61,861 bases of DNA from IMG/VR virus record IMGVR_UViG_3300020405_000676, positions 1 through 61,861 of that record. One strand, 5' to 3'. Under the pieces are notes generated by a model that did not search any database, was not told the origin of the DNA, and saw nothing but the letters and a program-made list of their open reading frames with translations. The position numbers and the translations under genes are program-made. Of the stretch, positions 1-61,861 are shown in pieces; the first letter of the stretch is position 1, and each line of letters begins with the position of its first letter. This DNA comes from a virus (taxonomy: Duplodnaviria; Caudoviricetes).

Positions 1-328
1 CAAGAACTCCCTTAGCATTCTTTTTAACATCGTCATCAGCAACTTCTTTTGAACGACCATCATCTACTGTAGGTTCGTATTGTGCAACTTCACCTGGTGA
101 CCTTTCTGAATCTATAGCACGTTCGGCACTACTTGTAGAATTTTTGTTATAGTCAGGTGAATCGTATGCAACTTCTTGTCCTGCAACACCTGGTGATGCT
201 GTTGCTAAACTTCCGATTGCTCCTATTGTAGCCATTGCTTTACCTAGTTTACCTAATTTCTTTTCTGCTAGAAGTTCAGCAATCAATTGCTGTTCTTCAA
301 TTAAGTCTATAAGTTCTCTCATTTCCAT
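1..328 (-). CDS. Hypothetical late protein, runs off the left edge (MEMRELIDLIEEQQLIAELLAEKK...)
   Basis: Read manually: ATG at 328, open frame to position 1, GATAAATA box at 358-365; not in the ORF track. Confidence 0.75.
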   Translation of the reverse strand, partial: MEMRELIDLIEEQQLIAELLAEKKLGKLGKAMATIGAIGSLATASPGVAGQEVAYDSPDYNKNSTSSAERAIDSERSPGEVAQYEPTVDDGRSKEVADDDVKKNAKGVL

Positions 329-378
329 AATATTGTTTCCATAAAATGTTTACTATGTATTTATCTATTTACTCAAAA

Positions 379-404
379 GAAAAGGGTCGTTGCCGACCCT
401 TTTC
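379..404 (-). terminator. Intrinsic terminator
   Basis: GAAAAGGGTCG-TTGC-CGACCCTTTTC inverted repeat with U-rich tail on the minus strand, downstream of the 55-aa ORF. Confidence 0.85.
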
Positions 405-419
405 GTGTTTGGTGATCCA

Positions 420-587
420 TTATGCAGAATAAGATACACCGCGGTATGTGCCGCTTACTGGTGACTTAGACTTTTCTGCAACTATAGGATCGTGCTTGAT
501 GCCTCTGTAAATACCAGGCTGAGGTTGTACTTTCTCGGCTTTGATATTTTTAGGATCGTATGCGATACCTCTATATACTTTAGTCAT
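420..587 (-). CDS. 55-aa YRG-repeat peptide (DUF4278-like)
   Basis: MTKVYRGIAYDP...IYRGIKHDP...TYRGVSYSA; three YRG motifs; SD GAGGAGG; directly downstream of the glutamine riboswitch, the usual context of DUF4278. Confidence 0.85.
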   Translation of the reverse strand: MTKVYRGIAYDPKNIKAEKVQPQPGIYRGIKHDPIVAEKSKSPVSGTYRGVSYSA

Positions 588-613
588 ATCATCCTCCTCA
601 ATTAATTAAGTTA

Positions 614-746
614 GATGCGTTCCTTCGGTAACTGTCGGTCTCGTTCCCCAGGATGGGTACTTGCTTGCCTTTGTTTTTGTGAAAAACAAAGAGGTTTTCA
701 GGTTACTTACTTCCGTTCACTGCTACATTTAGAGTGAATGAACGAT
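614..746 (-). ncRNA. Glutamine riboswitch (glnA motif) with expanded P3
   Basis: Minus strand AUCGUUCAUUCAC...GUGAACGGAAGUA-AGUAAC...GUUACCGAAGGAACGCAUC matches the glnA aptamer pattern (CGUUCA...CGGAAGUA...CGAAGGAACG). Confidence 0.8.
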
Positions 747-814
747 TGTAAATAGACTTTTAAACCATGTCTTATGGTGTGCAACTTACATAATATGTGC
801 AAATTGTACACATT

Positions 815-822
815 TATTTATC
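815..822 (-). promoter_or_regulatory. Late-promoter-like box GATAAATA upstream of the riboswitch
   Basis: Same octamer recurs before many late genes in the window. Confidence 0.55.
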
Positions 823-1920
823 TTAAAGACTAAATCCTTTAAAGGAATCCTTGTCTACGTCTTGTTTTGTGCCGCCAATAACGTAACTGCTGATTTCTGT
901 TTCTTGAGGTGCTACTTGTACTTCTCCTCCGCTTATCCACTTTTGTGTCCAAGGTAAAGGATTTGTACCAGTATTAAATGGTGAATCTAATTTTACGGCA
1001 TGCATACGTTTGCCTGCAATAAATTCAATGTATTGTTTGAGCAGTTCTGCATTTAGTCCTATAATACTTCCGTCTTTGAACAAATAGTCTGCCCATTGTT
1101 TTTCTTGTTCAACTGCATCTAAGAACATTTGAGTACATTCCTCTTTTAGTTCTTTGGCAATTTTTTCATAATCTTTGTCATCTTGTGGTAAGATTTTTAG
1201 CATTTGTTGTGTACTTGCTAAATGTACATTTTCATCTCTAGCAATGAATTTAATAATTTTAGCATTGCCTTCCATTTTCTTTAATTCTGCAAATGCCCAA
1301 CTACATGCAAAACTTACATAAAAACGTACTCCTTCTAAAATGTTTACACTCATTATGCATTTATACAATGCTTTTTTATGCTCGTATTCATCATAACTTT
1401 GTAAGCCACGTTCTCTTGCTTGATTTTGTTCTATAAGTTTATCATAGTTTTCTGTGATAGCATCTGAACAATCAGTAATTTCTTTGATGTTTAACATTTC
1501 ATCAAACACTTTGCTAGGATCTGGATACACATTTCTAATAATATGTGTATAACTTCTGCTGTGAATTGTTTCTGAGAATGCCCAAGTTTCAATCCATGTT
1601 TCTAATTCAGGAACACTTACCACAGGTAATAATGCTAGATTAGGTGAACGTCCTTGTACACTATCTAATAGTATTTGTCTTTTTAAATTTGATGTAAAGA
1701 TATGCTTTTCAAAGTCTGTAAGGTCTTTGAAGTCTTTTGCATCTTTTAGAATATCAACTTCTTCAGGTCTCCAAAAGAAACCAAGTTGCTTTTCAGTTAA
1801 TTTTTCAAACTGCTTGTATTTAACCACATCAAATCTCTGGACATTAACTCCGCCGTTAGGGTCCAAAAACATTTTTGCTTTAGTATGATGTTTTTTATTT
1901 TTTGCATTAAATACTGTCAT
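823..1920 (-). CDS. nrdB: Ribonucleotide reductase class Ia beta subunit
   Basis: FFWRPEE, ETIHSRSYTH, EGVRFYVSFA, RDENVH and VAPQETE motifs. Confidence 0.98.
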   Translation of the reverse strand: MTVFNAKNKKHHTKAKMFLDPNGGVNVQRFDVVKYKQFEKLTEKQLGFFWRPEEVDILKDAKDFKDLTDFEKHIFTSNLKRQILLDSVQGRSPNLALLPVVSVPELETWIETWAFSETIHSRSYTHIIRNVYPDPSKVFDEMLNIKEITDCSDAITENYDKLIEQNQARERGLQSYDEYEHKKALYKCIMSVNILEGVRFYVSFACSWAFAELKKMEGNAKIIKFIARDENVHLASTQQMLKILPQDDKDYEKIAKELKEECTQMFLDAVEQEKQWADYLFKDGSIIGLNAELLKQYIEFIAGKRMHAVKLDSPFNTGTNPLPWTQKWISGGEVQVAPQETEISSYVIGGTKQDVDKDSFKGFSL

Positions 1921-4229
1921 TATATTTTACAACTGTCGCAATCGTCCTCGTCTTCAAAAGTATCCACTGTAGAAACCATATTTACTTCTAATACTTTTCT
2001 ACCTTCTTCTTTCTCGATATCTATTTCACCTTGTCCATCATGTGTGTTATTGTAATACAACTGCTTACCACCATATTTATAAAACATGATGAGATGTTGC
2101 AACAACAAACTCATAGGAACTTTTTCATCGTCAAAGTGTTCTGGATTATAAGATGTATTTACCGAAATACCCTGGTCTATGTACTTTTGTAGGACCGACA
2201 TAATCTTAAGATATCCTTCTGGGGACTTTTGGTCCCATAGTAAATCGTACTTGTTTTTTAATCTTGGATAACCCGGTACTACTTGTTTTAATACGCCATG
2301 TTTACTTTGCTTAACACTTACATAACTTCTAGGAGGTTCTATGCCGTTTGTACTGTTACTAATTTGTGCTGACGTTTCTGCTGGCATAAGTGCCATCAAT
2401 GTACTGTTTCTAATACCTGTTTCTTTTAATTGTTTTCTTAATCCTTCCCAATCAGCACGTTCTTGATGTTTTACTAACTCGTCTACATCTTTCTTGTATG
2501 TTTGATTAGGTGTAATACCTAAACTGTATTTTGTTTCGTTGCTCTTAGGACAAGCACCTTTCTCTACTGCCAAGTCTGCACTTGCTTTAATTAAGTAGTA
2601 ACTCCATGCTTCTGTCCATGTATCAACCATTTCTAAATTTGGTTCTTGATATGTACTATCATTTTTAGCCATCCAATATGCAAAATTAATAATACCAATT
2701 CCTAGTGGACGTCTGTTCATTGTGCTTTTATATGCCGCTGTAATTGGATACTCTTGATAGTCAAGTAATTCGTCTAATGCTCTAACAGCCAAATCACAAA
2801 CTTTTTCCATTTGTTCTAAACTTTTTATGGCACCCCAATTAATTGCACTTAAAGTACAAAGGCTTATTTCCCCTTCTGGATCTTCTATATTGTTTAAAGG
2901 TTTTGTTGGCAAATCAATTTCACAACACAAATTGCTTTGTTTAATTGGAGCAACATCTTCAATAAATGAGCCGTGTGTATTAGCATGGTCAACGTTCATT
3001 AAATATATTCTACCAGTATCTTTTCTTTCTTGTACAAAATTACTAAACAATTCTACTGCTGGTATAGACTTTTTCCTAATGCTAGTTTTTCTTTCTGCCG
3101 CTTCATATAGTTCTTTAAATTTGTCTTGGTCAGTAAAGAAAGCATCATAAACTTCTGGTACATCATTAGGAGAGAACAATGTAATATTACCGCCCTCAAT
3201 CAATCTTTCATACATAAGTTTATTAAACTGTACACCATAATCCATATGACGTACTCTATTATCTTCTGTGCCTTTGTTGTTCTTTAACACTAGCATATCT
3301 TCGATTTCTAAATGCCAAATAGGATAGTATAATGTAGCCGCTCCGCCTCTTACACCACCTTGACTGCAAGACTTAACTGCAGATTGGAATAATTTATAGA
3401 AAGGGATAACGCCTGTATGTGTTGCATCTCCACTCCTAATTTTGGAACCAATTGCTCTAATTCTTCCTGCACCAATGCCAATGCCTGCCTTTTGACTAAC
3501 ATACTTTACGATACTGCTACTGGTTGCGTTGATACTGTCTAAACTGTCATCTGTTTCAATTAGTACACAACTACTGAACTGTCTTTGTGGTGTACGCACA
3601 CCAGCCATAACAGGAGTAGGCAAACTAATTAAAAACTTACTAATAGCATCATAATAATCTTTGATGTATTTCATTCTTTTGTCTGCAGGATACTTTGCAA
3701 ACAATGTTGCGGCAATCATCATATATGCAACTTGTGGTGTTTCAAATATTTCACCTGTTGCTCTATTCTGTACTAGATACTTGCCACGGAATTGTTCCAT
3801 AGCCGCATAGGTCAGGTATTCGTCCCTACTGTGGTCTATAAAACTTTGTAATTCATTAATTTCATCTTTAGTGTATAGGTCTGTAAATTCAGGATCATAA
3901 AATCCTGCATCGATATTTTTTTGTACAATGTCACATAAACAAGGTGGTTCAAATACACCATAAACCATTTTACGCAGATGGTAGTTAATTAATCTACCTG
4001 CTACATATTGATAGTTTGGTGTTTCTTCTGATATAAGGTCAGCCGCACTTTTAATAAGTGTTTCTTGAATATCCTCTGTTTTGATTTTTTCGAAAAATTG
4101 AATTTGTGAATTAATTTCTACTTCACTGGCACTTACGCCTGTTATGCCTTCAACGGCATACATTACGACTTTGTGTAACTTGTCTATGTTTAAGTCTTCT
4201 AGTCGTCCGTCTCGTTTCTGTACTTGCAT
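1920..4229 (-). CDS. nrdA: Ribonucleotide reductase class Ia alpha subunit
   Basis: N-terminal ATP cone (VQKRDG), PTP, SSC, QSNLCCEI, MPAETS, C-terminal CxxC. Confidence 0.98.
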   Translation of the reverse strand: MQVQKRDGRLEDLNIDKLHKVVMYAVEGITGVSASEVEINSQIQFFEKIKTEDIQETLIKSAADLISEETPNYQYVAGRLINYHLRKMVYGVFEPPCLCDIVQKNIDAGFYDPEFTDLYTKDEINELQSFIDHSRDEYLTYAAMEQFRGKYLVQNRATGEIFETPQVAYMMIAATLFAKYPADKRMKYIKDYYDAISKFLISLPTPVMAGVRTPQRQFSSCVLIETDDSLDSINATSSSIVKYVSQKAGIGIGAGRIRAIGSKIRSGDATHTGVIPFYKLFQSAVKSCSQGGVRGGAATLYYPIWHLEIEDMLVLKNNKGTEDNRVRHMDYGVQFNKLMYERLIEGGNITLFSPNDVPEVYDAFFTDQDKFKELYEAAERKTSIRKKSIPAVELFSNFVQERKDTGRIYLMNVDHANTHGSFIEDVAPIKQSNLCCEIDLPTKPLNNIEDPEGEISLCTLSAINWGAIKSLEQMEKVCDLAVRALDELLDYQEYPITAAYKSTMNRRPLGIGIINFAYWMAKNDSTYQEPNLEMVDTWTEAWSYYLIKASADLAVEKGACPKSNETKYSLGITPNQTYKKDVDELVKHQERADWEGLRKQLKETGIRNSTLMALMPAETSAQISNSTNGIEPPRSYVSVKQSKHGVLKQVVPGYPRLKNKYDLLWDQKSPEGYLKIMSVLQKYIDQGISVNTSYNPEHFDDEKVPMSLLLQHLIMFYKYGGKQLYYNNTHDGQGEIDIEKEEGRKVLEVNMVSTVDTFEDEDDCDSCKI

Positions 4230-4261
4230 TGTCTATCCTGTATAATGTATGTAGAATTCCT

Positions 4262-4290
4262 ATTATAACATCATACAAAAAGACTGTCAA
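4262..4290 (-). promoter_or_regulatory. Sigma70-type promoter for nrdAB
   Basis: TTGACA-N17-TATAAT, perfect consensus. Confidence 0.85.
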
Positions 4291-4293
4291 TGA

Positions 4294-4716
4294 TTATATT
4301 ATAGGAATCGTGATATCTTTTAAATCCTGAAGAACAATATAATCATTACTCTTCTCAAATAAAACCTTTTCCCCAGGTATAAGATTGTATGCAAAACCAT
4401 CGAAAATAAAAATTGCTCCATCTTTTCCTGTAACATGATTACTTATCACTTTCCACGATGTTCGACATGGTTCTATGAACTTTAAATTCGATAATATGTT
4501 GTACATCAAAATAGAAATACCAGTGGTACAAAAATATCCATTTTCAATAATTTCAAAAGGCTTCATCCAACTCTTTGGAGAATAATAATCTAGATAACGA
4601 CTGTGAATTTTTACAGTAGAAAATGCTTCCAGAACATCTTTTTCTGTGTTTGCATTCTTACGAATTGACCTGAACTGTACTAGGCGTCTATCGACGTCTG
4701 TGTGTTTTTCGAACAT
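4294..4716 (-). CDS. Hypothetical protein
   Basis: 140-aa ORF tightly packed after the upstream gene. Confidence 0.7.
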   Translation of the reverse strand: MFEKHTDVDRRLVQFRSIRKNANTEKDVLEAFSTVKIHSRYLDYYSPKSWMKPFEIIENGYFCTTGISILMYNILSNLKFIEPCRTSWKVISNHVTGKDGAIFIFDGFAYNLIPGEKVLFEKSNDYIVLQDLKDITIPII

Positions 4717-4725
4717 TGTTTATTA

Positions 4726-7401
4726 CTATTGTGATTTCCACTTACGCACAATGTATTTCATTACTACATTGCTTGTTGGAGGAGTAACATTGTTGTCTGC
4801 TGTAATACTCACAGTACCATTTGCCATTGAACCGTTAAATTCAACCGCACCCGAATAGTAAACATTTCCATTTGCATGATAATCATGAGACGAAGAACTA
4901 ACATCTTGTAACGTTACAGAACCTGAAACATTACCATTAGCATCTGTTTGAGATAATGGATTAGCATTATAAATTAATGTACCTACTTGATTGTAATATC
5001 TTGTAATAGAACTATTACCACTATCTAATGCTTGACCTACTAAAGAGTAATCTATAAAGAATGTATCAATAGCAGTAGAGTCTGTTCCTAAATCAGGTAG
5101 AGCAATACCTGTACCTGATCCAATTGTTAATTGCTTAGGCTGTGAATAGAATGTATCTGCTGTTCCAGATTGTAATGCTTGAGTAGTAAGTACTTCAATA
5201 TTAGTTTTAATTGTAACTAAACCTCTTTTATCAGGACTATTTGTTTTGAAGTATAATTTGTTTATTACTTCTGCAAAGTGCCCTGCTTCGTCACTACTTG
5301 CAAAATCTATTTCACCGTTTGTAGTATCTACATCTATTTTCCATGTACCTAAACTTTGTACGTCTGCATTATCACTGAACTTATCATTTATGAATACGTC
5401 AGAAACAATATTGACTTTATTATCACTTAAAACTTTTGTCAACCAAACTTCTAATTTTGCTTTTACTGTGTTGCCGCTTCTTGTTGCGTATGATCCTGAA
5501 GTTAAACCTAATGCACCTAAACTGTCAACGGTGTCTTGTGGGTCATTGAATAATCTATACTGAGTTTGGTCATCACTAATAACATATATTTCATCATTTG
5601 TATCTGGTTTCAAATTAAATGAGAACCATTGATTTTTGCCGTTTACTAAAGACATTATTCCATTTAATGTTGTTTGACTAGATGTGTTTAGTAAGTATGC
5701 TGGTTTAATTGTAAGACCATCTGCTGTAGTAAGATTTGATACATTTGGATTAAAATTACCTGTTACATTGGCATCTACAGCCGCATTAGATTGTATAAAG
5801 AATGTATTGTTTGTAATATTACTAGTATCTGCTAAACTGAAATTTGCATTATTTATTAATGTAGTATTGGAACTACCTGTTACAATAATGCCTGTAGTTG
5901 TATTTGAAACGTATCCATGTTCTGCACTAAATACCTGTATAATATTTGCAGTACCTGTTTGTCCTACGTTTACAAAATCTAGCCCACTTGTTATACCACC
6001 TGTAAGTGCGGCTTCTGTAATTGTAAATGTTCCAGAGCCACTATTAACACTTGCTACAGTATATGGACTTCCAGAAACTAAAGTAGTGTTACCTATAAAT
6101 GTAACGTTGTCTCCATTTCTTAAACCTTCCACGTTTGCTGTAAGTGTAACAGTATTACTAGAATCAACTGCCGCTGTTACACTTCTACCTGTTGACCAAC
6201 TATTAGAAGGTAACGTTACTGTAAAAGTATTTGCTACACTATTTGCTGATATAGGTAAAAGTTTTTTATGGTAGTAACTGTTAGTGGATGCTGTAACTGT
6301 TCCATCTGTTGAACCACCTTCTGTCCAAACATAGCCATTATATCCGCCATCTGCATTTGCTAATTCTGTAAATGCAATATTTTCAGAACCTGTATCAAAT
6401 GTTATTGTTGAATTGGCAAAATCTACTGAACTTGTAACATTACCAATACCACTATAAATTGTGTTATTAGCATTTGCAGAATCTACAGTTGTAAGTGAAG
6501 GATCTTTTGGATCTTTAGCAAAAATAATATTACCTGTTGTGATGTTGCTTACATTTGCAATACCTGAACCTTCTGTAACAACGTCTATGTGTTTTTTCTC
6601 TAATCCAATAAATCCTGTTCCTACTTCTGGATTGACTAAAACTAAATCACTATCAATATATCTATATGAAGGAATATTCATATTAGCATGGAACCCTGTT
6701 AAAGTAGAACCACTTGCTATAGTTGTGTTTGATAAAATGTGATTTACATGTGAATTGCCATAGTATGTAATTGCAACATCATCTGAATTAGTTGGTGCAT
6801 ATCTTAAATATAATGAATGGTCACTAGTACTTAAATTACCACTTACAAAATTATAATCGAATGCTGTATTTACAGTTGCACCTGTTCCACTAGAATCACC
6901 GTGTTGTGGTTTGTTATTTACTAGAACTGTAATATCGTCTGCATTAAAAACTCTTGTTGTTTGGTTTTGAGTAATGAAGTTATTGCCTGAAACTGTGTCA
7001 TCAAATACTGTTCTTGCTACAGAAGTACCATTTGATAATGTTAAGTTTGCTGAAGATACTAAAGTTGTATTTGCTTTCCAAGATTTTGCTTTTGTTACGC
7101 CATCAAAAGATCCTGAACCTTTTGGGTATCTAATATGTGGAACAGTAAATTTAATTATTTGTGCATTTGCTAAACTTAATGTAGATGCAGAAGCACCTAA
7201 TGTATTTTCAAATGATACAGTTTTATTGTATGTTGAACTAATTAAATCATCTGTATCAGCACCTATATAAATTTGTTTGCTATCTGTAGCAAAACCTATT
7301 TCTCCAGGTCTAAGAGGTTGAGGTAAATCTTGCTTTAATCCTCTTCTCTGCTGGATTCTGCTGATTATTATTTTTAAATTTGCATCGTCTTGGTGTGACA
7401 T
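4726..7401 (-). CDS. Virion structural / tail-fibre-like protein
   Basis: N-terminal QQRRG...LRPGEIGFATD..IYIG motif typical of tail-fibre attachment (Mtd-N-like) domains; T/N/S/G-rich beta body; late box at 7429-7436. Confidence 0.75.
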   Translation of the reverse strand: MSHQDDANLKIIISRIQQRRGLKQDLPQPLRPGEIGFATDSKQIYIGADTDDLISSTYNKTVSFENTLGASASTLSLANAQIIKFTVPHIRYPKGSGSFDGVTKAKSWKANTTLVSSANLTLSNGTSVARTVFDDTVSGNNFITQNQTTRVFNADDITVLVNNKPQHGDSSGTGATVNTAFDYNFVSGNLSTSDHSLYLRYAPTNSDDVAITYYGNSHVNHILSNTTIASGSTLTGFHANMNIPSYRYIDSDLVLVNPEVGTGFIGLEKKHIDVVTEGSGIANVSNITTGNIIFAKDPKDPSLTTVDSANANNTIYSGIGNVTSSVDFANSTITFDTGSENIAFTELANADGGYNGYVWTEGGSTDGTVTASTNSYYHKKLLPISANSVANTFTVTLPSNSWSTGRSVTAAVDSSNTVTLTANVEGLRNGDNVTFIGNTTLVSGSPYTVASVNSGSGTFTITEAALTGGITSGLDFVNVGQTGTANIIQVFSAEHGYVSNTTTGIIVTGSSNTTLINNANFSLADTSNITNNTFFIQSNAAVDANVTGNFNPNVSNLTTADGLTIKPAYLLNTSSQTTLNGIMSLVNGKNQWFSFNLKPDTNDEIYVISDDQTQYRLFNDPQDTVDSLGALGLTSGSYATRSGNTVKAKLEVWLTKVLSDNKVNIVSDVFINDKFSDNADVQSLGTWKIDVDTTNGEIDFASSDEAGHFAEVINKLYFKTNSPDKRGLVTIKTNIEVLTTQALQSGTADTFYSQPKQLTIGSGTGIALPDLGTDSTAIDTFFIDYSLVGQALDSGNSSITRYYNQVGTLIYNANPLSQTDANGNVSGSVTLQDVSSSSHDYHANGNVYYSGAVEFNGSMANGTVSITADNNVTPPTSNVVMKYIVRKWKSQ

Positions 7402-7453
7402 GTAAACTCCAATTACTTTTAATAATTGTATTTATCACTTTCAGCAAATATAG

Positions 7454-8494
7454 TTAATTCAACTCGCACAAAGATTTTCCAGATCCTGGGTCTTTTGGAG
7501 TAAAATGGTCAACAAATTGTTCTGGCATTGCTTCTATGCCTTTATATGTAGAGTTTATACACAATAAATTGTCAATATTTTTATTTACAAACTCCTCAAA
7601 TTCACTTATCCAGTTAAATTGTTGTTTCCATTCTTCGGAACCATACACATAATCTTTGGTCATATTACAACCTCTTATGGTAACATCTTTAACTGTGAGA
7701 GCAAATAAATTAGGTCCTGGTGTTGGCATAACATTTTGATACAAAGACATTACACCACAATAAGACATTCTGCCTGAATAAGACATATTCTGTAATGCAG
7801 AAAAGAAATAGTCGTTGCCTACGTTTTCATGATATGCATCAAATGGTCCATACTTATTTAAAATTTTTTGTATTCCTGCTATGTTTGTTTTTCTAGGTAC
7901 AACTATACCTGTACCACCTAATTGTTCAACAAGTTTTGCTTTTTCTTCTGTACTTGTAATACCATATACTTTTGCACCCATTAAATTTGCAAATTGCACA
8001 ACTAAATTACCTACACCACCTGTTGCTCCACTAACACAAACAACATCACCTTCTTTTATTTTAAGCACTCTAGTTAGAGAGTAATATGCTGTTTTACTTA
8101 CTAAACTAAACAATGTAAGATAACGTTTTGCAAACTCTACACGGTCGCCGTCTATATCAAGTTTAAAATGTTCTGTATCAGAATTTCCTACTGCATGTGT
8201 TCTCCAACCTAATTTGTGCCACAAGTAAGTGCCAACAGGAAAGTCTTTATTTTTACTTTCCACAACCATGCCAACTGTTTCACCTGGTATGCCTTCTCCA
8301 AGTTCTACCATAGGATAATTAGGAAATGTTTCAACAGGGTTCATTGAAATTCGCATGTAAGGATCTGTTCCACACACAAAATTTTGTATGTAAAATTCTC
8401 CGTCTTCTATTTTAGGTATTGGTTTTGTAACAACTTCAAAATTGTCTGTAGAAATTTCTCCTACTGCATGTTGTTTTAAAACTACTTGTTTCAT
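7454..8494 (-). CDS. NADP-dependent MDR-family oxidoreductase (CurA/prostaglandin reductase-like)
   Basis: DPYMR, GWRTHA, VSGATGGVG, ENVG motifs; start moved to ATG 8494, which overlaps the upstream stop (ATGA). Confidence 0.85.
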   Translation of the reverse strand: MKQVVLKQHAVGEISTDNFEVVTKPIPKIEDGEFYIQNFVCGTDPYMRISMNPVETFPNYPMVELGEGIPGETVGMVVESKNKDFPVGTYLWHKLGWRTHAVGNSDTEHFKLDIDGDRVEFAKRYLTLFSLVSKTAYYSLTRVLKIKEGDVVCVSGATGGVGNLVVQFANLMGAKVYGITSTEEKAKLVEQLGGTGIVVPRKTNIAGIQKILNKYGPFDAYHENVGNDYFFSALQNMSYSGRMSYCGVMSLYQNVMPTPGPNLFALTVKDVTIRGCNMTKDYVYGSEEWKQQFNWISEFEEFVNKNIDNLLCINSTYKGIEAMPEQFVDHFTPKDPGSGKSLCELN

Positions 8495-9162
8495 AGTGAT
8501 GCATAATAATCTGTAAGTCTTGTTTCCCAAAGGTCACAATACATTTCAAACCTTGCACCTTCTATAACAAACTCTTTAAATTTATTATCTCTACTGACCA
8601 TAAGTATAACACCTTTTTTAATATTTGTGTCATACATTTCATTATGTGCCATTGCATAAGCACAACATTGTAAATAATAGTCTTCAATCCATTCTTCTTT
8701 TTTAATTTTTTTAGATGTTTTAAAGTCTATAATTGCTTCTTCGCCTTTATGTATTCCAACACAATCTGTTGTCCCAGCATATAATCCAGGTGCAATTAAT
8801 CCTATTTCTGTTCCCCAAACTTCATCTATATTTGTAAATCCTTCATTTATAACTAAGTCCGACATTTGTTTTGCCATAACACTAACCATATTAGTACCAA
8901 ACTCAACTGTCTCGCCCAGAATATATTTTTCTATTGCATTATGTACTTTTGTTCCTAGTCCTGCACTTTCTTTACTTACTCGATTTGCTTCTTCTTCGCC
9001 TACACGTTTACGCCATGCAATTAAGGCTGTTTTGTCTGAAGTCTTGTCTAATACTGTTGTTACACTAGGCACAGGTACATTGTCATCTCCGACATACTGT
9101 CTTCCTTGCGGAGTGCTTTTGCGTTCTAGTATTTTGTAATCGAATTTAGGTTTTAAAAGCAT
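8491..9162 (-). CDS. PD-(D/E)XK exonuclease (Cas4-like phage exonuclease)
   Basis: PSVTTVL, GTKVH, YAGTTD, IIDFKTS, QCCAYA motifs. Confidence 0.9.
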   Translation of the reverse strand: MLLKPKFDYKILERKSTPQGRQYVGDDNVPVPSVTTVLDKTSDKTALIAWRKRVGEEEANRVSKESAGLGTKVHNAIEKYILGETVEFGTNMVSVMAKQMSDLVINEGFTNIDEVWGTEIGLIAPGLYAGTTDCVGIHKGEEAIIDFKTSKKIKKEEWIEDYYLQCCAYAMAHNEMYDTNIKKGVILMVSRDNKFKEFVIEGARFEMYCDLWETRLTDYYASL

Positions 9163-9180
9163 GTTTTTTCCTTAAGTTGT

Positions 9181-9209
9181 ATTATAGCATTTTCTAGTAT
9201 TTTAGTCAA
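9181..9209 (-). promoter_or_regulatory. Sigma70-type promoter
   Basis: TTGACT-N17-TATAAT upstream of the exonuclease. Confidence 0.8.
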
Positions 9210-10291
9210 CCTGTCATATATTCAGCAATTTTATCGTGCCAATTTACGCCATAATGAATAAGGTCTCTAGCACATGCATTCTTAATTTGTTCAGGTGTAT
9301 GTATATTTGGATCTACAATTTGTAATTCTTTTCCTAATATAGGTATATACATTTTTGTTAATGGAGGTGCAATTATATCCCAATTTATAAAATCTTTTAT
9401 TCCTTGAAATGTATTCTTTGCATACATTTTTAGTTCAATATCATGTGCTTTACAAAAATCTTCTATAGCAGATATTGTAATAGATGTGTACATATTTTTA
9501 GTTTCCATATTAATTGCAGTATGAATATGCTCAAATTCTTTCAAAAATACTTGTTGATAATGTACACCGCCTTCTATGATTCTTCTGTTACTAATGTGTG
9601 CTGTACGTTCACTATGTGGCACACAGACATAAGTTTTTTCAAACGGTTTTTGTTCATATAGTTGTCTTAATAAAAGATAAACTTCCATAGGACCACTTGC
9701 ACTTAGTCCACAATTAAAAATAGGTAAATTTTCTCCTATTTTATTCCACCATATATCCTTTTCTGCTGTACCTACTCCTTGTGTATGGCTACAACCAAAC
9801 ACAGGTATAAATTCATTTGGTACTAAATCTTCAAACTCCAAATCACTACGCAAACCAAGAGAGTTTATATTGTAAGTGATTGGATTTCCTTTATCATATG
9901 TTGACCACCATTCTTCTTCAGACATTCCTATATCTGTAAAGTTTCTAACAACTCTGTCTCTTATCTTTGCGTTGTTAGGTTCTTTTACTTCATCTCTTAC
10001 ATCTGAAAATGCTTCTAGCCATTTTTTTGTTGTAAAAGGAGTATCTAAAGAAAGATGTTTGTATTGTTTTGGTAAATCTTCTAAATGTATAGAGTAGTCT
10101 CTATGTCCAATAAGGTCATCCTTGTAAAATTGCCAAGAAGCAGGAACAAAATCCTCTTCTGTATAAATGTAATCTCCTATATGCATTCTTGTGATACCCG
10201 CTGTAAAGGCTTTCACAAAATCAGGAAAATCCATTCTTCTTTTTTCTAAAAATGGTGTTAGCAGTTTTTCGTATAATTCACTTTTTCTCAT
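9206..10291 (-). CDS. SGNH/GDSL-hydrolase-like protein (paralog of neighbour)
   Basis: NSLGLRS, VFGCSHTQG, N-x-G, C-terminal DLIH. Confidence 0.6.
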   Translation of the reverse strand: MRKSELYEKLLTPFLEKRRMDFPDFVKAFTAGITRMHIGDYIYTEEDFVPASWQFYKDDLIGHRDYSIHLEDLPKQYKHLSLDTPFTTKKWLEAFSDVRDEVKEPNNAKIRDRVVRNFTDIGMSEEEWWSTYDKGNPITYNINSLGLRSDLEFEDLVPNEFIPVFGCSHTQGVGTAEKDIWWNKIGENLPIFNCGLSASGPMEVYLLLRQLYEQKPFEKTYVCVPHSERTAHISNRRIIEGGVHYQQVFLKEFEHIHTAINMETKNMYTSITISAIEDFCKAHDIELKMYAKNTFQGIKDFINWDIIAPPLTKMYIPILGKELQIVDPNIHTPEQIKNACARDLIHYGVNWHDKIAEYMTG

Positions 10292-11415
10292 AGTACAACT
10301 CTATCCAAGTATTTATTTCCAGGCTCTTTAAATAAATTAGCGATATGGCTATGCCATGTTACACCGAAATGAACACAATCTCTGGCTACATGTTTTTGCA
10401 TTTCTGAGAGAGAATGTTTCTTAGGGTCAATAAACTTAATATTTTTTAATTCAAATGTGGCTGTACGCATTGAGTTTGGCACAGGCATTTCCCACTCTAT
10501 ACAATGTTTGAGATGTCCGTATGTAAAAGTTGCATAAATGTTTAACTCTATATCATTTATTTTACAAAAATCTAATAATGCACTATAACAAATACTTATA
10601 TACATGTGCCTTGATTCTGAATTAAAACATTGATTTAAGTGAAGCCACTCATCTAATGTGCTTTGATAAAACGATCCACCTTCGTGCCATCCTTTATTGC
10701 TTATGTGTGCTGTTCTTTCACAATGAGGTAAAACAGCATACGCCTTCTTGAAAGGTTTTTCTTTGTAAAGTTTTTTTAATGTAAGTAGTGTTTCTACAAC
10801 ACCATTAGATGACATTCCCATATTAAACCTAGGCAAGTCCTCATCAAGTTGATTGAACCATAAATTTTCATATCTAGTACCAAGTCCAAATGTATTACTG
10901 CAACCAAAAACAGGAATAAATTTATTTGGTTCCAAATCTTCAAATTCTAAATGACTACGCAAACCTATGGAATTTATTTGATAAGTTACATCCTCATAAT
11001 TTTTTCTCCAATTTTCTATACTCATTCCTACATTTAAAAGTTTGTCTAATGTTCGAAATTTTCTTTGTAAATAATCATGGTCTTTTAAATATTTTGAACG
11101 TGTTGCACTTTCTTCACGTAATGGTCTTCGGTAATCATAAATCATAGGAAGGTATGCTGAAGAATCCATATTTAATTGTGAATATGTTTTTGGGCAGTCT
11201 GCTAAATTAATACTGTATGCTTCATATTCTTCTTTGAACTCAGAAGAGGAGTACCTTTCTCTAATGTCTTCATGTAAATCTTCTACATCGTAAGGAGTAC
11301 TCCATGCATGTAAATGGCTTATCGAGCCTGTAAAAGTTTTCATATACTCAACAAAAGATAAATCTTCTTTCTTTTTGTACGGATTGGTAAGATTTTCTAG
11401 CAGAGAGGTTTTCAT
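10288..11415 (-). CDS. SGNH/GDSL-hydrolase-like protein (paralog of neighbour)
   Basis: NSIGLRS, VFGCSNTFG, N-x-G, C-terminal DCVH. Confidence 0.6.
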   Translation of the reverse strand: MKTSLLENLTNPYKKKEDLSFVEYMKTFTGSISHLHAWSTPYDVEDLHEDIRERYSSSEFKEEYEAYSINLADCPKTYSQLNMDSSAYLPMIYDYRRPLREESATRSKYLKDHDYLQRKFRTLDKLLNVGMSIENWRKNYEDVTYQINSIGLRSHLEFEDLEPNKFIPVFGCSNTFGLGTRYENLWFNQLDEDLPRFNMGMSSNGVVETLLTLKKLYKEKPFKKAYAVLPHCERTAHISNKGWHEGGSFYQSTLDEWLHLNQCFNSESRHMYISICYSALLDFCKINDIELNIYATFTYGHLKHCIEWEMPVPNSMRTATFELKNIKFIDPKKHSLSEMQKHVARDCVHFGVTWHSHIANLFKEPGNKYLDRVVL

Positions 11416-11434
11416 ACTAGTATTTATTTTTGAA

Positions 11435-11782
11435 TTATGTAGGTAGGTCTGCTTTTACGTCTTGCATTGCCTGGTCACCTGCCATAGAAGCAACATCTAC
11501 TTCAGGTTCTTCTTCAGCATCTGGCTCTGCCATATCATTTGGGATTTTGCCTTTAGGTGTAATTACTTCATCATCTACACTTTGTACAACATCCATGTCA
11601 TTTAATGTTTGTTTTAATTCGTCGGTGCTCAACAGAAAACCATCTTTTCCCATAAGGTCTCTAAAAACTTCTGTGGGGATTTCGTCCATATCACCGCCAA
11701 CTACTTGTGCAAGTCTATCTCTGATAGCAATTTGCAAGTCGTCGAAGTAACTTTCGAAAAGTATTACTTCACGGATTTTCAT
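11435..11782 (-). CDS. Hypothetical acidic protein, putative head-associated
   Basis: Begins MKIREVILFE. Confidence 0.75.
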   Translation of the reverse strand: MKIREVILFESYFDDLQIAIRDRLAQVVGGDMDEIPTEVFRDLMGKDGFLLSTDELKQTLNDMDVVQSVDDEVITPKGKIPNDMAEPDAEEEPEVDVASMAGDQAMQDVKADLPT

Positions 11783-11783
11783 G

Positions 11784-13058
11784 TTACACCTCAGGTGCTT
11801 CTACAGGTGCTCTACCTAGTGGCTCTTCTTCAGGTCCTGCCGCGGCTGGAACATTATCAACAGGTGCATCCATTGGTTCTTCAGCACCAAGTCCTGCATC
11901 CATCGGCTCGCTCATCATTGGAGATTCAACACCAGTTAGTTGTCCTATTACGGCATCCATTTGTTCTTTACTGCCTTTGTTAGCAACAAGTAATGCATCT
12001 AAGGCTGACTCAGCCTCTAATTTAATGCTTTGTGCCTGTTGGGCTCCGAACTCTGCACTTAATTGGTCTGCTATTGCAGGTAAGTCTTCGTTAATCATTC
12101 TGCCAATTCTTTCAATGTGACCTTGTACATCATCACTTAATGCTCTAAGTGCCATTACAACTTCTGCTTGTTCAACTTCAACTTCTTCTGCAATCATGTC
12201 GTTGATGATATCGTCAAACATACTTTCTTTTTTGGCTTGTTTTTCTTCATCGGAAGTGTCGCCAGTAATTTTATATGTTTTACCATCTACTTCAAATTCA
12301 TCTTTACCTGCCGCAATAGCATCTTTTCTAGCACCAGTAAATTTATTCTGTTCAGCAACTTTTTTACCAAACATTTGAATTCCACCTGCTACTGCTTCTT
12401 CTTCTAAACCGTTTAAGAAACCAACAACTGCATCTCTGCTTTTGCCACTGACTTCTGCAAACATATCTAATTTTTCTTCTATTGCTTTAAGGGTATCAAC
12501 ATCTTCAATTTCCATTCCAACTTCTTTCGCTAATTCTTTTAAGAGGTATTCATTTAGTTCAGTATCGGTAATTGCTCCTAAATTTTCTACTTCTTCACGT
12601 GTTCCGCATGAGGATTCCATGTAATCTTTTGCGGCTTTTAAAACTATCGGTAATACAAATTCATCATCATATGCATATCTAGAATCTTTTCTAAATCTAT
12701 TCATGCATTCTTTACTTGCTTCGTCCATTGTGTATCCACTGTCCATAAGTGATTGCACTTCTTGTACAAGATTGTCTTTCATTTCTTGCATTGCTGGACT
12801 TTCTGCATACATGCCTTCGTTAATCATAACGTTGATAACATCTCTAACGCCTAAAAACTTAGCATAGTCTGGATCTAAGTTGAATTTTTTATTTGTATTT
12901 CTGAGTCTAATAATATGTGACTCTGCTTTTTCTTTCACAGTTTCAAGTTTTTGCTTGGAATGGAAGCCTGCAACTTTTACACCATGATTTTCCTTAAGAT
13001 AAGAATTTATTTGCTTAATTCTTTCCTGAGGAGTTTGATTAAAATTTGTAATTTTCAT
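11784..13058 (-). CDS. Hypothetical acidic helical protein, putative head/core protein
   Basis: 424-aa ORF after late box 13091-13098; contains a small 'GKDEFEVDGKTYKI' module. Confidence 0.75.
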   Translation of the reverse strand: MKITNFNQTPQERIKQINSYLKENHGVKVAGFHSKQKLETVKEKAESHIIRLRNTNKKFNLDPDYAKFLGVRDVINVMINEGMYAESPAMQEMKDNLVQEVQSLMDSGYTMDEASKECMNRFRKDSRYAYDDEFVLPIVLKAAKDYMESSCGTREEVENLGAITDTELNEYLLKELAKEVGMEIEDVDTLKAIEEKLDMFAEVSGKSRDAVVGFLNGLEEEAVAGGIQMFGKKVAEQNKFTGARKDAIAAGKDEFEVDGKTYKITGDTSDEEKQAKKESMFDDIINDMIAEEVEVEQAEVVMALRALSDDVQGHIERIGRMINEDLPAIADQLSAEFGAQQAQSIKLEAESALDALLVANKGSKEQMDAVIGQLTGVESPMMSEPMDAGLGAEEPMDAPVDNVPAAAGPEEEPLGRAPVEAPEV

Positions 13059-13130
13059 GTCTTATCCCGATAAAGTTAAAATTATAAATGTATTTATCAA
13101 AAAGAACAAAAATGATGTAGAAAAAAATTA

Positions 13131-13592
13131 CTAGTAAGAGGTGTGTATGTGTGAATGTAAAGATTCTTTTGCATTTCTCAAAGACATAATGGCTATCTCT
13201 GCTCTACTTTCAGTAGAATAAAATTTTGTAGTGTCTTTTGTAGTTTTCATTGTGTGCTTGTAAAAGATTAAATCGTTGTAATGCTTAGTAACATGACGTT
13301 GATATCTATGCAATGCTTTTTCTATGATTAAAACAGTATTTGGTATCTTCTTTTTAGGTGTTGTAGATAATGTTTTAACAATTCTTCTAGCAGTTTCAGG
13401 TAACATTACGTCTTTGAAAACAGGTTGCCTAGAACTTGCTTCTACTATATCGTATAATCCTGTTTTTTTCTTTACAGAGAAGAATAAATTTTTAGATAAA
13501 ACTTTTTTAGTTGCTTGTTCTAACTTTTGTGCTACTTTGGATTTATCTATTTTATTTTTGTTGCGGGTAGATTTTAAATTTCGCTTTGCCAT
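13131..13592 (-). CDS. Hypothetical basic protein
   Basis: ORF in operon; start uncertain (13592 or 13598); overlaps upstream ORF. Confidence 0.65.
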   Translation of the reverse strand: MAKRNLKSTRNKNKIDKSKVAQKLEQATKKVLSKNLFFSVKKKTGLYDIVEASSRQPVFKDVMLPETARRIVKTLSTTPKKKIPNTVLIIEKALHRYQRHVTKHYNDLIFYKHTMKTTKDTTKFYSTESRAEIAIMSLRNAKESLHSHIHTSY

Positions 13593-13764
13593 TGTCATTT
13601 ACTCTTAATACTAACCCACGTTGTCTTAATTGTTGAGCAGTATGTAACTCATTTTCATTGAGCTCATACTCATATATACCTTTTTCATGAGATAATTTAT
13701 CAAAGAATTGAAATTCTTTTGAACTTACTACTGTGGGACCGTTTTTTGTAGATAATACTCTCAT
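13552..13764 (-). CDS. Hypothetical small protein
   Basis: 70 aa, starts immediately after the upstream stop. Confidence 0.65.
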   Translation of the reverse strand: MRVLSTKNGPTVVSSKEFQFFDKLSHEKGIYEYELNENELHTAQQLRQRGLVLRVNDNGKAKFKIYPQQK

Positions 13765-13765
13765 A

Positions 13766-13957
13766 TTATCTCTTAATTAATTTCGATTTTGTTTTTGGAC
13801 CTGGCTTCTTGTGTGCGTGTTTAGTCTTTTTAGGCTTTTTTGGTTTCTGTACAACACGTTGAACATCGTTAGCAATAGGTTTTACTACTGTCGCAACTGC
13901 TCCTGCACTCATTCCACCTACGGATGCTGTTTCATATATAATATCTGAAATCTTCAT
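13766..13957 (-). CDS. Small Lys-rich late protein
   Basis: MKISDIIYE leader, basic tail; late box at 13963-13970 only 5 nt upstream. Confidence 0.75.
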   Translation of the reverse strand: MKISDIIYETASVGGMSAGAVATVVKPIANDVQRVVQKPKKPKKTKHAHKKPGPKTKSKLIKR

Positions 13958-13965
13958 ACTTGTAT

Positions 13966-15186
13966 TTATCCATTTTTAAAAATTTTATCAAATTCCGGAT
14001 ACACTTTCAACCAAGAATCTAAATCTGCTTTTATATTATTCAAAATAAATTCTGAATTTTTATGAAATACCTCAAAATTGTGTTCTGCAATTTCTTTATT
14101 TAAGGAAATTATGTTATCCCATATAGCAGAATTATCTTTTTTAATGTATAATACTTCTAAATTATCAATTAAAATATCTATTTTTTGTAATAAATTTTTT
14201 TCTGTGTCAAATAATTCTACATTATCAAACAAATGATTGTATGTTTGATATCCCATCTGTTGTAAATGTTTATAAATTCTATCTGGTCCAACAATCATAA
14301 ACGGTTGTTTCATCATAATAGGTTTGAATACTTTTTCCGTAAAGAATAATTCTTTACCTATACTTGATTCTGTGATAATTTGTATATCACAGTCAAATAA
14401 TCCTTCAGTATCTCCTACACTTTTCATATGTACAACGTCATCATTTCTGTTGTCATACACTAAAGGATAAACATCTCGTAACTTTTCCAGATATGTAGTA
14501 CCTTTTTTAATATCATCTAAGTTAGTAAGATACTGTATTGCATTTGTTACAACTTCATCGAAAGGTACATCAGGCGAACTGAGAACATTATCATGTAAAT
14601 TATTATGTAATATTGCTCCTAGTAATAGTGTTCTGTGGGGTCTTGGAGCATTATTTAAACAGTTAAACAAATACTTTTTATTATTGTTAAATTCGTATTT
14701 TGTACCAATATCTAACTGCAACATGGTGTCTTCTTTGTAATTTCTTGTGTATAGAACGTCATATGTGTCGTATGCAAACGTTTTAAATATATCTGATATA
14801 TTGACACAACTATTGCCATAAAACACGTTAGATAGGGCGTAATGCGTTGTAACTTGGTGTATAAACTCAAATATGTTTTTGTCGCAATGACCTTCAGCAC
14901 TATTTTCAAACAATATTGTTGCATTTGGATTATCTGCTATGTAGTCAGGAAGAAGTGTGTGTATTAAATTAAATTGTTGCCAAGTATTAAAAATAACATC
15001 AGAAGCAAAACCATCCAATGAAATTACATGTAAAACAGGTAAATTATTATGTAGGTCTTCTGTCCACTCGAAAAAATCACTCATTCCAAAAAGTGTATCC
15101 ACAGAACTATCAGGAACATGTGATACATCATGTCCACATGCACTCATAAATTCTTTAAAAGGATTTTGTATTTTGGATATTTTCAC
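13966..15186 (-). CDS. Glycosyltransferase-like protein (GT10/fucosyltransferase-like motif)
   Basis: IITES...FFTEKVFKPI...PFMIVG...GY motif; LN...RPHR. Confidence 0.55.
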   Translation of the reverse strand: MKISKIQNPFKEFMSACGHDVSHVPDSSVDTLFGMSDFFEWTEDLHNNLPVLHVISLDGFASDVIFNTWQQFNLIHTLLPDYIADNPNATILFENSAEGHCDKNIFEFIHQVTTHYALSNVFYGNSCVNISDIFKTFAYDTYDVLYTRNYKEDTMLQLDIGTKYEFNNNKKYLFNCLNNAPRPHRTLLLGAILHNNLHDNVLSSPDVPFDEVVTNAIQYLTNLDDIKKGTTYLEKLRDVYPLVYDNRNDDVVHMKSVGDTEGLFDCDIQIITESSIGKELFFTEKVFKPIMMKQPFMIVGPDRIYKHLQQMGYQTYNHLFDNVELFDTEKNLLQKIDILIDNLEVLYIKKDNSAIWDNIISLNKEIAEHNFEVFHKNSEFILNNIKADLDSWLKVYPEFDKIFKNG

Positions 15187-15198
15187 AGTAGTATTTAA

Positions 15199-16887
15199 CT
15201 ACTTTTTCTTACGTCCGGACTTCATGTTGGCACACCAGTGATACATTTTTGACTTCTCACCACTGCTGTCTTTTGCTTTTTTGCGTAGACTTGTTACTGA
15301 ACCTTTACAACTTGCACCTGCACGTTTTACTCTGCCTGGACGACTTTTGCCTTTCTTTTTGCCGTCAGCAAAATTTTCTATAATCTCTGCTGGAATTACA
15401 TCTCTGCCAACACGTTTTGCTTGATACACTCTGTGAAAACCATCAAGTATTGTTTTGCCATCTACATCTAACAGTATTGGTTCATCTAAATCAACACCTA
15501 CATCTGGATCAACATCTATTACTCTACTAAAACGGTCATCATGTGCTTCGTCATCTAAGTCTGCTACTTTGACTTTGATTAGTTTGGTCTTTTTGCCTTT
15601 GATATAATCTTTAACAGCAGGATTTAGATTTCTTTCATCTAATTGTTCCAGTTCATCTATAAATGGTTGTGGGTCCATGTCTTGATTTTCAAACTCATCT
15701 ATAAAGTTTCTTAATTCAACTTGGTATGCTTTTTTTAAAATTCTTGGATCTTCGTTGCCAGTAAAGTTGCTAATCTTTTTTTTAACTGTATTCATATTGT
15801 CATCAAAGCCATGCTCTTCTTCTCTGTCTTGGCTCATATAGTCCCAAACATCTTTAAGCATTTTAACACCATTTATATTTACATACTCTCTTTTTACATA
15901 AGTGCCTGGAAAATTAATAACTTCTGCTTCTGACATTTTAGATTTAAGTAAATCTTTAAAATAGTTTTCCTGCATTACTGCTCTATCACTTGTTTTATCT
16001 TTGAATACATCCATTACTTTTTCTATGTCTGCGTCAACTATAATTGCAGGAACACGTTTAATACCTAGTATATTAGCGGCATCATATCTATGATGACCAT
16101 TTATCAAGTATCCTCTTCTATCTAAAATAAAAGGTCTGTCTACTTTTTTAAGAAATACGTCTTCTGCTTTTTTACTTAATCCATCTACACGTTGAGATTG
16201 TACAGGTTTTATTTTGTCTATACTAATTGTACCTTCTTTGTATTTTAAATCTGATTTATCTAAATGTTTTCTTCTAATTTGTGGCAATTGGTTTCTATCA
16301 AAATGTTTATCACTAACACCTCTATTATAACTTTCTTCTATACCTTTTCTTAAACGTATAACACCACAGGCAAGTCTTTCTCCTGCATTACCTGTTTTTA
16401 AACTTTCTTCATCTCCACCCAAACCTAAGTCATCTTCGTCTGCATGTATAACCATTGCTCTGCCTACAACACTTCGGTCACCACTCAAATCAACACGTCT
16501 TGCAACAATTTTGAATCTAGCAATACCTTGTTCATCTGCTACAATATTGCCTAAGTCGCCTACATGTCCTTGCATTAAGTCACCATGGTCAACTCCGTCT
16601 GGATTGTAATGACCTCCAGCACTATCACAACCATCACTAAGGTCGCCAAACTCATGTATATGTATTCCGTGTTTGCCAGGTTTAAGTCCTTTAATTTGTC
16701 CTCTGATTATTGTAGGTTTGTTTGGTTCTTGTTTTAAAACAATACCGCCTGATATATCGCCTTCAACATGTTCTAGTTGAACTACTGCTTTTACTATTTC
16801 TTCTGCTTCACTGATTGTGTTTAAAGATTCGCATTGGCAACTTTTTTCTTTTGTTCTAGGACAACTTTTGAATTCTGATGCTCTCAT
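15199..16887 (-). CDS. Cu/Zn superoxide dismutase fused to two ParB/Srx-like domains and a basic Cys module
   Basis: HGIHIHEFGD, SAGGHYNP, HVGDLGN, VIHADEDDLG, GNAGERLACG; LINGHHRY and ILDGFHRV. Confidence 0.9.
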   Translation of the reverse strand: MRASEFKSCPRTKEKSCQCESLNTISEAEEIVKAVVQLEHVEGDISGGIVLKQEPNKPTIIRGQIKGLKPGKHGIHIHEFGDLSDGCDSAGGHYNPDGVDHGDLMQGHVGDLGNIVADEQGIARFKIVARRVDLSGDRSVVGRAMVIHADEDDLGLGGDEESLKTGNAGERLACGVIRLRKGIEESYNRGVSDKHFDRNQLPQIRRKHLDKSDLKYKEGTISIDKIKPVQSQRVDGLSKKAEDVFLKKVDRPFILDRRGYLINGHHRYDAANILGIKRVPAIIVDADIEKVMDVFKDKTSDRAVMQENYFKDLLKSKMSEAEVINFPGTYVKREYVNINGVKMLKDVWDYMSQDREEEHGFDDNMNTVKKKISNFTGNEDPRILKKAYQVELRNFIDEFENQDMDPQPFIDELEQLDERNLNPAVKDYIKGKKTKLIKVKVADLDDEAHDDRFSRVIDVDPDVGVDLDEPILLDVDGKTILDGFHRVYQAKRVGRDVIPAEIIENFADGKKKGKSRPGRVKRAGASCKGSVTSLRKKAKDSSGEKSKMYHWCANMKSGRKKK

Positions 16888-19800
16888 TATAACGTACCTT
16901 TCTTAAGACTCAATTGAGCCCATTGCTCTCTACCAGCACCAGCCTGTGTAGGTATTATACTTATAGATGTTGCCATTGCATGACCACTACGTCTAAATGC
17001 AATTAAATCATTTTCATTTTTAATCATAGCAGTTTTTTGATTAGGAATACTTATCAAAAGCAATCCATCAAAATCATCTCTATCTTTATACCATAGGAAA
17101 TTTTGTTTGAGATATACATTCTCAATTTCTTCTGCGTTAGTATTGTTTGCTATTACATCTGCAATAGGACCAGCATAGTTTTCCATATCCATAGAAAATA
17201 AATCTAATGCAAGTTGTCTTCTAATTTTTTGATTGTCTGAATCTGTAGTTGGTAAATCTTGATTTATTCCATTTATAAATTTTGAAAATCCTAAACTTCC
17301 TCCAACGGAACCAATACTATCAACTACAGTTGGAATACGGTCTGCATATTTTTCTATTATGGCTCTTTTTGCTTTTTGGCTTCCGCCACCATAACCAATT
17401 CTTCCACCAGTACTACTAGTAGCCGCTTTTAATTCTACTTTACCAATACCTTCAATTTCTAAATCACCTTCACCAGATGCTAACCTTATCTTATTACTTA
17501 AACAGGCAAGTCCATATTCTCCTGGTCCTTTTTGATTTACACCAACACCGTATGCTGTTAATGAAACAAATGCTTTGGTGCTTATGTCATCACCGAATAC
17601 ATTTGCAAATGTGTTTAATGGCTTATCTAATTCTTGTATGTTTACAACTGTACCAGTCTTTTCTAATCTATCTATAAACTTGCTCATAGTACCATAATCA
17701 CTGTCTATGCTACCAATAATTTTTGTTACATCTTGTATAACTTTTGCTTTTTGTTTATCCGATAAAGGTTCATCCATCAAAGGAAAACTAAATGCTTTGT
17801 CTAATGTTTTACCTATATGTTCACTGTTGAGCAGTTTATAAATTCTATCTAACAAATTTGCATGTTGCTCATTTGTAGCATCTAATCCACTTATAGTTTT
17901 TATTATATTGTCTTTCTCGGTACTTAAATCTGTATATTCATTTAAAAGTTTAGTTATATGTTGTTTGCTCCATTCTTGCAAATTTACTTTTTTCTTTTCT
18001 TCTTCTGGCAAAGCATCAACATAAAATCTTAAAATGTTTCTAGCACATGCATCATCTCCTGCATCTGCTCTTAATTGTCTAAATGCATCTAGCATAGAAG
18101 GTAAAGGTATTGCCTGATATGCCAACATTTGTTTTTTCAAATCACCAACAGGAAAATGGTCTGCTAAAAGTTTGTTTATAATTTCAATTCTGTTAAAATC
18201 ATTAACACTTTCTTTTGCCATTTTAGTTGCTGTTGCGTACATAACTGCTTTGGCATCTTTACCATAACGTTTTTCAAAATCACCTTTAGACTTCTTCATG
18301 CCTTTTACATATTTTTCTTTGTCTTTCTTTTCGTCTTTTGTTAAAGGTCTTTCATTTACTTTGCTTTCTTTTTTCTTTTTGCCAGCACAATGAGCCTTTT
18401 GACTAAAGCCTTTTGGATTACTGCAATTGATACTTGCTTTGTATTTCTTACTCCACTTTTCTAATACTGTTGATTCATTTATAATACGCACCTGTTCTTC
18501 TAATGGTAATTTGTCAAACTTATCAAAAGCACTTTCTCTTCCAAGCATTCTTGCTCTGGCTTCTTGAGGATCAGGATTTTGACGTCGCAACGTCTCACGT
18601 TGCATTAATTGTCTACCTAAGGCTAAATGACCTTGGAAGTCATTTGGTGCTGAACCTTCTAATTTTTCTTTCATCATGCTTTTTAAAACAGCCTTTTTGA
18701 AATTTTCATCATTGTCTGGATTTTTAAGAAAATCTACTAATCTGTTTACGTCGGGTCTGACCATATAATTTTGCATACCCGCATTCATCATCCTATCAAA
18801 TTCAATATATTTGGATCTGACTGCTTCGTAATCTGCTTCTGTGGTGTTTTCGCCATCATTTCTGCCTCTTCTACTTGGTGGAGGTTGAGAGCCCGTATCA
18901 CCGTAAATAGCACCTACATCATCTCCAGGACTGCCGTCTGGATTTTTTCTAAAATAGTTGCCAGCACTTACTGTATAATTCATTTTGATATATTCTGCCG
19001 CGGCTTTTACAGATGCTACCCATCTTGGTAAACAACAAACTGTTGGATCTGGCTGTGGTCTCCATTCGTGGTCACCGTCAAATGTTCTAGCAACTTTCTC
19101 CAACATGTTTGGGCCTTGGTTGTCTATACCCTTTTCTATTTTAAGGAAGTTTGCCAAGTTGTTCCAATTTGCGGCATCTTGAATGCTGTTAGATGCTTGA
19201 CCATCCATGTGTTCAACGCCAGCGGCATCTATAATTTTTTGGTCTGCTATTACTTGTACACCTTTTGGTGTGCTTTCCATTACTTCTCTAATTGCTTTAT
19301 AGAAACCATTATTATTTTTTTCCATGTTTTGAACAACCATAGACTTAATCTTTTCTGATTCTGCACCATGGTACTTTTTAAAATCATATGCCGCAAGTGC
19401 TTTGGCTTCATTGCCTTCATCTAATATCCAATTAATAGCACTACTTCTATTTAAAGGCTCACCTGAATATTCATTTGCTAATTTTTTAGAAGGGATAAGT
19501 TCTTCGACATCTCCCATTCCTGCTCTGCCGTCTAATTTACCAGTGAATTCGATTTGCATTGATTCTGCAATGATGTTTCTATCTCTGCCATCTAGCATCT
19601 CATATTTTTCTTCATTTCTTAATGTTTTATAATGTATTTTATATGTATCACCAAACTTATCCATAAGTTTCACATAATTTTTTAATCGCCAGTTTTGACT
19701 CATATCACCAGTTTTTTGTCTTTTTTGGATTTGGTCCATTCCTTCTATAGCATCTTGCAATGGTCCCCAATGTGCGGATGGTACAACATAAAAGACTCCT

Positions 19801-22800
19801 CGACTTTGTTGGTTAACTCTTTGTGCTCCTTCTATTACTTCTCTTTGCGTTCTAGAATCTACATTTCCGTTTACTATAGTATCAAATAATTCTTTTTCCA
19901 TAAACGAAAGTGAATGTGCAGGAATATTAATTGTTGCAAATGAACTGTTTCTGACATTTTTCTTAAAGTTATCTCTGTCTTTTGTTAATTGTTGTTTACG
20001 TTTGATAGCATCATCCTGACTGTCAAATCCATTGTCTACAAAAATTTTGTCTAAACCACGCATGAAGTCTCTAATTCCTTCGAATCTAGACTTTATAGTA
20101 TTTTTTATTTCATCAAATTTATAATAATAAGGATAACGTTCTTTGTTTCTATAATAAGAACCCAACATTTCTCTTAATGTGTCTGTTACATAATCATTGA
20201 TATTGTGAACAGTTCTACTGTCTGTGGTATTCCTAACAATATCATCTAACGTGCCTTGTATATTTTCATATTTGTAAGTTCTAACACCTAGGAATTGGTC
20301 TCCATCTCTTTCGCCTAATAAATCCATGTACTCTTCTTTTTCTTCATCTGACATATTAGGTAAGTCTCGTACTTCATCTCTACTGATTCCTAATATGTTT
20401 GACCATTCATCATCATCTGATTTATTTGTATCATAAAATTTAGCAATTATAGGTGCCATTTTTTGCAATGTTTCAACTGCTTTGGATTTATCTGTTTCAT
20501 ATTGTTGTTCTAAAAACGCGAATCTTCTTCTCAACAACATTGTGTAATTGCTTAATGCTACATCTTCGTAAGAATCGTCACTATAGATGTTTGGATTATG
20601 ATTCCTACTAACAGGTTCATTGTAAGAATCAAATTGTTTTACATACTGAAGCAATTTAGTATAACTTGGTCTATCAAAAATCATTCCTGTTTGCAAGAAT
20701 AATGGTTTACTGCTATATCCTGAAGTTGTCAATTTGTTATAAAAATCGTTAAACTGTCTTTTTTCACTTGCGTCTTTTATTAAAGATGAAATTTCACTTT
20801 CAATATCAGCAGTATCACCTAGCCTATCTGGACCTAAACGAACATCAATTGCCATTTGTGTAAGTTTTTTCAATACCTTTGAATCAAACTCTTTATTGTT
20901 GGCAACATTCCACATGCCTTTTGCTATTGCTTCTACTTCTGGTGCTGAAACAAAGTCTGGTTTTCTTATAATGTCTTTTTGAAGTAATTTATTAATACCA
21001 TCTTTAACAATTTGTACTTTTGTTTGTTGATTTAATTTTACAGAACCTGTTTTTCTGTGGTCCCAAACTAAAGATTCTATTGCTGTTATTACATTAAATT
21101 CAATTTCTCTTTCTGTGATTTCATTTTTCTTTATGAAACTTCTTAAGGCACCTATACTTTTTGCATTAGGCTGTTGCCTTGCTAATCCAGATGATACATC
21201 TATTGCCAACATACCCAATGCTTCACTGAATTTTGATAAACTTTCACCTCTCAATTCTATTGCTGTTTCACTAGGTGGATTCATTGCTGGTCTAAAGTAT
21301 GCTTTTATTGACCGGTCTTGTTTAACTTCTTTTACTCCGCCTCTTTTTGAATATTTTATTTTGTCTAATTTTCTTTTCAAAGAACTGTCGAAATCGTCTA
21401 AACTATCTGAAGTGTTTTCAAGATATTCCATCCATTGTTTTTTCCACTTGATGTCTGCTTTTGGATCTAAACTGTCAGTTGCTCTTTGCAATCCTTCCAT
21501 TGCACTCAACATAAGTTTAGTAAATTCTAAGTATTTTCTAGAACTTATCATTGCTTTTGATGTGTCTAACAAAGGATCTGCAGAAACATCTGAATACTGT
21601 CCTTTTAGATTTTCAACTTCTTCAACATCTCCTTGACTGATATCACTTGCTTTTCTTAGTAATCTTGATAATGCTTTTACATAATCGCCTTGATATTGGT
21701 CTGTGTGCCCAGCAACCATTGTGGTAGCATATCTTACTACTGCCTTAAATACTTTATCAAAGTCTTGTTCGTAGTCTTCGCCACCACCTATTCTAAACTC
21801 TATAAGATTTGTGTTAGTTTTAGAATCAGTTTGATTCTTAAAATGTATAGAACGGAATTTGTCTTGGCTTATAGCCTTTTCTAAAAATGCTTCTGCTTTT
21901 TTTATTCCTTCTGAGCCACCTTCTTGTTGCAAAGTTTTTACAGCATCTTCTAATTCTCTGTATTGGCTTTTTGTATAAGTGTTACTGCCTCTAAAAAATG
22001 TGCCTAATAGATATTGGTCGCCTAATAATACAGCCATTTTAACTTTATTTGCTATTACTTTGCTTGAACCTGGTTTATAGTTTACAGTTTCACCATCTTG
22101 TGGATTGTAACTCATTGTGACGTGTAATCCAGTACTGCTGTTTGTAAGTGCTCCTTCACTTTGCAGGAACTCAAAAAACTTTTTCATTTCTGCTAACATT
22201 CTTCTTGGAGTACTAAACACTGGTGATATGATTTCTGCACCTGTTCCATATCCGTCAATACTACTGTCTGACTCTACTGCATAATTTTTTGTACTACCAC
22301 TAGTGTTACCATAGTCGCCATGTTCCACAGAGTCATCTGAAAAAGCACTATTATTTCTAACAAATGCTGAAACAAGTTCGGCAACTTCACCTAGATTGTT
22401 TCCTGTGCTGTAATCAATACCATAATCATCACAAAATGAACTCATGCTGTACCAATTGTCATTGATCCAATCGTCATAATCATGATTTTCACTGGCTTCT
22501 TCATATGCATTTTGTCTTACATCGTCATCTTCTACTGCTAATTCTCTTAAATATTCTCTAAAGTCTGACCCTCTGTATTCATCAACATATTCTCTTGCCC
22601 AATTTTCATCTTCATATCCGTACAATTCTGACAGTTCTTCAGCACCTTCTTCTTCAAATCTTTCATCACCGTATTCTTGTCTCAGTACGCCTTCTCTGTA
22701 ATCATCCCAATCTGCTTCTTCTATACCTGAATCGTCTATATAATCGTTGATGTAATCTTCGTCATCTTCACGTTCGTTGACCCACTCAGCAATGGCATCC

Positions 22801-23564
22801 TCTATGTAATCATCTACTTTGTAATCATAAAGCCACTCTGTATATTGTTCTGATATGCTATCCCAATCAACACCTCCGAACTCTTCATCGACTTGATTAA
22901 GAGTCATATTGTCTACATCATCATCTACACCTTCTATATTTTCCCAAACAGTTTCTGCCTCCCAGCCACAACGTATTTGTGCATCTAGTGAACTGTTTAT
23001 TACTTCTTTTCTATTAAAGTTTATTTCGAATAATTTTTCTTCTGCTTCTTTTAAACCCAATCTAGCAAGTCTTTTAATTTTCTTCTTGCCGTCTTTTACA
23101 AGTGAAGATAATTTGTTTGCATTTTTCTGTGATAATTTTTTAACTTTTTTATTTTCCTCTAAATCTACAAACACCTCATCTTTAGGATCTAGTAATTGAT
23201 ATTCGCCCTTTTTATCTTGTACAACAACTTTGTCTGGTTGTGGTTTGTCTCCAACTTTACTGACAACTTTTCCTAATACTTCGCCTTTTTCATCTTTGTA
23301 TTCTGCATCTACTTCTAATTCTCCTGTTTTAATAGGAGTAAATTTTGGTTGTTCTTGTTCTGGTTCTTTAACATCAAGTCCGGGTGTTGTTGTTGGACTG
23401 CCTAAGTCTTTTTGTGGAGGCGTTTTCTTATCTACTGTTGGACTCTTAGCATTTGCTTTTGCATTTGCTCCTGTTGATTGTTGAGATGTTGGAGTACTTG
23501 AACCAGGCTTCATACCATATTCAGTTAGTATAGACTCTATAGTTCTAACGTCTTTAAACTTCAT
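16887..23564 (-). CDS. 2225-aa multidomain protein: putative amidoligase (COOH-NH2 ligase type 2) plus C-terminal PD-(D/E)XK-like domain
   Basis: GWEAE...DSSI...EIISPV...STGLHV...IEFR amidoligase motifs; GPGE...GDL...VELK nuclease-like motif. Confidence 0.7.
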   Translation of the reverse strand: MKFKDVRTIESILTEYGMKPGSSTPTSQQSTGANAKANAKSPTVDKKTPPQKDLGSPTTTPGLDVKEPEQEQPKFTPIKTGELEVDAEYKDEKGEVLGKVVSKVGDKPQPDKVVVQDKKGEYQLLDPKDEVFVDLEENKKVKKLSQKNANKLSSLVKDGKKKIKRLARLGLKEAEEKLFEINFNRKEVINSSLDAQIRCGWEAETVWENIEGVDDDVDNMTLNQVDEEFGGVDWDSISEQYTEWLYDYKVDDYIEDAIAEWVNEREDDEDYINDYIDDSGIEEADWDDYREGVLRQEYGDERFEEEGAEELSELYGYEDENWAREYVDEYRGSDFREYLRELAVEDDDVRQNAYEEASENHDYDDWINDNWYSMSSFCDDYGIDYSTGNNLGEVAELVSAFVRNNSAFSDDSVEHGDYGNTSGSTKNYAVESDSSIDGYGTGAEIISPVFSTPRRMLAEMKKFFEFLQSEGALTNSSTGLHVTMSYNPQDGETVNYKPGSSKVIANKVKMAVLLGDQYLLGTFFRGSNTYTKSQYRELEDAVKTLQQEGGSEGIKKAEAFLEKAISQDKFRSIHFKNQTDSKTNTNLIEFRIGGGEDYEQDFDKVFKAVVRYATTMVAGHTDQYQGDYVKALSRLLRKASDISQGDVEEVENLKGQYSDVSADPLLDTSKAMISSRKYLEFTKLMLSAMEGLQRATDSLDPKADIKWKKQWMEYLENTSDSLDDFDSSLKRKLDKIKYSKRGGVKEVKQDRSIKAYFRPAMNPPSETAIELRGESLSKFSEALGMLAIDVSSGLARQQPNAKSIGALRSFIKKNEITEREIEFNVITAIESLVWDHRKTGSVKLNQQTKVQIVKDGINKLLQKDIIRKPDFVSAPEVEAIAKGMWNVANNKEFDSKVLKKLTQMAIDVRLGPDRLGDTADIESEISSLIKDASEKRQFNDFYNKLTTSGYSSKPLFLQTGMIFDRPSYTKLLQYVKQFDSYNEPVSRNHNPNIYSDDSYEDVALSNYTMLLRRRFAFLEQQYETDKSKAVETLQKMAPIIAKFYDTNKSDDDEWSNILGISRDEVRDLPNMSDEEKEEYMDLLGERDGDQFLGVRTYKYENIQGTLDDIVRNTTDSRTVHNINDYVTDTLREMLGSYYRNKERYPYYYKFDEIKNTIKSRFEGIRDFMRGLDKIFVDNGFDSQDDAIKRKQQLTKDRDNFKKNVRNSSFATINIPAHSLSFMEKELFDTIVNGNVDSRTQREVIEGAQRVNQQSRGVFYVVPSAHWGPLQDAIEGMDQIQKRQKTGDMSQNWRLKNYVKLMDKFGDTYKIHYKTLRNEEKYEMLDGRDRNIIAESMQIEFTGKLDGRAGMGDVEELIPSKKLANEYSGEPLNRSSAINWILDEGNEAKALAAYDFKKYHGAESEKIKSMVVQNMEKNNNGFYKAIREVMESTPKGVQVIADQKIIDAAGVEHMDGQASNSIQDAANWNNLANFLKIEKGIDNQGPNMLEKVARTFDGDHEWRPQPDPTVCCLPRWVASVKAAAEYIKMNYTVSAGNYFRKNPDGSPGDDVGAIYGDTGSQPPPSRRGRNDGENTTEADYEAVRSKYIEFDRMMNAGMQNYMVRPDVNRLVDFLKNPDNDENFKKAVLKSMMKEKLEGSAPNDFQGHLALGRQLMQRETLRRQNPDPQEARARMLGRESAFDKFDKLPLEEQVRIINESTVLEKWSKKYKASINCSNPKGFSQKAHCAGKKKKESKVNERPLTKDEKKDKEKYVKGMKKSKGDFEKRYGKDAKAVMYATATKMAKESVNDFNRIEIINKLLADHFPVGDLKKQMLAYQAIPLPSMLDAFRQLRADAGDDACARNILRFYVDALPEEEKKKVNLQEWSKQHITKLLNEYTDLSTEKDNIIKTISGLDATNEQHANLLDRIYKLLNSEHIGKTLDKAFSFPLMDEPLSDKQKAKVIQDVTKIIGSIDSDYGTMSKFIDRLEKTGTVVNIQELDKPLNTFANVFGDDISTKAFVSLTAYGVGVNQKGPGEYGLACLSNKIRLASGEGDLEIEGIGKVELKAATSSTGGRIGYGGGSQKAKRAIIEKYADRIPTVVDSIGSVGGSLGFSKFINGINQDLPTTDSDNQKIRRQLALDLFSMDMENYAGPIADVIANNTNAEEIENVYLKQNFLWYKDRDDFDGLLLISIPNQKTAMIKNENDLIAFRRSGHAMATSISIIPTQAGAGREQWAQLSLKKGTL

Positions 23565-23869
23565 TATCTTCTGCCACGCCTTAAATTTGTACTTCTATTT
23601 AGACTTCTTAATCTTCTTGATGCTGGATTTAGTCTTTTTGTTCTGTTTGCTTTTCTGCTAATACGTTTACCCATTCTTGCTTTTGTTCTTTTTAAGGTCA
23701 TACGTTTTTTCATATTAATAGGTGCTGAACATTGTGAAGGTTTGCTCACAACCCTACCTTTACGTCTACCGCTAGTACATCTAACGGCACGTTTAATTTT
23801 TTTGCCCATCCTACGCCAGACCATTCTGGACTCAAGAATATCTTCGTCACTAATATCTTCGTATCTCAT
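23564..23869 (-). CDS. Very basic Arg/Lys-rich small protein
   Basis: Acidic 13-aa leader ending ILE, followed by a protamine-like basic region with two Cys. Confidence 0.8.
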   Translation of the reverse strand: MRYEDISDEDILESRMVWRRMGKKIKRAVRCTSGRRKGRVVSKPSQCSAPINMKKRMTLKRTKARMGKRISRKANRTKRLNPASRRLRSLNRSTNLRRGRR

Positions 23870-23870
23870 A

Positions 23871-24119
23871 CTAACCTAAAAAATTAACTAATAAACCAAT
23901 AACTAATGCTACCAATGTTGTAAAACTTGTTCCAACAATAGCAACTAACCAATTTTCCATTTTGTTCAGTCTGTGCTTGGTATCTTCTTTAAATTCTCTA
24001 AGTTCTGTTGTAATACTTTCAATACGCAACATATCCGCAATGATGTGTGCTTCTAAATTATCTTTGTTAGCATAAACTTGTTGTTCAACTGGTTTTGTTT
24101 CTGGTTGTTTGTTCTTCAT
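23871..24119 (-). CDS. Small coiled-coil protein with C-terminal transmembrane helix
   Basis: Start reassigned to ATG 24119 (MKNKQPE); hydrophobic C-terminus WLVAIVGTSFTTLVALVIGLLV. Confidence 0.7.
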   Translation of the reverse strand: MKNKQPETKPVEQQVYANKDNLEAHIIADMLRIESITTELREFKEDTKHRLNKMENWLVAIVGTSFTTLVALVIGLLVNFLG

Positions 24120-24120
24120 A

Positions 24121-24525
24121 TTACAGTAAATCCTGTTTTGTAAATTCCATATTAATACTGCTTTTTGTATCAACAGTACCGGCATTTAGTACAACGCCGT
24201 TTAACTCATCTTGTAGTGTCTCTACTGTGTGAGAACCAGGTTGCTCTGTAGCAAATTTAAAAATATATCCTGCACCTGTTAATGTTGGTGCTCCATAATT
24301 TTCTAATACATTTGCACCTACACCATTTAGATATACAGGATTATTCATCACAGTGGGCATTGCCCTTAATCCTATTACTTGTACTACACTTTCAAAGTCT
24401 TTTTGACTATTATTACTGTAGTCTCCTGTAACGGTGATATCTAGTGTTGTAAAAAGTGTAAAAAATTCGATGTTTCCTGTAAGGACTTCTACCGAACCCA
24501 TTGCACCTGCTCTCTGTAAACTCAT
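24121..24525 (-). CDS. Small putative virion protein (family member 3)
   Basis: Late box 24547-24554, SD GGAG; similar layout to the two upstream ORFs. Confidence 0.75.
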   Translation of the reverse strand: MSLQRAGAMGSVEVLTGNIEFFTLFTTLDITVTGDYSNNSQKDFESVVQVIGLRAMPTVMNNPVYLNGVGANVLENYGAPTLTGAGYIFKFATEQPGSHTVETLQDELNGVVLNAGTVDTKSSINMEFTKQDLL

Positions 24526-24590
24526 GTGTGTCTCCGTATATTGTACTATTTATCACTAATACGAAATTTTGGGCATAGGAACGACAGCCA

Positions 24591-24620
24591 AAAAAAAGCA
24601 CACCCGAAGGTGTGCTTTTT
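24591..24620 (-). terminator. Intrinsic terminator
   Basis: AAAAAGCACACC-CGAA-GGTGTGCTTTTT; reads as a UUCG-loop hairpin plus U tract on the minus strand. Confidence 0.9.
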
Positions 24621-24639
24621 AAAAGTTTGTACTTTTAGG

Positions 24640-24972
24640 TTACACTACTCTGTATTCACCTGCTGTTACAGTTGCGTTTGCACCGTTACCAGTAAGAACT
24701 GGTTGGATAGCCGCTAGTAAGTCAGCCGCTGAAGGTTGTCCTTCAACACCAACATGCATGACTGTAGCAGAAATGCTGTTAATTAAAACTGGAGTACATC
24801 TTGTAGATAATGCTTGAACAACTAATTCACCTTTTAATGCGTTACCACTTGAGTAACCAAATTGGCTAATGTTGTCAGTTCCGTCTACTTCGTCAATGAT
24901 GAAATGACTTAGTGATCCAATTAATAATTGACTGTTATCAAGTACTGCACCGTTTACTCTTTGTTGTGCCAT
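24640..24972 (-). CDS. Small putative virion protein (family member 2)
   Basis: ATG 24972 with SD TAGGAG; own late promoter and terminator. Confidence 0.75.
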   Translation of the reverse strand: MAQQRVNGAVLDNSQLLIGSLSHFIIDEVDGTDNISQFGYSSGNALKGELVVQALSTRCTPVLINSISATVMHVGVEGQPSAADLLAAIQPVLTGNGANATVTAGEYRVV

Positions 24973-24993
24973 GATAAACACTCCTAATCTTTA

Positions 24994-25061
24994 AGTATAT
25001 CGTGGTCTAGTAACCACCGCCGTTATTTTGTGTGATATACTATTGGTTACTTTTATTTATA
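24994..25061 (-). promoter_or_regulatory. TATAAATA late promoter plus structured 5' leader
   Basis: TATAAATA at 25054-25061; two perfect 8-bp complementary pairs in crossed order. Confidence 0.55.
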
Positions 25062-25102
25062 CAAAATTTAGTGAAATATAATACTTTGAAAAAGTTAAAG
25101 TC

Positions 25103-25130
25103 AAAAAAAAGCACACCCTAAGGTGTGCTT
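25103..25130 (-). terminator. Intrinsic terminator, near-duplicate of 24591-24620
   Basis: AAAAAAAAGCACACC-CTAA-GGTGTGCTT. Confidence 0.9.
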
Positions 25131-25153
25131 CTTTCTGTTTAATAAGTTAAAAC

Positions 25154-25522
25154 TTATAGGACAAATGCGGCAACTGTTGCTGATGCTAAGTTTACACCGT
25201 CAACTGTTCCTAATGCTTGTACTACGTCTTCTAAGTGAGCCGCTAAGGTTTCACTGTTAGATCCGTCATAAGTGTCAGTTCCGTGTTCGCCTTCAAATAT
25301 AATTTTAAGACCTTGTCCTGTTCCACCAGTGTCATCTACTGCACCGATAGCCAAAGGTGTTAAACCTTCGTTTTGGATTGCCTTCATAACTACATCTACT
25401 GTGCTACCAACAGCCAATTTTGCTGAAACGTCAGCACCAAAGTCTAATTGGATTCCTGCGAATACCTTTCCACCTACGTGTCCTGCGGCAACTGCCGCGC
25501 CTGCGTTTTGAGTCTGTGCCAT
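25154..25522 (-). CDS. Small Ala/Gly-rich putative virion (decoration-like) protein (family member 1)
   Basis: Late box 25569-25576, leader hairpin GAGGC-ATAC-GCCTC, SD TAGGAG, own terminator. Confidence 0.75.
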   Translation of the reverse strand: MAQTQNAGAAVAAGHVGGKVFAGIQLDFGADVSAKLAVGSTVDVVMKAIQNEGLTPLAIGAVDDTGGTGQGLKIIFEGEHGTDTYDGSNSETLAAHLEDVVQALGTVDGVNLASATVAAFVL

Positions 25523-25615
25523 TTTAATTCTCCTAATAATGGTGAGGCGTATGCCTCTTCGTTAATATTATTTATCTAAAAGGGAGTTTTTTTGATGTTT
25601 TATTTGTGAAAAATA

Positions 25616-26158
25616 TTAGCCTAATCGACCTTTTCTATCTGGCAAACCTCTGCCTGCAATAATATTTCCTACTGATTGACCTATTTTACTGCCCATTTGT
25701 CTGCCTGATTTTGCTTGTTTTACGCCTGGAATTTTGTTTACAATATCTGGAATGTCAATTTTTATATCAGAATCTGCTTTGTTTCTATGAGTAGATTGAT
25801 TCCACCCTCTTTTTAATTTAGTTTCAGGTCGTTCATATCCCATGTTAGCACTTGAAAAGTTTCTACCTGTATCGTCGTCATCACTGTCTTTGCTTTTAAC
25901 TTTGCCGTCAGTCCATTGCTTTAATGCGTCTTTAACTGCTTTACCTATTGTCATACTAGGAGGTCCGGATAGATATAACCCTCTAGCAATCATTTGAATT
26001 TGTGCAGTAGGTACGTTTACGAACTGAGGTATCCTAGATCCAACAGGTCCTATTTCGTCATCAAGTTCTTGTGCGACTTCATCGTTAAGTTCTTGGCCTC
26101 TAATTTTTCTAGGCTTACCGTCATCTTGAACTTCATTTATGATATCATTTATTAACAT
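25616..26158 (-). CDS. Hypothetical late protein
   Basis: MLINDIINE leader; TATAAATA at 26164-26171. Confidence 0.75.
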   Translation of the reverse strand: MLINDIINEVQDDGKPRKIRGQELNDEVAQELDDEIGPVGSRIPQFVNVPTAQIQMIARGLYLSGPPSMTIGKAVKDALKQWTDGKVKSKDSDDDDTGRNFSSANMGYERPETKLKRGWNQSTHRNKADSDIKIDIPDIVNKIPGVKQAKSGRQMGSKIGQSVGNIIAGRGLPDRKGRLG

Positions 26159-26166
26159 AACTGTAT

Positions 26167-26982
26167 TTATACCTGTTTACGTCTACCACTAGCCCAATAA
26201 CCTGCTATTGCGCCTATGCCTGCTCCTGTTCTACTACTTAATTTGTTCCTAGTAAGTTTAGGAATAACTTTACTTCCAACATAAGCACCGGCGGCAGTAC
26301 CAACGGCTGTTTTAGCCAAACTTCTATCTGACTTAGGAGCATTACTAAACTTTCTTTCTCGTTTCATTGCAACTAAATGCTGATAATTTTCACTACCTCT
26401 GCCTTTTATTCTTAACTGTTGTAATAATTTTGATACAACTAATTGCTTTTGGCTGTATTTTAAATCTTTCCAATCAATAATCAAACGTCTTAACTGCTTG
26501 TACAATGCAGTTTTTATTTGTAATTGGTTTTCCAAACGTATAAAGAAAGCAGATGCTTCACTTTTGCCTGGCTCTATTGTAGCCATCTTCTTTAAAAAGT
26601 TATAGTATCTTCTATTTTGAAAATTTAAACTGTTTAAAAATGCTTCATCTTTCTTTTTGATGTTTAAACTTTTATAATCAGGATGGTCAACTGCAAATGC
26701 CAACATGTATAAATCTGTTGAAGTGGTTCTAAATACTGCAAAAGGTCCAAACTGTACTGTTTTTCTTGCAACTGCTACTGCATAATCTCTTTGCTCTTTA
26801 TCATACACAAACATCAACAACATTAAAGTATTCAAATACAATAAGTCTGCAATAGTTCTGCCTGTTAAATTTCCAAATTGACTTGTATATCTAAAAAGTC
26901 TACTTTCACTTATCTCTTGGTCAATTAATTGAAAATCAAATTCGTACTGTGACACTTTATGCTCCTGGTCTTCCTGTTCCAA
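26167..26982 (-). CDS. Hypothetical protein with glycine-zipper-like C-terminus
   Basis: 271 aa; GTAAGAYVG and GAGIGAIAG repeats. Confidence 0.7.
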   Translation of the reverse strand: MEQEDQEHKVSQYEFDFQLIDQEISESRLFRYTSQFGNLTGRTIADLLYLNTLMLLMFVYDKEQRDYAVAVARKTVQFGPFAVFRTTSTDLYMLAFAVDHPDYKSLNIKKKDEAFLNSLNFQNRRYYNFLKKMATIEPGKSEASAFFIRLENQLQIKTALYKQLRRLIIDWKDLKYSQKQLVVSKLLQQLRIKGRGSENYQHLVAMKRERKFSNAPKSDRSLAKTAVGTAAGAYVGSKVIPKLTRNKLSSRTGAGIGAIAGYWASGRRKQV

Positions 26983-28240
26983 AGTTTAATCTACTAAACT
27001 CTAATCTATCTACAAGTTTGAGTGCGTTGCCCATTCTGTCTACAGCAACAAATCCTTCTTCGCCTGTAACTTCGAAACCTTTTTCTGTTTCTACAAATGT
27101 ACCTATTTGTCTAATCTGTTCTAGTTTTTTAACTAATTTTACTTTTGCTTCTATAATTTTTAAATACAAATCATATACAGCAACAATTCCAGGTACATGT
27201 TCTTTTATAAATTTTACACCTGCAACCATATCTCCTGTTGCTTGGTCTATTTTGTTTTGTGTTTTATAATTATCTATCTTTTTAGTCATAAATTCAATAT
27301 ATTTTTGCACAAAGCCTGAAGCAAATTTTGTAGGCTCATCAAATTGTCCTGCTCTAACTTGATTGTTCACATGTGCTTTTAATTGTTGTAAAAAATCTTT
27401 ACCGATTAAATCATTGCCTTTTTCTAACCAACTAAATGTTTCTGCATCTATGCTTTTCATGTAATTACTTGCTTCTGTAATTGCACTCATTATGTCTTGA
27501 CTTTCTGATTTTGTTAGTGTTACAGTACCACTTAAATCTTTAATAATTGCATCTCTGTGCCAAACACCATTTGCTTGTCCTAACACACTACTATCAAAAC
27601 CAAACTTGGCTTCTGTGTCAGCAAGTGTAGGGCCTCCTACATATTCTGTGTGCCAAACTATGCCAAAGCCTGCACTACTAATTTGTTTACCCATATCGCT
27701 GTCTTTGGGTACTGCATAAGTTATTGTGTTTGGTTTGAAGACAATATGTTCTTCTCCATCTATGGTTGCTGTTCTAATATCATCGCCTGTAAACAACATA
27801 TCACCTTGTGCAACTGTGTCCCAATTCAATCTCTTTAAAAAGTTTAATGCAAGTTTTAATTTTTCTCTTAAACCACTACCGTCTTTGTCGCCTACATCTG
27901 CATGATTTATATCGATGTCTTTATTTGTAAAATTAATTTTAGGTTTTTTTGCAAATACTCCTTTAGTACCTACAAAAAATTTCTTTGTTTCAGGATCTTT
28001 ACCTGCTATAATGGCTGGAGCACCATCCCATTTTGTTGTCATTGATACTGGAGTACTTGTATTGCCTTCAAGCATTTCATGTAGACTGTATAGATAATCT
28101 ACTGCTTCTTTGGCTCCATCAAAACCTTTATTGAAAATATTATCTTCTAAATGTTCTAAATGTGTATTCTTTGCTTCGTCAAGTACACTTTCGGTTAGCA
28201 GTTGAGTTACCAAAGGTTTTGATATCTCTAGGAACTTCAT
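26957..28240 (-). CDS. RNA-ligase-like covalent nucleotidyltransferase (DUF6267-like)
   Basis: TKWDGAP (KxDG motif I), QGD, EGFV (motif IV), LKLV (motif V); N-terminal NTHLEHLED. Confidence 0.65.
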   Translation of the reverse strand: MKFLEISKPLVTQLLTESVLDEAKNTHLEHLEDNIFNKGFDGAKEAVDYLYSLHEMLEGNTSTPVSMTTKWDGAPAIIAGKDPETKKFFVGTKGVFAKKPKINFTNKDIDINHADVGDKDGSGLREKLKLALNFLKRLNWDTVAQGDMLFTGDDIRTATIDGEEHIVFKPNTITYAVPKDSDMGKQISSAGFGIVWHTEYVGGPTLADTEAKFGFDSSVLGQANGVWHRDAIIKDLSGTVTLTKSESQDIMSAITEASNYMKSIDAETFSWLEKGNDLIGKDFLQQLKAHVNNQVRAGQFDEPTKFASGFVQKYIEFMTKKIDNYKTQNKIDQATGDMVAGVKFIKEHVPGIVAVYDLYLKIIEAKVKLVKKLEQIRQIGTFVETEKGFEVTGEEGFVAVDRMGNALKLVDRLEFSRLNFGTGRPGA

Positions 28241-28241
28241 T

Positions 28242-29369
28242 TTAAATACCTGCTAAATTCTTTAAGTTCTCTATCTCTACTGCTTCGTTGATTACTTTTG
28301 TAGGTATAAGCAACACGTCATCACTTGCGTTTTCTGAAAGTACAACTTTGTATCCTAAATCTTCCCAAGTCATGTTCCAATATTCTAACACTTTGTTCAT
28401 AAATTCAAAGGCTTCCATTCTCATTGCTCTTGCCTTTTGAACAAACTGTGAATACCATTGTGGGTTTGCTTTGTTTAATCCACTTGCTTTTAGCATAGGT
28501 CCCATAGCATCCACATACACATCAACATTTACATTCTTGGCTTGTTGTGCCTGTAAGTTTTTAAGCAATTCTTCTGCCGCGGCAATCTTATCATCTACTG
28601 ATGCAGATTTATCTAAGATTTTCTTTTTATGGATATCTAAATCAAATGCTTTAGCCATTCTATTTACATCTTTTCTAGGCTCTGCTACTTTAGGTCTCAT
28701 AGCACCTAAGGCTTTTGAACCTAATCTACCTAATGCCGCTCCGGCTACTGCACCTGCTTTTTCTGTGCCTGTTGCTTCTGGGTCTGCCATAGTCTTACTT
28801 GCTAAAGGTCCGCCCATTGCCTGAACTGCTCTGTCTTTCATTTTATCCATTGTGCTTTGTGTTGGTGCAACACCTTTTGCGATTGCCATTAAGTCTTGTG
28901 AAAGTTGGTCTTTGTCTCTAAGTGGATATGTGCCAGGCATATTTGTAATGCCAGGTGTTTGACCTTTTTCATCAGCAATATCTTTAAATGGCAAAAATTG
29001 TCCTGGTTCAGGTTTTTTACCTGTTTTGATATCTACATTTTGCCAAGCCCATTTACCTGACTTTTCATCTTGTTGATATTGATAAAACATTCCTGTTGGA
29101 TCTGCAACAACACCCATGTTAATTCCTTTCATTTGGGCTTTGTCTTGTGCATACTGACCTATTACGCCAGTCTTTTTAGCACCAGCCTGTCTGCCTGCAG
29201 TTTGTTTATCAATTTGTGCCTGCCTTCTTTTTTGTCTTGCCATGTCGGCAAATCTACCGGACGCCATTTGGTCACTAGGAAGGACACCACCTGCGTCGGC
29301 TACACCTTTTTTGTATTGGTTTACGGCATCACGAGCAGGATTTTCTAATATAATATCATTAATAATCAT
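28242..29369 (-). CDS. Hypothetical late protein
   Basis: MIINDIILE leader; C-terminal LKNLAGI. Confidence 0.75.
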   Translation of the reverse strand: MIINDIILENPARDAVNQYKKGVADAGGVLPSDQMASGRFADMARQKRRQAQIDKQTAGRQAGAKKTGVIGQYAQDKAQMKGINMGVVADPTGMFYQYQQDEKSGKWAWQNVDIKTGKKPEPGQFLPFKDIADEKGQTPGITNMPGTYPLRDKDQLSQDLMAIAKGVAPTQSTMDKMKDRAVQAMGGPLASKTMADPEATGTEKAGAVAGAALGRLGSKALGAMRPKVAEPRKDVNRMAKAFDLDIHKKKILDKSASVDDKIAAAEELLKNLQAQQAKNVNVDVYVDAMGPMLKASGLNKANPQWYSQFVQKARAMRMEAFEFMNKVLEYWNMTWEDLGYKVVLSENASDDVLLIPTKVINEAVEIENLKNLAGI

Positions 29370-29370
29370 T

Positions 29371-29628
29371 TTAATTCTCTTTATTTTCCAGTACTTTTTT
29401 TATACCTCTAGAGAATTTTTTAGCATCTCCACTTTTAATGCTGTTTATTAATCTACGTTCTAAATCCAATGCATCTTCTGGACTGTAGGATTCATGTAGT
29501 ATGTCTTTTAAATTTTGTACACTTGTTACAACATGTTGTACTCTATTTTCTAGAACATGGTGCTTATCTCTGTCGACAGAAATTTGCTGAAGTTCTTCTA
29601 AAATTGTTCTAGATTTTTTAATAGACAT
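29371..29628 (-). CDS. Hypothetical protein
   Basis: 85 aa; late box 29651-29658. Confidence 0.75.
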   Translation of the reverse strand: MSIKKSRTILEELQQISVDRDKHHVLENRVQHVVTSVQNLKDILHESYSPEDALDLERRLINSIKSGDAKKFSRGIKKVLENKEN

Positions 29629-29660
29629 ATTTTTAATTCCCTATATCTTGTATTTATCAA

Positions 29661-31043
29661 TTATAGGTCATTTTTTTTCATAAACTCACGCATGTTTAAT
29701 GCCTGATTTACAACTTCAGTAGATTCTGGTTCATCAGATTTAATAGAGTTACTTCTTTTTAGTTGGTCTAACAACCCACTAGATGTAACACTAATTGCTC
29801 CTTCATCATCTTCATCTAAATCTTCTACTCTAAGTGTATCAGGATTAAATTTCAAGTCTACTTTACTACCTACACCACTGCTAGAACGTGTTTTCATAAA
29901 CTGTATTTGATATCTGCCACGTTCTCTCATTGCATTGCTAGTAAAAATACCAATAACATTATCTGCTGTTTGTATTTTACTAATACCACCTGCTATATGA
30001 TGGTGGTCAAATTCTATTTCTTCTACTGCACCCCTGTTCAACTGCGATGCTGTTACAAACAATGTGTTTGTTTCCATTGCTAAGTTTCTTAATTCTTCAG
30101 ACACATACTTGTCTTTGATAAACAAATCACCTGGACTTACTCTTGCACTTATAGGACTCATTAAATCTAAGTAGTCTACAAGTATTGCATCAACTTTTAT
30201 GTCTGCGTTTATTTCATATTCTCTCACAAATGCTCTAATATCATTTGCATTTACACCATTAGGCATTTGTTTTACTCTAAACTTACCAGCACCTTTACCT
30301 TTCATACGCACTTTTAAATCAACATCATCCATGTTACGCATAATTTCTTTTGTGCTGTATTGACTTACCATTGCATCAAGACGCATACTAATAAGTTGTT
30401 CGCTCAATTCTAAACTAATGTAAACAACATTAAGTCCTGCTAAACTCCAATTCACACCTAAGTTCTGCAAGAATAAACTTTTACCTGCGCCACTACCACC
30501 AGCAAAGATTGTAATCTCTCCTTTGTTAAGTCCGCCATACAGTTTTTGGTCAATGTGTTTCCAGCCTGTGCTGACTGCACCTGCTTGGCTTTTTATGTGT
30601 TGTAATCTTTCTTTAGGATTTTCAAAATAATCCAATCCTAAATCTTTTACAAGACCTACTTGACTTGCTTCTTTGATTTTAGTTTCAACAGAACCATAAT
30701 CCTGTTTCTCTAATAAATCAGTGCTGTCAAGTATTGCTTTCTCCAATGCTTTGTGTCTACAAAATTGTTCAAATGTATCTAAGAACCATTCAATGTGATT
30801 GTCTGTCAATCCATCTATTCGTTCTAACTCTAAATTTGTTGTAGCACTTATTTGGTCTATTGTAGGAATACTGCTATAATCTGTTGCATGTTCTTTTAAA
30901 AACTTTACTGCACTTTGAAACTTCCTATTAAACATATATGGTTCAATAATATTGTTTACCCTAACAAATAGTTCAGGATCTGTAATTAAAAAATTTAAAA
31001 ACAGTTGTTGTATCTCTTCTGTATATTCTTGTATATTATCCAT
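29661..31043 (-). CDS. Replicative DnaB-like helicase (T4 gp41-like)
   Basis: GGSGAGKS Walker A, SLEL, VDYLDL, TASQLNR, KTR. Confidence 0.95.
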   Translation of the reverse strand: MDNIQEYTEEIQQLFLNFLITDPELFVRVNNIIEPYMFNRKFQSAVKFLKEHATDYSSIPTIDQISATTNLELERIDGLTDNHIEWFLDTFEQFCRHKALEKAILDSTDLLEKQDYGSVETKIKEASQVGLVKDLGLDYFENPKERLQHIKSQAGAVSTGWKHIDQKLYGGLNKGEITIFAGGSGAGKSLFLQNLGVNWSLAGLNVVYISLELSEQLISMRLDAMVSQYSTKEIMRNMDDVDLKVRMKGKGAGKFRVKQMPNGVNANDIRAFVREYEINADIKVDAILVDYLDLMSPISARVSPGDLFIKDKYVSEELRNLAMETNTLFVTASQLNRGAVEEIEFDHHHIAGGISKIQTADNVIGIFTSNAMRERGRYQIQFMKTRSSSGVGSKVDLKFNPDTLRVEDLDEDDEGAISVTSSGLLDQLKRSNSIKSDEPESTEVVNQALNMREFMKKNDL

Positions 31044-31797
31044 ATAGTTTATTTAACTCACTTTGTACGTGATTGTATATTAATTTATGACCTTTTTCGT
31101 TTGGATGACCATCGTTTTGGCTAACGACATTCTGGTTCATCATGTGTGTCATAGGTGTTTTAGTCCATTTAGTTAGATCCATTTGGTTAAAAAGGCTTTT
31201 TTCAAAATCAGTTAAAGCAATCTCTAAGTCAAATGTATAGTTATTTTTCATATTAGGCAAATGATTTTCAAAAGACATACTAGTAAAAATATAGTCTATG
31301 TTTTTTGTTTCTAATAAATTTTGCAAGGACAGAACATTTTTAAAATAGTCTGTTCTATAGTCTTGCAAAGTTTTTGCATATAACACATCATAATTCAGCC
31401 CTTCACTAATTTTTTCATATGACTTGAGAATACTTTTCATTTTAGGATTATCTCTGTTCATATGTTCATAATTATCTGTGTGATATCCATAAAGGTTTTC
31501 GCCATCTTGGCAAAAGTTTACCCAATTTTTTATTCTGTCTGAATACCTTTCTTTTCTATGTATTGCTGTCCATTGTATAATAACTAAGTCATAAAAATTT
31601 TTATCTAGTTCTTCTACACTTGTTCTAAAAATTTTATCATTGCTATTTCCACCTATAGCAATATTGTTTACAGTATGTTGTTCTTCGAAATGGCTTGCCC
31701 AAGTTTTTTGACCATTGTTTGTAATCATACTTGTAAATTCATCGTGTATTACTTCTGAACCTCCTGTAAAACTACATCCGTTAATTAATATGTTCAT
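31036..31797 (-). CDS. SGNH-hydrolase-like protein
   Basis: NGCSFTGG, NIAIGGNSN, DGHPNEKGH. Confidence 0.7.
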   Translation of the reverse strand: MNILINGCSFTGGSEVIHDEFTSMITNNGQKTWASHFEEQHTVNNIAIGGNSNDKIFRTSVEELDKNFYDLVIIQWTAIHRKERYSDRIKNWVNFCQDGENLYGYHTDNYEHMNRDNPKMKSILKSYEKISEGLNYDVLYAKTLQDYRTDYFKNVLSLQNLLETKNIDYIFTSMSFENHLPNMKNNYTFDLEIALTDFEKSLFNQMDLTKWTKTPMTHMMNQNVVSQNDGHPNEKGHKLIYNHVQSELNKLYG

Positions 31798-32771
31798 AAC
31801 ATTTTAGCCTGTACTTGTATTTTTATTTTATTATCTGTTGCATATTTAATTATGCTATTTACAGTTAATAGTCTACCATAATGCTCTACTGCATCAGCGG
31901 CATCTTTGATACCATCTTTCCAAGGAGGAAAACTAACTTCCCATCCTAGTTCAATTGCTTTGTCAATTAAATCCTTACCTGCTTCATCTCTGTCAGGACA
32001 TAATATAACACGTTTGTTTAATTTGTCAATTAAATGTGCTTGTTCTGGAGTTACTCCATTTCCTAATACACTAACACCATCTATAAGTATTGCATCAAAT
32101 ACTCCTTCTGTAACAATTACAAAATCTCTTTCACTGTTTACAAACCTGTCAATGTTAAACACATATCCACTTTGTTGATTTTTTAGATACTTAGCAGTTT
32201 CTTTGTTTGGTGGATTTACATGTCTACCTGTCCACCCTACAAGTTTATTGTTATACAAAAACGGAACTACTAATCTAGCATTATACATGCTGTCTCCAAA
32301 ATGCATCAAAGGAAACTTTCCTAATAGTCCACGTTCTATTGCATATTGTTTTACTTTGTGATTGTCATCTAAGTCTTCGACTAAACTGCAATCATCTGGC
32401 AAATCAACTTGTTTGAAATCTGCCGCACTATAGACATAATCATCTACTTCTTCTATTTCTAATACTTCGCCATACTTCATTAGATTAAGAACAACTGAGT
32501 GTATATCTTTTGCACCAACACCCAATGCTTCTGCTAATGCTTTGTATTTTTGCCCTAGTCTAGGACTTGGAGACCAGCCTGTTGTAAAGTTACAATTAAA
32601 GCAATGATAACTTATTTTACTATTTGACTGTATTACGCCACCACGTTTACGTTTATCACTACACATGGGACAATTGAATGTAGTCCAACCACTAGGAGTT
32701 TTGCCACTACTTATAGGCAAATTATCCATTAGTAATCTATGTACTTGGTCAACTAATTCATGATGATGCAT
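31794..32771 (-). CDS. DNA primase (zinc finger + TOPRIM)
   Basis: CPMC...HCFNC; TEGVFDA; PDRDEAG; KDAAD. Confidence 0.9.
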   Translation of the reverse strand: MHHHELVDQVHRLLMDNLPISSGKTPSGWTTFNCPMCSDKRKRGGVIQSNSKISYHCFNCNFTTGWSPSPRLGQKYKALAEALGVGAKDIHSVVLNLMKYGEVLEIEEVDDYVYSAADFKQVDLPDDCSLVEDLDDNHKVKQYAIERGLLGKFPLMHFGDSMYNARLVVPFLYNNKLVGWTGRHVNPPNKETAKYLKNQQSGYVFNIDRFVNSERDFVIVTEGVFDAILIDGVSVLGNGVTPEQAHLIDKLNKRVILCPDRDEAGKDLIDKAIELGWEVSFPPWKDGIKDAADAVEHYGRLLTVNSIIKYATDNKIKIQVQAKML

Positions 32772-32777
32772 AAATTT

Positions 32778-32805
32778 ATTATAACATCTTGGACATAAAA
32801 GTCAA
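32778..32805 (-). promoter_or_regulatory. Sigma70-type promoter, probably giving a leaderless primase mRNA
   Basis: TTGACT-N16-TATAAT, 6 nt before the ATG, no SD. Confidence 0.65.
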
Positions 32806-33636
32806 CTAGTTTCTGAGTAAAACTTTGTCTACAGAACCTGATGTTTTATCAAATTTTACTCTTAACCAATTAGTGTTGATAACAAAGTTAAAAGGATCTA
32901 TGCCATTGTATGCTGTACTGTAAGGTACTGCGGCTGTTCCAGCATCTCCTTGTACGTTTATATCATACCAATCTGACTCTTGTGTAGGTGCTGATTCTAA
33001 TGCACTTCCTTGCATAGTAATATTGCCTACAAAGTCTGTCATATAAAATGCTACAGTATGTCTACTGTGCCTAAAGTTTTTGTCTTGGTTTCCGTACAAT
33101 GAAGATGATACAAATGTGTTTGCGGCATCTCCTAATTCTGTGTTACCTGTTTGAGTAAATGTTGTTGCACTTTGTGATGCAATAGGTTCATACTCTAAAC
33201 TGCTTCTGACTTCTAAATCTGTGATAATTCTATCATTTTGATTTGCATATAAAGGATTTTGAGACACACCACTATCAGAACTTTCTGTAATTGAAATATG
33301 ATAAAATCCAGGATTTAAATCTGTTAGGTCTCCAACAGTTAAATCTAACCTTGCTTCTCCTGATGTACCACTGTTTACTAAACTAAGTGGTTTGAAAACT
33401 ACTCTTCTGCTTGTGTTAGGATTTATAATACTTGCATATAGTGTTTTAGTGCTAAGATTTTGTAAAACTCTATCTCTATTTCTTACATAAAAGTTTAATT
33501 GATTTGTCAATCCTTTATGTACAACTAATTTTGTTTGATTCATTGGTCTATTATCCACGTTTATACCGTCCGAACTTAGAACTAAATCCACGGACTGGTT
33601 TCCTAAAATATAAATTGTATGTGCATTTCCTGACAT
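32806..33636 (-). CDS. Putative virion structural protein
   Basis: Beta-rich composition; late box 33660-33667. Confidence 0.55.
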   Translation of the reverse strand: MSGNAHTIYILGNQSVDLVLSSDGINVDNRPMNQTKLVVHKGLTNQLNFYVRNRDRVLQNLSTKTLYASIINPNTSRRVVFKPLSLVNSGTSGEARLDLTVGDLTDLNPGFYHISITESSDSGVSQNPLYANQNDRIITDLEVRSSLEYEPIASQSATTFTQTGNTELGDAANTFVSSSLYGNQDKNFRHSRHTVAFYMTDFVGNITMQGSALESAPTQESDWYDINVQGDAGTAAVPYSTAYNGIDPFNFVINTNWLRVKFDKTSGSVDKVLLRN

Positions 33637-33690
33637 ATTCTATACCATTATTATTACAGTATTTATCTATATGAACTATAAATATCATTG

Positions 33691-34062
33691 ATGACTAAAG
33701 AAGAAGAACTCCAAGAGAAGTTTCCATTTTTAACTGGATTGTTGTTTGGCGAAAAAGAATTTGTAGGAATAGTTCAAAATCAAGACAAACAAATCATAAG
33801 TTTTTATGATATAGAAGGTTGTAAATCGGAAGAACACAAAAAATTAATGCTAGAGTATGGCGATTTATGGTGGTGGGAAAGCAATAGACAACTCCCTATA
33901 GACATTTTTTTATATCATGAAATGCAAGACTTACAATATACATTAAGAACGTTTATGTTAAAAGAAACAGAAGTATTATTTGGTCCTGTAACCAGTATGC
34001 AAAACATACTTAAAAAGAGAATAAAAAGAAGAAGTATCCAGTTGGTCAAAAAGGCAGACTAA
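33691..34062 (+). CDS. Hypothetical protein
   Basis: TATAAATA at 33677-33684, 6 nt before the ATG; fills the gap, convergent with mini-DnaE. Confidence 0.75.
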   Translation: MTKEEELQEKFPFLTGLLFGEKEFVGIVQNQDKQIISFYDIEGCKSEEHKKLMLEYGDLWWWESNRQLPIDIFLYHEMQDLQYTLRTFMLKETEVLFGPVTSMQNILKKRIKRRSIQLVKKAD

Positions 34063-34625
34063 ACCTTATCAACCAAAAGATTCAATTGAACAAGAATAAC
34101 CATTGCATAACCTATTGCATGGCTTCTCTTGAAAAAGTAGTCATCAGTCTTTTCCCATACTTCTTTTTCAATTACTTCCCAACTGTTTCCTACTAGATAT
34201 CTTTTACCTGGTCTAATCATTGCAAGTATCATTGCTAATTGTTCTACAGTTTTAGGTGGATGTTGTTTGATAATATCAAAATGATTACCTATATGAAATA
34301 GTTTTTCAACAACTTCTTTATGTTCAAACAATTCCCACATAGGTTCTTGTGCAAGTAATCTATCCAAATGTGCTTCACTTTCAATTTCAGAGTAAACACT
34401 ATTATTAAGAAAGTCTACTTTAAAATATCCCATCTCTTCTGCTTCTTTGTGGTCTATTGTGCTGAACTCTTCTAAAGGAAAAGAAGGAATAGGCTGAAAA
34501 TATACACCTGTGTTATGCTTTTCAAATGCATCTTCTCTTTTGATGCTGGCAGAAATATGGTCAACAAGATTTAAGAACTTGTCTCTATCTGCCATATCTA
34601 TATCAACATCAAAATTAATTTTCAT
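34059..34625 (-). CDS. Miniature DNA polymerase III alpha (DnaE/family C) catalytic-core-like protein
   Basis: DVDID, KHNTGVY, GYFKVDFL, LAMIRPG, YFFKRSHAIGY mirror DnaE motifs. Confidence 0.75.
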   Translation of the reverse strand: MKINFDVDIDMADRDKFLNLVDHISASIKREDAFEKHNTGVYFQPIPSFPLEEFSTIDHKEAEEMGYFKVDFLNNSVYSEIESEAHLDRLLAQEPMWELFEHKEVVEKLFHIGNHFDIIKQHPPKTVEQLAMILAMIRPGKRYLVGNSWEVIEKEVWEKTDDYFFKRSHAIGYAMVILVQLNLLVDKV

Positions 34626-34891
34626 TATTTGCCTTTAATTTTATCTAACATTATTTGTGCATTATAACATTCTTTTAGAGGATTGTCATCCTCTAAATCT
34701 TCTATTACTTTTAATAATGCTTCTAGTTTGTTAATTTTTTCTTTTGTAAGAACTGTTGGTTCTGGAATAACATCTGTAGTGATAGTTAAGGTTGTATCAT
34801 CTAATGTAAATGAATCCATTGTATAATCTGTAATTGTGATTGTGTCTGTTCCATCAATAGAAATATAATTTGTATCATTCATGTTCGTCAT
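34625..34891 (-). CDS. Hypothetical protein
   Basis: 88 aa, coupled to neighbours. Confidence 0.65.
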   Translation of the reverse strand: MTNMNDTNYISIDGTDTITITDYTMDSFTLDDTTLTITTDVIPEPTVLTKEKINKLEALLKVIEDLEDDNPLKECYNAQIMLDKIKGK

Positions 34892-35135
34892 CGAAAAGTA
34901 TGCTCCATTTCATAAGTTTTTGTTTCTTTTCTTCCATTCTATCTGCAATTTGTTCATCAGTAACTAAACCACTAATTTTCATAATCTCAATCATGGTCAT
35001 AACGTCACCTACTTCATCTTGTAAATCTCGCAGATATTTTGTTTTGCCTTTACTACGAATCATTTTACTACATGCTTGAATTAATTCTCCACATTCTTCC
35101 ATAGTAATGACTAACATTTCTTCACGTTTTTTCAT
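34875..35135 (-). CDS. MazG-like nucleotide pyrophosphohydrolase
   Basis: EECGEL...DEVGDV. Confidence 0.75.
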   Translation of the reverse strand: MKKREEMLVITMEECGELIQACSKMIRSKGKTKYLRDLQDEVGDVMTMIEIMKISGLVTDEQIADRMEEKKQKLMKWSILFDDEHE

Positions 35136-35239
35136 AATGTAACTAATACTCCTAGAGGAATGCCAATACTAAGACAAAATAGTATAAAACAAATTGCATA
35201 GTAAAATCCTCCTATTGTGAGATATAAAAAATCTCTCAT
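35132..35239 (-). CDS. 35-aa hydrophobic membrane peptide
   Basis: MRDFLYLTIGGFYYAICFILFCLSIGIPLGVLVTL; ATGA overlaps at both ends; not in the ORF track. Confidence 0.65.
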   Translation of the reverse strand: MRDFLYLTIGGFYYAICFILFCLSIGIPLGVLVTL

Positions 35240-35940
35240 ATTTCTTTTCCTTTAAATTCTTCTGCAAGTGGAAATATATTAGCAATAACATCTGCTACTG
35301 CATGAGCAATTTTAATATGCTCTTTTTGTGTACCATTAGCACCACGTAATTCAATGTAGTGAATCCAACTACGCAACGTACCGTTCACATACATGCGGCT
35401 TACAGTATTGCCTTCAGGTAGTACTGCTCTTGCTTGTTCTTTGGCAATACCGTTACTTACAGCCCATTTGTATGCTTCTGTGGCGGCGTCTATAACTGCT
35501 CGTTGTTTGTCGTGCCACTTCTCTGCTAACAATTCGTGTTGTGTTTTGTTACCGCCTTTGCCCATATCAGCCAAGTCTAACTCAATGCTGTTTTGTCTGT
35601 TTTTAGGGTCTTGCAGTCTTGCTTCTCTAAATTCAAAACTTAGATCCTGTGTAGGGTCTGCATAACGTTGACTAAACTCTTGGAAACTAAAACTTCTATG
35701 TCTTAGAATCTGTCTAGCAATGTCTCTGGTTGTTTCAATTTCCAAACATGCACTCACCATTTCAAGTGGGCTCCAATGTTTGTGTTTCATCAAATACTTC
35801 ACAAGTTTTTCACTTGTTTCTTTATTATTCTGATTATCAGGATTACTTACCCTGGCACAATATGCCACTAGATCCAATGCCGATTCACTTCGACCAGGAA
35901 ATTGTGGTGATTGACTATAACTGATAATTTTTACGTTCAT
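35236..35940 (-). CDS. thyX: Flavin-dependent thymidylate synthase
   Basis: HWSPLE, RQILRHRSFSFQEFSQRY, EQARAVLP, TQKEH. Confidence 0.97.
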   Translation of the reverse strand: MNVKIISYSQSPQFPGRSESALDLVAYCARVSNPDNQNNKETSEKLVKYLMKHKHWSPLEMVSACLEIETTRDIARQILRHRSFSFQEFSQRYADPTQDLSFEFREARLQDPKNRQNSIELDLADMGKGGNKTQHELLAEKWHDKQRAVIDAATEAYKWAVSNGIAKEQARAVLPEGNTVSRMYVNGTLRSWIHYIELRGANGTQKEHIKIAHAVADVIANIFPLAEEFKGKEI

Positions 35941-36611
35941 ATTTTTGCATCCTTACATGCTTGTTTGATTTCATTTACTTCTTCTTTATTAGCAGAAAAC
36001 AACTTTAGCCAAAATGGAGGCTCAATGATATCTTCTATCATTTTTACTTGTTCACTGTTAAATCTTTTTAATAAATTATCACCTGTACTGCTAAGATATA
36101 ATATCCAAGGACTTACTTTTGCACTTCTTAAATCATGTACTGCTCTTGAGGGCGAAACTTCTGTAAAGTAATTCTGCCAATCTGTTTCATTTTCTTTTCC
36201 CCATCCTGCAAGATATATTACAGTTCTTTCTAATGCTTTAAGACCAGGTTCTTTTCTAACATATTCTTTTAAATATTTGTCATACTGTTTATCTGTTGCC
36301 CATTGTTTAAGTTTTACACCTGTTCTAATCAAATGCTCTGTGTAACGTTCTGGTTCAAGCCATTCATTTACTTGACATGCTCTACCATATTTTACAAATG
36401 CTTCATAGTATTGACTTTTTATAAACTCTTCCATAGTCTTAGGATTTTTAGCAGTAGTGTTTATTTCATAAAACATTTGGAAGGCTCTATGTGCTAAACG
36501 TATGTGGCTCATTTCTCTATCTGCCCAACGTCTTTTCTTTACGCACATATGGGCCGCAAGAGTTCTTTCGCTCATAAAACTTTTACCGCACCATTTACAA
36601 TCCAAACTCAT
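35937..36611 (-). CDS. C2H/C zinc-finger-containing conserved protein
   Basis: CKWCGKSF...HMC. Confidence 0.7.
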   Translation of the reverse strand: MSLDCKWCGKSFMSERTLAAHMCVKKRRWADREMSHIRLAHRAFQMFYEINTTAKNPKTMEEFIKSQYYEAFVKYGRACQVNEWLEPERYTEHLIRTGVKLKQWATDKQYDKYLKEYVRKEPGLKALERTVIYLAGWGKENETDWQNYFTEVSPSRAVHDLRSAKVSPWILYLSSTGDNLLKRFNSEQVKMIEDIIEPPFWLKLFSANKEEVNEIKQACKDAKI

Positions 36612-37075
36612 TTCTTAAATATTTCCTTTACTTCTTTATCATCATAACCATTAGCAAGTGCAAGTTCTTTCAAAGATTCATCATCGTTCAAACTTAAAAA
36701 TAATTCAATTTCATCTGCTTTTAAATGAGGAAGAACACTACTGACAAAGTCTCCTCTTTTACTTTTCTTTTTTCTACTGTTTGGTGGTTTTATATATGGG
36801 TGGTGTTGCACTTTACCACTGCCAGCCGCAGTCATTAATAACCATTGTAGTTCAGGATGTTTGCTAACATCAGTAAACTTATGATTTACTAATTCATTTA
36901 CCATCCAAACATAATCAGGTGCTGACTTTCCTTGTACACTACTAGCATATCTCATCATCATCCAAGGACTAAATGCTTTCTTTTGTTCAGCATTTAATTT
37001 GTTATACCAGTCTCTATCCTTTTTATCGATAGCCTTCATAACTTCTGCTAGTGGTATCTGTGGTTTTTTAGGCAC
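36608..37075 (-). CDS. Putative clamp-loader small subunit (gp62-like)
   Basis: Size and FSPWMMMRYAS...VN...HPELQW pattern recall gp62; replication context; GTG start assumed. Confidence 0.5.
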   Translation of the reverse strand: MPKKPQIPLAEVMKAIDKKDRDWYNKLNAEQKKAFSPWMMMRYASSVQGKSAPDYVWMVNELVNHKFTDVSKHPELQWLLMTAAGSGKVQHHPYIKPPNSRKKKSKRGDFVSSVLPHLKADEIELFLSLNDDESLKELALANGYDDKEVKEIFKK

Positions 37076-37598
37076 CAAGTATCTCCATATAGTGCGGTTC
37101 TCCGTCTGCTACAGTCTCATGCCATTCTTTGCTGGCATTTTCATTTGCACTATCACTTATATATTTAAAACACTTAAAGTTTACATTGTGGTATTGGCAA
37201 GCCTTTGCAATAGCATAAGCCTCCATGTCTACCACATCAGCGACAATATCCAATAAGGAAGTATCAGTAACAAAATTATCACCAGTGCTACAACACATAC
37301 CATTATCTTCTCCAAAATTTATTACAATGTCTTTTTCAAAAGGTGTTTGTCCAACTTCAAAACCCATCTCACAACACTTCATATCACGTTGTACAAAGTT
37401 TGTTATTTCGTGTATTCCACTTTCAACTGTTATGCCACCTGCTGTACCAAAGTTCCATACTGTAGATGGTTTATATTTTTCTATAAGTGCTGATGCTTTT
37501 ATGGCGGCATTTACTTTTCCCACACCAGTAAAAAACACATTGTCCCATTTAGACATGTTAGGTGCTTCTTCTTTTAATGCAATTAAAATGATGTCCAT
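37068..37598 (-). CDS. MTA/SAH nucleosidase-like protein (PNP/UDP family)
   Basis: TGVGKVNAA, NFGTAGG, STGDNF, DMEAYAIA, KYISD. Confidence 0.88.
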   Translation of the reverse strand: MDIILIALKEEAPNMSKWDNVFFTGVGKVNAAIKASALIEKYKPSTVWNFGTAGGITVESGIHEITNFVQRDMKCCEMGFEVGQTPFEKDIVINFGEDNGMCCSTGDNFVTDTSLLDIVADVVDMEAYAIAKACQYHNVNFKCFKYISDSANENASKEWHETVADGEPHYMEILGA

Positions 37599-38132
37599 TT
37601 ATTCTCCTTCAAACTCCATTATGCATTTTACATCATATCCTTGTTCTTTTATTATAGCACTTCCTCCCAAGTTGGGCAAGTCTATTACTGCAACAATTAA
37701 AATATCTTCTTTAGGAATATTCCAATGTTCATGTATTAAATCGGCACAGGCTAGTGCTGTACCTCCTGTAGCAACCAAGTCATCTACAATAGCAACTTTG
37801 CCTTTTATGGGAGATATTTTTTGGATATGTAATTCTGTTTCGCCGTATTCTAATTTAAAAGATTTACTAACAGTAGGATTAGGTAATTTGCTTGGCTTTC
37901 TTGCTAATATAAAAGGCAAATCAAACTTTGTTGCAATGGGAGTTCCAAATACAAAACCTCTGCTTTCAATACCAACAATACAATCTGCATTAAATTTAGC
38001 AACATGAACACTAAGTTCTGTAATACTTTGTTTAAATGCAGTTGCGTTTTCTGTAATACTTGTAATATCTCTAAACTGTATTCCAGGGATAGGATAATCA
38101 GGTATTGTTCTTACAATATCTTTAAGAATCAT
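37599..38132 (-). CDS. apt: Adenine phosphoribosyltransferase
   Basis: IPDYPIPGIQFRDIT, GIESRGF, ARK..KLP, LEYG, IVDDLVATGGT. Confidence 0.95.
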   Translation of the reverse strand: MILKDIVRTIPDYPIPGIQFRDITSITENATAFKQSITELSVHVAKFNADCIVGIESRGFVFGTPIATKFDLPFILARKPSKLPNPTVSKSFKLEYGETELHIQKISPIKGKVAIVDDLVATGGTALACADLIHEHWNIPKEDILIVAVIDLPNLGGSAIIKEQGYDVKCIMEFEGE

Positions 38133-38868
38133 CTTCCATCTCTGCGTCGTAATCTTCCCAATATTCTGACAAGTCTTCTTCAGATGGATCTTTGTATTCG
38201 TCTCTCCATTTGTCTGTGCTCCAACCTACTGCGGCTTCGTAACTTTTGCCCATTGTGTCGTTCATATCATAGTTGGCTTCTAACCAAACTTTGTCGTATG
38301 CTAAATCCTCTACAAATTCTCCCATGTGCGTTTCGTTTACTGTCATAACAAGTTTCTTTTCATCAAAAGGTTCATCTGTATCCACAAACCAACTTGCAAA
38401 GCCACCTTTTTCCACACTCATAAAAATCATTACAGGCGTACAACCTTCCGGGCTTTCACCATTAGCATCAGTACTAATGTATGCACCTTCTCTGCCTTTG
38501 AGCCAATGTGCTTCTGCACTCACTTCATTTTCCCAATCTCCGCCCCAATCATCTGAGCCGTCAGTTGGTACAGGTGTTACTGTAAATCCACCATCTGCAA
38601 AAGCGGCATTGATATGCTCTTTGTCATCTACTTCATACCAACCAGGTATTTCATTGCCATCTTCAAAAATGTCAGGTGAATCAGAATCTAATCCTACATC
38701 ATCGTCCCATTCTGAAAGTGCTAACACATGGTCAATGAAACCACAACTGTGTGCTCCATCTTCTTCAATTTTAGGTGTCCAATATTGTGCAAAGTCTTCT
38801 GAGACTGTGCCTACAGCACATTCGCCTCCATATCTGCCACCATCTATTCTATATCTATATTTTGCCAT
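38122..38868 (-). CDS. Hypothetical very acidic protein
   Basis: 248 aa, SD AGGAG, D/E- and W-rich. Confidence 0.75.
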   Translation of the reverse strand: MAKYRYRIDGGRYGGECAVGTVSEDFAQYWTPKIEEDGAHSCGFIDHVLALSEWDDDVGLDSDSPDIFEDGNEIPGWYEVDDKEHINAAFADGGFTVTPVPTDGSDDWGGDWENEVSAEAHWLKGREGAYISTDANGESPEGCTPVMIFMSVEKGGFASWFVDTDEPFDEKKLVMTVNETHMGEFVEDLAYDKVWLEANYDMNDTMGKSYEAAVGWSTDKWRDEYKDPSEEDLSEYWEDYDAEMEDDS

Positions 38869-38877
38869 AATTTCCTC

Positions 38878-39381
38878 CTAATCTAGCAAATGCGAAACAT
38901 CGATTTCATTAGGAATCTTGTTTGCTTCTTTTACAAAAAATGCACACTTAGGATTAGGTTTATTCTCTAAAGGTGCAACCAACATGTGTCCGTTTTTTAA
39001 TTTAGGAAAGTACCACTTTACATCTTGATAGATGTTAGTAATTTTTACTTCTTCACATTCTATTAATTTTCTTCCTAAAGGATTTAATGTTGCAGTTAAA
39101 AATCCTCTATTGTTTAAACTTGTCAAAGGTATTACTTCTATTCCACTTAAATCTTCATCTGTTATTGCTATGCTCCAATCCATTGGCATTTGAATTGTTT
39201 TATCACCTATTTTTAAACAAATAGCAGGTGCATAAAAACTCTCCAAGAATATCAATGGCAAAAAGTAATAATCCATAAACTCAGGATCTGTTGTGTCAAA
39301 CACACAAAAACGTATGTCATCTATTACATCAGGCACATGGTCTATTTCATAAACGTCGTTGTCGACTGTTAATATTTTCAT
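38878..39381 (-). CDS. Hypothetical protein coupled to UvsW
   Basis: 167 aa, start overlaps the uvsW stop. Confidence 0.75.
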   Translation of the reverse strand: MKILTVDNDVYEIDHVPDVIDDIRFCVFDTTDPEFMDYYFLPLIFLESFYAPAICLKIGDKTIQMPMDWSIAITDEDLSGIEVIPLTSLNNRGFLTATLNPLGRKLIECEEVKITNIYQDVKWYFPKLKNGHMLVAPLENKPNPKCAFFVKEANKIPNEIDVSHLLD

Positions 39382-40835
39382 TTATACTCCAATTTGGTTA
39401 CTTGAAAAGGAAAACCCTGCTCTTTATAAAATGCTTTTCTTTTTGTCAAGTGTCTTTTACTATATTTTAAATTACTCGTAATGTCAATTACATTCAAATA
39501 GTCTTTGTCCTCGGCTTTACGAATTCCTCTTCCGATACTTTGTATTACACGAACAAAACTTTTACCTGGCTCTAATAAAACCAAATTAAAAATTCTAGGT
39601 ATGTTAATACCAACTGCCGCTACACCATAAGTTGCAACTATAACTTTATTATCCATTTCACTAACTTCTCGGTATTCTTTTTGCCTATCAGCAACTTTCA
39701 TATCTCCACTTATGAATACCCATTCAGGAAACATATCAGATAATATTTCACCTGTTGCAATTCTGTCTATTAATACAAGTGTATTTCCAGAACCGCTTAT
39801 GCTAGTAATAATACTGCTAATTTCTTCGATTCTGTCTTTGTCAGTTACAAGCCATTTTAACTCTTGAGCATAATTGTTAAATCCTAATACGCCGTCTTGC
39901 AACTGAATTATATTGATATCTAAGTTTGCTAGTACACCTTTTTCTTGTAACTCTTTACTACTTAAATTACCAATCACTGGTCCTAAAGAACAAACACAAC
40001 CAACTGCTTCATGTTCATCTTTAGGTATTGTTCCTGTCAAACCCCATCTAACAGGAACATTTCTAAATGGTCCACCTAATAAATTTCTCAGTACATCTGC
40101 TTTTGCTTTGTGTACTTCATCGACCATTATACATACAACCCCATCTAAGAAATCATCTATGGGGAAATCTGCTTCATATTTTTTACTTTTCTTTTCTAGT
40201 ATTGCTAAACTTTGCCATGTGCAAATTGTATGTGTCTTATCATATTCTTTCCTATCTCCGAATAGTACACCAACATCAAGTCCTAAATTTTTATAGTCTT
40301 TTTCTGTTTGTAATACTAAGTCTTTGTTAGGAACAATTACTATTGTTCTACCATACTGTTCACACAAATCGCTTAAGGCGGCTGTTATGAGCGTCTTACC
40401 GGCACCTGTAGCCACCTCCTGCAAACTTTGTGGGTTTTTTAAAAAGTTGTTTATTACGTCAACTTGATAGTCTCTGAGTATAATAGGTTCACCTTCTGCT
40501 GGATGACCTTTGGGCCATGCAATATCATCATATTTGGTTTGTTCTATTTCCTCAAACTCAAATGACCAAACGTTTCTGTTGTCTTGTACTTCAACATCAT
40601 ATCCTGCTTGTTGTACAATAGGAAGTAATCTATCAAGTAGATTCATATATGTTCTACCGCCAACATCGCAGAATCGAACACAACCATCCCATCTACCTAA
40701 CTTGTAAGCAGGCATATGATATGCATACGGTAAAAAGTATTTTACTTCATCGGATATCTTGCGTCTAGTTTTAACGTCAAGTCCAACAAATTTTACATTT
40801 ACTTCATCTCGTATTTCTAAGATACATTTAGCCAT
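39378..40835 (-). CDS. uvsW: SF2 DNA helicase (UvsW-like)
   Basis: LRDYQ, ATGAGKT, DEVH, GLTGT, QSIGRGIR. Confidence 0.92.
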   Translation of the reverse strand: MAKCILEIRDEVNVKFVGLDVKTRRKISDEVKYFLPYAYHMPAYKLGRWDGCVRFCDVGGRTYMNLLDRLLPIVQQAGYDVEVQDNRNVWSFEFEEIEQTKYDDIAWPKGHPAEGEPIILRDYQVDVINNFLKNPQSLQEVATGAGKTLITAALSDLCEQYGRTIVIVPNKDLVLQTEKDYKNLGLDVGVLFGDRKEYDKTHTICTWQSLAILEKKSKKYEADFPIDDFLDGVVCIMVDEVHKAKADVLRNLLGGPFRNVPVRWGLTGTIPKDEHEAVGCVCSLGPVIGNLSSKELQEKGVLANLDINIIQLQDGVLGFNNYAQELKWLVTDKDRIEEISSIITSISGSGNTLVLIDRIATGEILSDMFPEWVFISGDMKVADRQKEYREVSEMDNKVIVATYGVAAVGINIPRIFNLVLLEPGKSFVRVIQSIGRGIRKAEDKDYLNVIDITSNLKYSKRHLTKRKAFYKEQGFPFQVTKLEYK

Positions 40836-40840
40836 ATGTA

Positions 40841-40870
40841 ATTATACTACCACTTCCTTTGCATTGTCAA
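40841..40870 (-). promoter_or_regulatory. Sigma70-type promoter for uvsW, overlapping the TonB receptor 3' end
   Basis: TTGACA-N18-TATAAT, 5 nt before the ATG. Confidence 0.6.
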
Positions 40871-42592
40871 CATAAATTGTCTGCCACGGTTATTATAACC
40901 AGGAAGAACTTCAACTTCTTCATCTAGCATATTATCGATACTTAAAGCCAAGTCTACATCATTAGCAAAAGTCTTAATATATCTAAAAGATAAATTATGT
41001 AAATCTTCTAATTCATCACCATCATAAGGACCTGGTTTTCTATTAAACTGTCCTCTAAATGTAATATCAAATTCGTGACTACCAAAAGATTGATTCCAGC
41101 CAAGTACACCCATGTACTTAGGAACTCTTGCTTGGTCTGTATCAGTAACAGCAAGTGCAACTTTAAATGCTCCAAATTCTTGTGCATATCTTAAGCCTTG
41201 TGTTTCGTATGCACCTGTATTGTAATACTTAGGAGCATTCCAAACTTGCTCTGTTGTTGTAATAACTGTAGTCTCTCCTGTTTCAGGATCAGTTACAGTT
41301 TCAGATGTAGTAACATCTTCATAAAAACCAGGTGTGTATTCTATTGCTTGTTCAAATTCATATCTAAACAAACTTAATACACCAAATCCAATTTCATAAC
41401 CAATTGCTTCTTCAGGTAATAAATCTGCATTAGCACTTACATAGCCGTCGCCATTTAATTCATACAATGTAGGTCTTCTATAACTATTACCAACATTTAA
41501 AAAGAATGGTCCACGTTCTAACCCGAATCTCAATGCATTCTGGTCTTCATTACCAACTCTAAAACCAAAGTTATATTTCATGGCAAAGTCGGCATTTATG
41601 TTTAAGTAAGCACCATAATTATCTCTATCATAATCATCTGTGAGTGTTTTATACTGTTCATGACTTGCATCAACACCATAACCTACTTGCAGTTTGTTAG
41701 ATAGGTCCACTTGGTCTCCTACTCTCAAATAGTCTGTGCTACTTTCATTGTAATATGATAACCAATCACCTGTTGTGTAATTTGCTTTATCATGTGTTCT
41801 ACCTAGTGTAAAATATTCATTATTTACTGCAAAGTTATATTTTTCACCATCTTGTTTACAATCATTTGATGCTTCAAAATTAGAATCATAACAGTTATCA
41901 TAATCATATCTATAATCAGTATAATCTGCTGTTATAGTAAAGTCTTGGACATCAATATTAAATTTTGCATTCTTATTTGAATACAAATCTTTTTCCACAT
42001 TGTCATTTCTAACACTATCTTGATTAGTTTCCATTGCAGTATATTGAAACCAATTTGTTGGTGCTATACTAACAAAGCGGTGTGACTGCGTTCCAAATCT
42101 AGCAGTTACGCCTTGTTCAATATTATCTTTAATCAAAATTGTGCCAGCAATACTACCGCTACCATATACAACACTATTGGCACCTGAGATAACTTTAACC
42201 TTTTGCCCAGTTGCTAAATCTGTTCCAAAGTCATACCAAGCACTACCAGGTAAATTTGCTGGTATCCCATTTTTGTAAACTGCCGTGTGTACTGTTTGAG
42301 CACCACGTTCATTGTATCCTTGAAAAGCACCATCACCACCTGCTGTCCAAGTGTGTGCTGGAAGTAATACTCTTATAAAGGATGATTCTTTTAGTGGGTC
42401 TGCTTTCACAGTTTTTACTTGTTGTGCCACTACCACAACTTCTTCTATTTCTTCTGCCTTTGCTTGTGGGCTCAAACATACTGCTATTGCAAATATAATT
42501 GACCATGCAAACATGGCATACATAGGAGAGAAATTTAAATGAAAATTCCTTTTCCACTCTCTCTCCTGACGTTCCTTATCTATGATATTCAT
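40847..42592 (-). CDS. TonB-dependent outer-membrane receptor (compact, BtuB-like architecture)
   Basis: Signal peptide ending AKA, TonB-box-like EEVVVVA, plug motifs ERG/NGIP/SVVYGSGSIAGTI, YRRPTLYEL, DNMLD...GR, terminal W. Confidence 0.88.
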   Translation of the reverse strand: MNIIDKERQEREWKRNFHLNFSPMYAMFAWSIIFAIAVCLSPQAKAEEIEEVVVVAQQVKTVKADPLKESSFIRVLLPAHTWTAGGDGAFQGYNERGAQTVHTAVYKNGIPANLPGSAWYDFGTDLATGQKVKVISGANSVVYGSGSIAGTILIKDNIEQGVTARFGTQSHRFVSIAPTNWFQYTAMETNQDSVRNDNVEKDLYSNKNAKFNIDVQDFTITADYTDYRYDYDNCYDSNFEASNDCKQDGEKYNFAVNNEYFTLGRTHDKANYTTGDWLSYYNESSTDYLRVGDQVDLSNKLQVGYGVDASHEQYKTLTDDYDRDNYGAYLNINADFAMKYNFGFRVGNEDQNALRFGLERGPFFLNVGNSYRRPTLYELNGDGYVSANADLLPEEAIGYEIGFGVLSLFRYEFEQAIEYTPGFYEDVTTSETVTDPETGETTVITTTEQVWNAPKYYNTGAYETQGLRYAQEFGAFKVALAVTDTDQARVPKYMGVLGWNQSFGSHEFDITFRGQFNRKPGPYDGDELEDLHNLSFRYIKTFANDVDLALSIDNMLDEEVEVLPGYNNRGRQFMLTMQRKW

Positions 42593-42621
42593 AAATTCTC
42601 CAGGTTATAAGTTCTATTATA

Positions 42622-42649
42622 ATTATACGTCTTATACAGGAAAAGTCAA
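42622..42649 (-). promoter_or_regulatory. Sigma70-type promoter for the TonB receptor
   Basis: TTGACT-N16-TATAAT, then SD GGAG. Confidence 0.7.
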
Positions 42650-42668
42650 GTGAAATATCAAATAAAGT

Positions 42669-42693
42669 GAAGCCCGGAAGAAATCCGGGCTTC
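42669..42693 (-). terminator. Terminator-like hairpin
   Basis: GAAGCCCGGA-N5-TCCGGGCTTC 10-bp stem; U tract weak. Confidence 0.7.
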
Positions 42694-42694
42694 T

Positions 42695-42746
42695 TGGTGC
42701 TCTGTGTGGGGGATGACTAACGTTTGAGCACCAGGGAATCGTTAGC
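42695..42746 (-). ncRNA. Putative H-type pseudoknot in the 3' UTR of the ATPase gene
   Basis: GCUAACG/CGUUAGU and UGGUGCUC/GAGCACCA pair in crossed order. Confidence 0.5.
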
Positions 42747-42759
42747 AGTATTACTTATT

Positions 42760-43794
42760 TTAAATGACTCCTTTCATACAAGTAGTTCTGGCTAAAGCCT
42801 GCCAATTGTTTGGCTCCATTTTCCTAAGGTCGGAAATCTTAAGAACCATCCTTAAAGATATCTCTCTAAGTTTGTCAGTGTTCTCAATCATGAAGTCAAT
42901 AATTTCTTTATCGCCTTCTTCACCGAACTTGTATTCTTCAAGCATACCGTCTCTAACAATTTGCTTGATTCTAAGGAACTTATCTCTAGCAGAGTTCATT
43001 GTAAGATCCAAGTAATGACATCTTGACATAAGTGCTGACAAGTGGTCTTTTATCTTCTTAGAACGGACGTTTTCAAAATCAACGTTAGTAATAAAGATAC
43101 AACCACCTTTGAACTCAAACCTATCAGGTATTCCTTCTCTACGAAGTGCATTAGATTCTGACTTCCAAGTAATGTAACGTTTCTTACCCGAGTCAAGTGT
43201 AGCCTTAAGCATGTTCAAACATACTTCATCAAACAGTACACTATCACAGTCATCAAATACTAATATGTTACCTTTTTCTGAATTGTTGAAAAGTGTCTGG
43301 AACAAACCAATTGGCGTAACAGAACCTTTTACAACTTCAGTTCTTGCAGGTTTGCCAGCAACTTCTGTAAGCATGTCGTAATCTTCTAATACAGATTCAA
43401 CACCAAAAGACTTACCAACTCCTGGAGGGCCACTTACAATCATACCTCTAACAGTACCTTCTGCAACTGCATGAGTCATTCTGTCCAAAATATCAAACCT
43501 TTCACGAATACGTTCAATGGCTTGCTCATCGGACTCTTCCTTCTGCTCTGCAGGGGTATTGTCGATTTTAGGTTGCTCGGCATATATAGCCGGAGTTACA
43601 TATTCAAGGTCCTGTGTAGGATCTTCTATAAGTACTCGGATTTTGCTGAACTGGTCTCCAAGGACTTCAGTACCATCTACAGTAATGAAAGCACCTTTCT
43701 TACCAATGTTTAAAGGCTTAACAATAGGAAAAACCATGTTATCAACAGTATTCTTCCTGTATGTGCCTTGTTTAATTTTTACAAAGTTAGTCAT
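42760..43794 (-). CDS. Phage P-loop (AAA-like) NTPase
   Basis: GPPGVGKS, LVFDDCD, IFITN, SR; start moved to ATG 43794 with SD GGGAG. Confidence 0.85.
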   Translation of the reverse strand: MTNFVKIKQGTYRKNTVDNMVFPIVKPLNIGKKGAFITVDGTEVLGDQFSKIRVLIEDPTQDLEYVTPAIYAEQPKIDNTPAEQKEESDEQAIERIRERFDILDRMTHAVAEGTVRGMIVSGPPGVGKSFGVESVLEDYDMLTEVAGKPARTEVVKGSVTPIGLFQTLFNNSEKGNILVFDDCDSVLFDEVCLNMLKATLDSGKKRYITWKSESNALRREGIPDRFEFKGGCIFITNVDFENVRSKKIKDHLSALMSRCHYLDLTMNSARDKFLRIKQIVRDGMLEEYKFGEEGDKEIIDFMIENTDKLREISLRMVLKISDLRKMEPNNWQALARTTCMKGVI

Positions 43795-43827
43795 CTTTAC
43801 TCCCGTTTTGTTTAACTTATACATACT

Positions 43828-43855
43828 ATTATACTTCTTTTACGGGTGAAGTCAA
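43828..43855 (-). promoter_or_regulatory. Sigma70-type promoter
   Basis: TTGACT-N16-TATAAT. Confidence 0.7.
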
Positions 43856-43884
43856 CCTTTTTACCAAAAAAAGTGGCAAAAAAG

Positions 43885-44424
43885 TTAATCTTTTTTGATG
43901 TTTAGCATGAAAAAGCAGGTTTGTAAGCATTTTGCCTGCCATTTTGCATCGTCTACAGCACTATGTAGGTCTTCTTGTACGCCTTTTCTAGGGTCAACTT
44001 CCATCATGCTGAATACAGTTCTGCTATCTCTGATTTGCCAATATGCCCAATTTGTGTGGGTATTGTGCATTTTGTATAGATTCTCAATAATGACCATATC
44101 AAATTGTGGGCCTTGACACCATATTTCGTCACAGCCTACAAGCCATTTATTAAGAGATTTTGTGAATTCTGTTATATTAGTTCTATCTTCATCTGAAAAT
44201 GCTTTGTCTCTAATATGTGGTGGTTGCTTTGCCCACCATTGTAAAGTACCATTGTCAACATCGCGATTCATTGCAGTTTGCTCGTCAATGTCTAATTTAA
44301 AATCTAAAAAACTATGCGGTTCTTCGTTTGTGTAAGGATTAAACTTTACGCCACCCACACTGAGTATTACTGCTTCTGGCGTAGTTGCCAAAGTTTCAAT
44401 ATCTATCATTGCATGGGTGGGCAT
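43885..44424 (-). CDS. DEDDh 3'-5' exonuclease (DexA/DUF5051-like)
   Basis: MIDIETL, TLQWW, FD, RD, HSAVDDA. Confidence 0.88.
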   Translation of the reverse strand: MPTHAMIDIETLATTPEAVILSVGGVKFNPYTNEEPHSFLDFKLDIDEQTAMNRDVDNGTLQWWAKQPPHIRDKAFSDEDRTNITEFTKSLNKWLVGCDEIWCQGPQFDMVIIENLYKMHNTHTNWAYWQIRDSRTVFSMMEVDPRKGVQEDLHSAVDDAKWQAKCLQTCFFMLNIKKD

Positions 44425-44426
44425 AA

Positions 44427-44609
44427 TTATTTTGTTCCTTGTAGTTTGTATTGTCCAAACAATTTGCTAAAAAGAATAGATGCTTCGTCATCAGTAAGTT
44501 GTGGCTCACTCCAAGCGGATCTTTCCTCAATATTCATTTGACGCCATTTAGTGTAATTAGTATCAAAAGATTCTTTGCTATCGTATTGGAATTGAAATTG
44601 GTCACTCAT
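44427..44609 (-). CDS. Hypothetical small protein
   Basis: 60 aa with SD AGGAG. Confidence 0.7.
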   Translation of the reverse strand: MSDQFQFQYDSKESFDTNYTKWRQMNIEERSAWSEPQLTDDEASILFSKLFGQYKLQGTK

Positions 44610-44657
44610 ATTTACTCCTAAAATTTATAATGTAATTATTTTACTAAAAATTGGATA

Positions 44658-45068
44658 CTATGTCAACCTTTTAAAAAACTCTTCAAATAAAGAATTTTCT
44701 AATCCATATGCTTCTTCTTCCCACGGAAGTTTATTGTAAGGTAAATTTTTAATTAATTCTTCTTGTAACTTGAATTCAAATTGCTTATTGATTAATTGTT
44801 TTGCATGAACTAATTCATGTGTTAAATTAAGTAAAAACTCTTCTCTGGTATATGTGTAATCGTTGCTTTTTCTTGCTAGTTCAATTTCTATGTGTTCTGA
44901 ATCTCCCCAACAATACCCTGCTAAATTTTCATCTACTTTTGTTAAAATTTCTATATTTACATCAACTGTAGCATTACAGTTTGGGCAAAGTGTATTAAGT
45001 AAAGATTCTGATGATAAAATGACATCTTGTTTTTTAGCAAGTCTGCCATTTATAAAAACATGTATCAT
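44658..45068 (-). CDS. HEXXH zinc-metallopeptidase-like protein
   Basis: HELVHAKQ...PWEEEAY. Confidence 0.7.
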   Translation of the reverse strand: MIHVFINGRLAKKQDVILSSESLLNTLCPNCNATVDVNIEILTKVDENLAGYCWGDSEHIEIELARKSNDYTYTREEFLLNLTHELVHAKQLINKQFEFKLQEELIKNLPYNKLPWEEEAYGLENSLFEEFFKRLT

Positions 45069-45530
45069 TTAGCCAATAACGATATCTTCCATGCCTGCAG
45101 TTCTTAGTCTAGTAATATGACCTATCTGCCATTGCTTGGTATCGAGACCTTTCATTATTCCTAAATACTTATTACGCAACAATGCATATTGGTTGCAAAG
45201 GTGTGTTAGGTCTATAACACTATCTTCACTATCAACAAACTTTTCAGCATCTCTACTGCTCAATGCTCTATTGTAATTTTCTAAGTATTTACGAAATGTT
45301 TTAGAACGTTCTTTGCGAAGTTCTATATTTAAGTGTTCTAGTATTGCTTCAATTTCCTGAAGTTGATTAAAACGATGTTCTGTAATGCCAGGTAAGGCAG
45401 AACTAGATTTCTCTAGACTGCCTTTAATACTGCATTCGTATTTGGCTTCTTCTAATTCTTTTTCGTAGTATTCAATTGAGTCAACAATTTTGCCTAAATC
45501 TGCTACTACTGAATTATACCAACCTGCCAT
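45069..45530 (-). CDS. uvsY: Recombination mediator UvsY-like
   Basis: Helical ~150-aa protein downstream of uvsX; KQWQIGHITRLR C-terminus. Confidence 0.75.
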   Translation of the reverse strand: MAGWYNSVVADLGKIVDSIEYYEKELEEAKYECSIKGSLEKSSSALPGITEHRFNQLQEIEAILEHLNIELRKERSKTFRKYLENYNRALSSRDAEKFVDSEDSVIDLTHLCNQYALLRNKYLGIMKGLDTKQWQIGHITRLRTAGMEDIVIG

Positions 45531-45533
45531 AAC

Positions 45534-45764
45534 TTAGTTCCACTCGTCTTCGTCTTCATCGTAATCATCTACACCATAATGACTTGCTACTGCTGTTTTA
45601 AGAGCAGTATCAAAAGTGTCAATATCTTCTTGTAGATTACCCATGTCGGCTTCTTCATCAAATACTCTGACTAGATGTTCTGCCGCTTCTATACGATCCT
45701 TCTTTGGAACATAATGTTTCATACTGTCCCAAACACTTACAAGTAATAAAATATCAGGATTCAT
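45534..45764 (-). CDS. Hypothetical protein
   Basis: 76 aa between uvsX and uvsY. Confidence 0.75.
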   Translation of the reverse strand: MNPDILLLVSVWDSMKHYVPKKDRIEAAEHLVRVFDEEADMGNLQEDIDTFDTALKTAVASHYGVDDYDEDEDEWN

Positions 45765-46863
45765 CGATTAAGTCCTCTTCATTAAAATTGTCAAGTTCAC
45801 CGACATCAATGTCGTCTTCGGCATCATTATCCTTTTTAGGATTTTGTCCGAACTCTTGCATAATTATTTCAAGTTTATCGCCAGTCCATCCTTTTCTGAA
45901 CTCTTTTATTTCTTCACCTGTAATAGGCGAGACATAAGATAGTTTATTACCAACTTTCTCTAAGATACCTTTTGCTTCTAGCATTTCTACCATACCACTG
46001 TATGGGTCCATTCCAGTTTCATAAGGTATTTTAACTTGTACACTTTCAAAAGGTTTGCTGTAACGTGTTTTCATAACTTTACAAGCGGCACGAATTCCTT
46101 GTACCGTTGATACTTTATTACCGTCAGCATCTTCTTTAAGTTTAAGTTTTTTCATTGCAATAACAATACTACTTGCATATATAAAACCTTGTCCGCCTGA
46201 TATCTTATCATCAGGGTCAAACATGTCTTGTGATGCATAAGTATGGTTAGTTGCTATTAGACCAATTGGATGTGGTGCCAATGAATTTACTGTATTTCTA
46301 ACTAGGGCCGTTAATGCCTTTGGCTTTCTACCCATATCACCTTTCATATCACCTTTTTGGAATTGGTCAACATCTGTAGGTGTTAATAACATACCCAAAC
46401 TGTCAATTACAAATAACATTTTAGGTTGTTCTTCATATGGTAAATCACCATAGTTAGATTTATAGTCTTTTACAAAATCACTGATTGTTTTAGCAACGTC
46501 ATCAATCATGCTAACACTAATTTTGAGAAGTTTCTCAGGATTAGTATCAACATCTAATGCTTGTAGCCATTCTTCATCCAGTGCGTTTTCGCTATCAAAT
46601 AATACTACTTGACAGCCTTGATCCTGTGCGTTTTTCACAAGGTTACCAGAACAAATAAAACTTTTGCCCGAACCGGATTCTCCTGCAAATACACTCACCT
46701 TACCAAGGGGAACTCCTTTTTTGAAGTCCCCACTTATAAGATAATTTAAAGTGTAGTTACCAGTCGATACCCAATCCTGAGGGTCATGAAAGCCAGCACT
46801 AATACCGCTGATGCTTTTAGTCAAACCCGTTCTGAATTTGTTTAAGTCAAATGGTTTCTGCAT
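45754..46863 (-). CDS. uvsX: RecA-like recombinase
   Basis: GESGSGKS, DSENALD, VIDSLG, SGG, KTR. Confidence 0.93.
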   Translation of the reverse strand: MQKPFDLNKFRTGLTKSISGISAGFHDPQDWVSTGNYTLNYLISGDFKKGVPLGKVSVFAGESGSGKSFICSGNLVKNAQDQGCQVVLFDSENALDEEWLQALDVDTNPEKLLKISVSMIDDVAKTISDFVKDYKSNYGDLPYEEQPKMLFVIDSLGMLLTPTDVDQFQKGDMKGDMGRKPKALTALVRNTVNSLAPHPIGLIATNHTYASQDMFDPDDKISGGQGFIYASSIVIAMKKLKLKEDADGNKVSTVQGIRAACKVMKTRYSKPFESVQVKIPYETGMDPYSGMVEMLEAKGILEKVGNKLSYVSPITGEEIKEFRKGWTGDKLEIIMQEFGQNPKKDNDAEDDIDVGELDNFNEEDLIDES

Positions 46864-46873
46864 GTTAGTCTCC

Positions 46874-47890
46874 TTATGAACTACGGTTTCTAATCATGTT
46901 CAGAATATCATCTGCACTTGGTTTCTCGCCACTGGTTTCTGCTACTGGTTCAGCCTTAGGTTCAGCCGCAGTTGCTTGAGTTTCAACTGCTTCAGAAAGA
47001 GGGGCAGTTGGCTCTGCCTCTTTTTCAACTACCGGAGCCGGAGCCGGATTAGCCGCTGGTGCTTGTGCTGATTCTGTAGTTTTTTGCGTTGCTGTTTTAG
47101 GAACATCTACGCCGTAAGGCTTGTAGAAGTTACCCCATCTTTCAACATCATACAATTCACCGTCAACTGATGCTTGGAACATTTCAGCGATTGCTTGTAG
47201 TTCTTCTTCACCAGGTCTTTTTGGTAAAAAGTCAGATAAGTTGTAAAGACCATTTGAGTCAATAGCCGCAAGTTCATTTTCATCTAATGCTCTTTCTTTA
47301 CGAGCCCATTTAGATGTGCTGTAGTCTGCGTATTGACCTTTGGTTGTTTTAGTTACCCTAAAATCTGTACCATTCATATAATCAGTTGGCATGTTCTCCA
47401 TGTCTGGGTCCATCAATGCTGATTTAATAATGTTAAAGATTTGAGGTGAAATTACAAATCTCCTGATTGGATTTTCAGGTGATTCCTCTGAAAGAGGATT
47501 TTCTGTTACAAATCCTTGGAAAATGTATGAACGTTTTTTCCAATACTTTCTGCCCATATCTTCAAGACTTGAATCTTTAAACCAAGGACGAACCTCAGTT
47601 AATACAGGACATGTATCTCCATACATTTCTGCACAAGGTACTTGTACAGTTACGGGTTTCATATCGCCACCCTTAACACCTGGAAAAGTCAAACGTATCA
47701 TTTGTCTTTCAACCCAGAAAAATGTGTTATCTGGATCTTCATCAGGTAAGAACCTCAGTACTGCTGAAGTGCCTTCGTCGATATTCCAGTGTGGGTAAAT
47801 GGCGTTGTCTCCGCCGGATTGTGATTGGCTTCCGGAACTTTTACTTTCCATTGCCTGTAGTTTTGCTCTAATTTCTGCCAAAGATGCCAT
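46874..47890 (-). CDS. Single-stranded DNA-binding protein (T4 gp32-like)
   Basis: LRFLP, C...CP, YWKK, YADYSTS; directly upstream of uvsX. Confidence 0.88.
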   Translation of the reverse strand: MASLAEIRAKLQAMESKSSGSQSQSGGDNAIYPHWNIDEGTSAVLRFLPDEDPDNTFFWVERQMIRLTFPGVKGGDMKPVTVQVPCAEMYGDTCPVLTEVRPWFKDSSLEDMGRKYWKKRSYIFQGFVTENPLSEESPENPIRRFVISPQIFNIIKSALMDPDMENMPTDYMNGTDFRVTKTTKGQYADYSTSKWARKERALDENELAAIDSNGLYNLSDFLPKRPGEEELQAIAEMFQASVDGELYDVERWGNFYKPYGVDVPKTATQKTTESAQAPAANPAPAPVVEKEAEPTAPLSEAVETQATAAEPKAEPVAETSGEKPSADDILNMIRNRSS

Positions 47891-47904
47891 AATGTTTCTC
47901 CTTA

Positions 47905-47975
47905 TATGTTTGTGCCATGTTTGTAAACGAATTGTGTTTACTATGTGCCTAGTTTACTTTCTTTGTGCCATGTTG
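47905..47975 (-). repeat. Short direct repeats in the SSB leader
   Basis: AACATGGCACAAA twice plus CTAGGCACATA. Confidence 0.6.
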
Positions 47976-48013
47976 TCAACCTTTTTATACTACTGCTGAC
48001 AAGTAGTTAAAAA

Positions 48014-49282
48014 TTATTTATCAAAAATAACAAAACTGTCAATAAATTTTTCGTATTCTTTTGATTTGTTTTCTGCTAAATCTTCTGCCATTGCTACATT
48101 TGTAGGTTGTTGTGCAGATAATAAAGAAGCCTTAACTGCTCTATACTCCATAGGATCTAAACTTCCACCATCTGATAGTTTACTTCCAATGCTACCTAAG
48201 TAATTAGCAAGTCTTTGATTAGCAACTACAGTACTTAATTGACTTACTTGATAACCTAATTTGCTGTGTGGATTTGCAAACTCTAAAGGATCTTCTTCAA
48301 TAACTTCTTTTGCACCTTCAAATGTTTCAGATTCTATAGCATTCATAATATAACTTTCAAATGCTGATTTTTTATTAACTAATTTTGAAAGTGTTTCATG
48401 TGCATTACCAACTTTGTTATCAAAATGTGTTTCAGTGAAATGGTCTTCTAAATTTACTTCATTTACAATTTCAATATTGTCATATTCATTTAAACTTTCA
48501 ACTGCTTTACTGTATGACTTTGCACCAGCAACTCTTTTGAATGTAGTTTTTATACTTTCAATATGTTCTTTTGCAAGTGTTACATATTCACTGTTTGCTT
48601 CATTTATTAGTCCTTTTGTAGAGACATATCTAACAAACTCTCTTAAAGTTCTAATATCTTTACACATTTGTACAATGCTTTCTCCAACTGTGTCATGCAT
48701 TGCTCCACCATTGTAAATATGTCTTGCCATTGCTCTTGCACCTTGTAAATTTTTACTTGGGAACAAGAAACGTTCTTCATTTGCTTGAATAAAAATCTTG
48801 CTAATGTTTCTGCTTCTAGCACCACGTATTTCTTCATTTACAGGTTTTGAATGTTTAACAACTATCTTAACACTATCAAGTGGTTGATAACTTGTTTTAA
48901 TTGATCCATATGATGAACCTAAACTTGCTTCTGTAATTCCTTCCATTTCTATCTCTTTATCAATATTGATTTTTTCACTAGTTGGTTTTAATGTTTTTCC
49001 AAATACTCTAAAATCCATTGTCATTAAGTGAGCTCTAGCAATATTATTAAGTTGTGACCTAATTGTATCTGTGTCTTTTGTATTCTCAGACACACTAAAA
49101 CGTATTTCTTCGTTAGGTACGTTTAGTGTAACAAGTAAATTAGGACTATCAACGTAAAATCTAATTGCGTCTGCAGGGTTACCAACAACTTCACCTACTT
49201 TATCAAAAGTATCAATTTCGTAACCATAGCCTTTTAATAAATTAAAGACTTTGTCTGCTACTGTTTTTACACTTATTGCCAT
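48014..49282 (-). CDS. Hypothetical late protein
   Basis: 422 aa; late box 49301-49308; SD AGGAG. Confidence 0.8.
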   Translation of the reverse strand: MAISVKTVADKVFNLLKGYGYEIDTFDKVGEVVGNPADAIRFYVDSPNLLVTLNVPNEEIRFSVSENTKDTDTIRSQLNNIARAHLMTMDFRVFGKTLKPTSEKINIDKEIEMEGITEASLGSSYGSIKTSYQPLDSVKIVVKHSKPVNEEIRGARSRNISKIFIQANEERFLFPSKNLQGARAMARHIYNGGAMHDTVGESIVQMCKDIRTLREFVRYVSTKGLINEANSEYVTLAKEHIESIKTTFKRVAGAKSYSKAVESLNEYDNIEIVNEVNLEDHFTETHFDNKVGNAHETLSKLVNKKSAFESYIMNAIESETFEGAKEVIEEDPLEFANPHSKLGYQVSQLSTVVANQRLANYLGSIGSKLSDGGSLDPMEYRAVKASLLSAQQPTNVAMAEDLAENKSKEYEKFIDSFVIFDK

Positions 49283-49307
49283 TTATTTATCTCCTACTTG
49301 TATTTAT

Positions 49308-50909
49308 CTAAAGTAGTCCAATTGGCATTGGTTCATCATATTCGTCAAACGGCTCATCATCAGAACGGTCAAGTTCTCCATCGCCTCTAATGTTCTGATT
49401 TACTACGTCAAATATGTCATCTTCAAATGTAGAAATATAATTTACCATTCTACATGCAATAACCATACTCATTACTAAGTCATCTGTTTCTCCAGGTTGT
49501 GCAGAAAAACTATTGCCTCTAGCAACAAAACATTTTAATTCTCTTAAAAATGCTTTACTATATACTTTTAATTTATTTTGTTCTATAAATCGTTTTAATG
49601 TTATACAACCATCCATTTTAGTTTTAGCACTTGTATGAAATCCTTTACGTCCACGTTTGCCTTGAACTTTTACAGGATCATGTAACATTTGACCTGGAAA
49701 ATTTTCTTCACCTGTGTCTCGTATAACAACAAGTGCGGCTTCACCAATTGTGTTATTTTCCACTGTCCAGTAAATTTCTCTCGGTTCATATGCTTCTATT
49801 TCTTTTAAAATTTCTCGTAATGTTCTAACTTGTCCTTCAACAGGTGTTTTATTGTGACACCATTCTCCTACTTGTTTCATAGTAGGTAATTCAACTACCT
49901 GTATTGCGGCATTATCTCCACCTGTACCTGCACAAGGATCTAATGTTACAACATACATATTATCTTTCTTGGGTCTAGAGTACCAACGAACTTCTCCTGT
50001 TCTATACAAGGTGTCTGTGTGCTTCATATTAGCCAAACATAAAGCATCAATTAATGTTTCGTTGTATATGATGAATTCACATTCATGTTCTCTTCTAAAA
50101 CGTTCTTCACCAATTCTGCCCATTTCTTCTTCGGCCCATTTATCATCTCTATCTGGATGTTGATGCCATTTAGCAAGATAACCTTTAAATCCATTTATAC
50201 CTACATCTTGTTCATTACCATATTCATCTACTGTTTTTTGAGACTGATGCCAAATACCAGCAAAAGTATCATCGTCACTATTTGGTGTTGAAGTAACAAT
50301 ACATTTACCACCTGTTGCTAATGTTGGTGAAAGAGATGTCCAAAACTCAGCCGCGATACGTGGCGGTACGAATGCAAACTCATCTAAGTAAACTAATGTA
50401 AGTGACATACCCCTACCAGTGTTTTCAGTTGTTGTACTACTAACTATACGTGAACCATTATCAAATGTAATACTTCCTTTGTTATATTCTACAACTCCTG
50501 CTCTAATATGATTAGGTATAGTTTCGTATGCATATCTAATACGTTGCATAATTTCACTGGCACCTGCCGCCTTATGAGCCGCTACTAATATTGTACTGTC
50601 TGGTTTAAACATAGCAAACCATAGTAAGTATCCTGCGGCTACAGTAGTTTTACCCATCTGTCTGCCCAGCATATTAATACTGTATCTATGTTCGTTGTAG
50701 TTTTTTACTAAGTCTTCTTGATAATCAAAAGGTACAAATTTGATTCCACCTCTTGTTGGGTGCTGTATTCTGACATACTGCTTCATAAAGAACATAGGAC
50801 CGTCAATAGGATCACAACATTGCTGAAACTCTCTCAGCATGTCTTGGTCATATAATTCTTTAGAGTAAGCAGATTTTACTAACTCAGTATTTACCGTTCC
50901 TTTTGGCAT
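49308..50909 (-). CDS. Terminase large subunit (gp17-like)
   Basis: RQMGKTT, YLDEFAF, TSTPN, FRREH, LDP, VENN, DDLVMS. Confidence 0.96.
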   Translation of the reverse strand: MPKGTVNTELVKSAYSKELYDQDMLREFQQCCDPIDGPMFFMKQYVRIQHPTRGGIKFVPFDYQEDLVKNYNEHRYSINMLGRQMGKTTVAAGYLLWFAMFKPDSTILVAAHKAAGASEIMQRIRYAYETIPNHIRAGVVEYNKGSITFDNGSRIVSSTTTENTGRGMSLTLVYLDEFAFVPPRIAAEFWTSLSPTLATGGKCIVTSTPNSDDDTFAGIWHQSQKTVDEYGNEQDVGINGFKGYLAKWHQHPDRDDKWAEEEMGRIGEERFRREHECEFIIYNETLIDALCLANMKHTDTLYRTGEVRWYSRPKKDNMYVVTLDPCAGTGGDNAAIQVVELPTMKQVGEWCHNKTPVEGQVRTLREILKEIEAYEPREIYWTVENNTIGEAALVVIRDTGEENFPGQMLHDPVKVQGKRGRKGFHTSAKTKMDGCITLKRFIEQNKLKVYSKAFLRELKCFVARGNSFSAQPGETDDLVMSMVIACRMVNYISTFEDDIFDVVNQNIRGDGELDRSDDEPFDEYDEPMPIGLL

Positions 50910-50943
50910 ACTGTTATTTAGTTATTTTTTGGGGGAAAAATGC

Positions 50944-51867
50944 TTAGGATTGACTATTGCGTAGATAATCTTTAAGTCTATCCCTAATAATATTAGTTAA
51001 AACTTGCTTTTCGTCTTTTGGTTGTTCACCACTATTGTATGGATTTACAGGTGCATCTGGCATATCTACTTTTACAATTTTCATAGGTTCTTTAGGCATG
51101 TCATCATGTTCTGGCTCACCGCTTGGCAATGTAATTCCAACTTTTCTTAACAATACTTTAAGTTCATCAATTGTTTCTGCACTTGCTTCTACTGAAACTG
51201 AGCCGGTGCTAGTTGAATGATGTTTTTCATATTTGTGGCTTTCTTGTTCATCTGCTTCTGGCTCATCACCACATACATCACAATGACCTTCTTCAATGGA
51301 TTCTTGTTGTTCATCGCCTACGCCATGTCCATGTTTAAACCAAGATTCTAATTCAGCCTGCATGTCTTGTTCTTCTGGTTCAAAGTATGTGAAGTCATCT
51401 GCTACTTTTTTGCTTTCACCTTCTGGTGATGTGATTGTAAGAATATGTTTTGTATAACCGCTTGGGCCTTCGCCATTGTATTCTAATGTATAAGAGTACT
51501 CGCCTACTGCTTCGTCAAGTTCTCCTGCATTTAATTTAGCAAGTAATTCTGATGTAATAGGCTCATCTTCTACTTTGGCTCTGTTTTCATCTGGTTTTGG
51601 AATCATTAATGCAACTGCTTTGTCAAACAATTCATGTGCATCGTCTTCGTTTGCAAAACCATATTCGTCAGCAAAGTCTACTGAACTAGAAGCATATAGG
51701 TCATCTAAATCTAAATCTTTTATTGTTTTTAGTTTACTAGCAACTTCTTCAGGTGTTTTACCTAATTCTATTGTTTCGTTGTCAATAAATAATTCTAGTC
51801 CACCATTTTCTGCACCAAGTACACCTCTGGCTTCCATTAATTTTATATGCTTCTTCAAGTTTGACAT
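50944..51867 (-). CDS. Hypothetical acidic late protein
   Basis: 307 aa, modular, several (L/I)xE sites. Confidence 0.75.
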   Translation of the reverse strand: MSNLKKHIKLMEARGVLGAENGGLELFIDNETIELGKTPEEVASKLKTIKDLDLDDLYASSSVDFADEYGFANEDDAHELFDKAVALMIPKPDENRAKVEDEPITSELLAKLNAGELDEAVGEYSYTLEYNGEGPSGYTKHILTITSPEGESKKVADDFTYFEPEEQDMQAELESWFKHGHGVGDEQQESIEEGHCDVCGDEPEADEQESHKYEKHHSTSTGSVSVEASAETIDELKVLLRKVGITLPSGEPEHDDMPKEPMKIVKVDMPDAPVNPYNSGEQPKDEKQVLTNIIRDRLKDYLRNSQS

Positions 51868-52562
51868 TAGTTTCTTCTTGCACTTTGACTAATTACATCA
51901 ACATGCTTAGGCTCTGGAGATTTACCACCACCTGCTGTGCCTGTAATTGTGTCATATAGTCCTTTAAGACTGTCTCCCATAATTTCATCTTTTGAAGGAT
52001 AATTACGGAAATAGTCTGCACCTTTTTCTGCTTTGATTTTTTCTAATTCTGCTAAAAACTTGGAGTTATATTCTTCGCCAAACAATGCTTCACTAAAATC
52101 GACATCAACATTTTCGTTTTCATAGTGGGCGAATTCTTCTTTGTTAAGTTCTGCATCTTCTTCAGATACAAATCTATCTTTATCCATTTCATGCCTTTCT
52201 GCGGCTAAATCTGATTCTATTTTTCTAGGCTCTTTAATACCATAACATAATACACGTTCATGGTCCACACCTAAGTTTACTGCAACGTAAACTTCTAATA
52301 TTCTATCGTTGACTGGATATTTTAGTACAACGTCTGTACTGCATACTTCACTTGTAAAATTAACACCTTTCAATCTTTGAAATTCCATTGGATTTTCTTG
52401 AATAGGTTGTCTATTCCAAGGAGTAGCACTAACAATATTGTACTTAGACAATATTGATTCTAATTTTGCTAAATCATCAGCGGAGCAATCTCTTGCGACT
52501 TTAATTTTATAGCCATACTCTTTGCTGAAAGATTCGTTAATGATGTCTTTAAGTTCTCTCAT
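51867..52562 (-). CDS. Hypothetical late protein
   Basis: Start reassigned to ATG 52562 (MRELKDIINE), SD AGGAG, late box 52586-52593. Confidence 0.78.
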   Translation of the reverse strand: MRELKDIINESFSKEYGYKIKVARDCSADDLAKLESILSKYNIVSATPWNRQPIQENPMEFQRLKGVNFTSEVCSTDVVLKYPVNDRILEVYVAVNLGVDHERVLCYGIKEPRKIESDLAAERHEMDKDRFVSEEDAELNKEEFAHYENENVDVDFSEALFGEEYNSKFLAELEKIKAEKGADYFRNYPSKDEIMGDSLKGLYDTITGTAGGGKSPEPKHVDVISQSARRN

Positions 52563-52584
52563 AGTATAAACTCCTGTTATGTAC

Positions 52585-52601
52585 TTATTTATCATAAATA
52601 A
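52585..52601. promoter_or_regulatory. Back-to-back divergent late-promoter boxes
   Basis: Palindrome TTATTTAT-C-ATAAATAA between divergent genes. Confidence 0.6.
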
Positions 52602-52608
52602 CAAAAGT

Positions 52609-53244
52609 ATGCAGTTTAAACTTAGCAAAAATAATTTCAACGGGTTCGCCACATGGGGAGTTGCCTTAGAAAATCAGGTATGTCCAAGTCCAGATATGCT
52701 AGATAGATTTGACCAAAGCGGTTATGATTTATGTAAATTAGAACAAGAATATGCAAAAGCAAATTTAGGTTCGCATGATTTAATGCGTTACAAAGCATGT
52801 ATTAAACAAGATTGGTTTACAAGTGAACAGTCTCACAAAGGTGTACACATTAATCATTCTGATTTATATGAGCGTAAAAGTTACCACGGATACGCTCTAG
52901 AACAACTTTGTAATTGGGTACCAGGAAACAATTTATTATGGAAAATGATTAAATTAAAACCTAAATGGGGAATTGATATGAGCATTGACTATGTAGACAA
53001 CAACGGACATGTTATGGAATTGTTTCATTATGAATGGGACGACACAGAATTAGATACTGTATTAGAAAAAAAAGAAATTATTGAATCAGTTGTTTTAAAT
53101 AATGATTGGGAAGATATTGCTAAAACTAAGTTGCAAAGAAAAGATGAATGGCAACATTTGGATTTTACAGGTCAAAGCGAATGGACTACAAACTTTTTAG
53201 GACTACCAAAAGAAAGATTTAAATTAGTACCTTGGAAAATTTAA
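52609..53244 (+). CDS. Hypothetical protein
   Basis: Start reassigned to ATG 52609; fills the gap; preceded by CATAAATA. Confidence 0.75.
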   Translation: MQFKLSKNNFNGFATWGVALENQVCPSPDMLDRFDQSGYDLCKLEQEYAKANLGSHDLMRYKACIKQDWFTSEQSHKGVHINHSDLYERKSYHGYALEQLCNWVPGNNLLWKMIKLKPKWGIDMSIDYVDNNGHVMELFHYEWDDTELDTVLEKKEIIESVVLNNDWEDIAKTKLQRKDEWQHLDFTGQSEWTTNFLGLPKERFKLVPWKI

Positions 53245-53753
53245 TCGTCTTTATTGTTGATTATTTTAAGCAATTCATTTCTGTCTAGCATTTTATTACC
53301 ACCGTTTTCATTAGTAGTGTATTCTCCAGCATTATTATCAAGCCTTGCTTTTTTAATCATCATGTCTATTTGTCTTAATTTAGAATTTATTTTGCTGTCT
53401 TTGGCATCAAGAGCAGTTTTTAACATCTTTGCGGCACTATCAAAAATACTGCCGGCATCTCTATCACTTACATTCATACCTAAATTCATAAGTTGTTGAT
53501 AACTGTCTACTGCTTGTTGAGCCAAATCATCCATATCTACGTCATGGTCTTCTACGCCTTGTACGTTTCTTAATGCATGGTCAATTTTTTCTGCTGTACT
53601 AAGTGCTGTTTCAACTTCCGCAACATCTATTTCAGTAATTTGATTGTTTTCATAAACAACATCATCATGATCCGGCATGTCAAACTTTTTATCAGACTTT
53701 TTTGCTTCTTCAATAGGAGGCAAATTGAATTCTTCTTCTAACTTCTTAGTCAT
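53241..53753 (-). CDS. Helical protein, possible terminase small subunit
   Basis: Size, coiled-coil core and position between gp4-like and gp17-like genes; no diagnostic motif. Confidence 0.45.
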   Translation of the reverse strand: MTKKLEEEFNLPPIEEAKKSDKKFDMPDHDDVVYENNQITEIDVAEVETALSTAEKIDHALRNVQGVEDHDVDMDDLAQQAVDSYQQLMNLGMNVSDRDAGSIFDSAAKMLKTALDAKDSKINSKLRQIDMMIKKARLDNNAGEYTTNENGGNKMLDRNELLKIINNKDD

Positions 53754-53774
53754 AACAGTATTTATTCCGAAGAA

Positions 53775-54848
53775 TTATGCTTTTAAAGGTTTACTGAGTT
53801 CTTCCCAACTAGTTTCATAATCACTATCACCATCTGCATAACCCATTACTCCAAGTTTTTCATACTCTGGTATTAAGTCATCATGCAATAAACCGATTTT
53901 TTTGAGGTTAGGCATAATTCTACTAAACAAAACATCTTGAAATTGTGTTTGAAAAATGTTTTCTTTTTGATATTCGTCAGTATATTCTAAATCCATACCG
54001 TATTTTTCCCAAACATCGTATGCTCTCAGTCTATTTCTGCTTACAGTACAGGCTTCTAAGGCAAATTGTGCTCTATCCATTACATCTTCTTCACTTAATG
54101 TTGTTACAAACTCAGTTAGATAATTTATTCCAAATGTAACGTGCCTTGCTTCGTCTCTAATAATATATTCTAACATTTGTTTGTACACAGGATCGTTAGT
54201 TCCTTCTTTGGCGGCATTAAAGGCGGCTAATGCCAATCCTTCAATTACAACTTGCATACCAATAAACTTTAAATCCCATCTTGGATCTGTTAAAATTTTA
54301 TCTAATAAACCTTTTAATGCTCTACCTATGGGCCAACTACGTTTTAAACGTTGTTGTAAGTATTTGTTAAATGCTTCAACATGCCTTGCCTCGTCGAATG
54401 TTTGACTAGCGGCGTAAAGTTTTGCGTTATAAGTAGGCGCACAACTGGCTAACTGCGATGCTACCAATAATGCTCCTTGCTCTCCGTGTAAAAATTGACT
54501 TGTTGCCCAACTGTTTAAGTCTTTAAAGAACTCTAACCTAGTTTCCTTATCAAATGTTTTAAATGTTGTATGATTATCCCATTGAGTATTCTCAAATTCA
54601 AACTCTTCGTCACCAATTCCTGTGAACTTAGGAGTCCAATCAACATCAACTTCTACATTCCAATTTAATTGTTTGCCTAATTCATATAACTTTTTAATTC
54701 TGTTGTCTTGTACTGTGTAATCCCAATTAAATGAACCAGTCAAAGGTGTTTGAAAAATCTCTACAACATCTGTAGGATCTAAATCAGCCGGAACATCTTC
54801 GTCAAACTCGATTACGTTCCTTGGAGTTTTTGTATATTTTATTTTCAT
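53775..54848 (-). CDS. Ferritin-like di-iron oxygenase (AurF-like)
   Basis: HGEQGAL, DEARHV twice, IEGLALAAF. Confidence 0.85.
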   Translation of the reverse strand: MKIKYTKTPRNVIEFDEDVPADLDPTDVVEIFQTPLTGSFNWDYTVQDNRIKKLYELGKQLNWNVEVDVDWTPKFTGIGDEEFEFENTQWDNHTTFKTFDKETRLEFFKDLNSWATSQFLHGEQGALLVASQLASCAPTYNAKLYAASQTFDEARHVEAFNKYLQQRLKRSWPIGRALKGLLDKILTDPRWDLKFIGMQVVIEGLALAAFNAAKEGTNDPVYKQMLEYIIRDEARHVTFGINYLTEFVTTLSEEDVMDRAQFALEACTVSRNRLRAYDVWEKYGMDLEYTDEYQKENIFQTQFQDVLFSRIMPNLKKIGLLHDDLIPEYEKLGVMGYADGDSDYETSWEELSKPLKA

Positions 54849-54855
54849 TATTCTC

Positions 54856-55317
54856 TTAACGCATTTTGCGTCTTGGCTTAGTTGTACGTTTAGGTTTTCT
54901 ATAAATTTGGTCTTCCGTAATTACTTTAAAGTGTATTCCTTTTGCTTTACACCAAGCATTTGCGGCTTCCCATTTTGCGGCATTTACTTGTGTTGCAAAC
55001 TTATCTCCTCTGCCTTTGGCATTTTCAACAATAGTTTGGCTTTTAGGTTTTATCTCTATAAGTTCAATTAACGTTTTACCATTTTTATCTTGATATTGTA
55101 CCATAAAGTCAGGTACATAATTTGTTATCTTTCCTGTAAAAGGGTGTCTGTATGGTATCTTGACATTCTCACTTGCCCATTTAAGTATATTTGGATGGCT
55201 ATCACAAAATCTCATGAATGCTGTTTCCCAACTGCTACGAGCAAATGGCATTTTACCACCAACATACTTGTCTGGATTCTGAACTACATATTGTCCTTGA
55301 GAGTATCGATTTGACAT
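54856..55317 (-). CDS. Head-completion nuclease (T4 gp4 / TnsA-like)
   Basis: NPDKY, RSSWE, WASE, YVPDF, EIKP, AKWEAA. Confidence 0.92.
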   Translation of the reverse strand: MSNRYSQGQYVVQNPDKYVGGKMPFARSSWETAFMRFCDSHPNILKWASENVKIPYRHPFTGKITNYVPDFMVQYQDKNGKTLIELIEIKPKSQTIVENAKGRGDKFATQVNAAKWEAANAWCKAKGIHFKVITEDQIYRKPKRTTKPRRKMR

Positions 55318-55325
55318 AACTATCC

Positions 55326-55760
55326 TTACGGTCTAATTAGGTCTGAGATTTTACTATATTTGTTTTGTTTTTCTACACTCAAACCAACTAAATTACCTTT
55401 CGGTCTAATTTTATTTAGTGCTTTATAAGTGTTTTCTGCTAATTTTATGCTGTCTTCATTCAATTCAAAGTATGATATAGGATGTACACCTTGAATATCT
55501 GCAATTTTTATTAATGCTATTGCTAAAGTGTTTGCTGTGACTTTGTTAAACCCAACACTTTGCAAACGACCTTTAACCATATCTATTCTTGTAGCATCCA
55601 TTCCACGTGATGCATTTTCGTCTAGCATTCCTGTAAGCACATCTACACTTGCTTCAGGCAAAGGAAAATTTATTGTACTGTTTTGTAAAAATTGTACAAC
55701 CTTATTACGTCTTACTTCGTAACTTGGTTCATTACCAAATGTTTCGTATAAACTTTTCAT
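55326..55760 (-). CDS. Hypothetical protein
   Basis: 144 aa in the tail operon. Confidence 0.7.
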   Translation of the reverse strand: MKSLYETFGNEPSYEVRRNKVVQFLQNSTINFPLPEASVDVLTGMLDENASRGMDATRIDMVKGRLQSVGFNKVTANTLAIALIKIADIQGVHPISYFELNEDSIKLAENTYKALNKIRPKGNLVGLSVEKQNKYSKISDLIRP

Positions 55761-56779
55761 TAATTACCACCTGCCGTTTTCCAAAAATCATTATCTTGAT
55801 TTGTTCCAAGTCTTGCAGTCTCTCCGCTGTTTTGGTCAACAGGAGCAAGAAATCCTAATTCACGTTTTCTTAATGCTGGTTGGTTCCTTGTATCTTTACT
55901 TGCATTCTGACTTACTGGTGAGTTTTCATCCAGTGGACCACCATCTCTTAATCGTTTATAACTATCTTGTGAACCATATGTAACAAATCGTTTCATATCT
56001 TCTTCTGCTATAAAACCATTTACTACAGGATTGATTGAAAAGTTTTCGTATTGGATATCCATATTAATCATAACAGGATCACTTGCGGCATGGTCAAAAC
56101 CTTCCACAGTAAAGTTTGTTACGATTGGATTAAACAATGTGTACTTCATGGCTCTTTGAGCATGATAGTAAACAATGTCTATGTGTGATACAAAATATTT
56201 TTCATTCCCAGGTCTAAGATTATAACCTTGATTGTTGTCTGAATATCCTAAATTAAATCCATATGTAGGACCATTTTGACTACCAGTTGGTATTTTATCA
56301 GGTACTACATCATAAGGAATTTTTCTAGGTGTTGCATTATTATTAACATCAATATCAAATTGTCCTAGAGGGTTTGAAAATAAATGTGCATACATTCTCA
56401 TCAATAAAATTACCCAAGCACTATCCACTGTGTCATAAGCCGCTAATGAAATAGGCTTATACTCAGCATGAGTTATAGTTACTCGCTTTTTATTGTACTG
56501 ATTTTTGACATCCGTCTGAATTTCTGCACTTGGTACTTCAGAGTTTTTAATCAAACTACTGAGTACAGTTGGAACACCTGCTTCTCTCATGTCGGAAATA
56601 CCGGGAATGTCAATATCACCATTAAAGTGAAAATTGACATACCCGTTAAATTTCTGTCTTACAGGGTTGTTTACTGGGCTAAAAGGTTTAGCATGGTTAA
56701 CATCAAATGCAAAATAATCTCCGTCCTTATATATTACATCGCCAATCAGTTTATTAACTAATATCTTATAAAGGTCCAT
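55760..56779 (-). CDS. Tail-tube-like / baseplate tube-initiator protein
   Basis: QYNKKR...YKPIS..YD...YTLFNP...YE tube-fold pattern; next to the tail tube. Confidence 0.65.
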   Translation of the reverse strand: MDLYKILVNKLIGDVIYKDGDYFAFDVNHAKPFSPVNNPVRQKFNGYVNFHFNGDIDIPGISDMREAGVPTVLSSLIKNSEVPSAEIQTDVKNQYNKKRVTITHAEYKPISLAAYDTVDSAWVILLMRMYAHLFSNPLGQFDIDVNNNATPRKIPYDVVPDKIPTGSQNGPTYGFNLGYSDNNQGYNLRPGNEKYFVSHIDIVYYHAQRAMKYTLFNPIVTNFTVEGFDHAASDPVMINMDIQYENFSINPVVNGFIAEEDMKRFVTYGSQDSYKRLRDGGPLDENSPVSQNASKDTRNQPALRKRELGFLAPVDQNSGETARLGTNQDNDFWKTAGGN

Positions 56780-56804
56780 ATTTTGCTCTTACGTTAATTA
56801 ACTA

Positions 56805-57446
56805 TTAAGTGCCGTCACTCGCTGTAGAACCAAAGACGTTAGTCTCAGGGAATACTTCACCTGAACCACCAGCAACTGTAGAGCCTGCACCATTACCATC
56901 ACCTGGAACATGTAAAGCATTATCAAATCTAATTGTTAATGTTACTGTAACTGGTTCGTTAGTAGTGTAGTCTGAATCACTGTAGTCTACGTTCTGCAAG
57001 AAACAACCTTCAAGTCCCCATGTTTCCATAGGTGCTGTAGTTTGACCATCAAGTATTTCAAGTCTAGTATTAAACTTATAATCTTCTCCAGCCAACGGTG
57101 ACTGTTGATTAAAGTGGTTTAACTGTCTTTGAACTTGTTTACCAGCAAGTCTTGACACAGTATTCTGAATGTCATCACGAATAACTATTTGTACAGTTTC
57201 CCATGTGTGCTTACCTTGTACATAAACTTTAGAGTTGTAAGAATGTATTTCTACTTCTTCAAAGTTAATCTTAGGTCTGCTGACGTTCATTACATTCTGC
57301 GTAAACTCTCTGGCATTACCTTGAGCGCCGAAATCTTCTACCTTAACTCTAAATCTAAATTTGAGTTTAGGCATTAAAATACCAGCGGTACCGGAATCAT
57401 CTACAGGAACACCGAACTTATTTTTGTTTCCAAATAAATCTGCCAT
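56805..57446 (-). CDS. Tail tube protein
   Basis: Follows the sheath; PKLKFRFRV, GKHTWE, IRDD, W.LEGCF, IRFDNA. Confidence 0.88.
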   Translation of the reverse strand: MADLFGNKNKFGVPVDDSGTAGILMPKLKFRFRVKVEDFGAQGNAREFTQNVMNVSRPKINFEEVEIHSYNSKVYVQGKHTWETVQIVIRDDIQNTVSRLAGKQVQRQLNHFNQQSPLAGEDYKFNTRLEILDGQTTAPMETWGLEGCFLQNVDYSDSDYTTNEPVTVTLTIRFDNALHVPGDGNGAGSTVAGGSGEVFPETNVFGSTASDGT

Positions 57447-57540
57447 TTGTTTTCTCCTAACTTATAAACCACTGTTGGGTTTACGTTACATTTATTTATC
57501 AAAATAACCAATTTTTCTTTATAGTGTGTTTTAATTCCAT

Positions 57541-57571
57541 AAAAAAAGGGCAGTAAAAACCGCCCTTTTTT
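57541..57571. terminator. Terminator after the tail sheath
   Basis: AAAAAAAGGGCAGT-AAAA-ACCGCCCTTTTTT. Confidence 0.75.
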
Positions 57572-57593
57572 CATTAGTTTTATCTCAAACTTC

Positions 57594-60377
57594 TTAAGAT
57601 GCTGTTGATCCCAATGTGTTTTGGATTCTAATTGGTATATAGATAAACTCAATTGCTTTAACTGGTTGAATAGCAATATCAATATAAAGTTCATTTCTAT
57701 CGATTCTTGCTGGAGTGTTATTTGAGTTATCACAAACTGTAACATAGTCAAATAATCCTCTTTGGATAACCAAGTTTGAAAGGAATCCATCTACAACACC
57801 TTTAGCATTCTGTCTTGTGATGTCGTCATTTGGTTCAAATAAGAATGGCTTAACGATATCGTCAAGTCTTTCTCTGATGTAAACAACTAATCTAGCAACA
57901 TTGATTCTGTCCAACGCACTTGCAGTTGGGTTAAGTGTTTTTTGACCAAACACTACCAAACCTCTACCTGGGAACTGAGCAATAGGATTAACTTTGTTCA
58001 AGTATAATGTATCTCTCTGTCCTTCGTTAAGTGTTACTGGAACATATTCACCGTCTGTTGGATTAACAAATCCAACTGAAGTTGCGTTTTGTACAAGACC
58101 TCTTTGGAATCCTGCTGGTGCAAACCAAGGGAAAGCCACCTGGTCATTAAATGCAAGTGTTCTTAAAGCAATGTGACTTGGTGGTACAACAACGTTAGTA
58201 CCGTCTAAGTTAGTTGCTAAAGCACTTGGATAGTAAACTGCCGCATATGGAGAACTTGATAGTAATCCATCTTCGCCGTTTTCACTAGCATTGTTGGCGT
58301 TTGTTGCCCAGTTTTTTGTGCTTGTTGCATCTGCTTTAAGTCTAAATGGTGTATCTCCAATTACAAATGCTGTATTTCTTCTATCACCACTTAATGCAAT
58401 CATTTCATCTAACAATTCTGGATATCCTGGAGCGGCTATCAAGTTAAATGAATTTGTTTCTGCTCTAATGTCATCATTGCTGACAACTGCGGCTTGCATT
58501 TTTGTTTTAACCAAGTTGTGTACTGCTTTTCTTAAACCATACATTTTACCGTCTGGTTGATTTCCACTTGCGTCAACCCAAACATTACCAACGTTTGTTC
58601 CTGCAGGAGTGTAGTTAATTTTATATTCTTTAACATTACCACCTGAAGCACGTTTGTTGAATCCTAAGATTCCTGCTGGGTATGAAGTGTTTGCAGGGGC
58701 ATCTGCATCTAAACTAGATACACTTGATTGCCTAAAGTCTGCATAAACAATACCTTCGCTTGTTACTTGGTCAGTACCGTCAACTTTAACCCAAGCACTA
58801 CCACTGTATTTGTAAATACATGGGAAGGCTTCAGTTTCGTCGCTGTCTAACCATACATCTCCAGCCACTAGTGCTGTTCCATCACTTTGTGTTGATGGTT
58901 CACTTGCTGTGACTTGGAAGTCCTTACTAAATGATACCCAACCATTTGCTGAGTCATTTTCAAGTAAGTCTATATTTGTTTTAGATACACCTGCATCGTA
59001 CCAGAAAGTACCTTCTGCTAATGTACCTGTAATTGTTGTTTTACTTGCAACATAACTTAAATCTGCAAAGTTACTGTAAACAATGTTTGCTGTTGCGGCT
59101 CCGGATCCTAGTCCAATTGAACTTGGTCCAAAGTCACTGTGTAAACTGTTTACTGCAATGTCTCTACCTGTGCTTGAAGTAAGTACAACATTAGATGCTG
59201 AACCTTCACTAGCAACAACTTCAGTTACGCCTGCACTTGATAAACCTGCGTTAATATCAAATACAGCATCTTCCGCCGTAGAGTTTGTTGCGTTACCACT
59301 AATTGTATTAGCCAATGTAACGTTTACTGTTGTGCCGTTATAAACGATTTGGATTGAACTGTTACCGCTTACGTCAACACCTGCAGATATGTTTCCACCG
59401 TTTGCAACAACGGTGCTGTTACCGTTATGTCTTTTAAGTGTTAATTCTGCTGAACTTCCAGTAATTGCAACTACGTCGCCAACTTTAACATTAGCAAGAC
59501 CAATATCTGTAAATGCCGCATCTGTTGAAGCATATACAGGACTTGATACTGCACTAAAAGTTTTACTTGTAGCACTGAAAAGTTTTACTGAAAGACTTGC
59601 ACCTGTGTTAGGTGTAGTTCTTTGTACAAAGACGTCTCCACTTGTTAAAGCACTTACGCCATCGCTTTGCAATGTCGGAACTGATAAGTGTGATGCAAAT
59701 TGGAAGTCGCCACTTGTGGCACTTGCCCAACTTGTTGAACCAATTTCATACCAGTCATCACTGAATTTTTCATAGTATTTAATACTTGAAGAAGTGCCAC
59801 CAGCGGCTGTATTAGCCACTACTGCATAGTCTCCATTCAGTCCAAATGCTCTTTTTGGTCCGCCTGTACTACTGTTAATGTCTGATGAATCTACAACTTT
59901 TACGGATTTCTTAACCCACGCACTACCAGAGTATTCTCTAAGTCCAAAAGATGAACTTGCTGTGTCAAACCAGTATGAGCCGTCAGCAATCGCGCCAGTT
60001 GGTGCAACAGAAGTTGCTTCTAATTCACCAAGGTCGATGTCTGCTCTTACAACGTATGCTCTATTGGCAAGACCTAAGAAACTATGGGCCGCTAGTAAGC
60101 CGTATTCGTTGAGATCATAACCATTTAAGGCTGTACTACCACTGCTATAGAACAATGGATTACCAAAGTTTTGTAATAATTCTCTTTGGCTCGTAATTAA
60201 TTTTAATTTACCTGCTTCTGCTTTCTTAGTTAATGATGCTGTTCCTGTTCCATCTGGACTGCTCTTATCTTGAGCAGTTGCTATGATGATTAAAGGTACC
60301 GTTCCTGCACCTGCCGACGCATAAAACGATTCATCACTTACACTAATACTTACACCAGGTGATACTAATTCTGCCAT
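57594..60377 (-). CDS. Contractile tail sheath protein
   Basis: LVSPGVSI, PWFAPAG..RG, VNPI..FPG.G...FGQKT, RINVARL, FEPND, EFIYI. Confidence 0.97.
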   Translation of the reverse strand: MAELVSPGVSISVSDESFYASAGAGTVPLIIIATAQDKSSPDGTGTASLTKKAEAGKLKLITSQRELLQNFGNPLFYSSGSTALNGYDLNEYGLLAAHSFLGLANRAYVVRADIDLGELEATSVAPTGAIADGSYWFDTASSSFGLREYSGSAWVKKSVKVVDSSDINSSTGGPKRAFGLNGDYAVVANTAAGGTSSSIKYYEKFSDDWYEIGSTSWASATSGDFQFASHLSVPTLQSDGVSALTSGDVFVQRTTPNTGASLSVKLFSATSKTFSAVSSPVYASTDAAFTDIGLANVKVGDVVAITGSSAELTLKRHNGNSTVVANGGNISAGVDVSGNSSIQIVYNGTTVNVTLANTISGNATNSTAEDAVFDINAGLSSAGVTEVVASEGSASNVVLTSSTGRDIAVNSLHSDFGPSSIGLGSGAATANIVYSNFADLSYVASKTTITGTLAEGTFWYDAGVSKTNIDLLENDSANGWVSFSKDFQVTASEPSTQSDGTALVAGDVWLDSDETEAFPCIYKYSGSAWVKVDGTDQVTSEGIVYADFRQSSVSSLDADAPANTSYPAGILGFNKRASGGNVKEYKINYTPAGTNVGNVWVDASGNQPDGKMYGLRKAVHNLVKTKMQAAVVSNDDIRAETNSFNLIAAPGYPELLDEMIALSGDRRNTAFVIGDTPFRLKADATSTKNWATNANNASENGEDGLLSSSPYAAVYYPSALATNLDGTNVVVPPSHIALRTLAFNDQVAFPWFAPAGFQRGLVQNATSVGFVNPTDGEYVPVTLNEGQRDTLYLNKVNPIAQFPGRGLVVFGQKTLNPTASALDRINVARLVVYIRERLDDIVKPFLFEPNDDITRQNAKGVVDGFLSNLVIQRGLFDYVTVCDNSNNTPARIDRNELYIDIAIQPVKAIEFIYIPIRIQNTLGSTAS

Positions 60378-60505
60378 TATAATCTCCTAATTATTTCTAC
60401 ATAGTATTATATGTTAGTATGAATATTTATCAAATAAACAGGTAAAAGGTATTATTACGCAGGGGCAGATAACGTTTTTTAAGGTGATTGATAAATACAG
60501 AAATT

Positions 60506-61168
60506 TTACTTAATAAGTCTAAGTTTGGTATTATCTTGTATTTCTTGCCAAATTTTGGATACTTTGACTTGCAGGTCTTCTAAAGTGCCAGTGTTTTCAA
60601 TTTCATAATCAAAATCATAGCCAACCCATTTCCATTCACTTGCATGTACAGAACGGAACCTTGTTTCCATTGTATGTTTAGCAGGCACACTACCTTGATT
60701 AGCGGCAACGGCTATATCATACCATTCCGGAAGGTCATCTCTTACAACATGCAACACAACACCACCTAAATCTTTGATTAAATCTAATTCATTTTTAAAC
60801 CTAGCATCGCTTACAACAATACAATTATTATTATTTGCTTGTTTTCTTATACGATATTCTAAACTGTCTAACCAAATGTTTTGATTAAAGTGAGTACGCA
60901 TTATTTCCGTGCCAATTAACTGTAAAGCCAATCTAGGAGTAAAGTTATCTATGTTTAACTTCCTTGTCCAGTATAAGTCAGGTGTTTCTCTAAAGTCTCT
61001 ACTATCTACAGTATCACCTACTAGTAGGTCTCTATCCCAACCAAAAATACTTGCACATAAATCTTTTAGGGGAGATGCAAAACTGTCTTGAACACATCCT
61101 TGTTCAACTAACATTCCTGCTACAGTATCTTTCCCTGATCCTATAAATCCTGTAATGCCTATTAACAT
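60506..61168 (-). CDS. Deoxynucleoside monophosphate kinase (T4 gp1-like)
   Basis: GFIGSGKDT, SFA.PLKD, TPR.ALQ..GTE, SDARF.NE, HASE. Confidence 0.93.
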   Translation of the reverse strand: MLIGITGFIGSGKDTVAGMLVEQGCVQDSFASPLKDLCASIFGWDRDLLVGDTVDSRDFRETPDLYWTRKLNIDNFTPRLALQLIGTEIMRTHFNQNIWLDSLEYRIRKQANNNNCIVVSDARFKNELDLIKDLGGVVLHVVRDDLPEWYDIAVAANQGSVPAKHTMETRFRSVHASEWKWVGYDFDYEIENTGTLEDLQVKVSKIWQEIQDNTKLRLIK

Positions 61169-61197
61169 ATCTGTACTTATCCTTATTATAAAATTTT

Positions 61198-61861
61198 TTA
61201 CCTTAAAAAGGTTCCTGCTTCAACCATTTCTTCCCAAACAGAAAAAGGTATATCTTTATCAGCCATTAATCTTAATGTAACTCTTGGTGTATTGTCTTCT
61301 ATTTCAACTTTGTGCCATCTTGCTAAATTTAATAAAAATGGATTATTGAATCCTTCTTTAACTGCTACTTCCGTTAAATGTGGTTCCCAAACCTCTGCTT
61401 TACAAAAATAATCATTTGGACTACTTGTCATTAAACTTTTGTCTTGTGTGTATGACCTAGGTTTGATGTTACTAAAGATATCTTTTGTGGTTGTAACATC
61501 TACCTCTTTATTAATGTAATCATTTACTATACTTTCAGTTGCTTCTTTTAATGCATCACTTCCTTCTGCAAATCTAATTCTAGAATTTACAGGATCTCCA
61601 ATTAATTTAAAGTTGCATACAGTACTAAAACGTTGCTCACTTATAATAGGATTATTGTGTGCTGGATATTGTAATCCTTCGCAATGCCAATCTGAAGGGT
61701 CATTCCATGCTAACAAGGTACAAGGAAAAAATTTGTGTCCTAAACTAGTTGTCCACATCTCTTTAATAAAATTTTCAGGAAAATTATCTCTGACAAATTC
61801 ATTCATCAAACGCATTGTTTTTTTATCAGTGATATAACCAACACCACTAAAATTTTGTTTG
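61198..61861 (-). CDS. Hypothetical protein, possibly 2OG-Fe(II)/cupin-like; probably 5'-truncated by the window edge
   Basis: Frame stays open from the track start at 61815 to the edge; WHCE...WHKV...RVTL pattern. Confidence 0.5.
   Translation of the reverse strand, partial: KQNFSGVGYITDKKTMRLMNEFVRDNFPENFIKEMWTTSLGHKFFPCTLLAWNDPSDWHCEGLQYPAHNNPIISEQRFSTVCNFKLIGDPVNSRIRFAEGSDALKEATESIVNDYINKEVDVTTTKDIFSNIKPRSYTQDKSLMTSSPNDYFCKAEVWEPHLTEVAVKEGFNNPFLLNLARWHKVEIEDNTPRVTLRLMADKDIPFSVWEEMVEAGTFLR

Follow-up and report, generated by a model that had tools for sequence, protein, structure and literature searches.

A glutamine-I riboswitch on a marine phage contig carries a conserved three-helix domain within its P3 arm

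Descriptions of glutamine riboswitches present them as small elements of cyanobacteria. The window analysed here, which is the full 61,861-base stretch of an IMG/VR virus record (17% complete by estimate), holds one in which the P3 stem encloses dozens of nucleotides. This raises the question of whether the enclosed stretch is a tolerated loop or a domain in its own right, in which organisms it is at home, and what it could do for the switch that carries it. The first-pass annotation had proposed a phage variant of the glnA-type aptamer with an added sub-domain, without stating the strand; the element lies on the minus strand and has the following parts, with the basis of each assignment in brackets.

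614..746, minus strand: complete aptamer of the glutamine-I (glnA RNA) type with its long P3 arm (Rfam RF01739, 43.9 bits)
740..744, minus strand: P1 5' strand CGUUC, pairing with 622-618 (cmscan structure line)
716..738, minus strand: extended P2, UUCAC/GUGAA with inner CUA/UAG and loop AAUG (cmscan alignment)
708..715, minus strand: core strand J2/3, CGGAAGUA (consensus match)
702..706, minus strand: P3 5' strand GUAAC, pairing with 632-628 (sequence, covariation)
693..701, minus strand: arm junction strand J1, CUGAAAACC, with GAAAACC invariant (invariant columns, 74 distinct sequences)
668..692, minus strand: P3a hairpin with loop CAC (covariation of helix 2)
658..667, minus strand: arm strand J2, CAAGCAAGUA, with AGC and AGUA invariant (invariant columns)
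647..657, minus strand: P3b hairpin, CCC-AUCCU-GGG (covariation of helix 3)
633..646, minus strand: arm strand J3, GAACGAGACCGACA, with GAA and GAGACCGA invariant and C at least 90% conserved (invariant columns)
628..632, minus strand: P3 3' strand GUUAC (sequence, covariation)
618..627, minus strand: core strand CGAAGG, then P1 3' strand GAACG at 622-618 (consensus match)

A scan of the whole window against Rfam returned Glutamine (RF01739) as the sole family, at 746..614(-), with 43.9 bits and an E-value of 2.7e-6; the gathering cut-off of the family is 35 bits. The alignment covers model positions 1-53 of 53, has all upper-case consensus nucleotides in place, and skips 73 nt in the P3 loop. 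Accordingly, the conserved core strands CGUUCA, CGGAAGUA and CGAAGGAACGC are all found (at 744-739, 715-708 and 627-617), including the loop-E strands and the long-range G/C; numbered against the crystallised sequence given in the available text of PMC5393176 and against G23-C60 in that of PMC6212724, G713 is the G of this pair and C617 is its C. The copy leads a DUF4278 gene, in line with a family whose members precede nitrogen-related or DUF4278 genes, and what it lacks is the compact, short P3 hairpin. Since Rfam counts the 73 skipped nt as a loop insertion, a long P3 is nevertheless compatible with membership in RF01739. With z = -1.34 and -1.03, folding energy does not reach significance here, and the evidence comes from the covariance-model score and from covariation in 74 distinct relatives. 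At the level of sequence these data confirm that the phage has a genuine glutamine-I riboswitch whose core is intact, as had been proposed; glutamine would be its ligand, and it is reasonable to suppose that the phage uses it to read host glutamine.

The extended form of P2 is found again in the long-armed copies L006, L040 and L041 and in the second aptamer of the short-armed tandems L012, L026 and L034, where the outer stem differs by compensating changes; being common to long-armed and tandem copies, the inner CUA-AAUG-UAG form is independent of the P3 arm. The arm does have a cost in detection. Seven other long-armed copies scored 39-49 bits with cmscan, as compared to 58-63 bits for four short-armed ones, and a fast RF01739 genome search gave no match in the window's own record and partial, sub-threshold matches in SAR86, where cmscan exceeds the cut-off. 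Because cmscan scores the same copies above the cut-off, the misses reflect a limit of sensitivity and not absence. At 39-49 bits, long-armed copies are probably already listed as ordinary Rfam hits, while the loss of 10-20 bits and the misses of the fast search make it probable that nitrogen regulation in SAR86 and its phages is under-annotated.

The arm itself has the anatomy first proposed for it. P3 (GUAAC/GUUAC, 706-702 / 632-628) encloses 69 nt, 701-633, close to the 70 nt suggested; the predicted perfect 10-bp hairpin is found at 691-682 / 678-669, extended by U692-G668, and the smaller second hairpin, placed earlier at about 643-660, is found at 657-647. Within P3a, U692-G668 and C691-G669 are invariant, while the other nine pairs vary among relatives. 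Between the two strands of P3, GAAAACCUC is followed by a variable hairpin whose last letters are GG, then by nnAGCnAGUA, another hairpin of variable sequence and GAAc(a)GAGACCGA, in this order. The approximately 29 invariant junction nucleotides thus fall into three strands, GAAAACCUC, AGCnAGUA and GAAcGAGACCGA. Of the 22 distinct sequences with an extra U in J2 (AGCUAAGUA), all 22 have an extra A in J3 (GAACAGAG), and all three with a G in J2 have GAAA in J3, although both associations may reflect few events; insertions and substitutions matched in this way show that J2 and J3 lie opposite each other.

With AAGUA facing GAA beside a regular helix, the arm resembles a loop E or bulged-G (sarcin-ricin-type) module, and the same signature marks the E-loop of the glutamine core, for which the available text of PMC5393176 gives GAAGUAA / UGAAGC; the arm's version is identified by this sequence signature alone. 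We infer that AAGUA of J2 may be the 5' half of a loop-E-like module, and that the P3b arm would then be an irregular helix made up of P3b, the AAGUA/GAA module and a C-G pair. The remaining parts of the arm are free to change: P3a has 3-11 contiguous pairs and P3b has 0-5, the flanks between core and junction fall into a class of 5 nt (13 distinct sequences) and one of 8-10 nt (88), and the loops are variable. We also considered a conserved tetraloop contact and rejected it, as GNRA occurs in 39 of 102 P3b hairpins only; a K-turn at AGC/GAG seems improbable, the order of G and A residues being unlike that of the motif.

To what extent this anatomy is conserved was judged from relatives. A pattern of two core strands 63-93 nt apart retrieved at least 120 viral contigs, and among the viral matches listed there were 52 tandem aptamers, 64 window-like inserts, two other inserts and two apparent chance matches. 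The 39 distinct window-like inserts among the viral matches listed split cleanly at identical motifs, and the viral matches listed together with genome copies gave 74 distinct sequences with 32 invariant columns. RNAalifold, run on the raw MAFFT alignment, recovered three helices with compensating changes in 9 of 12 pairs. Once realigned to an insert covariance model, the set had standard pairs in 95.8% of 953 cells, as opposed to 34-54% when partners were slid by 1-3 columns; both sides change in 10 of 13 pairs (203 cells), and none of 500 shuffles reached the observed values. The realigned set is fitted to the insert model, which favours structure; the raw MAFFT alignment gives the same pairs. 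Helix 1 (P3) is 95.9% paired with both-side changes in three of four pairs, helix 2 (P3a) is 98.6% paired, with four of its six modelled pairs changing on both sides and two never varying, and helix 3 (P3b) is 89.9% paired with both-side changes in all three pairs. The P3 insert is a conserved three-helix domain and not a variable loop. Conserved nucleotides between covarying helices, here 32 invariant columns in a set in which 10 of 13 pairs change on both sides, are also what an independent aptamer class would have. The first-pass proposal of a real extra sub-domain therefore appears sound, the insert being, by its clean split and its covariation, neither variable nor dispensable.

The two other inserts (L004 813-891, plus strand; L079 5473-5552, plus strand) also sit in P3; in them GGAACG and CGUUCA, which are glutamine-core strands, are joined by a short linker and followed by a hairpin. 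The junction sequence of the window's arm is unrelated to them.

Among known systems, the type-1 glutamine riboswitch (the Synechocystis gifB/IF17 leader, in the available text of PMC6212724, and the crystallised Synechococcus aptamer) has the same P1-P2-P3 junction and conserved core nucleotides, and the window agrees with it in the loop-E strands, the long-range G/C, the DUF4278 gene downstream and the predicted pairing between the nucleotides after P1 and the ribosome-binding site (RBS). It differs in having, instead of a short P3 hairpin, a 69-nt three-way junction with about 29 invariant nucleotides; long-armed copies score approximately 10-20 bits lower, and their carriers are SAR86 and marine phages instead of cyanobacteria. 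Tandem glutamine riboswitches, in which two short aptamers follow one another (Weinberg et al. 2010, PMC2864571), place a similar amount of additional conserved RNA in leaders of this kind, and three of them (L026, L034 and L057) sit on related phage contigs with small ORFs downstream and the P2 type of the window. In tandems, however, the second aptamer stands beside the first, whereas the window's arm lies inside P3; without a further set of core nucleotides, the arm does not count as another glutamine aptamer. Riboswitches of this class are known from marine phages, where they have been linked to a two-piece tmRNA (available text of PMC9004378), and in SAR86 (available text of PMC12379486). 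We found no published description of the arm in a search that did not extend to Ames and Breaker 2011, Ren et al. 2015 or supplements (including Additional file 1 of PMC2864571). The class is thus known, and the conserved extra domain in P3 appears to be the new part.

Where the domain is at home becomes clear from its distribution. An insert-only pattern, run on one genome per bacterial or archaeal species, gave 49 matches: 43 in SAR86, four in Gammaproteobacteria assemblies, one on a 24.9-kb contig of a Flavobacteriales bin that has a phage-type leader, and one chance match in Prevotella. A glutamine core encloses the insert in 48 of the 49. The insert model was positive in 36 of 121 SAR86-order genomes, which are small (1.0-1.6 Mb) and have a single copy in 35 of 36 cases, and in none of 150 sampled genomes of other Gammaproteobacteria. 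Over all fetched loci, 169 of 172 exact motif matches were embedded in a glutamine core, one was cut by a contig end and two were chance; no stand-alone arm occurred in 875 kb of loci, where all 57 strong matches were embedded and three further ones had E-values of 0.2-0.9. An independent aptamer class would be expected as a self-standing unit in several leaders, which the arm is not.

The link to the gene downstream is equally tight. An ORF with YRG repeats (DUF4278) follows at ~30-70 nt in 112 of 113 long-armed copies, the remaining copy being cut; among short-armed single aptamers (those with at least 200 nt downstream, earlier-fetched loci excluded) it follows 18 of 93. As short-armed singles also precede YRG genes, the arm is not required for control of these genes, and on the same count we rejected the idea that it substitutes for the second aptamer of a tandem. 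From the genome distribution, the embedding and the YRG link, the domain belongs to one cassette that is at home in SAR86. It is native to SAR86 and shared with marine phages, and the three-way junction is inherited with the cassette from SAR86-type bacteria. It is thus not a phage invention, as 47 of the 49 genome matches are in SAR86/Gammaproteobacteria and 36 of 121 SAR86-order genomes carry the domain. SAR86 is among the most abundant surface-ocean heterotrophs. The same sensor, then, seems to carry a second domain that is conserved as strongly as the ligand pocket, in tiny SAR86 genomes and in large marine phages.

Two observations were made alongside. The SAR86 genome G005 has, besides a long-armed copy before a YRG gene, a short-armed aptamer (63.9 bits; L170 ~1501-1558, minus strand), which precedes an ORF with an N-terminus that appears to resemble the large subunit of glutamate synthase. 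The viral contig L024 (32.9 kb) has a permuted tmRNA at 1887-2122 on the plus strand (RF04321, 112 bits; alpha_tmRNA, 94 bits), 3.3 kb from its long-armed riboswitch, which recalls the link between tmRNA and riboswitch in phage Melnitz (available text of PMC9004378).

The window's own genes point to its source. They include a large terminase (E 4e-125), a 927-aa tail sheath (E 3e-240), a virion protein and helicases, and all 25 ORFs of at least 300 aa are on the minus strand, none on the plus strand. The nearest relatives of its NrdA are in Stenotrophomonas/Xanthomonas phages and Escherichia phages (records of 348-371 kb) at 59-62% identity; with NrdA nearest to gammaproteobacterial phages, a cyanophage origin was rejected. 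There was no DNA match to named phages among 50,697 phage records in either near or distant mode, and neither tRNA nor tmRNA in the whole window, where they were looked for in view of the riboswitch-tmRNA link in phages (available text of PMC9004378). Given the terminase and sheath genes, the NrdA kinship and the lack of a named-phage DNA match, we read the window as part of the genome of a large marine myovirus, probably of jumbo size, and not of a cyanophage. A further ORF of 562 aa (15199-16887, minus strand) has an N-terminal part like superoxide dismutase (phrog_1975, E 1e-17) and another part that resembles ParB (E 7e-11). The riboswitch is set among the following features.

4229..1920, minus strand: nrdA, upstream of the riboswitch unit
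1920..823, minus strand: nrdB, between nrdA and the riboswitch unit
815..822, minus strand: GATAAATA, a 7/8 match to the T4-type late promoter, directly 3' of the nrdB stop
590..617, minus strand: predicted RBS-hiding hairpin (MFE -9.0 kcal/mol)
593..599, minus strand: Shine-Dalgarno sequence GAGGAGG (sequence)
587-585, minus strand: start codon AUG (ORF list)
420..587, minus strand: 55-aa ORF with three YRG repeats (DUF4278; Pfam PF14105, E 1.1e-8, 35.7 bits, cut-off 25.3)
375..404, minus strand: terminator-like hairpin of 11 bp (6 G-C), then UUUU (consensus scan)

The DUF4278 gene that had been expected downstream is thus present, as ORF 587..420(-), and starts 27 nt past the end of the aptamer. 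The T4-type late promoter motif is TATAAATA; in relatives, an exact TATAAATA sits 6-8 nt upstream of P1, and GATAAATA at 822-815 may act as a late-type promoter here. The terminator consensus scan gave three sites, with 0.3 expected. The locus would accordingly read as a small stand-alone unit running from late-type promoter through riboswitch and 55-aa YRG/DUF4278 gene to terminator.

For type-1 glutamine riboswitches, the available text of PMC6212724 describes that glutamine binding reorients P3 and creates the long-range G-C pair; that in the Synechocystis gifB leader the long-range C and the nucleotides after it can pair with the RBS, so that glutamine would free the site; and that reporter expression goes up after the addition of ammonium. 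A corresponding hairpin is predicted in the window, where C617-A616-U615-C614-U613 pair with 594-590 and 610-606 with 601-597, covering GAGGAGG. The same design, with differing sequences, is predicted in 12 of the 21 distinct leader tails folded, these 12 being the tails of the window's subgroup, and is also present in the whole-leader MFE. We thus suggest that in the absence of glutamine C617 and the following nucleotides would pair with the Shine-Dalgarno region (617-590) and block ribosomes. With glutamine bound, P1 would close and C617 would enter the long-range pair with G713; the hairpin 617-590 would then open, and the protein would be made when glutamine is plentiful. This model follows the one proposed in PMC6212724. 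Since the hairpin is predicted in leader tails as well as in the whole leader, the arm and the expression platform appear to be distinct parts. The switch model applies to the window's subgroup only, because the hairpin that follows P1 in SAR86 copies and in some phage copies leaves the RBS out.

A second element, GAGAAGGGUGU, a hairpin and GUACGAAAUCGAnACGAAAACUGGAGG, is seen between aptamer and start codon in SAR86 loci L121-L169 (for example L125 ~5160-5100, minus strand) and in part of the phage copies, such as the viral loci L001, L030 and L038, and starts at the C just past P1. In the fetched loci, all 106 of its 106 occurrences are behind long-armed aptamers; it lies outside the RBS and is absent from the window.

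What, then, does the arm do? We consider it moderately probable that the window holds a long-armed glutamine riboswitch with a Shine-Dalgarno-hiding switch hairpin and an arm on P3 that is a cis-acting accessory fold. P3 is a mobile arm that projects to one side, away from the ligand pocket (available text of PMC5393176, PMC6698751 and PMC6212724), and it is this arm, which swings upon glutamine binding, that the accessory fold would close and stiffen, thereby setting the glutamine response of the window's leader; it would not be the part that hides the RBS. We favour an accessory fold because the domain is never found alone, sits on a mobile arm, and is kept where the downstream GAGAAGGGUGU/GUACGAAAUCGAnACGAAAACUGGAGG element is missing. 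Against a docking or stiffening role, the tips of P3a and P3b are not conserved, one fixed contact between arm and core is hard to picture with two length classes of P3 (13 vs 88 sequences), and short-armed single aptamers precede YRG genes as well. If the arm only tunes folding, it would show how a low-affinity aptamer has been adapted to a different cell. The approximately 29 invariant junction nucleotides, on the other hand, appear to exceed what a mere strut needs and resemble a binding pocket.

This last point leads to the strongest competing explanation, that the arm is a second input, with the junction as a pocket for a metabolite (for example one of carbon/nitrogen status) or a protein, for which the YRG product is one possibility. 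Only with the partner bound would P3, and hence the glutamine sensor, fold properly, giving a nested two-signal switch. So many invariant nucleotides between freely varying helices are the usual look of an aptamer core, and in 13 distinct sequences P3 has only 3 bp (GAC/GUC), so that its closure should need a folded junction; most copies, however, have a P3 of 6-8 bp, which should be stable whatever the state of the junction. The inserts of L004 and L079 demonstrate that nesting of aptamer-like elements occurs at P3, and the arm is tied to one gene family in 112 of 113 copies. Independent aptamers, though, usually occur in several contexts, and this domain is found neither alone nor before other genes; its absence outside glutamine aptamers makes a free-standing form of the second sensor raised in the first-pass annotation less likely. 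Moreover, the insert matches no Rfam family. We therefore regard a second input as rather unlikely. Should the arm bind something after all, it would present a new ligand or protein site and a natural nested two-signal RNA logic: a two-input RNA gate of SAR86 and its phages, in which one aptamer is built into a stem of another and the glutamine switch answers only to both signals together.

Less likely still, and in our view improbable, is that the arm acts by alternative pairing, either with GAACG (646-642) capturing the P1 5' strand CGUUC or with ACCUC serving as an anti-Shine-Dalgarno sequence, to give a competing OFF fold. The RNAfold MFE of the window's leader does use CGUUC/GAACGA, and the two forced folds are close (mean +2.0 kcal/mol), the alternative being lower in 5 of 81 sequences including the window. 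Yet in 28 of 109 distinct sequences (24 with GAACA, 4 with GAAAG) the decoy cannot pair over all of its 5 nt, and P1 has no change that compensates for these variants. As for ACCUC, it is invariant and complementary to a GGAGG-type RBS, but its C-U-C is locked by the invariant C-G and U-G pairs at the base of P3a, a local hairpin of 5-11 bp with which a long-range pairing of 4-5 bp could not compete; complementarity to the RBS never goes beyond CCUC(C) in any leader class, and the window has an RBS-hiding hairpin of its own. A pairing of the P3b loop AUCCU with AGGAU of the RBS was considered as well and rejected, as the closest relative, L186, has AUUCA at this position.

That the insert is neutral or selfish, such as a mobile hairpin, a plus-strand terminator or a small ORF in a tolerant loop, is very improbable. 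The crystallised construct has in P3 what we take to be a protein-binding loop. The P3 tip thus tolerates replacement by a foreign loop (available text of PMC5393176), and the window's plus strand has the 10-bp hairpin followed by GGTTTTC and ORFs of 27 and 40 aa that overlap the region; but from SAR86 to diverse phage contigs the junction does not vary and the helices show covariation, the insert is present as a single copy per small SAR86-order genome and nowhere else in the loci, the plus-strand hairpin is not called a terminator on a strand that holds no ORF of at least 300 aa in the window, and compensating stem changes would destroy any reading frame.

We also looked for other RNA families. 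At E-values up to 10, positions 590-770 matched Glutamine and four chance rows (E 1.8-8.6) in Rfam, and ribozyme families gave no match in the same search. A hammerhead core has CUGANGA ... GAAA around three helices, and the window has CUGA after a helix; the invariant strand, however, is GAAAAC, and in 61 of 101 distinct sequences AG, GG or AA stands in place of the CU before it, so a hammerhead was rejected.

The first-pass annotation had further suggested a processing site in the insert. In metatranscriptome libraries from two studies, contigs of X10/X16 cover 404-737 with no difference; one in X17 covers 407-659 with two differing letters, and in X18 four overlapping pieces cover 501-733, one of them with two differing letters. 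Other RNA-library contigs reach 800 and 809, and none has a joint inside the arm. As the contigs run unbroken through the insert, nothing points to a processing site, although rare cleavage would be invisible to contigs. The arm is present in the content of RNA libraries, which falls short of proving transcription, as such libraries can contain DNA. Contigs of the two studies end at 404 and 407, by the terminator-like hairpin, which is a weak hint; 250-403 and 810-1100 are uncovered, and these contigs give no evidence for transcript ends. In X16, a contig of 255 nt with a depth of 601 matches only the conserved J3/P3/P1 stretch (617-648) and is unlike the window's flanks on both sides; it is a relative of the window's riboswitch that is very abundant in that library.
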